From assembly GCF_028641065.1 (NCBI RefSeq), contig NC_073413.1, forward strand, positions 5,456,001 to 5,520,000: DNA of 64,000 bases, written 5' to 3'. The DNA is from Leucoraja erinacea. Taxonomy: Eukaryota. Positions 1 to 64,000 of this stretch are shown here, one piece after another; positions within the stretch are counted from its first letter, which is position 1; each line of letters starts with the position of its first letter. The position numbers and the translations under genes were made by a program. The notes beneath the pieces were generated by a model that worked only from the letters and a program-made list of their open reading frames with translations, had not been told where the DNA came from and did no database searches.

Positions 1-26769: not shown

Positions 26770-27480
26770 TGAATGAAGGAGGAAGGGAGAGGGAACTCAG
26801 AGTGGGGGAGAGAAGGGGGAGATCGAGGGAGAAGGAGGGGAGAGTAAGGGAGAGAACCGAGTGAGGGAAGGAGAGAAGGAATGAGGAGAGGGAGAGAGAT
26901 TGAGATGGGAGAATGAATGGGGAGAGAGGGGGGAGGGATGGAGAGAGATGGGAGGGAAGGGAGAGAGAGGGAAGGAAAGGGGAGGGGGGGGGAGAGGGGA
27001 TGCAGAAGGAATTGGGAGGGAGAGAGAGAATGGGAAAATAAGAGAATGAAAACGAGGGACGATGGAGCAAGAAAGGCAGAAGGGAAGAAGGGAAAAGGAG
27101 AGGAAAAAACAGAATGAGAGGGAGCGATGAGGGAAGGGGAGAGGGGGGGAGTTTAGAGGGGAAGATGGTGATAGGAGAGAGAAAGAGGAATAAAAGGAAA
27201 GCGTTTGAACTTTGAAGAGCAGCCTGAGAGAGAGAGAGAGAAGAGGGGAGAGAGAGATAGAGAGAGGAGAAAGGAAGTAATAGTGGGTGGGAAAGTGAAG
27301 GAGAGAGCGGGGAGAGAGAGGGGAGGGAGAGAATGCAGAGGGAGCATTTGAAGAGCAGAGAGAGGGAGAGAGAAGAGGAGAGAGAAAGGAAGAGTGGGTG
27401 GGAAAGTGAAGGAGAGAGGGGAGGGGGAAGGCAGGAAGATGGACAGGCGAGACAGAGAGAGAGAGAGAGAGAGAGAGGCA
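26770..27480. repeat. GA-rich low-complexity tract
   Basis: Purine-rich sequence, visible directly. Confidence 0.9.
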
Positions 27481-30400
27481 GATCACAGGACAGAGGCACA
27501 TTCCCTGCCCAGCCAGCGAGACTCTCCACTCAGCGCCAGCGAGCCAGAGAGAGAAACCGCTCCTTCTTCTTCTTTCGTGTAGCGTGCACAGCCTAAAGTT
27601 GTTGGACAACTTGTTCTATTTGATCTTCCGTTTGTGCACCTCGAGTTGATTGCATTCGTCGAAACAGGGCGGACCACGTGAAGGTTGCAATCTTCTACCC
27701 CAAGAGAAACCGCTGAGTTGAAGGCAGGACGTTTACCCACCGAGCTGTAGCGGGAACAAACAAAAAATGAAATAATAATCCCACGGAACTGAAGTTAAGT
27801 TGTCCAACACACAAGTCCCACTGGTGTCCGTTTACTTCGGAAGAAAGCAATGCTGTTCTACTTTGGATCAAACGAGGACGAGGGCTGGAATTGACCTGGA
27901 GGCTGGATGGACTGCTGGAGTACAGGGAGACCAAGAGAAGCTGCCTCACATGATCAGTGTAAGGTCTAATCAATATTTTCTACGTGACATCAATGTGCTT
28001 GCTTGCAGACATTCCTGTTTTATTTCCCCCTTGCAGATATTCCGCTTCAGTTAAGTTTATTGTCACGTGTACCGAGGTACAGTGAAAAGCTTTTGTTGCG
28101 TGCTAACCAGTCAGCGGAAAGACAATACATGATTACAATCGAGCCATTTACAGTGTACAGATGCATGATAAGGTCATGTGTTGGAAGGAACAGTAGACGC
28201 TGGTTCAAACTGAAGATAGACACAAAAAGCTGGAGTTACTCAGCGGGTCGGGCAGACACAAAAGGCACAGTCTACTCTGCCGTTCAATCGCGGCTGATCT
28301 ATCATTCCCTCCTAACCCCACTCTCCTGCCTTCTCCCCATAGCCCCGTGATATGTCGAGACCCTTCTTCAGACTGAGAGTCACCTGGCTGTTCTCTCCAG
28401 AGATGCTGTCTGAGCCGCTGAGTTGCTCCAGCTTTGTGTCTGCCATGATAAGGGAATAACGTTTAGTGCAAGGTAAAGCCAGCAAAGTCTGATCAACGGT
28501 CTGAGGGTCGCCAATTAGGTAGATGGTAGTTCAGGACTCCTTGCCACTCCCTTGCGACCTACAGCTCCCCTCAGTCACTGCGAGCATTCCTCATGTTTAC
28601 CCGTCTCTGCTGCTGTGACCCTAACTGGACAATATGACTGGATGAGGCAGCACCCAAGGCTTTACCATGACTATCTCGAAGCACAGGAGGATGAGGGGTG
28701 ATCTTATAGAGTCTATACGATCATGAGAAGAATAGATCGGGTAGATGCACAGAGTCCCTTGCCCAGAGTGGGCCAATCGAGTAACCAGAGGACATTAGTT
28801 TAAAGTAATGGGAGGAGAAAGATTTTATAAGAATCTGAGGGGTAACTTTTTCACACAAAGGGTGGTGGGTGTATGGAACGAGCTGCCAGAGGAGGTAGTT
28901 GAGGCTGTGATTATCACAGGGGCCACAGTTTAAGAATAAGGTGTAAGCCATTTAGAACGGAGACGAGGAAACACTTTTTCTCACAAAGAGTTGCGAGTCT
29001 GTGGAATTCTCTGCCTCAGAGGGCGGTGGAGGCCGGTTCTCTGGATACTTACAAGAGAGAGCTAGATAGGACTCTTAAAGATAGCGGAGTCAGGGGATTT
29101 TGGGGAGAAGGCAGGAATGGGGTACTGATTGGGGATGATCACATTGAATGGCGGTGCTGGCTTGAAGGGCCGAATGCCCTACTCCTGCACCTATTATCTA
29201 TTGTCTGAAGAAGGGTTTCGGCCCGAAACGTTGCCTATTTCCTTCGCTCCATAGATGCTGCCGCACCCGCTGAGTTTCTCCTACCTTCAATACTCCAACA
29301 TCTGCAGTTCCTTCTTGAATATCTAGTCTATTGGCAATGATTAAGAAGCAATCAGACAGGTACATGGACAGTGCTTCGGAAGGAACTACAGATGCCGGTT
29401 TAAACCGAAGATAGACACAAAATGCTGGAGTAGCTATGCGGGACAGACTGAGAGAACTCAGCTGGAGAGAAGGAATGGTTGATGGGGAAATGGAAATGAG
29501 ACTGTGATGTAGAGACACAGAACAAATAAAAGAAAAATATATTAAAAAGTTACAATGAGAAAGGAAACAGGTCATTGTCAGCTGTTTGCTAGGTGTGAAC
29601 GAGAACCTGGTGCAATTTGGGTGGGGGAGGGATGGAGAGAGAGTGTAGGGGTTAATTGAAGTGAGAGAAATCAATATTCATACCACTGGGTTGTAAAGCT
29701 GCTCAAGCGAAATATGAGATGCTGTTCCTCCAATTAGTGATTAGCCTCACTGACAATGGAACAGGCCTAGGACAGAAAAGTCAGTGTGGGAATGGGAATG
29801 AAACTCTTTGGCAACTGGGAGATCAGGTTGGTTCAGGCAGACTAGGGGCAATTTACAATTGTAGCAAAGCCATTGAACCTCCAAACCTGTCCGTCTTTGG
29901 AGTGTGTGTGTCAGGTCTCGGGTTTGATCTAGTTTCTGTTTCTTATTGTTTTTTAGTATTAGAGTGTGCATTCTTGTTTTATTTTGGTGTCTCGCATCTC
30001 CTCATGTTTCAGGTCCCATTTCCTATCTCCTCCTTTACCCTCATGTCTTGTTGGCCCCCCCCCGATGTGTTTCAGTCTGAAGAAGGGTTTTCGGCCTGCT
30101 AGTCTGTATTTATCTCCTTTGTGTTTTAGTACTCATGCTGCCCCCGTCGTGTCTGCAGCTTTTTGGTATAACCACTGGGTTCCAGCTGCTCAAGCGAAAT
30201 ATTGTGTTCTCCCATTAGCCTTAGCCTCACTGACAATGGAAGCTTGCTAGGACTAGAAAGTAGTGTTGCCTCTGGGAATGCTTACCTTTGGTACCGATCT
30301 TGGTTCAGGCGGATTAGGGGCAATTTACAATTGTAGCCCTGTGTCTGAACCTGCATTTGTGTCCTCCTCCTTGTTCAGTTCTGATAGTGTGAAGAAACCG

Positions 30401-30663
30401 GAGCACCCGGAGAAAACCCAGGCGGTCACAGGGAGAGCGTACAAGCTCCTGACCACAGACAGCACCCGTAGTCAGGATCGAACCTGGGTCCCTGACGTAG
30501 TGAGGCAGCAACTCCACTGCTGCGCCACCGTGCCGTTTCTTGTTGAGGAAAATAACCAAGATTTTTTTCTTTTTCCAGATGCAACGGGCAGTGAACTTCT
30601 CTCCAGCTGAGTTCTCTCAGTCCTCTCTCAGCTTGGGAAGCCAAATGACAAATCAAGAGGAAG

Positions 30664-31734
30664 ATGGAAGACGTTGATGTTGGCCAAGTCTCGAAGAGGA
30701 ACTCGACCGCTAACACGTCCCTTCAAAATGAGGAGAACCCAAACCAGGTGCTGGTCACATCGCTGTTGGGGGCCACTCTGGGCACCATGTGCATCTTTGG
30801 TATCGTGGGCAACATCTACACTCTGGTGGTCACCGCCCGGTCGATGAGGTCTACCAGCTCCATGTGTGTCTACATCTCCAACCTGGCCCTGGCCGACCTG
30901 CTCTACCTGTGTACCATACCCTTCGTGGTCTGCACCTACTTTGCCAAGGACTGGTACTTCGAGGAGGTGGGCTGCAGGCTCCTCTTCAGCCTGGACCTGC
31001 TGACCATGCACGCCAGCATCTTCATCCTCACTGTGATGAGCGTGGAGCGGTACCGAGCCGTGGCCTCGCCCCTGGACCCCGGGCGTTCGAAAAGCTGCAG
31101 GAAGGCAGTCGCCGCCCTCGTTTGGCTACTGTCCTGCCTTCTCAGCTTGCCCATGATGATCACCATACATCTACGAGAAAGCCCGGACCCAGCCGGGATC
31201 CCGAAGAGGATCTGCTACACGTCTTGGAAACACGACTCCTACAAGGTCTACCTCACCATTTTATTCAACACCAGCATCTTGGCCCCAGGCCTGATCATCG
31301 GGTATCTGTACGCGCGGCTGGGGCGCGTCTACTGGTTCTCCGGGAGGTTGAATCTCGAGAGGAGGAACGTCAACTTGAAGCAGAAGGTCTTGTACATGAT
31401 CTTCAGCATCATCCTGGCTTACTGGGCCTGCTTTGTGCCGTTCTGGTCGTGGCAGTTGGCTAAGCTGTATCACCGGGGCCCGCTGGGATTGTCGCCGGCC
31501 GCCCACACCTACATCAACTTCTTTGTGACCTGCCTAACCTACAGCAACAGCTGCATCAATCCCTTCCTCTACACCCTGCTCTCCAAGAACTACAAGGAGT
31601 CGGCGGCCCGGCGCAGGAGGGGCTCGGCAGGGCGGGTCATCTTCCGCAGGGCCCCCCGAGGGGGTCCAGGGACCCAGCGCTCAGCTGCACCAAGGGGGGT
31701 CGCCCTCGAAGCAAGAGAGGACGGTGCTCCTTGA
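30664..31734 (+). CDS. UTS2R: Urotensin-II receptor family class A GPCR, 356 aa, single coding exon (subtype not assignable)
   Basis: Seven hydrophobic segments; NLALADLLY, LDLLTMHASIF..SVERY, YWACFVPFW and CLTYSNSCINPFLYTLL parallel recalled UTS2R motifs; N-glycosylation sequons NST/NTS; in-frame TGA at 30646; splice acceptor at 30561-30578. Confidence 0.9.
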   Translation: MEDVDVGQVSKRNSTANTSLQNEENPNQVLVTSLLGATLGTMCIFGIVGNIYTLVVTARSMRSTSSMCVYISNLALADLLYLCTIPFVVCTYFAKDWYFEEVGCRLLFSLDLLTMHASIFILTVMSVERYRAVASPLDPGRSKSCRKAVAALVWLLSCLLSLPMMITIHLRESPDPAGIPKRICYTSWKHDSYKVYLTILFNTSILAPGLIIGYLYARLGRVYWFSGRLNLERRNVNLKQKVLYMIFSIILAYWACFVPFWSWQLAKLYHRGPLGLSPAAHTYINFFVTCLTYSNSCINPFLYTLLSKNYKESAARRRRGSAGRVIFRRAPRGGPGTQRSAAPRGVALEAREDGAP

Positions 31735-33639
31735 TGGGGTCCGTCACCAACCTCAATGGTCCTTCAGTACTGGATTGGGAGAAGTCAGGAGAATGGGGTT
31801 GAGAGGGGAAGTTAATTCAGCCATGATTGAATGGCGGAGTAGACTCGATGGGCTGAATGGCCAAATTCTGCTCCTATGACATGAACTTATGAAAACTTGG
31901 TTAGAGCACCATGTTGCTACATATAATTTTGGTTCCCACCGTTATAAAAGGAGGTGCACAATTAGAGGGGGAGGGCAGTGGTCGGGTGCCTATTTGCATA
32001 CATTGGGTATACAAGCAAAGAATTTAATTGTGCCTTGTCACATGTGACAATAAAATATTCCATTCCACTCTATGCTGACCCCTCTTATTCTCCCCGCATT
32101 TTAAATCAATTTTCCTCACATTCCACCTCTCATCAGGATATCATGCATGCATCAAAGTGAATATTTTGACCCCAGAGTTTTGAAACTTTGGGCAGCTCGG
32201 TGGTACAGCGGTAGAGTTGCAGCCTCAAAGCGCCAGGGTCGCGGGTTCGATCCTGAACCTCGGCTGCTTGCCGTACGGATCTCCCCGTGACGTGCGTGGG
32301 TTTTCTCCGGGAGCCCCGGTTTCCTCCCTCACTCCAAAGCCGAGCAGGTTTGTAGGTTAATTGGCTTGGTGTAAATGTAAATTGGTCCCAGTGTGTGTAG
32401 GGTAGTGTCAGCGTGCGGGGATCACTGGTCAGTGCTGTGTTCGATAAATCACTGGATTCGTACAACAGAGTTTGATTCATTAGTATTTTATTACACTAAG
32501 GCACATAACTCATGTATCCCGAGTACACAGCAGAACATGCCACGGGATGTTTCTGTTCTCGATCTCCGCTGGACATTAAAGTTGCACATTAATAAATTCA
32601 ACTAATTAGAAAATGTGAGATCAAAAAAGTAAGCTCCATCTATTGTTCAATGCTCATATTACACCATGGGGAGCCTAATTCCGTGCTTAGGTCTACTTAA
32701 ACCATATATATTATACCATAGATATATATATATATGACGTGAATATGACTGGAGTTATATATAATTATATTATATAAAAATAATATAATGAATATAATTG
32801 TGAGTGTGTATTTTGAATGAGACTGCCACAGAGTTCCGGCCCCTGAACCTGCCTAATTAATGGATGAGGGTAGTTCCAGTGGGTTTCCCCCCCCCCCCCC
32901 CCCCCCCCCTTTTCTGAATCCCACTGACTGCCAGTGTGCAGAGTGGGGGGCATGGCCTTATTGGGACTGGGGCAGTGCCAGGCTGGGGGGGGGGGGCTAA
33001 GGCTTCTTCCACTGACAGGAAAATGCCTAATCCTAACTCGCACCCCCGTCCAGAGCTGCCCACGGCTGGAGCTGGAGCTGCTTTGGGACCTGCTGCAGGC
33101 TCCGTAAGTGTGGCCCCACAGCGCATCCACCTTGGCCAGCCTGCCCTTCTGGGTCATTGTGGTGATGATGGTGAGGAGCAGCACTGTCCTGCAGCCTCCT
33201 AACATCCAAGGTGACTTGGATAGGCTGGGTGAGTGGGCAAATGCATGGGCAGATGCAGTATAATGTGGATAAATGTGAGGTTATCCACTTTGGTGGCAAA
33301 AACAGGAAAGTAGATTTTTATCTGAATGGTGGCCGATTAGGAAAGGGGGAGATGCAACGAGACCTGGGTGTCATGGTCCACCAGTCATTGAAAGTAGGCA
33401 TGCAGGTGCAGCAGGCAGTGAAGAAGGCGAATGGTATGTTAGCATTCATAGCAAAAGGATTTGAGCAGTGATTGGCATTATCTTTAGTCTTTGGAAACCT
33501 TGTTATTGTTTTGAAGTAACTAGGTTGCAATACTTTTATCCCTTGTGTGTCAACACCGTTGTACCTTGGAAACATTGTTATTGTTTTGATGTCAACGTGC
33601 TTTGATTGGACAATTGCTGCTCGGAAATTTGGAGGTGTG

Positions 33640-33940
33640 TGTGGACTTCGTGTGTGTGTGTCCCTGTGTATGTCTCCCTGCTCCCTGTGTGTGTGTCCCT
33701 GTGTGTGTGTGTCCCTCTGTGTTTGTCTCCCTGTGTGTCCCTCTGTGTTTGTCTCCCTGTGTGCGTGTCCCTGTGTATGTCTCCGTGTGTGTGTGTGTCT
33801 CCCTATGTGTGTGTGTCCCTGTGTATGCGTCTCCCTGTGTGTGTGTGTCTCCCTATGTGTGTGTGTCCCTGTGTATGCGTCTCCCTGTGTGTGTGTCCCT
33901 GTGTGTGTGTGTCCCTGTGTATGTCTCCGTGTGTGTGTCC
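33640..33940. repeat. TG-rich minisatellite (gtgtgtgtccctgt)n
   Basis: Visible directly. Confidence 0.9.
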
Positions 33941-34052
33941 GGATTAGTCTGACAAATTTCTAAAACGCCGTGGATTCTCCCGAGCAACAGATCGCTGCGT
34001 TGTACGATAGAGTCCCAAATACAGACGAGAGAGCGGGCGGGGAAGAGGTTGT

Positions 34053-34088
34053 AGCTCTTTATAGTGGCTCTTAAAAGGGCCTTTGTTG
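34053..34088 (-). terminator. Histone-type 3' processing signal: stem-loop plus HDE-like motif
   Basis: Minus strand reads CAACAAA GGCCCT TTTA AGAGCC ACTAT AAAGAGCT; fits GGYYYU-UYUH-ARRRCC with one C.A mismatch; the HDE is closer to the stem than usual. Confidence 0.6.
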
Positions 34089-34669
34089 GACGGAGTGAAA
34101 TGGAGACAAGAATGGAGTCTTGAAGAGCCACGATCCATTCCCTCCACAGATGCTGCCTGACCCGCTCAGTTTCTCCAGCTGTTTTTTTTCCCGACCGAGG
34201 AGATTGAACCTCACCGAAGCGCAAGATCTCGGTCGCGGTCTCCCTCCCACGCCATCGTCTTCAAGGCTGATGGCAGAGTGGTCCAGTGGCGATGGGTCAC
34301 CTAGGGGCCAACCTGACCTGCAGGTGTTTGTGCGTAGCTGGACTTGCGGGGGCTGAGCGCCGGTGAGTGAGTGAGTGTAACCGCGAACACCATCAATGGA
34401 GCAGAATGACACAAGAAAGAGACCTCACACTCGCCCCTCAAGGGGACCCGACCCGTGGGTCAGCGGCCCATCAGAAGATATTTTATTCAACTGCGGGAGA
34501 GGGGCGATGTCTTTCACCTTGACCCTTGGTCGTGTCCGGAACGCAAATCCGGTCCGGCCGATGAAGCCTCGCTGACCAGTGGGTTGACCAGAGCGATGGA
34601 CTGTGCGCCGCTGTCCACTCGGGGCGGGTTCGCGCGTCGAGGTTCCTCTCCGGCCATTCACCCGCGGAC

Positions 34670-34860
34670 ACTGCAATCACTGGACTGCAGCGCCGCCTTT
34701 TATAGACCCCGCCCTGTCCCGCCCCCCCTCGCTGACCATTGGATCTCGCTCCGGCCACAGCGTTGGGCCATGGGTGGGCAGCCCCTCCGATTGGCGGAGG
34801 CCGCTGTCCGTCTGCGCGAAACCCGCCAAACTTCAGCGCCAGGGAAAGTTGGCGGGAAGC
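34670..34860 (-). promoter_or_regulatory. CpG-rich promoter pointing left: TATA, 2 GC boxes, 2 CCAAT, 3 E2F-like sites
   Basis: CTATAAAA (34698-34705, -), GC boxes 34707-34725, CCAAT at 34738-34742 and 34790-34794, TTTCGCGC (34814-34821, -), TTTGGCGGG (34822-34830, -), TTGGCGGGAA (34849-34858). Confidence 0.7.
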
Positions 34861-35040
34861 GATTGTCCGCTCGCTCCGGCCACGACCCCGGGGCACTGGC
34901 GCCAAGTCCGACACTGAGGGAGAGACTTGAGGATGATGTTAGGCTGTGGGCCAAGCATCAAAAATGTGTCTAGAATTTACCTTTCGTGACCCATGTCTGG
35001 GAACTACTTGAAACTTTGCACAGATTTAGATAAAATATAA

Positions 35041-35626
35041 TTGTACAGGGTCTTGGTGAGACCACACCTGGAGTATTGCGTACAGTTTTGGTCTCCAAAT
35101 CTGAGGAAGGACATTATTGCCATAGAGGGAGTGCAGAGACGGTTCACCAGACTGATTCCTGGGATGTCAGGACTGTCTTATGAAGAAAGACTGGATAGAC
35201 TTGGTTTATACTCTCTAGAATTTAGGAGATTGAGAGGGGATCTTATAGATACAAAATTCTTAAGGGGTTGGACAGCTAGATGCAGGAAGATTGTTCCCGA
35301 TGTTGGGGAAGTCCAGGACAAGGGGTCACAGCTTAAGGATAAGGGGGATATCCTTTAAAACCGAGATGAGAAGAACTTTTTTCACACAGAGAGTGGTGAA
35401 TCTCTGGAACTCTCTGCCACAGAGGGTAGTTGAGGCCAGTTAATTGGCTATATTTAAGAGGGAGTTAGATGTGGCCCTTGTGGCTAAGGGGATCAGGGGG
35501 TATGGAGAGAAGGCAGGTACGGGATACTGAGTTGGATGATCAGCCATGATCATATTGAATGGCGGTGCAGGCTCGAAGGGCCGAATGGCCTACTCCTGCA
35601 CCTAATTTCTATGTTTCTATGTTTCT
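35041..35626 (+). mobile_element. CR1-type LINE 3' fragment
   Basis: LVRPHLEYCVQFWSP motif; (ttctatgt)n tail. Confidence 0.88.
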
Positions 35627-35769
35627 AATTGCAGAGGAAGTCATAACTCGACAGTGCCAAAAGATGCACTTTAATTAGAAAATGGGATTGAAAAAGTAAC
35701 CGCCATCTAGTGTTCAATGCTCATATTACTCCATGGGGAGCCTAATTCCGTCTGTCTAAACTATATATT

Positions 35770-36728
35770 ATTATACATCAATGATTTGGATGAAGGGATT
35801 CAAAGTAACATTAGCAAATTTGCAGATGACACAAAGCTGGGTGGCAGTGTGAACTGTGAGGAGGATGCTATGAGAATGCAGGGTGACTTGGACAGGTTGG
35901 GGGAGTGGGAAGATGCATGGCAGATGCAGTTTAATGCGGATAAATGTGAGGTTCTCCACTTTGGTAGAAAAACAGGAAGGCAGATTACTATCTAACTGGC
36001 GTCCAGTTGGGAAAAGGGGAAGTACAACAGGAGTTGGGGGTCCTTGTACATCAGTCTATGAAAGTAAGCATGCAGGTACAGCAGGCAGTGAAGAAAGCGA
36101 ATGACATGTTGGTCTTTATAACAAGTGGAATCAAATATAGGCGCAAAGAGGTCCTTCTGCAGTTGTATAGAGCCCTAGTGAGACTAGACCTGGAGTATTG
36201 TGTGCAGTTTTGGTCCCCTAATTTGAGGAAGGACATTCTTGCTATTCAGGGAGTGCAGCGTAGGTTTACAAGGTTAATTCCTGGGATGGCGGGACTGTCA
36301 TATGCTGAGAGAATGGAGCAGCTGGGCTTGTACACTCTGGAGTTTAGAAGGATGAGAGGAGATCTCATTGAAACATATAAGATTGTTAAGGGCTTGGACA
36401 CGCTAGAGGCAGGACACATGTTCCCAATGTTGGGGGAGTCCAGAACCAGGGGCCATAGTTTAAGAATGAGGAGTAAGCCATTTAGAACGGAGTGGAGGAA
36501 ACACTTTTTCTCACAGAGAGTGGTGAGTCTGTGGAATTCTCTGCCTCAGAGGGCGGTGGAGGCAGGTTCTCTGGATGCTTTCAAGGGAGAGCTAGATGGG
36601 GCTCTTAAAAAATAGCGGGGATATGGGGAGAAGGCAGGATGATCAGCTCTGATTGGGGATGATCACATTGAATGGCGGTGCTGGCTCGAAGGGCCGAATG
36701 GCCTACTCCTGCACCCTATTGTCTATTA
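35770..36728 (+). mobile_element. CR1-type LINE RT/3' fragment
   Basis: YINDL..KFADDTK..LEYCVQFWSP..RTRGHSL; frameshifted. Confidence 0.88.
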
Positions 36729-37407
36729 TATCATCTATGACTTTTGAATATGACTGTAATTATATATAATTATATATAGTTATAATTATATTATATAAAA
36801 ATAATATATTAATATAATTGTGTGTATTTTGAATGCGACTGCTGCAGAGGTCCAACTCCTGAACCAGCCTAATTAATGGGTGAGGGCAGTTCCTGTGGGT
36901 TCCCCCGTTTACTGAACCCCATTGACTGCCTGTGTGCAGAGTGGGGGTAACAGCCATAGTGGGACTGGGGCATGCCATGCTGGGGGAAGGCCTCTAGTTT
37001 TGGTCTCTAAATTGAGGAAGGACATTCTTATACTCCTATACTCGACGCCTCTTGTTATAAAGGCCAACATGCCATTCGCTTTCTTCACTGCCTGCTGTGG
37101 TCTACCCAACTATTCCTGTTGTGTTTTGTTCACCAACGCCACGCTTTCCCATGACATGATGCAGAAAACATCTCCCACTAGTCTGGAACACAGTATGTTT
37201 GAACCTTGTTTTCGAACGGTATGGAATGCAGTTGCTGCTAATTTCGCTGATAACTCCATTTTATATTTTGGCTGGAATTGCCTGTTTAACCCGTATACTA
37301 CACCCGGTGGGCCGAAGGGCCTGTTTCCGTGCTGTATCTCTAAACTAAACTGCAGGATTACACAACGTGTCATGTCACTCCACCAAATGGTTTATTCTGA
37401 AACTGTA

Positions 37408-37772
37408 CATAGAAACATAGAAATTAGGTGCAGGAGTAGGCCATTCGGCCCTTCGAGCCTGCACCGCCATTCAATATGATCATGGCTGATCATCCAACTC
37501 AGTATCCCGTACCTGCCTTCTCTCCATACCCTCTGATCCCCTTAGCCACAAGGGCCACATCTAACTCCCTCTTAAATATAGCCAATGAACTGGCCTCGAC
37601 TACCCTCTGCGGCAGAGAGTTCCAGAGATTCACCACTCTCTGTGTGAAAAAGGTTCTTCTCATCTCGGTTTTAAAGGATTTCCCCCTTATCCTTAAGCTG
37701 TGACCCCTTGTCCTGGACTTCCCCAACATCGGGAGCAATCTTCCTGCATCTAGCCTGTCCAACCCCTTAAGA
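37408..37772 (-). mobile_element. CR1-type LINE 3' fragment
   Basis: Near-identical reverse complement of 35280-35626. Confidence 0.88.
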
Positions 37773-39540
37773 ATACCCCATCATTTTGCACCATTACCCC
37801 TTTCCTTTTACTCCCTTCCCCCCTCACCTTTCCCTTAAGCCCACCCTTGCACCTTACCCTGTGGCAGCCTCTGCTGATAACAGTATCTCCCATCTACACC
37901 ACACGCTGCCTCGTCTAGGCCAGCAGCATAATCAAGGAACAGTCTCACCCCAGTTACTCTCTCTTCTCCCCTCTCCCATCAGGCAAAGTGTGAAAACGTA
38001 CACCTCTAGTGCTAGCGCAAGGGGATCATAGGTGGCCTTGGACGCTGTGGGCCGAAGGGCCTGTTTCCGCGCTGTATCTCCAAACTAAACTAAAGCTAAC
38101 GTCAGCGTTATTCAGAGGTGACAATGCCCTGAGCTCACAGCCAAGTGTGGAGAGAATAAGAATCTTCCAAGTAAATTCAAGATTCCTCCTTGTACCTTGA
38201 AATGTCGAGGGAGGAAGCACTTCACAGCAAAGCCAGTAGATTTATTGGATTTGCTGGTTAATTGCAATTTTCACACAAGTCCTAAAAGACGAGGGGTTCC
38301 TCAATGGGCAGCTTCTTGTGCAGCTTATCACGCTGTCGATAGTTATCAGCGTACAGATGATGTTTCCATTTACACCCTCATGCCAAAACCCTGGCCCTGT
38401 GGCAAAGATCCAACGGCTAGTGAAGACTCAGGGCATTACACTAACAAATACGTGATGTGACAAATACTCCATATTCAGAGTATTGTGAGCAGTTTTGGGC
38501 CCTGTATCTGAGGATGGCTCCACTGTGAAATCTCCTCAAGGCATGCCTACTCTGAAGACGTTCTCCTCATCTCTCCGATGAGAGTTCTGCAACACCCTCT
38601 CTCACTGTTCTTTATCTCTCGTTTCCCTCTCCCCTGACTCTCAGTCTGAAGACGGGTCTCGACCCGAAACGTCACCTATTCCTTTTCTCCAGAGATGCTG
38701 CCTGACCCGCTGAGTTACTCCAGCTTTTGGTGTCTATTGAAGGACTAGTTTAGTTTAGTTTGGAGATGTAGTTCGAAAACAGCTCTTTTGGCCCATCAAG
38801 TCCGTGCCGACCAGCGATCCACGCACACTTACACTATTCTGCACACACTAGGGACAATTTACAATTGTACCAAGCCAATTAATCTGCAAACTTGTACGTC
38901 TTTGGAGTGTGGGGGGAAACCGGAGTATCCGGAGTAAATAGTGGTGGAGTTGCTGCCTTACAGCGCCAGAGACCTGGGTTTGATCCTGACTATGGGTGCT
39001 TGTCTGTGCAGAGTTTGTACATTGTCCCCGTGACCTGCCTGGGTTTTCTTCGAGATCTTCGGTTTCCTCCCACACTCCAAAGACTTACAGGTTTGTTTGA
39101 AGATTAATCAGCTTGGTATAATTGTACATATGTGAGATTGTCCCTAGTGTGTAGAGGATAGAGTAAATGTGCGGGGATCGCAGGTTGGTGTAGACACTGT
39201 GGGCCAAAAGGCCTGTTTCCGCGCTGTATCTCTAAAGTCTAAAGTCTAATGTTGGAATGTACTCCCTCTTGTGGAATTTCAATGCTGGGTCAATGGTATT
39301 GGTACAGGTACTGGTTTATTTTGGCCACCTTACGATTGAAGGTTGAGGGATTTATGTTAAACAGAGGGCAAGGGATGCAGGTGATAGTGGGTATAGTGGA
39401 GATAAGTATTTTTGCCTTCCATCACAGCGCTGTGATGGATGTTTGTGTAAATTGTGTTGTGTCTCGGGTCTTTTGTTTTGTAATGTATGGCTGCAGAAAC
39501 GACATTTCGTTTGGACCTCAAGGGGTCCAAATGACAAATA

Positions 39541-39583
39541 AATTGTATTGTATTGTATTGTATTGTATTGTATTGTATTGTAT
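39541..39583. repeat. (ATTGT)n microsatellite
   Basis: Visible directly. Confidence 0.9.
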
Positions 39584-42500
39584 AGGGAGTGTGATCACAA
39601 ATCAGCCGAGATTGAACTGATTGGTGAGAAAGGCTTTAGTGGCTCAGTAGACGCAAGGTACTGCAGATGCTGGTTTACAAAAATGGACACAAAGTGCTGG
39701 AGTAACTCCAACATCACCGAAGGGCCTGTTTCCACACTGTATCTCTAAACTAAACAGAACTAAACCAGTATTGTAGCTACTCGTTAAAGTCCGAGCTGGT
39801 TCGCAACTGATTTTGTGCATGGCTGGTTTTCCTTGCAGCTCAGCCAAATGGAAAGGGTGCCATCTAGTGTAGCAGTGAATACCTGCAACCTAGCCTTGCT
39901 ATCCCTGGGTCATGCGAGTGCTTGAGATGAGATCAATCATTCACAATGTTGAGATATCACTGCAACCTCTCCTGAATCAAGGCAATGATAACAGTCGGGA
40001 CAGATTGTGTCACGCACGCTGGAGCAAGGTGCAACTTCAGTGCCCTGAATCTCAGTGCTGAGCCATGATTAACCTCATTGCAGGAACTTGGCACGGCTTG
40101 CAAAGAGGCTACGATTTGTCCTTTTGCAGACCGTTTGTCAGCACTGTGCCTGTACCCGCTGGAGTTTAGAAGAATGGGGGGGGGGGGGGTAATCTCATTG
40201 AAACATACAGAACAGTGAAAGGCTTGGGTAGAGTGGATGTGGGAAGGATGTTTCCACTAGTGGAAGAATCTAGGACTAGAGGTCATAGCCTCAGAATTAA
40301 AGGATGTTCTTTTAGGAGGGAGATGAGGAGAAATTTATTTCGTCAGAGGGTGTTGAACCTGTGGAATTCTTTGCCACAGACTGCTATTGAGGCCAAGTCA
40401 GTGGATATTTTTAAGTTAGATAGATGTTTGATTAGTACAGGTGTCAGAGGTTATGGGGAGAAAGCAGGAGAATGGGGTTAGGAGGGAGAGATAGGGTCAA
40501 ATGGGCCGAATGGCCTAATTCTACTACTATCACATGACCTTCCATTCATTTGTTCTTTGTACCTTTTCATACCTCCAGTATCCCTTGTTCATGACTTTCA
40601 GTCTGAAGGAGGGTCTCAACCAGAAACATCGCCTATCCTTTTCTAGAGATGCTGCCTGACCCGCTGAGTTACTCCAGCTTTTTGTGTCTAACTCATGGCC
40701 GTCCGAAGGGGGGGGGGGGGGGGTGTGTTGGGTGCGCTTGCACCTATTTTCTATGTTTCTAAAGGAGAAAGTGGGGAGAATGTAAGATGGGAGGTGGAGA
40801 GAGAGAGGGGAAGAAGGGGAGGGGAGAGAGAGATGGGGAGGGAGAGAGAGATGGAGGGGAGAGGGAAAGGGAGATTATCTTTGGTGAGATTGCAAAATTA
40901 AGGTAGGTTTTAGAGCTATTATATTTTCTCCTCCATATGAATAATATTAAACAATATCAAATAATATCAAACAATTGGAACTGCTTTCTTTTCCTTGATA
41001 ACAATACAGAAAAATATGAATTCCATAGTTTGTGACTTTCTTTTTGCATAATTTTTAATAATATTTGAATATTACAAAATCTGCATGTTTTCAGGGTCAT
41101 CGTGGATCTGTCTGCAGTAATGTAGCAGTCCATTGATGATGTTGCAGCTGAAGAAGATAGGGAGAAGATGGAGTTGGAAGATCTCCTTGGCGCAGTGAAA
41201 AGCAACGGTTAGGAGAGGGAAAATATTATCACCAATTTTATTCGGAGCTAACGTGTGAATCTTTATGGTTAAAAACTTTTAAAAAATTGACACGTGCATT
41301 TCTAACGTTTTTGTGTAATTGAAGTGCGAATTGCTTTACCAAAATCTGCACTGTACAGTATCCCCCCCTTAAAACTAAGTTACAGAGTTGTGGATTGTCG
41401 ATAATTATTTTAATTCACGTTCAAATTACGACATTTGCGGATCTACACCTTCCATCTTATAACAAAAGTACTCAACCAATTTTAATAAACTTAGTATAAA
41501 ATATTGGAAATTTATAAAATATACATTTTAATGGGATCATTATATACAGATGTAACATTTCCATTTCAAGATCAAGGAGGCAAATATGCGTCAATCGTTA
41601 AAGGGTTAAAAGATAGCCTAATCGATAAAGAGCTGAGAAGAGGAATCAGAGCTGCCAAGGAAGGTACTCTGAGAAGTTGAGGAGCAAGTTCTCAGCTAGT
41701 TTGGAAGGGCATGCAAGAAATTACCAGCTATAAGAGGAAAGCCCCCTGCTCTTTGGACAATCGTCAGCTGACCAGCTGAATGTGTTTTACTGCGGGCTTG
41801 AAAATCAGAAACGTAACTTTTTTCACGCAGAGAGTGGTGAATCTCTGGAACTCTCTGCCACAGAGGGTAGTTGAGGCCAGTCCATTGGCTATATTTAAGA
41901 GGGAGTTAGATGTGGCCCTTGTGGCTAAGGGGATCAGGGGGTATGGAGAGAAAGCAGGTACGGGATACTGAGTTGGATGATCAGCCATGATCATATTGAA
42001 TGGCGGTGCAGGCTCGAAGGACCGAATGGCCTACTCCTGCACCTAATTTCTATGTTTCTATGTTTCTAATTCTAGTACCCCCTCCCCAACAATCACAGCC
42101 AGACAAAGAATGGATCCGGCACCCTCTCCTTCCCATTCACCACTTCACACCTAGTTAAGGCAAGACTCCAGTTTGAAAAGACTGGAATCTTTCCCACCCC
42201 AACCAACACTTCACACCCACTCAGAGCCCAACCTCTGCAAGTCTGCAAAGTCTGGGCCATTCTACACCCACCCCCCTCCAATCACCACTTCACACCCAAT
42301 TACCCACTCCCTCCTTGTTGAACAACATCACTTCATCAACAATAAAAATAGAGGAGGTGGAGAGGCTTTTCAGAAGACAGGATTAGTTGTCTTAATGACT
42401 ACAGGCCTATCACACTGATCTCTGCATCATGAAGACCCTTATAAGGCTTGTGCTCGCCAAGCTGAAAAATATCACAATCAAAAATCATATAAGCAAGATA

Positions 42501-43196
42501 GTCCACTGGACGAAAAAACCGTAGTAGGGTCATGGGTAATCTTCAGCACCATTCCCGTAACCGGCTTTGGTCATGGCGTCTTCATACACAAATCATCTTT
42601 TTGTTTCTCAGCTGAAGGTGATCATTTTGATATTCTTGCCTAGTCTTCAGACTGACAGTCAAGGGAAAGGGAAGTAAGTAAGTTTATTGGCCAAGTATTC
42701 ACATACAAGGAATTTGCCTTGGTGCTCCGCCCACAAGTAACAACATGACATACAGTGACAGTTACGAATGACTCAGAAAACACTAAACATTAATAATAAT
42801 AAAATATTAAAGATAAAACACCATTGATCAAGCATGCGAACCAACAAAATACAGGTGCAGGCTCGAAGGGCCGAATGGCCTACTCCTGCACCTATTTTCT
42901 ATGTTTCTAAGACAGCGGAATTGATTGTGGACTTTAGGAGAGCTCCCCCTCCCTTCACCCCACTCACCATCAACAACACCACAGTCACATCAGTGGAGTC
43001 TTTTAAGTTCCTGGGAACAATCATCTCCAATGACCTTAACTGGGGGTGCTACCATCGACTCCACAGTCAAAAAGGCACCACAGAGGATGTACTCCCTATG
43101 GCAGCTGAGGAAGCACAATCTGCCACAGCGGGTCAGGCAGCAACTCTGGGAGTGACACAGTGTGGGAACAGGCCCTTTGGCCCAACTTGCCTACAC

Positions 43197-44007
43197 TGAT
43201 GAAGCCAAATAAAGTTACAAAAATAAGAAAAAATTAAAATAGGTTTCAGGGCTAGCTTACAGTTTACATTTAGTGTCAAATTAGGCTTGTCTAAGGTTGC
43301 GGGGTGTGGGAGATAATAAATCCTATAACATTGTCTTCCAAGTGACAGGCAGAGAGAAGGAGCTAAAGATATCTTTGAAGTAGAGATCAAATGACCAATG
43401 TTTATGGGGAGGAGGCAATAAAGGAAGAGCGGAATAGCCAGTCACATCTTTGTAAACAGATGGCCTATGTTTAGGAGGGACCAAGTGACAAGGGAAAACC
43501 AGGAAAGTGGAGATCAAATGACCAATGTTTATGGGGGAGGAGGTGATAGAGGAAGAAAGACATAGGTGGTCACATCTTTGAAGCAAGAGGCAATAAACCA
43601 GATGTCCTATGTTTAAGAGGGACCAAGTGACAAAAGAAAACCAGGGGAGTGGAAATAAAATGATAAAGCAGATGGTCAATGTTTTTAGTATATCTTGTAC
43701 CATGTAAACAAAAGGCCTTTGATGTGATGCAATCTGTGGAAACCTTTTCCTGTACCTCTGACATGATTAATGTCTGTGGAATGTGCTAAGGGGAAAAAAA
43801 CCCTATTTAAAGCAATGTAATTCTGTTGTTCAGAGAAGGTGGCTGAGGACAGTCAAGTGTCTGTGTTGGTCACTTGACTGGAGTTCTCCCTCCCTTCCAT
43901 CGGCCGATGTTAAGTAAAGTTTTGAACTGGTCTACCAAACAGTTTGTGTGGTGTCTGTTTATTAAGAAGCGAACCTGGTTTAGTAGTTAAGATAAGTAGC
44001 TTTTTCA
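43197..44007 (+). mobile_element. Solo LTR (811 bp; ERV1- or Gypsy-type)
   Basis: TG...CA ends (TGATGAAGC / GCTTTTTCA); 4-bp duplication ACAC (43193-43196, 44008-44011) splitting a CR1 tail; internal direct repeats, TATTTAAA near 43804, AGTAAA near 43913. Confidence 0.8.
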
Positions 44008-46689
44008 ACACCGGCTAACAATGTCCAGCTACACTAGTTCCACTTGCCTGCTTTTGGTCCACATCCTTCCAAACCTGTCCTATCTATGTACCTGCCTAAC
44101 TGTTTCTTAAACGATGGGATAGTCCCAACCTCAACTACCTCCTCTGGTAGCTCGTTCCATACACCCACCACCCATTGTGTGACAAAAGTTACCCCTCGGA
44201 TTCCTATTAAATCTTTTCCAACCTACACAAAGGGTGGTAGGTGTATGGAACAAGATGCCAGAGGAGGTAGTTGAGGCAGGGACTATTGCAACATTTAAGA
44301 AACAGTTATACAGATACATGGATAGGAATGGTTTGGAGACTTATGGATCAAACGTGGGCAGGTGGGACTAGTGTAGATGGAACATGCTGGGCCGAAGGGC
44401 CTGTTTCCACAGTGTATCATTCTATGACTCTATCTTTCCCTTTCAAACCCATTCTCCTGCCTTCTTCCCATTACCTCTGACACTCGTATCAATCAAGAAT
44501 TTATCAATCTCCTCTTGAAAAATGTCCATTGACTTGGCCTCCACAGCTGTCTGTGGCAATGAATTCCACAGTTCACCACCCTCTGACTTAAGAAATTCCT
44601 GCTCATCTCCTTCCTAAAGGAACATCTTTTAATTTTGAGGTTGTGGCCACTGGTCCTAGACTCTCCCACTAGTGGAAACATCCTCCACATCCACTCCACC
44701 CTGGCTTTTACCAGGCTGGGACAGACTGCAACAGCTTCACACCATGTCCTAAAGCTTGTGTCCTGTCCTGCATCACCCAAGGCAGCAGAGACGTTATAGC
44801 AGAGGGCAAGCACCGTCACAAAGTAGCTCACGATGGTTTGGGTAACATTCAGGAATGTCTATGCATGTCACATCATGAATATTACTGAAGAAGGGTCTTG
44901 ACCCGAAATATAATCTATACCTTTTCTCCAGAGATGCTGCCTTACCCGCTGAGTTACTCCAGCACTCTAAAATGTCACCCATCCATATTCTCCAGAGATG
45001 CTGCCTGACCCACTGAGTTACTCCAGCACTCTGTGAAACGTCACCCATCCATGTTCTCCACAGATGCTGCCTGACCCACTGGGTTACTCCATCACTTTGT
45101 GTCTATTTTCCCATCACCCATCTGCCCAAGCCCACTCTCCCCCCCTATTTTCCTATGTTCCTTTCCACCCATAAACCTCTCTACCTTTACATTTCACTAA
45201 TCTTTCAAATCTGCTCTACTTATCTACATGCATTTTTCTTAACTTTTTAGTCATAGAATGATGCAGTGTGAAAACAGGCCCTTCAGCCCAACTTGTCCAC
45301 ACCGACCATCATGTCCCATCTAAACTACTCCCACTCACACGCGTTTGGCCCCTATCCATCTAAACATGTCCTATCCATGTACGTGTCCAAATGTCTCTTA
45401 AACATTAGGATAGTCCCAGCCTTAACTTCCTCCTCTGGCAGCACCCTTTGGTGATAAAGCTACCTCTCAGATTCCTGTTAATTTCTGAAATATTGGGCAT
45501 AAATTTGGGGCAAAAATGCTCCAAAATAAGGCTCAGAATGCTTCAGAAACCATCTAAAACCCCAGATCCAAAAACCCTGAACCCCGGCATCGAGGGACTT
45601 CACGCTTCGTGCTCGTGATGTGTGCAGCGGGCACATAATTTAACATTAAAATGTTTGTAATCCTGTCATACCACCCCCCTTTTTGAAAAGCTTTGTTCGG
45701 GCCTGTGGTGTCTGTCTTGCGCTTCTTGTGCGTGGCGGTGGACAAATTGGTGGAAACGGGGCCGCAAAGTGAACGCAGTTTCCTTCCTAGTCAGGGTCAA
45801 AGAGAGAGAGTCAGAATCAAAGATCTTCGCTATAAGATCTTTGGTCAGAATGTCAAAGGATTACTTTTCATAGTTCTGTCTAGGTTCTTATCAGTTGTAA
45901 CCTTGAGTGCACAAGCTGTCCTTTGTGTTCAGACTTGTTTTCAAGCAGATAACTTTTTCAAACCAAACTAACCCTATTAATTCTCTGCTCTATTATTTTC
46001 CTTCACAAGTCGATAGGATGGTAAATAATGCGTATGTGTTTGACAGGACGCATATTATGTCTATGCTGGAGTTTAGAAGGATGGGACACACACACCTCAT
46101 TAAAAGCTTACCGAATAGTGAAAGGCTTGGATGGGGTGGATGTGGAGAGGAAGTTTCCACTGGTGGGACAGTCTAGAACCAGAGGTCATAGCCTCAGAAT
46201 AAAAGGATGTACCTTCAGAATGGAGATTAGTAGACATTTATTTAGTTAATGGTTGGTGAATGTGTGGAATTCAGAGGTCTATGGAGGTCAGGTCAATGGA
46301 TATTTTTAAGGCAGAGATAGATATATTTTTGTTTAGTAGGGCTGTCAAGGGTTATGGGGAGAAGGCAGGAGAATTGGGTGAAGAGGGGAAGATAGATTAG
46401 CCATGATTGATTGGGGAGTAGACTTGATGGGCAGAATGGCCTAATTCCTCTCATATCACATGGACATAGGTCTGCAGAAGGGTCTCGACCCCGAAACGTC
46501 ACCCATTCCTTCTCTCCAGATACGCTGCCAGATCCGCTGAGTTCCTCCAGCGCTTTGTGTCTATCTTCGTCGTAAACCAGCACCTGCAGTCCCCCCCCCC
46601 CCCCCTCCCCCCCCAGCGTAAACAAGTAGAATTCTCACCAAAGATCATTGGTTCTCACTGAGTACACACACACACACTAAGTGAGACAT

Positions 46690-46829
46690 AAAAGGGCAGC
46701 GGGGCGGAGAGACCGGCTGCCCCGCCTCTGTCTCTCAGTTCGCTGGTCATTTTCTCGCCTCGCAGCAGAGACGTGGACCTCCACACTCACCACCAAAGAT
46801 CGTCTCTGCTCACCACCAACCCAGCTCAG
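46690..46829 (+). promoter_or_regulatory. Putative promoter and non-coding exon 1 of TRIM56-like copy 1
   Basis: Two opposed GC boxes, Inr-like TCAGTT (~46735), donor CAG|GTGAGT at 46830; the block is conserved in all three repeat units; the matching acceptor is at 50374-50375. Confidence 0.65.
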
Positions 46830-48663
46830 GTGAGTGAGATGCTGCAGAGGGCGGCCCGGGCGACCTCAGTGGGAGGGAGGTTGAGATAGGATGTAGGAGT
46901 GTGGTTTTTGTTTAATATCTCCTGTCGACCGCTCCACTGTGGTGGGCTCGAAAGTCCGGTGGACCTTCTCTCCAGAACGTCCCAGAAGAGTGTATGAGAG
47001 TATGAACGTGTGAGCGGGAGAGAGAGCAAGTGGGAGCGAGAGAAAGAGTGTGGAAGAGTGTGAGGGGAAGAGACAGACACAGAGACAATAGGTGTAGGAG
47101 TAGGCCATTCGGCCCTTCGAGCCAGCACCGCCATTCAATGTGATCGTGGCTGATCATCCACAATCAGTACCCCCCCCCCCCCCCCTCCCCCGTTCCTGCC
47201 TTCTCCCCATTTCACTTATTCTCTGCCACAGAAGGTAGTCGAGGCCAGTTCATTGGCTATATTTAAGAGGGAGTTAGATGTGGCCCTTGTGGCTAAAGGG
47301 ATCGGGGGTATGGAGAGAAGGCAGGTACAGGATACTGAGTTGGATGATCAGCCATGATCATATTGAATGGGGGTGCAGGCTCGAAGGGCTGAATGGCCTA
47401 CTCCTGCACCTATTTTTTATGTTTCTATGATGGGGAGGGAAGAAGAAATGAGAGGAGCGGAGGGGAGAAGAGAGGGGAGGGGGGAAGAAGGGAGAGGAGG
47501 GGAGGGGAGAAGAAGAGAGGAGAGAGCAGGGATGGGAGGGGAGTATGTTAAAACACAAGGTTCAGAAATGAAACGGGGTCTTTGCGTTACTTTGGGAACC
47601 AAGTGTCACCTCTCCCAGGCAATGACTCTCATTCCCACCTGGTCCTCGGTTGGTCACTGGTTTCTTCCCAGCTGTTATCAGGCAACTGAATCATCTCACC
47701 ACAACTCGAGAGCAGTCTACTATCTGCCTCTTCAGAGACTCTCAAACTATCTTTGATCGGACTTTACTGGCTTTACCTTGCACTAAATTGTTATTCCCTT
47801 ATCAGGTATCCCACATACACTGTAAATGGCTCGATTGTAATCATGTATTGTCTTTCCGCTGACTGGTTAGCACACAAAAGCTTTTTACAGTAGATGACAC
47901 TAAACTGAACAATAGTTCTATGTTAGACAAAAGTGCTGGAGAAACTCAGCAGGTGAGGCAGCATCTATGGAACGAAGGAAACGTCGCCTATTTCCTTCGT
48001 TCCATAGATGCTGCCTCACCCGCTGAGTTTCTCCAGTATTTTTGTCTACCTTCGATTTTCCAGCATCTGCAGTTCCTTCTTAAACACTTGGAGTTAGATA
48101 TTACCCGTGTGAACGAATTGGCCAGATTCACTCTGTTGGTAGGGGGTATTCTTGCGGTGGTTGTTCCCGGGTTGTTGCTGCCTACGTCTTTTATACTAAT
48201 TTTCCTTCAATCTCCTAAAGGAAGCCTTTGTCCTAACCCAAGACTCCCATGGCTTTACATCAATCATTTCAAGCTGTCACTACTCTTAAGTGGCTGAATA
48301 AACAAAACACATCTTCATTCCTTATCAGGCGAGGGAGTTCTCAATTATGTTGCCTGTTCATACCTCCTTCACATTAGAGAGTTATTTTGCAGTATGTGCG
48401 TTCCAGGCACCTTATCTTCTCAAGGCCGTCCTGCCTTAGCCGTGAAGTTACCTTCAGCTCTGCTTCCACCAGATGTCAATGACATGACCATTTTCACTGC
48501 GCTTTTTTCTCTTGGCTCCAGCATTTAGCTCTGTCTGTCTCCGGCTAGCAGCATCCTCCCAAAGCCTGTCGGGATACTTGACATCCAGTCCCAGATATAT
48601 GCTCCTCTAGTATCTTTGGGCTATAGTTCATGTATACACACACATGCATGCATATATATACTA

Positions 48664-50015
48664 CTAGACCAAGTGGGACCCGTTGCGCCCCGTGCGGGCA
48701 GGGGGGGGGGGGGGGTGCGTTGGCGTCCCTCGGAGCAAATCTCCCCATCACCTCCCACAAGGAAAATTATGGAATTTATGGAGGCAATCAATCGTCCCCA
48801 CGTTGGGGGGGAGCGGGCAGCGTGGATGCGTAGGGGAAGGGGGTTGCGGGCAATCTTTCTCTCTCCCTCGATGGCAGCTTTGGCCAGGCCCTCTCATAGA
48901 TGAACAGAGGCCCAGGCCAATTTCAATATAAGAGGCCCCCAAACCAAGACCAAGCAGAGGCCCCTCAATTTTAGAGGACCCCAAATCAAGATCCCTTTGA
49001 AGCAGACAGGCATGAGGCTCGTTGCCCCCCCCCCCCCCCCCCCCCCTGCCTTTGGCAACCTCTCCTTCTGCGGCAGTTACCGGGGAGGTGTAGGAGGGGG
49101 GAGAGATTGTGATCAAAGTTGTGATGCCATTGGTTGTGATGCCATTGTGGCACTCGGCAGCCTGAGAGCCCATGGTGATTGGTGCACTGTGATTGGCATT
49201 GTGACATCATCACTGGAAGCTCCTGGAAAAAGGCTGTGTGTGAGAACCGTTTTATTGCCATTTTTTTTTCATTTGAATCACCAATAACGTGACATATAGG
49301 ATGAAATCTTAAGTGAACCTGGAGGGGGAAAATGTGTCAGAATGTGTAAATGTTTAAGCCCTGTCATGTAGTGTTTTGAGGAAGAAACAAAGAATACAGA
49401 CACACATACAACACACACACAAGATGAGACTAGACTAAGTGGGACCCGTTGTGTCTCAGTCATACGGGAGGCTTGGTCCCCCAACACAACCCATTCCCCA
49501 ACACAATATTCCACCACTCACCCATAATGCGGCTCATTTCAGCTCATCTCTCAGCACTCCCTCCCCCTCCTCTTCATGTGTGGGAGGGGAGGGAGGGAAG
49601 TCGGGTGTGTGGCGGAGAGGGGGTGCGGGAGGGGAGGAGAGGTGGTGTGTGTGTGGGCGGGGAGGTGTAGGAGGGGGGGGAGGTTGCTGTATGGGGGGGG
49701 GGGGGGTGGGTGGGAGGAGAGGTGTGTATATGGGCGGGAGGTGTGTGGGTGGGGGGGAGTGGGGTGTGTGCGGGCGGGGAGAGGGGTGTGTGGACGGGGG
49801 GGAGTGGTGTACTGGGTGGGGGAGGGATTTGGGGGCCGATGGGGGGAGGGGGGGGTGTGCAGGTGGGGGGGGGTTGAGGGGGGGTGTGGGGGGGAGAGAG
49901 CTCAGAGAAAAGACGGGGAAGAGCCATGGGGGAGAAGGGGGTATCATGGAGGAGGGGGGCAGGAGCTAATGAGGGGGACCAGAGGGGAAGTAGTTGGAGC
50001 TGGCTGTGCAACGTG
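48664..50015 (-). mobile_element. Two adjacent Helitron-like non-autonomous fragments (right boundaries approximate)
   Basis: CTAGAC(C/T)AAGTGGGACCCGTTG at 48664 and 49430 is close to the reverse complement of the Helitron 3' end at 57560-57585. Confidence 0.5.
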
Positions 50016-50389
50016 GGCTTTCATTTATTATATTGTTTCCAGCCTACTATCTTTACACATTCTGTTGTGCTGCTGCAAATAAGAATCTCATTGTTTTATC
50101 TGGGACATATGACAATAAAACACTCTTGATTCTCAGACGTATTTAAAAACAAAAACTTTCCGTGAGCAAACTTCTCATCGAGTCAGTGTGGAAACAGGCC
50201 CTTCGGCTCAACTTGCCCACACCGGCCAATGTCCCAGCCACATTAGTCCCACCTGCCTGCGCTTGGTCCATATCCCGCCAAACTGGTCCAATTCATGTAC
50301 CTGTCTAACTGTTTCTTAAAACGTTGGGATAATCCCAGCCTCAACTACCTCATTGTGTCCTCTGATCTATTGCAGGTTGTGTCCACATC

Positions 50390-52342
50390 ATGGCCATGTC
50401 GGGGGATATTACGGATCAGATACAAAATGATCTATTAAACTGCAAGATCTGCCTCAGTAGGTTCATACAGCCCAAGATGCTGCCTTGTGCTCACACCTAC
50501 TGCCAGGGGTGCCTGGAGAAGATGGTTAGGTCAGACCGGAAGGTGCAGTGCCCGGAGTGCAGGGAAGAGTTTGACGTGAGAGGTGGGGTCAGCAAACTCA
50601 AGACCAACTTTCACATTAACAGTCTGATGGATATCATCAAGAGCAAGGAGAATGAGAAGGTGGTCTGCAGTTGGTGCGCGACAGCTGGTCTCAGCGAGAT
50701 TGCCGCCGTGGCTCGGTGTAAAACCTGCCTCAAGTGCCTCTGCCCGCCTTGCAAGCTCACCCATGGGACTGCCAACCCGCGCCACGTGCTGGAGGATCTG
50801 CCCGGTTACGTCGCCGGCCCTTGCGAGGCAGAGACAAAGATGCAGAAGATGATCTACTGCCAGGGCCACCCAGGAACCCTGGTGGACCATCTCTGCAACA
50901 CCTGCAACAGCGTGATCTGCAGCAGTTGTTCCTCGCATGCCCACGCCAGGCACTCGAAGGTGTCCCTGGCCAACGCAGGGGCCACAGCTAGACCCACGGT
51001 GATGAATCTCATGGAGAGACTGAAGACTGACATGCAGTCGCTGGTCCAACAGGAAGACGACATCGTCCAGGCAATGGAGGGGATGAAGGCGACGGAAAGA
51101 TCACTGATGTCTATGATAGAGTCCACCCTGGCCGAGGTCATAAACAACTTGATAAAACATGGCGACACCATCAAGGACACGCTCTCCAGTTACGTCAGGG
51201 AGCAGGAAGAATTGTACAAGGTCGCGCGGGATGATATTCAGCTCAAGATCAAGAAGGCGAAGGACACCAGGGAATTTTCCCAGGGGGTCCTGGGTTCCGG
51301 TAAAATGAGGGAAATAGTCTGCCTGCGGTCCGTCGTGGAAGAACAGATCGATGGACTCCAAGCGCCGAGGGTCCCGGACGACAAGAAGACCCGCCCCAGC
51401 CTGACCGTCAACGAGTCGCTCAAGAGCATGCTGTCTCACTCCAACCTTTTCAGCCTCACCTTCGGTGAAGAATCGGCCGCCAAGGCAGTGGCCGTTCCAG
51501 CAAAAAGCCCGCAGGCCTACACTCCCCTCCCCCAACCCAGGCAGAGGGCGTGGAATCTACATTGGTTCAACACAGAGCTGGGTGGTGACCAGTACGATCC
51601 GGCGCTGACGGGCGTTAGCGTCTCCAACGACGGCATCATCGTGGTGGCGGACGAAGACAATTCCCTTCTGAAATGCTTCACCGACGACGGGCACCTCACT
51701 GCGACCATCTCACTGCCGGACAATAACGCACATCCATGCAGTGTTGCCATCTTTGACGACACCATCGCCTGCTCGTCTGGGAACCGGCTGTACATGCTGG
51801 ACATGGACGGGACTTTGCTGAGGAAGCTTTTCCTCCGCGGCTACGAGTCCGTCTACCCCCTCGCCGCCTACAGGGATGAATACGTGGCTGTGAGTGAGGG
51901 GTCCATGTGCTCCCTCTCCCTGTACAACAGCAACGGGCAGGTGGTCGACAGGGTGAAGCCGTACGGCTACGAGGGGGGGCGGTTCCTCTTCCTCGCCATC
52001 AACAGCGACGAGCAGTTCATCGTGGTCGACTGCGGCAAGAAGTGCATCCTGATCTTCGACAGGGATGGCTACATCTTCACCACCTGTGACCAGGTCACCA
52101 TGAACGGGGTGGGTCAGGCGATCTGTCCCTACAGCATCTGCACGGACAAAGACGACAATATTATGGTCACCGAGTGGAACCGGATCCTCTTGTTTTGGCC
52201 CAACGGGAACTTCAGGGAGGAGCTGCTGACCGTCGCCAACGGCCTTCACAAACCACGTGTCATCACCGTCGACAATTACAACAACCTGGTCGTCACCCAA
52301 GGCAACGGGTTCATCACCATATACCAGCTGGACCTCTCTTAG
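50390..52342 (+). CDS. TRIM56: TRIM56-like E3 ubiquitin ligase, copy 1 (RING, B-box1, B-box2, coiled coil, NHL beta-propeller; 650 aa)
   Basis: C3HC4 RING (CKIC..PKMLPCAHTYCQGC..CPECR), two B-boxes, helical region, NHL-like repeats (IVVADEDN, FIVVDCGK, KPRVITVD); no filamin domain; single coding exon, like TRIM56. Orthology not proven. Confidence 0.85.
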   Translation: MAMSGDITDQIQNDLLNCKICLSRFIQPKMLPCAHTYCQGCLEKMVRSDRKVQCPECREEFDVRGGVSKLKTNFHINSLMDIIKSKENEKVVCSWCATAGLSEIAAVARCKTCLKCLCPPCKLTHGTANPRHVLEDLPGYVAGPCEAETKMQKMIYCQGHPGTLVDHLCNTCNSVICSSCSSHAHARHSKVSLANAGATARPTVMNLMERLKTDMQSLVQQEDDIVQAMEGMKATERSLMSMIESTLAEVINNLIKHGDTIKDTLSSYVREQEELYKVARDDIQLKIKKAKDTREFSQGVLGSGKMREIVCLRSVVEEQIDGLQAPRVPDDKKTRPSLTVNESLKSMLSHSNLFSLTFGEESAAKAVAVPAKSPQAYTPLPQPRQRAWNLHWFNTELGGDQYDPALTGVSVSNDGIIVVADEDNSLLKCFTDDGHLTATISLPDNNAHPCSVAIFDDTIACSSGNRLYMLDMDGTLLRKLFLRGYESVYPLAAYRDEYVAVSEGSMCSLSLYNSNGQVVDRVKPYGYEGGRFLFLAINSDEQFIVVDCGKKCILIFDRDGYIFTTCDQVTMNGVGQAICPYSICTDKDDNIMVTEWNRILLFWPNGNFREELLTVANGLHKPRVITVDNYNNLVVTQGNGFITIYQLDLS

Positions 52343-53858
52343 TGCATCGGTGACAGGAGCACAACTAGACCACTCGGCCCATCTAGTCCACTCCGCCCTT
52401 TGATCTCTCATTCCCTCCCAACCCCCTTCTCCTAACCTCTCCCCATCACCCCTGGCACCCGTACTAATCAGGAATCTATCTGTTTCTGCCTTGAAAATAC
52501 CCATTGACTTGGCCTCCACAGCCTTCTATGGCGCAGCGGGTATGGAGTTTGCAGGTTCTCCCTGCGACCGTGAGGATTTCCTCCCACATCCCAAAGACGT
52601 GCGGGTTTGTAGGATGATCGGCCCACTGGAGATTGCCCCTAGTGTATAGGAAGTGGATGAGAATTTGGGATTACATAGAACTGGTGTGAACATGTGATCG
52701 ATGGTCAGCATGGACTTAGTGCTTTTAGTGACATGGGCAGGCATGTGGATATGCTGGAAATTGAGGGATATGGGCCATGTACAGATAGATTAGATTACTA
52801 TATTTTGGCATCATATATTTCAACATCAACCCTGCCTTCTGTGGCAATGAATTCCACAGATTCACCACCCTCTGACTAAAGAAATTGATCCTCATCTCCT
52901 TCCTTTTTATCGGAGGCTGTGGCCTCTGGTCTTTGACTCCCCCACTCATGGAAACGTCCTCTCCACATCCACTCTCTCCAGGCCTTTCACTATTTGGTAA
53001 GTTTCAATGAGCCCCCCCCCCCCCCCAACATCCTTGTAAACTCCAGCGAGTACAGGCCCAGTGCCATCAGATGCTCATCATACGTGAACCCATTCATTCC
53101 TGGGATCATTCTTATAATCATCCACTGGACCCTCTCCAACGCATCCACATCCCACCTTGGATGTGGGGCCCAGAACTACGACGAGCCACCACCATCATTC
53201 CACCATCTCGATCGTGGCTACAGCACATGACAAAAGGTGCAACGGTAGAGTTGCTGCCTCACAGCGCCAGAGACCGGGATTCAATCCTGACCTCGGGTGC
53301 TGTCTGTACAGAGTTTGCACGTTCTCTCCCTGACCTGCGTGGGTTTTCACCTGCTCCTCCAGATTCCTCCCACACACCAAAGATGCACGAGTTTGCAGGT
53401 TAATTGACTTCTGTAAATTGTCCCTAGTATGTGTAGGATAGAACTAGTGTACGGGTCACGAATGGTTAGCACAGACCCGTTGGGCCGAAGGGTCTGTTTC
53501 CACACTGTATCTCTAAACCAAATGCAATGTTAGTGATTACTGACCAAGTCTTGGTTAAAGTCCACATTGAACTTTGATTAAGTCTCGACCCGAAAAGTCA
53601 CCAATTCCTTTTCACCAGAGATGCTCTCTGACCCGCTGAGTTACTCCAGATTTTTGTGTCTCTCTGTATTTGATTAGCTCTCTCAAGCATGGCAGTTACC
53701 AATTAATCTAGTCATATTTCTGATTTATGTTTATAGTGAATAGAAGAGCTTATCAAAATGTTGTTTTCATACAAGCAAAAAACATAACTAATCATTCCAT
53801 TCGATCCAATCTCTTGTTTGCCTCAATGTGCTCTTTCGTTGCTGTAATTAGAAAATTA

Positions 53859-53864
53859 AATAAA
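53859..53864 (+). terminator. Probable poly(A) signal of TRIM copy 1
   Basis: AATAAA in an AU-rich block with downstream GT-rich sequence; conserved at 62421-62426. Confidence 0.6.
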
Positions 53865-54589
53865 CATTTATGAAGTTCTTTAACATCAGTGTTTCTCCTG
53901 TGAGTTTGTATAGAGTGGTGACATATCTACACTGGCTGTGTCCATCTGTGTCAGGCTGCTACATTTGGTCAAAAGCAACTTCAAGTAACATTGGGCAGAA
54001 TCTTTACTCTTCAGACAACATTTCTGGAGGACATGGATGGCTGATCTCTGGGTCAGGCAGCATCTCTGCGAAATCGTTAACTGGAAAGGGTGCTGAGAAG
54101 AATTACGAGGACGTTACCAGGACTCGAGGTGCCTGAGATACAGGGAGAGGTTGGACAGGCTAGGACTTTATTACCTAGAACACAGGAGGATGAGGGGTGA
54201 TCTTATAAGAGGTGTACAAAATCATGAGGAATAGAACTGGTAGACGCACAGGGTCTCTTGCCCAGAGTATGGGGGAATTGAGGACCAGGGGGCATAGGTT
54301 TAAGGTGAAGGGGGAATTATTTAATAGGAATCTGAGGGGTAACCTTTTCACACAAAGGGTGCTAGGTGCATGGAACGAGCTGCCGGAGGAGGTAGTTAAA
54401 GGGTCTCGACCACGTAACGTCACCCATACCTACTCTCCAGAGATGCTGCCAGAGCCGCTGAGTTCCTCCAGCACGATGTGTCTATCTACGGCGTCAACCA
54501 CCTGCAGTTCCTTGCTCTCCAGCGTAAACAAGCCGGGTTCTCACTGAGTACACACGCACACAAACACACTAAGTGAGACATAAAGGTAA

Positions 54590-54732
54590 AGGGCAGCGGG
54601 GCGGAGAGACCGGCTGCCCCGCCTCTGTCTCTCAGTTCGCTGGTTATTTTCTCGCCTCGCAGCAGAGACGTGAACCTCCACACACACACTCACCACCAAA
54701 GATCGTCTTTGGTCACTACCACCCCAGTTCAG
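54590..54732 (+). promoter_or_regulatory. Putative promoter and non-coding exon 1 of TRIM56-like copy 2
   Basis: Paralogous to 46690-46829; donor CAG|GTGAGT at 54733. Confidence 0.65.
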
Positions 54733-55206
54733 GTGAGTGAGATGCTGCAGAGGGCGGCTGGCGGGTGGGGTCAGGGGGAGGAAGGGAGTGAGGTTGAGAT
54801 AGGATGTAAGAGCGGGTTGTTTTTTAATCTCGAGGCGCCGGGACATCCGCCTCACTGCGGTGGGCTAGGAAATCTGGCCCATCACACGGCGCTGTGATGT
54901 TGCCCCGTCTCTGGTTGGGGCGGGAGGGAAGAGGAGAGGAGGGAAAGGGAACGACGTGGTGGAGATGGGAGGGGAGGAGAAGGGATGGAAGAGCAGGAAA
55001 TGGTAGGGTTAGGGTAGGGGAGAAGAAAATAGAGGCGGGGAGGGAAGAAGAAGAGAGGAGAGAGCAGGGATGGGAGTATGTTAACAAACAAGGTTCATAG
55101 ATGAAACGGGGTCTTTGCGTGACTTACTCGGCTGTTCGCTGGTGGAAGCGTTTTAAGCCACTGTAAATTTAAAGGGGCTGTTCAACAACAATGTCGCCGT
55201 GTCTTT

Positions 55207-55256
55207 ACTTTCACTTTCCATTCTGGAATCTCACTCACTCTTTAAGTTTCGTTTCT
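55207..55256. promoter_or_regulatory. IRF-E/ISRE-like motif pair in intron 1 of copy 2
   Basis: ACTTTCACTTTCC (= GGAAAGTGAAAGT) at 55207-55219 and AGTTTCGTTTCT at 55245-55256. Confidence 0.6.
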
Positions 55257-55431
55257 AGCTGGGGTGAATCACAGCATGGAAATAGCCCCTTCGGCCCACC
55301 GAATCCATGCTAACAATCGATCACTCATTCACGCACACCTCCAGATTCAGGGACAGTTTCTTCCCAGCTGTTATCAAGCAACTGAATCACCTTACCACAA
55401 CTCGAGAGCAGACCTGAACTACTATCTCTCA

Positions 55432-56330
55432 GTTCACTCTGCACCTCCATCCCCCACCAGGATGGCCTCAAAGCCCTCCGGTTCTTCCTCGACCAGAGGA
55501 GCGACCTATACCCAGCCACTGACACTCTCCTCCGCCTAGCGGAGTTGGTTCTCACCCTCAACAACTTTACTTTTGACTCCTCCCATTTCCTCCAAACACA
55601 AGGCGTAGCTATGGGCACACGCATGGGCCCCAGCTACGCCTGCCTCTTTGTCGGGTACGTTGAACAATCCTTGTTCAATACTTACCAGGGCCCCATCCCC
55701 GAGCTCTACCTCCGTTACATTGACGACTGCTTTGGGGCCACCTCCTGCACCCACACACAACTGACTGACTTCATCCACTTCGCCATCAACTTCCATCCGG
55801 CACTCCAATACACCTGGACCATTTCCGACACTTCCGTACCATTCCTTGACCTCACCATCTCCATCGCAGGGGACAGGCTTCTGACCGACATACACTACAA
55901 ACCAACTGACTCACATGGCTATCTGGACTACACGTCTTCCCACCCTGACCCCTGTAAAGACTCCATCCCCAACTCCCAATTCCTCTGCCTACGCCGCATC
56001 TGTTCCCAGGTTCAAGTGGATGAAGTCAGCCAGACGTTCCACACCAGGGCATCGGAAATGTCCTCGTTCTTCAGGGAACGGTGATTCCCCTCAGCCACCA
56101 TAGATGAGGCTCGCACCAGGGTTCTCATCCATACCCTGCAACACTGCTCTCTCTCCCCATCCCCGCACTCGCAACAAGGGCAGAGTCCCCCTAGTCCTCA
56201 CCTTTCACGCAACCAGCCGGCAAATACAACAAATAATCCTCCGCCATTTCCGCCACCTCCAACGTGACCCCACCACTCGGCACATCTTCCCATCTCCCCC
56301 TATGTCCGCCTTCCGCAAAGACCGCTCTTT
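55432..56330 (+). mobile_element. Penelope-like element reverse-transcriptase fragment (disrupted)
   Basis: QTQGVAMGTRMGPSYA..YLRYIDD..PFLDL..YKPTD..HP motifs typical of PLE RT; stop and frameshifts downstream. Confidence 0.85.
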
Positions 56331-57254
56331 TAGAATATTTTAACAGTGGTGCACCTGGTTCTCCAGGTTTGATCCTGACTACGTGGTCATAGGGAGAACA
56401 TGCAAACTCCACACAGAGATCGCCCGTGGTCGGGATGGAACCCAGGGACTCTGGCACTGTGCGGCAGCTGCACCTGTTAAAATAGAGCTCTGATCTAAAC
56501 AATTACAGGTCCACCACCAATTTCTCGGCACTCTTGGTTCCGGAGCCTTGCCGGATGATCCGTTTTGCCAGACCAACAGAGGTCACGGCCTCCGAGAGGA
56601 GTCTAACGGTCTTGGAACATTCCGCCTAGGCCGCCGAGGGTCCGCAAAGTCTGCCTTGGAAGCCATCTATGGGAACGGGTCTGCCGGTTCTGACTGGACT
56701 GGAGTAAGTGGCGGCACGGTGGCACAGCGGTAGAGTTGCTGCCTCACAGCCCCAGAGACCCGGGTTCCATCCTGACCACAGGTGCAGTCTGTACAGAGTT
56801 TGTACGTTCTCCCCGTGAGTTTCTTCTGGGTGCTCCGGTTTCCTCCCACACTCTAAAGACGTATATGTTTGTAGGTTAATTGGCTTGGTATAATTGTAAA
56901 TTATCCCTAGTGTGTGAAGGGATAGGATAGCTGGGATCGCCAGTCGGGGCGGTGGGCCGAAGGGCCGTGTTTCCGGAATGTATCTCTATATGAGAAAAAA
57001 CTCAGCCGCAGGAGGGCAAGTTTAAAGTCCCAATGAGGTCGATATCGGCCGCCTCACCCAGCCAGGGCGCTTCATTTTTGGGGGGACTTCCAGGAGGAGG
57101 TTTCAAGTGCGCTCTGGTCATTTTGTCCGGATTAAAGGAGGTGCTGGATCACCAGTTGCCAGAAAATCGGTGGCGGAGTATTATTGTTTGTTTTTTCTGT
57201 GTATGTATCTGTGAGTGTAAAACAAGTAAGAATCTTACTATTCTATCTGGGACA

Positions 57255-57273
57255 TCTATCTTATACTATTAAA

Positions 57274-57312
<39 letters not shown>

Positions 57313-57457
57313 TTGTCTGTCAGGTTCGGCCTTTGATTCCTTGGTTTGCCAGCACCACACGCTGAAACTCTTTTCCATTTCGCTAGCTAATTCACTTTTA
57401 CATTCACTCATGCACTCCCCAAAACATTTGGACATGTTTTTATACGTTTTTTAATAA

Positions 57458-57527
<70 letters not shown>

Positions 57528-57585
57528 TTCTCGGGGTCGGAAGCACATTCGGAAACCAGACCCAACGGGTCTTCACTTGGTCTAG
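57255..57585 (+). mobile_element. 331-bp non-autonomous Helitron
   Basis: 5' TC, 3' hairpin AGACCCAACGGGTCT plus CTAG; inserted between A and T with no duplication; the empty site is at ~50095-50120 in the paralogous intron. Confidence 0.8.
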
Positions 57586-57812
57586 TAGAACAATAAAACA
57601 ATCTTGATTCTCAGACTTGTATTTTAAAACCCAAACTTTCTGTGACCAAAATTCTCATGGTGTGGAAACAGGCCCTTTGACTCAACTTGCCCACACCAGC
57701 CAATATGTCCCAACTACACTAGTCCCTCTGACTGTTTCTTAAAACGTTGGGATAGTCCCAGCCTCAACTACCTTGTTGTGTCCTCTGATCTATTGCAGGT
57801 TGTGTCCACATC

Positions 57813-59789
57813 ATGGCCATGTCGGGGGATATTACGGATCAGATACAAAACGATCTATTAAACTGCAAGATCTGCCTCAGTAGGTTCATACAGCCCAAGA
57901 TGCTGCCTTGTGCCCACACCTACTGCCAGGGGTGCCTGGAGAAGATGGTTAGGTCAGACCGGAAGGTGCAGTGCCCGGAGTGCAGGGAAGTGTTTGACGT
58001 GAGAGGTGGCGTCAGCAAACTCAAGACCAACTTTCACATCAACAGTCTGATGGATATCATCAAGAGCAAGGAGAATGAGAAGGTGGTCTGCAGTTGGTGC
58101 GCAACTACTGGTCGCCGTGAGACTCCCGCCGTGGCTCGGTGTAAAACCTGCCTCAAGTGCCTCTGCCCGCCTTGCAAGCTCACCCACGGGACTGCCAACC
58201 CACGCCACGTGCTGGAGGATCTGCCCGGTCACATCGCCGGCCCTTGCGAGGCAGAGACAAAGATGCAGAAGATGATCTACTGCCAGGGCCACCCAGGAAA
58301 CCTGGTGGACCATCTCTGCAACACTTGCAACAGCGTGATCTGCAGCAGTTGTTCCTCACACGCCCACGCCAGGCACTCGAAGGTGTCCCTGGCCAAGGCA
58401 GGGGCCACAGCTAGACCCACGGTGATGAATCTCATGGAGAGACTGAAGACTGACACGCAGTCGCTGGTCCAACAGGAAGACGACATCGTCCAGGCAATGG
58501 AGGGGATGAAGGCGACGGAAAGATCTCTGATGTCTATGATAGAGTCCACCCTGGCCGAGGTCATAAACAACTTGATAAAACAGGGCGACACCATCAAGGA
58601 AACGCTCTCCAGTTACGTCAGGGAGCAGGAAGAATTGTACAAGGTCGCGCGGGATGATATTCAGCTCAAGATCAAGAAGGCGAAGGACACCAGGGAATTT
58701 TCCCAGGGGGTCCTGGGTTCCAGTAAAATGAGGGAAATAGTCTGCCTGCGGTCCGTCGTGGAAGAACAGATCGATGGACTCCAAGCACCGAGGGTCCCGG
58801 ACGACAAGAAGACCCGCCCCAGCCTGACCGTCAACGAGTCGCTCAAGAGCATGCTGTCTCATTCCAACCTTTTCAGCATCACCTTCGGTGAAGAATCGGC
58901 CGCCAAGGCACTGGCCGCTCCAGCGAAAAGCAAGCCGCGCAAGAGCCCGACGAAAAGCCCACTGGCCTACACTCCCCACCCCCAACCCAGGCAGAGGACG
59001 TGGAATCTACATTGCTTCAACACGTTGCTGGGTGGTGAATTGTGTGATCCGAACCTGACGGGCGTCAGCGTCTCCAGCGACGGCATCATCGTGGTGGCAG
59101 ACCAAGAAAATTCCCTTCTGAAATGCTTCACCGACGACGGGCACATCACCGCGACCATCTCACTGCCGGACGATGACGAACCATGCAGTGTTGCCATCTT
59201 TGATGGCACCATCGCCTGCTCGTCTGGAAACCGGTTGTACATGTTGGACATGGACGGGACCAAGCAGAAGAAGCTCTTGCTCCGTGGCTCCGAATCCATC
59301 TACCACCTCGCCGCCTACAGGGATGAATACGTGGCGGTGAGCGAGGGCTCCATGTGCTCCCTCTCCCTGTACGACATCAACGGGAAGATGGTCAAAAGAG
59401 TGAAGCCGTGCGGCTACGAGGGGGCGCGCTTCCTCTTCCTCGCCATCAACAGCGACGAGCAGTTCATCGTGGCCGACTACGGCAAGAAGTGCATCCTGAT
59501 CTTCGACAGGGATGGCTGCGTCTTCACCACCTGTAACCAGGTCACCATGAACGGGATGGGTCAGGCGATCTGTCCCTACAGCATCTGCACGGACAAAGAC
59601 GACAATATTATGGTCACCGAGTGGAACCGGATCCTCTTGTTTTGGCCCAGCGGGAACTTCAGGGAGGAGCTGCTGACCGTCGCCAACGGCCTTCACAAAC
59701 CACGCGTCATCACCGTCGACAATTGCAACAACCTGGTCGTCACCCAAGGCAACGGATGCATCACCGTGTACCAGCTGGACCTCTCTTAG
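57813..59789 (+). CDS. TRIM56: TRIM56-like E3 ubiquitin ligase, copy 2 (658 aa)
   Basis: Intact ORF, about 90% identical to copy 1 by manual comparison; same acceptor ttgcag|gttgtgtccacatcATG. Confidence 0.85.
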   Translation: MAMSGDITDQIQNDLLNCKICLSRFIQPKMLPCAHTYCQGCLEKMVRSDRKVQCPECREVFDVRGGVSKLKTNFHINSLMDIIKSKENEKVVCSWCATTGRRETPAVARCKTCLKCLCPPCKLTHGTANPRHVLEDLPGHIAGPCEAETKMQKMIYCQGHPGNLVDHLCNTCNSVICSSCSSHAHARHSKVSLAKAGATARPTVMNLMERLKTDTQSLVQQEDDIVQAMEGMKATERSLMSMIESTLAEVINNLIKQGDTIKETLSSYVREQEELYKVARDDIQLKIKKAKDTREFSQGVLGSSKMREIVCLRSVVEEQIDGLQAPRVPDDKKTRPSLTVNESLKSMLSHSNLFSITFGEESAAKALAAPAKSKPRKSPTKSPLAYTPHPQPRQRTWNLHCFNTLLGGELCDPNLTGVSVSSDGIIVVADQENSLLKCFTDDGHITATISLPDDDEPCSVAIFDGTIACSSGNRLYMLDMDGTKQKKLLLRGSESIYHLAAYRDEYVAVSEGSMCSLSLYDINGKMVKRVKPCGYEGARFLFLAINSDEQFIVADYGKKCILIFDRDGCVFTTCNQVTMNGMGQAICPYSICTDKDDNIMVTEWNRILLFWPSGNFREELLTVANGLHKPRVITVDNCNNLVVTQGNGCITVYQLDLS

Positions 59790-62420
59790 TGCATCGGTGA
59801 CAGGAGCACAACTAAGCCACTCGGCCCATCTAGTCCACTCCACGATTCAGTCATGGCTGATCTCTCATTCCCTCCCAACCCCCTTCTGCCTTCTCCCCAT
59901 CACCCCTGACACCCGTACTAATCAGGAATCTATCTGCCTCTGCCTTGAAACTACCTATTGGCGGCCTCCTGTGGCGCAGCGGGTATGGAGTTTGCACGTT
60001 CTCCCTGCAACCACGAGGTTTTCCTCCCACATCCCAAAGACGTGCGGGTTTGTAGGTTAATCGGCCCTCTGTAGATTGCCCCCAGTGTGTAGGGAGTGAA
60101 TGAGAATTTAGGATAACATAGAACTAGTGAGAACATGTGATCGATGGTCAGCGTGGACTCAGTGCTTTAAGTGACATGGGCAGGCATGTGGATATGCTGG
60201 AAATTGAGGGATATGGGCCACGTACAGGTAATTAGATTAGTATATTTTGGCATTATATATTTCGGCCATTAACCCTGTTTTCTGTGGCAATTAATTACAC
60301 AGATTCACCACCCTCTAAATAAAGAAATTCATCCTCATCCTTTTATTCGGAGCCCGTGGCCTCTGGTCTTGGACTCCACCACTAGTGGAAATGTCCTCTC
60401 CACATACACTGAATTCCGGCCTCCAGCGAGTACAGGCCAAGTGCCATCAGACGCTCATCATACGTGAACCTATTCATTCCTGAGATCATTCTCGTAATCC
60501 TCCTCTGGACCCTCTCCAACGCCTCCACATCCATCCACTGCTCACAATACTCCAAATGCGGCCCGACCCGCGCCTTCTAGATTCTCAGCATTACCTCAGA
60601 GTGGACCACCTTCTGAAGTTTCACGCATGTGGCGCTGAGTATGTCAGTGACTGTGCTATGTTAGGGAGCGGTCCTTGACATCCAGGCTGTATTTTGAGTC
60701 GAGCTCAGAGCAGTCGACCTGTGCACAGGATATTTTTAAGGCAGATTTTTAGATCGACAGATTCTCGATTAGTACGGGTGTCGAGAAAGCAGGCGAAAGT
60801 GGATGAGAGGGAAAGATGAATCAGCCTTGTTTGAACGGCGGAGCAGACTCGATGGGCAGAATAGCCAGCGCAGTGATAGACTTGCTTCCCGACAGCGTCA
60901 GAGACCCAGGTTTGATCCTGTCTATGGGCGCTGTCTATGGAGTTTGCAAGTTCTCCCCGTGATCACGTGGGTTTTTTCCAGGTGCTCTGGTTTCCTCCAA
61001 AACTAAAGACGTACAGGGAGAAAATAATCGTCACTAGTGTGTAGGATACTCCTACTGTACGGGGTGATCGCTGGTCGGCACAGACTTGGTGGGCCGAAGG
61101 GCCAGTTTCCGCACTATACCTCTGAGGTCTAAAATTGTGTGGTCCAACAACATGGAGATGTTCTTTGGGTTCTGGGTTTGGTTAGAGGTGAGCAAGCTTC
61201 ACTTTTTATCATGGTACATCTGACGGTGTTTCTTTGCTGTCCACATTTAGATGCTGTAATTGATTCATATTCCACCATCTGTTTGAAAGTGCGGCACAAT
61301 GACGCAGCTGTAAAGCTGCTATCTGACAGCTCCAGAGACCCGGGTTCGGTCCCAACTGCGGAGCCGCCTATGTGGAGTTTGTACCTTCTCCCTGTGACCG
61401 TGTGGGTTTTCTCCGGGTGCTCCCACATCCCAAAGACGTACGGGTTTGTAGGCTAATTGGCTGCTGTATATTGCCCCTAGAGTGTGGGACATAGATCTGG
61501 TGTCAACGGGTCGATCGATGGTCAACGCAGTCTCGGTGGGATGACGGACCTGTTTCCATGCTGTATCTCCAAATTCTAAATATCCCACCATTGCACTAAA
61601 GAGCTGAGGGTTCAGCACAGGTAGTTTGGATTTCACCATGGGATTGCTGGAGAGATCATTCATAGGCATTACTCATCCATTTAGGATTCCTGTGGACCAA
61701 CACTACCAACGATAATGATGAGATGTAAACAAATGCACTCATATAATACAAGTTTACTTCAGTAAGGATCATTGAGGATATAGGGAAAGCTTTTGATTAT
61801 TAAATCAAATAAGCTTTGCAAAGAGATGTAAAGCAGCTGCCTCACAGCGCCAGAGACCCGGGTTTGATCCCGCTGACGGGTGCTGCCTGTGCGGAGTTTG
61901 CATGTTCTCCCTTTGACCGCGTGGATTTTCTGCCACATTCTAAAGATATGCAGGGTTGTCGGTTAATTGGCTTTTGTGAATTATAAGATGCGAAACTGGG
62001 ATAACATTGAACTCGAGTGGACGAGTAATTGATGGTCAGCGTGGACTTGATGGGCTGAAGCGCCAGTTTGCACACTGTATCTCTAAACTGAACGCAATAT
62101 TATGGACCAAGTCTTGGTTAAAGTCCACATTGCACTATGATTAAGAGTCTCAACCCGAAAAGTCACCAATTCCTTTTCTCCAGAGATATTGTCTGAGCCG
62201 CAGTTATTCCAGCTTCTTGTGTCTCTCTTTGATATTTGATTAGCTCTCAAGCATGGCAGTTACCAATTAATCTAATCTATTTGTGATTTATGTTTATAGT
62301 ATGAGTACAGGAGCTTATCAAAATGTCGTTTTCATACAAGCTAAAAAAACTAATCATTCCATTCGATCCAATCTCTTGTTTGCCTCAATGTGCTCTTTCG
62401 TTGTTGTAATTAGAAAATTA

Positions 62421-62426
62421 AATAAA
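62421..62426 (+). terminator. Probable poly(A) signal of TRIM copy 2
   Basis: AATAAA in the block paralogous to 53660-53900. Confidence 0.6.
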
Positions 62427-63149
62427 CTTTTATGAAGTTCTTTAACAACAGTGTGTTTCCTGTGTCTTTGTATAGAGTGGTGACATATCTACACTGGCTG
62501 TGTCCATCTGTGTCAGGCTGCTGCATTTGGTCAAAAGCATCTTCAAGTAACATTGGGCAGAATTTTTACTCTTCAGACATTTCTGGAAGACATGGATGGC
62601 TGATCTCTGGGTCAGGCAGCATCTCTGCGAAATCGTTAACTGGAAAGGGTGCTGAGAAGATTTACAGGGACGTTACCAGGACTCGAGGTGCCTGAGCTAC
62701 AGGAAGAGGTTGGACAGGCTAGGACTATATTACCTGGAACACAGTAGGATGAGGGGTGATCTTATAAGAGGTGTACAAAATCATGAGGAATAGATCTGGT
62801 CGTAGAGGGTCTCTTGCCCAGAGTATGGGGGAATTGAGGACCGGGAGGCATCGGTTTATGGTGAAGGGGAAATTATTTAATAGGAATCTGAGGGGTAACG
62901 TTTTCACACAAGGGGTGCTGGGTGTAGGGAACGAGCTGCCGGAGGAGGTAGTTGAAGGGGCTCGACCATGTAACGTCACCCATTCCTTCTCTCCAGAGAT
63001 GCTGCCAGAGCCGCCGAGTTCCTCCAGCACGTTGTGTCTATCTACGGCGTCAACCACCTGCAGTTCCTTGCTCTCCAGCGTAAACAAGCCGGGTTCTCAC
63101 CGAGTAACACGCACACACACGCACACAAACACACTAAGTGAGACATAAC

Positions 63150-63290
63150 AGGGCAGCGGGGCGGAGAGACCGGCTGCCCCGCCTCTGTCTCTCAGTTCGC
63201 TGTTCATTTTCTCGCCTCGCAGCAGAGACGTGGACCTCCACACACACTCACCACCAAAGATCTTCTTTGCTCACCACCACCCCAGCTCAG
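63150..63290 (+). promoter_or_regulatory. Putative promoter and non-coding exon 1 of a third TRIM56-like unit (CDS expected beyond the window)
   Basis: Third copy of the block; donor CAG|GTGAGT at 63291; intron homology continues to 64000. Confidence 0.65.
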
Positions 63291-63783
63291 GTGAGTGAGA
63301 TGCTGCAAAGGGCGGCTGTTGGGGGGGGAGTGAGGTTGAGATAGGATATAAAAGCGTGTTTTTTTTTAAATCTCCAGGCGTTGGGACATCCGCCTCACTG
63401 CTGTGGGCTAGGCAATCGGGCCCATCACACGGCGCTGTGATGTTGCCCCGTCTCGGGTTGGGGCGAGAGGGAAGAGGAGAGGACGGAAAGGGAAGGGCGG
63501 GTTGGAGATGGGAGGGGCGAGCAGGAAATGGTAGGGTAGGGGAGAAGAAGAGAGAGGAGGGGAGGGGATAAGAAGAGAGGAGAGAGCAGGGATGGGAGTA
63601 TGTTAACACACAAGGTTCATAGATGAAACGGGGTCTTTGCGTAACTTACATTGGGAACCAAGTGTCACCTCTCCTGGGCAATGACACTCATTCCCACCTG
63701 GTCCTCGGCTGTTCGCTGGTGGAAGCGTTTTAAACCACTGTATATTTAAAGGGGCTGTTCAACAACAATGTCGCCGTGTCATT

Positions 63784-63833
63784 ACTTTCACTTTCCATTC
63801 TGGAATCTCTCTCACTCTTTAAGTTTCATTTCT
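63784..63833. promoter_or_regulatory. IRF-E/ISRE-like motif pair in intron 1 of unit 3
   Basis: ACTTTCACTTTCC at 63784-63796 and AGTTTCATTTCT at 63822-63833. Confidence 0.6.
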
Positions 63834-64000
63834 AGCTGGGATGAATCACAGCTCATGCAGTTTGGGTTGGAGATACAGCATAGAAATTGCCCCTTCGGCC
63901 CACCGAGTCCATGCTAACAATCGATCACTCATTCGCACACACCTCCAGATTCAGGGACAGTTTCATCCCAGCTGTTATCAAGCAACTGAATCACCTTACC

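Follow-up and report, generated by a model that had tools for sequence, protein, structure and literature searches.

Histone sequence located outside the histone clusters is termed an orphon. The pathway in which SLBP and U7 direct 3' end formation has been described for histone mRNAs only; in HeLa cells SLBP bound no RNA outside histone gene models, and human histone pseudogenes were neither expressed nor SLBP-bound (PMC4604434, in its accessible part). The same accessible text describes H2A.X (H2AFX) as having a bimorphic mRNA, with stem-loop and poly(A) options in one unit (PMC4604434). U7 is reported to cut a constant distance away from the downstream element, normally ~5 nt past the stem (PMC7026596, PMC7491329, 10.64898/2026.10.14.759114, as far as their available text goes), and the spacing between stem and element is given as critical in the available part of PMC1635294. 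The G2-C pair and loop U3 are named as diagnostic for the histone stem-loop (10.64898/2026.10.14.759114, available text). Histone-type cleavage is portrayed as a poor transcription terminator through Xrn2 (PMC9744234, accessible part), and U7 is reported to act on LTR12 lincRNAs through HDE-like motifs (10.1101/2023.08.25.554787, accessible part).

The window analysed here is a 64,000-nt stretch of Leucoraja erinacea contig NC_073413.1, to which all positions refer; the unit under study, 33946..34941, is read on its minus strand and is a short-type copy of a dispersed family of H3 relics with at least 31 related genomic places. Like the replication-dependent H3 genes of this genome, the family has a TTTA loop, a CAACAAA flank, a AAAGAGCT core and a CCAAT/TATA-type promoter layout, and in its long copies the stem is likewise preceded by the final H3 codons and the 3' UTR. 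Unlike those genes, it has no histone ORF, carries a C.A mismatch and a spacer of 5-8 instead of 16 nt, contains H3 relics only and is dispersed away from the histone clusters. The window unit is not a replication-dependent histone gene, since an intact ORF, a six-pair stem and normal spacing are all missing. By descent, the family consists of H3 pseudogenes with a disabled ORF, and as decayed histone coding sequence outside the clusters it resembles histone pseudogenes and orphons; yet neutral decay does not appear to hold at its ends, and unlike histone pseudogenes it comprises ~30 copies with a common architecture and slow-changing promoter and end signals. Long copies resemble hairpin endo-siRNA loci and piRNA clusters in that a single promoter is followed by a predicted hairpin and numerous retroelement fragments, but their arms are unconstrained and the window copy is without either arm; we know of no histone-type end at such loci or clusters. 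The family unit combines stem-loop and poly(A) signal as H2A.X does, but in H2A.X the stem-loop is upstream of the poly(A) end and a histone is coded, whereas here the AATAAA is upstream and nothing is coded. Like the U7-repressed LTR12 lincRNAs, as far as the available account of them goes, it is a non-histone unit with CCAAT boxes and a U7-type motif; unlike these retroviral LTRs with at least two HDE-like motifs, it is H3-descended and has kept a stem-loop. No description of this H3-relic family was found in a literature search with most subscription papers outside its coverage.

The promoter of the window unit (34698..34890) is a CpG island with three E2F-like sites (34858-34851, 34830-34823 and 34821-34814), two CCAAT boxes (34794-34790 and 34742-34738), two GGGCGG GC boxes (34724-34719 and 34714-34709) and the TATA box CTATAAAA (34705-34698), all on the minus strand; the CpG o/e of the region is 0.83-0.92 and its GC content 0.61-0.63. 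It is followed by block 1 (34482..34690), a decayed H3 coding relic according to the H3 z scores of sister copies, which contains an ORF of 47 codons (34514..34657, ATG at 34657) and ends in a conserved AATAAA (34487-34482). Block 2 (34190..34423) is shared family sequence of weak H3 likeness (z 0.3-3.2 in the copies having the block). A fragment of a very high-copy repeat, which we take to be a Penelope-type tail, occupies 34116..34180, with a read-depth peak at 34135-34204 in all 4 sequencing runs; the piece at 34133-34179 is very high copy by read depth, which bears out the short repeat insertion originally predicted near 34130-34190. At 34092..34109 lies the deletion junction of the short subfamily, where ~560-590 bp are gone; the same junction is present in the window copy and in two others, L002 and L015, and the long copies retain the deleted segment. 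The H3-derived stem-loop with its 5' AACAAA flank, recognised by the H3 gene profile, spans 34066..34087 (stem-loop proper GGCCCTTTTAAGAGCC, 34081-34066) and has a C4.A13 mismatch. The core of the histone downstream element, AAAGAGCT (34053..34060), begins only 5 nt past the stem, and the shared downstream flank (33946..34052), which leads to a sense H3 relic in long copies, here enters a CA-rich repeat. Thus the E2F-like sites, the CCAAT, GC and TATA boxes, the stem-loop and the downstream element were all found where the original prediction had placed them on the minus strand.

No tRNA was found in the 64-kb window, and nothing in it reached the Rfam gathering score. An intronless rhodopsin-family GPCR (Pfam 7tm_1), presumably urotensin-receptor-like, lies on the plus strand at 30664-31734, 2.3 kb downstream, and converges on the unit, so that read-through would be antisense to it. 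Two similar intronless ORFs of the RING, B-box, NHL (TRIM-NHL) type, of 650 and 658 aa, occur on the plus strand at 50390-52342 and 57813-59789, the domain scan covering the first (50390-52342). Exon-like, partly N-masked peptides at ~4100-4290 and 14291-14368 (plus strand) resemble, we presume, ArfGAP with dual PH domains (ADAP).

The stem-loop pattern (at most 1 mismatch) occurred once in the window and in none of 200 block-shuffled windows. Scoring with the Rfam Histone3 model, as had been proposed, gave a match at 34086-34041 of 20.5 bits (E 0.012), below the gathering score of 34 and compared with 35-40 bits for genuine histone ends of the same genome; against the H3 gene profile, the E value of the window 3' end was 0.0011. 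The stem forms five of six pairs, with a predicted energy of -3.1 kcal/mol vs -7.9 for a real H3 stem, and its folding within the window RNA is predicted, with values of 0.76-0.99 for the outer pairs. As a whole, this RNA showed no special folding (z -0.57). A stretch of nine nucleotides at 34123-34131 (minus strand) could base-pair either with the downstream element or with the stem-loop's 3' arm, and may act as a competitor; this pairing is not seen in the predicted L002 fold. Both the G2-C pair and loop U3 are present, and AAAGAGCT is the same core as in most H3 genes of this genome and is purine-rich, as such an element should be. The spacer between stem and element is 5 nt in the window and 5 or 8 nt in the family, vs 16 nt in 24 of the 26 intact H3 genes. 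Both weaknesses that had been pointed out, the stem mismatch and the short spacing, are ancestral to the family. The mismatched 21-mer was found exactly in 35 of the 100 places listed (108 stem-loop matches), nearly all adjoining family loci, and the histone clusters of this genome carry the perfectly paired form. An Rfam family search together with two patterns gave no credible U7 gene of this species.

Histone-type stem-loops were also seen in other settings. Two broken DDE_Tnp_4 transposase genes, which we take to be of Harbinger/PIF type, were found at L021 (G000:C3:45574345, minus strand) and L027 (G000:C25:7617264, plus strand), at locus position ~1500, and in both a perfect histone stem-loop lies ~80 nt past the transposase stop, that of L027 scoring 34.3 bits, above the Rfam cut-off; a literature search returned nothing on DDE_Tnp_4 transposase genes with a histone stem-loop. 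At L128 (G000:C31:27236001-27246000) and in the 1.67-kb tandem arrays that lie at C31:27.24 and 27.31 Mb, a second hairpin, GGTCAT TTTA ATGGCC, is present in every array unit; it has six pairs, one of them G.U, and five changes from the H3 form; a downstream element follows 6 nt later, the hairpin stands behind another H3 relic, and a decayed form is present at C34. Divergent H2B gene pairs on opposite strands, with a G.U-containing stem-loop and a promoter type of their own, are located at L086 and L087 (G000:C373 and C1196).

The unit had been regarded as an orphan, but it is multi-copy. A search with promoter and body (34200-34920) gave 36 matches, which correspond to at least 31 places, many near full length and of 70-81% identity. 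This copy number is not that of a high-copy transposon, only the 34133-34179 piece being very high copy. Of the copies, that in the window has diverged most, with 81-86% ungapped identity to 15 others; its closest relative, L002, is 76.8% identical over 33636-34941, the likeness continuing through the CA repeat to 33636. Two DNA-like sequencing runs labelled as different organisms also contain family sequence, some pieces of it 93-98% like the window copy. The copies crowd towards contig ends: 21 of the 29 listed places on large contigs are within 1.5 Mb of an end vs ~4 expected. In the 12 regions mapped, long copies follow one plan with variations: the promoter is followed by block 1, block 2, the repeat tail, segment B and a first stem-loop, after which come an inverted B', several kb of LINE fragments, a further B and, ~8-17 kb from the promoter, a second stem-loop. 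The promoter-proximal end signal of long copies is decayed and the distal one intact. The window copy, L002 and L015 have lost the antisense H3 relic (B), a spacer and the last H3 codons, and are also without B'. The inverted repeat of long copies, absent from the window copy, is predicted to form a hairpin of 250-340 bp (-490 and -518 kcal/mol vs ~-243 and -272 in 8 shuffles each). In 14 of 20 copies the Penelope-type tail has the same location, and it is thus older than the spread of the family; Penelope, CR1, RTE and Rex1 are the class labels that we presume for the family's repeat fragments. Across the 12 regions, whose copies are non-independent, all but 3 of the CR1-type RT fragments share the strand of the promoter, and other fragments are antisense. 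With copy ends judged by blast coverage, spread by DNA-level duplication is favoured, because promoter and downstream flank were copied along. In the family linker and at the end of block 2, 15 of 16 copies have a 5' splice-site-like GGTGAGT and 8 of 16 a CGGTAAG, neither of which is present in the window copy. Outside the family plan, a B-type H3 relic without promoter is present at L082-L085 (G000:C1603, C1593 and C1713), most adjoining a short-period tandem repeat, and short pieces of their flanks also match window 33472-33636.

The origin of the family was traced with intact histone genes from the same genome as queries. In 13 regions, nhmmer gave 71 matches to H3 and none to nine H4, H2A, H2B and H1 queries; B is an antisense and B' a sense H3 coding relic (lowest E 6e-13), and long copies have kept the final H3 codons and the 3' UTR ahead of the stem-loop. 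When block 1 was compared with H3 in sense orientation, 13 of the 18 copies, L010 and L015 being omitted, reached z 2.9-6.7, and other histones at most z 2.3; the deletion-tolerant (asymmetric) scoring used here was picked after other schemes had given no clear H3 signal for this block. The body of the window copy alone is not significant (z 1.1), so that its H3 origin rests on the sister copies. Permissive scoring had hinted at H2A for the body (z 1.8-3.6), an origin that was rejected because stricter scoring and nhmmer did not reproduce the signal. No source was traced for block 2 or the promoter, the 5' region profile against 12 histone genes giving a best E of 0.72, and no significant match spoke for descent of the promoter from that of H3 or another histone. 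Sequence comparison thus establishes that the relics and the 3' end of the family descend from H3 genes. The original prediction of a histone-gene shell with a replaced coding part was right as to the histone (H3) origin, but the H3 relics in the copies show that the coding part decayed rather than being replaced. High germline mutability of histone genes has been reported in the available text of 10.64898/2026.06.11.731563 and may bear on the heavy decay of the relics.

No histone peptide was found in any frame of the unit by six-frame translation or tblastn, and there was no significant Pfam match, in agreement with what had been noted for the minus frames. The 47-codon ORF is present but not, as had been thought, alone, since stop-free minus frames without a leading ATG run to 83, 117 and 151 codons. 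Of 19 copies, 8 have its ATG, and the reading frames differ from copy to copy; all 12 frame tests, which took in block 1 and block 2, gave a pN/pS of 0.71-1.48, which indicates no coding constraint, and most indels shift the frame (0 of 10 and 5 of 20 are divisible by 3). The 206-aa frame of a sister copy had two matches among 1.84 billion protein representatives, both repetitive singletons summed from weak stretches. A micropeptide or other coding frame was therefore rejected on the unconserved ATG, the diverging frames and a pN/pS near 1, and comparison of the copies establishes a family without a conserved reading frame; of the proposed non-histone RNA or micropeptide gene, only the non-coding RNA survives, on the strength of the slow-changing ends.

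The ends of the unit behave differently from its body. On a tree of 16 copies, from which L017-L019 were omitted, the two CCAAT boxes and the TATA box had no change and a GC box had one, i.e., 1 change in 27 columns, compared with a promoter background of 0.64 changes per non-CpG column; the E2F-like TTTGGCG is poorly conserved (6 changes). The AATAAA was present in 16 of 16 copies without change. CpG decay was 4-6% in the promoter, block 1 and block 2 vs 17-27% farther downstream, as would be expected of a promoter unmethylated in the germline. Compared with the family majority, the window copy differed at 0 of 57 signal positions and elsewhere at 17 of 159, 15 of 123 and 79 of 478 positions (11-17%), the first count being biased by the choice of the window copy for its intact motifs.

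For the 3' end, 50 modules were gathered with the flank as guide, some of them overlooked by the exact pattern, and the best 40 of 79 candidates were scored. Within this sample, the 16-nt stem-loop was unchanged in 36 of the 38 modules with a downstream element (L133 counted among them) vs 1 of the 12 without, and the modules that the exact pattern had missed mostly had an intact stem. By parsimony, among the best 40 of 79 candidates scored, a single change in 22 columns was counted for 33 distinct element-bearing modules, where 11.4 were expected, and 8 changes in 16 columns for 8 element-less modules, where 4.1 were expected; addition of L133 raised the former to 3 changes vs 11.4 expected (P 0.004), and the contrast with the element-less modules had a Fisher P of 0.03 after removal of one of their 8 stem changes, which is a product of the deletion itself. 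The 33-module test omits three C34 modules, whose stem is decayed, as well as L133, the window copy, L002 and L015. The change in L133 merely shifts the position of the stem mismatch; L132, 7 kb downstream of a copy without the CCAAT/TATA core, has the only stem-breaking change with the element kept. The Poisson P values presume even rates, most element-less modules belong to one clade, recent duplicates are numerous among the element-bearing ones, and a flank rate of 1.43 was left unused as inflated by non-homologous flanks. Invariant non-CpG runs reach 18 columns in the flank vs 24 at the stem-loop. Owing to the uneven site rates and this invariant flank run, the evidence for constraint is ranked as moderate only, and with that moderate weight the promoter boxes and the stem-loop appear to deviate from neutral pseudogene decay. 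The hairpin arms and their best H3-matching block showed no constraint; selection on the 29-nt block matching H3 mRNA, the idea of an anti-H3 small RNA, was rejected (22 changes vs 18 expected).

The explanation that we favour, tentatively and with somewhat less than even confidence, is that ~30 H3-pseudogene-derived loci are non-coding Pol II units, likely ended by SLBP/U7 via an abnormal signal. The promoter and 3' signals change much more slowly than the flanks, which suggests that the units are transcribed by Pol II and ended in this way, and because loss of the element is followed by decay of the stem, stem-loop and element would act as a single end signal. The CpG-island promoter with its CCAAT, GC and TATA boxes would produce an RNA of ~610 nt here and of ~8-17 kb in long copies. 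Since the element is 11 nt closer than in H3, the U7 ruler predicts either cleavage between 34072 and 34071, within the weakened stem, or inefficient processing. Shortening is reportedly, by the title of Cho et al. 1995, something that interferes with processing. The product would be an unstable non-polyadenylated RNA, the signal serving mainly as a terminator. In long copies, transcription would read through the decayed first signal and over the H3 hairpin and retroelement scraps to the intact distal signal, a cargo that the window copy has lost. A small-RNA role for these hairpins is only a possibility, because the arms and the best H3-matching block are unconstrained and the window copy has no arms. 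Counted against the SLBP/U7 explanation are the poor termination through Xrn2, the histone-only SLBP binding in HeLa, the weak stem and the short spacer. In two sequencing runs guessed as RNA (X5 and X6), repeat pieces only were covered (5 of 30 bins), a result that speaks neither for nor against transcription.

It is possible, if doubtful, that the family is inert: an H3-only pseudogene array spread by subtelomeric segmental duplication, with leftover motifs and a passive CpG island, the apparent constraint arising from rate variation, recent duplication and the manner of finding copies. H3 relics throughout the family, the crowding of listed places towards contig ends, the ancestral mismatch and short spacer, the unconstrained hairpin arms and H3-matching block, and the long invariant runs in the flank all fit such a fossil. 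However, stem-loop decay goes along with absence of the element and, in one case, with that of the promoter; the modules fetched by flank despite missing the exact pattern mostly have an intact stem (best 40 of 79 scored); and the CCAAT, GC and TATA boxes change far less than the remaining promoter. The decayed histone CDS envisaged as the counter-case was thus found, as H3 coding relics in the copies, but an ordinary inert pseudogene leaves the slow change of promoter and stem-loop unexplained, so the non-coding RNA reading survives.

Three further readings accept some use of the signals. An uncut nascent RNA might hold SLBP and U7 or tether the locus to histone locus bodies, or U7 might dampen the CCAAT promoter; retention of both elements despite wrong spacing, conserved CCAAT boxes and reported U7 repression via HDE-like motifs and NF-Y (10.1101/2023.08.25.554787, accessible part) agree with such a decoy or repression site, but the mechanism as given in that accessible part uses at least two motifs and requires no stem-loop, and the signal of long copies, which lies ~8-17 kb away from the promoter, is better explained as an end signal, so that we consider this improbable. 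Normal histone-type processing to a stable S-phase non-coding RNA ending ~5 nt past the stem, near 34061, appears quite improbable: the two arms of the stem, its loop and the 5' flank show conservation, with G2-C and loop U3 intact, but the downstream core begins right at that cut site, and the available text of PMC7026596 and PMC7491329 has cleavage a constant distance away from the element. A normal U7 end near 34061 is accordingly doubtful, because the spacer is 5 and not 16 nt. Highly improbable is a short polyadenylated RNA or micropeptide gene ending past the AATAAA at 34487, to which the stem-loop would be incidental; the invariant AATAAA and the ATG of the window copy speak for it, but the scarcity of that ATG among the copies, the differing frames, the pN/pS near 1 and the want of a credible relative of the sister 206-aa frame among the protein representatives searched speak against it.

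Even if inert, the family would remain unusual as a pseudogene duplicon made up of H3 only and scattered close to small-chromosome ends. The wider proposition, which we regard as conceivable though rather unlikely, is that a cartilaginous-fish lineage turned dead H3 genes into ~30 SLBP/U7-ended non-coding RNA genes with RNAs of 0.6 to ~17 kb, the long ones folding into H3 hairpins with retroelement scraps that could feed small-RNA pathways. If this is true, the family would be a natural non-histone substrate family of the vertebrate U7 pathway, and its copies, with spacers of 5 vs 8 nt, the element kept or lost and the promoter kept or lost, would offer natural variants for the U7 ruler in vivo. 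A non-coding family that keeps the stem-loop and the element in a geometry likely to disturb cleavage would widen the SLBP/U7 pathway.
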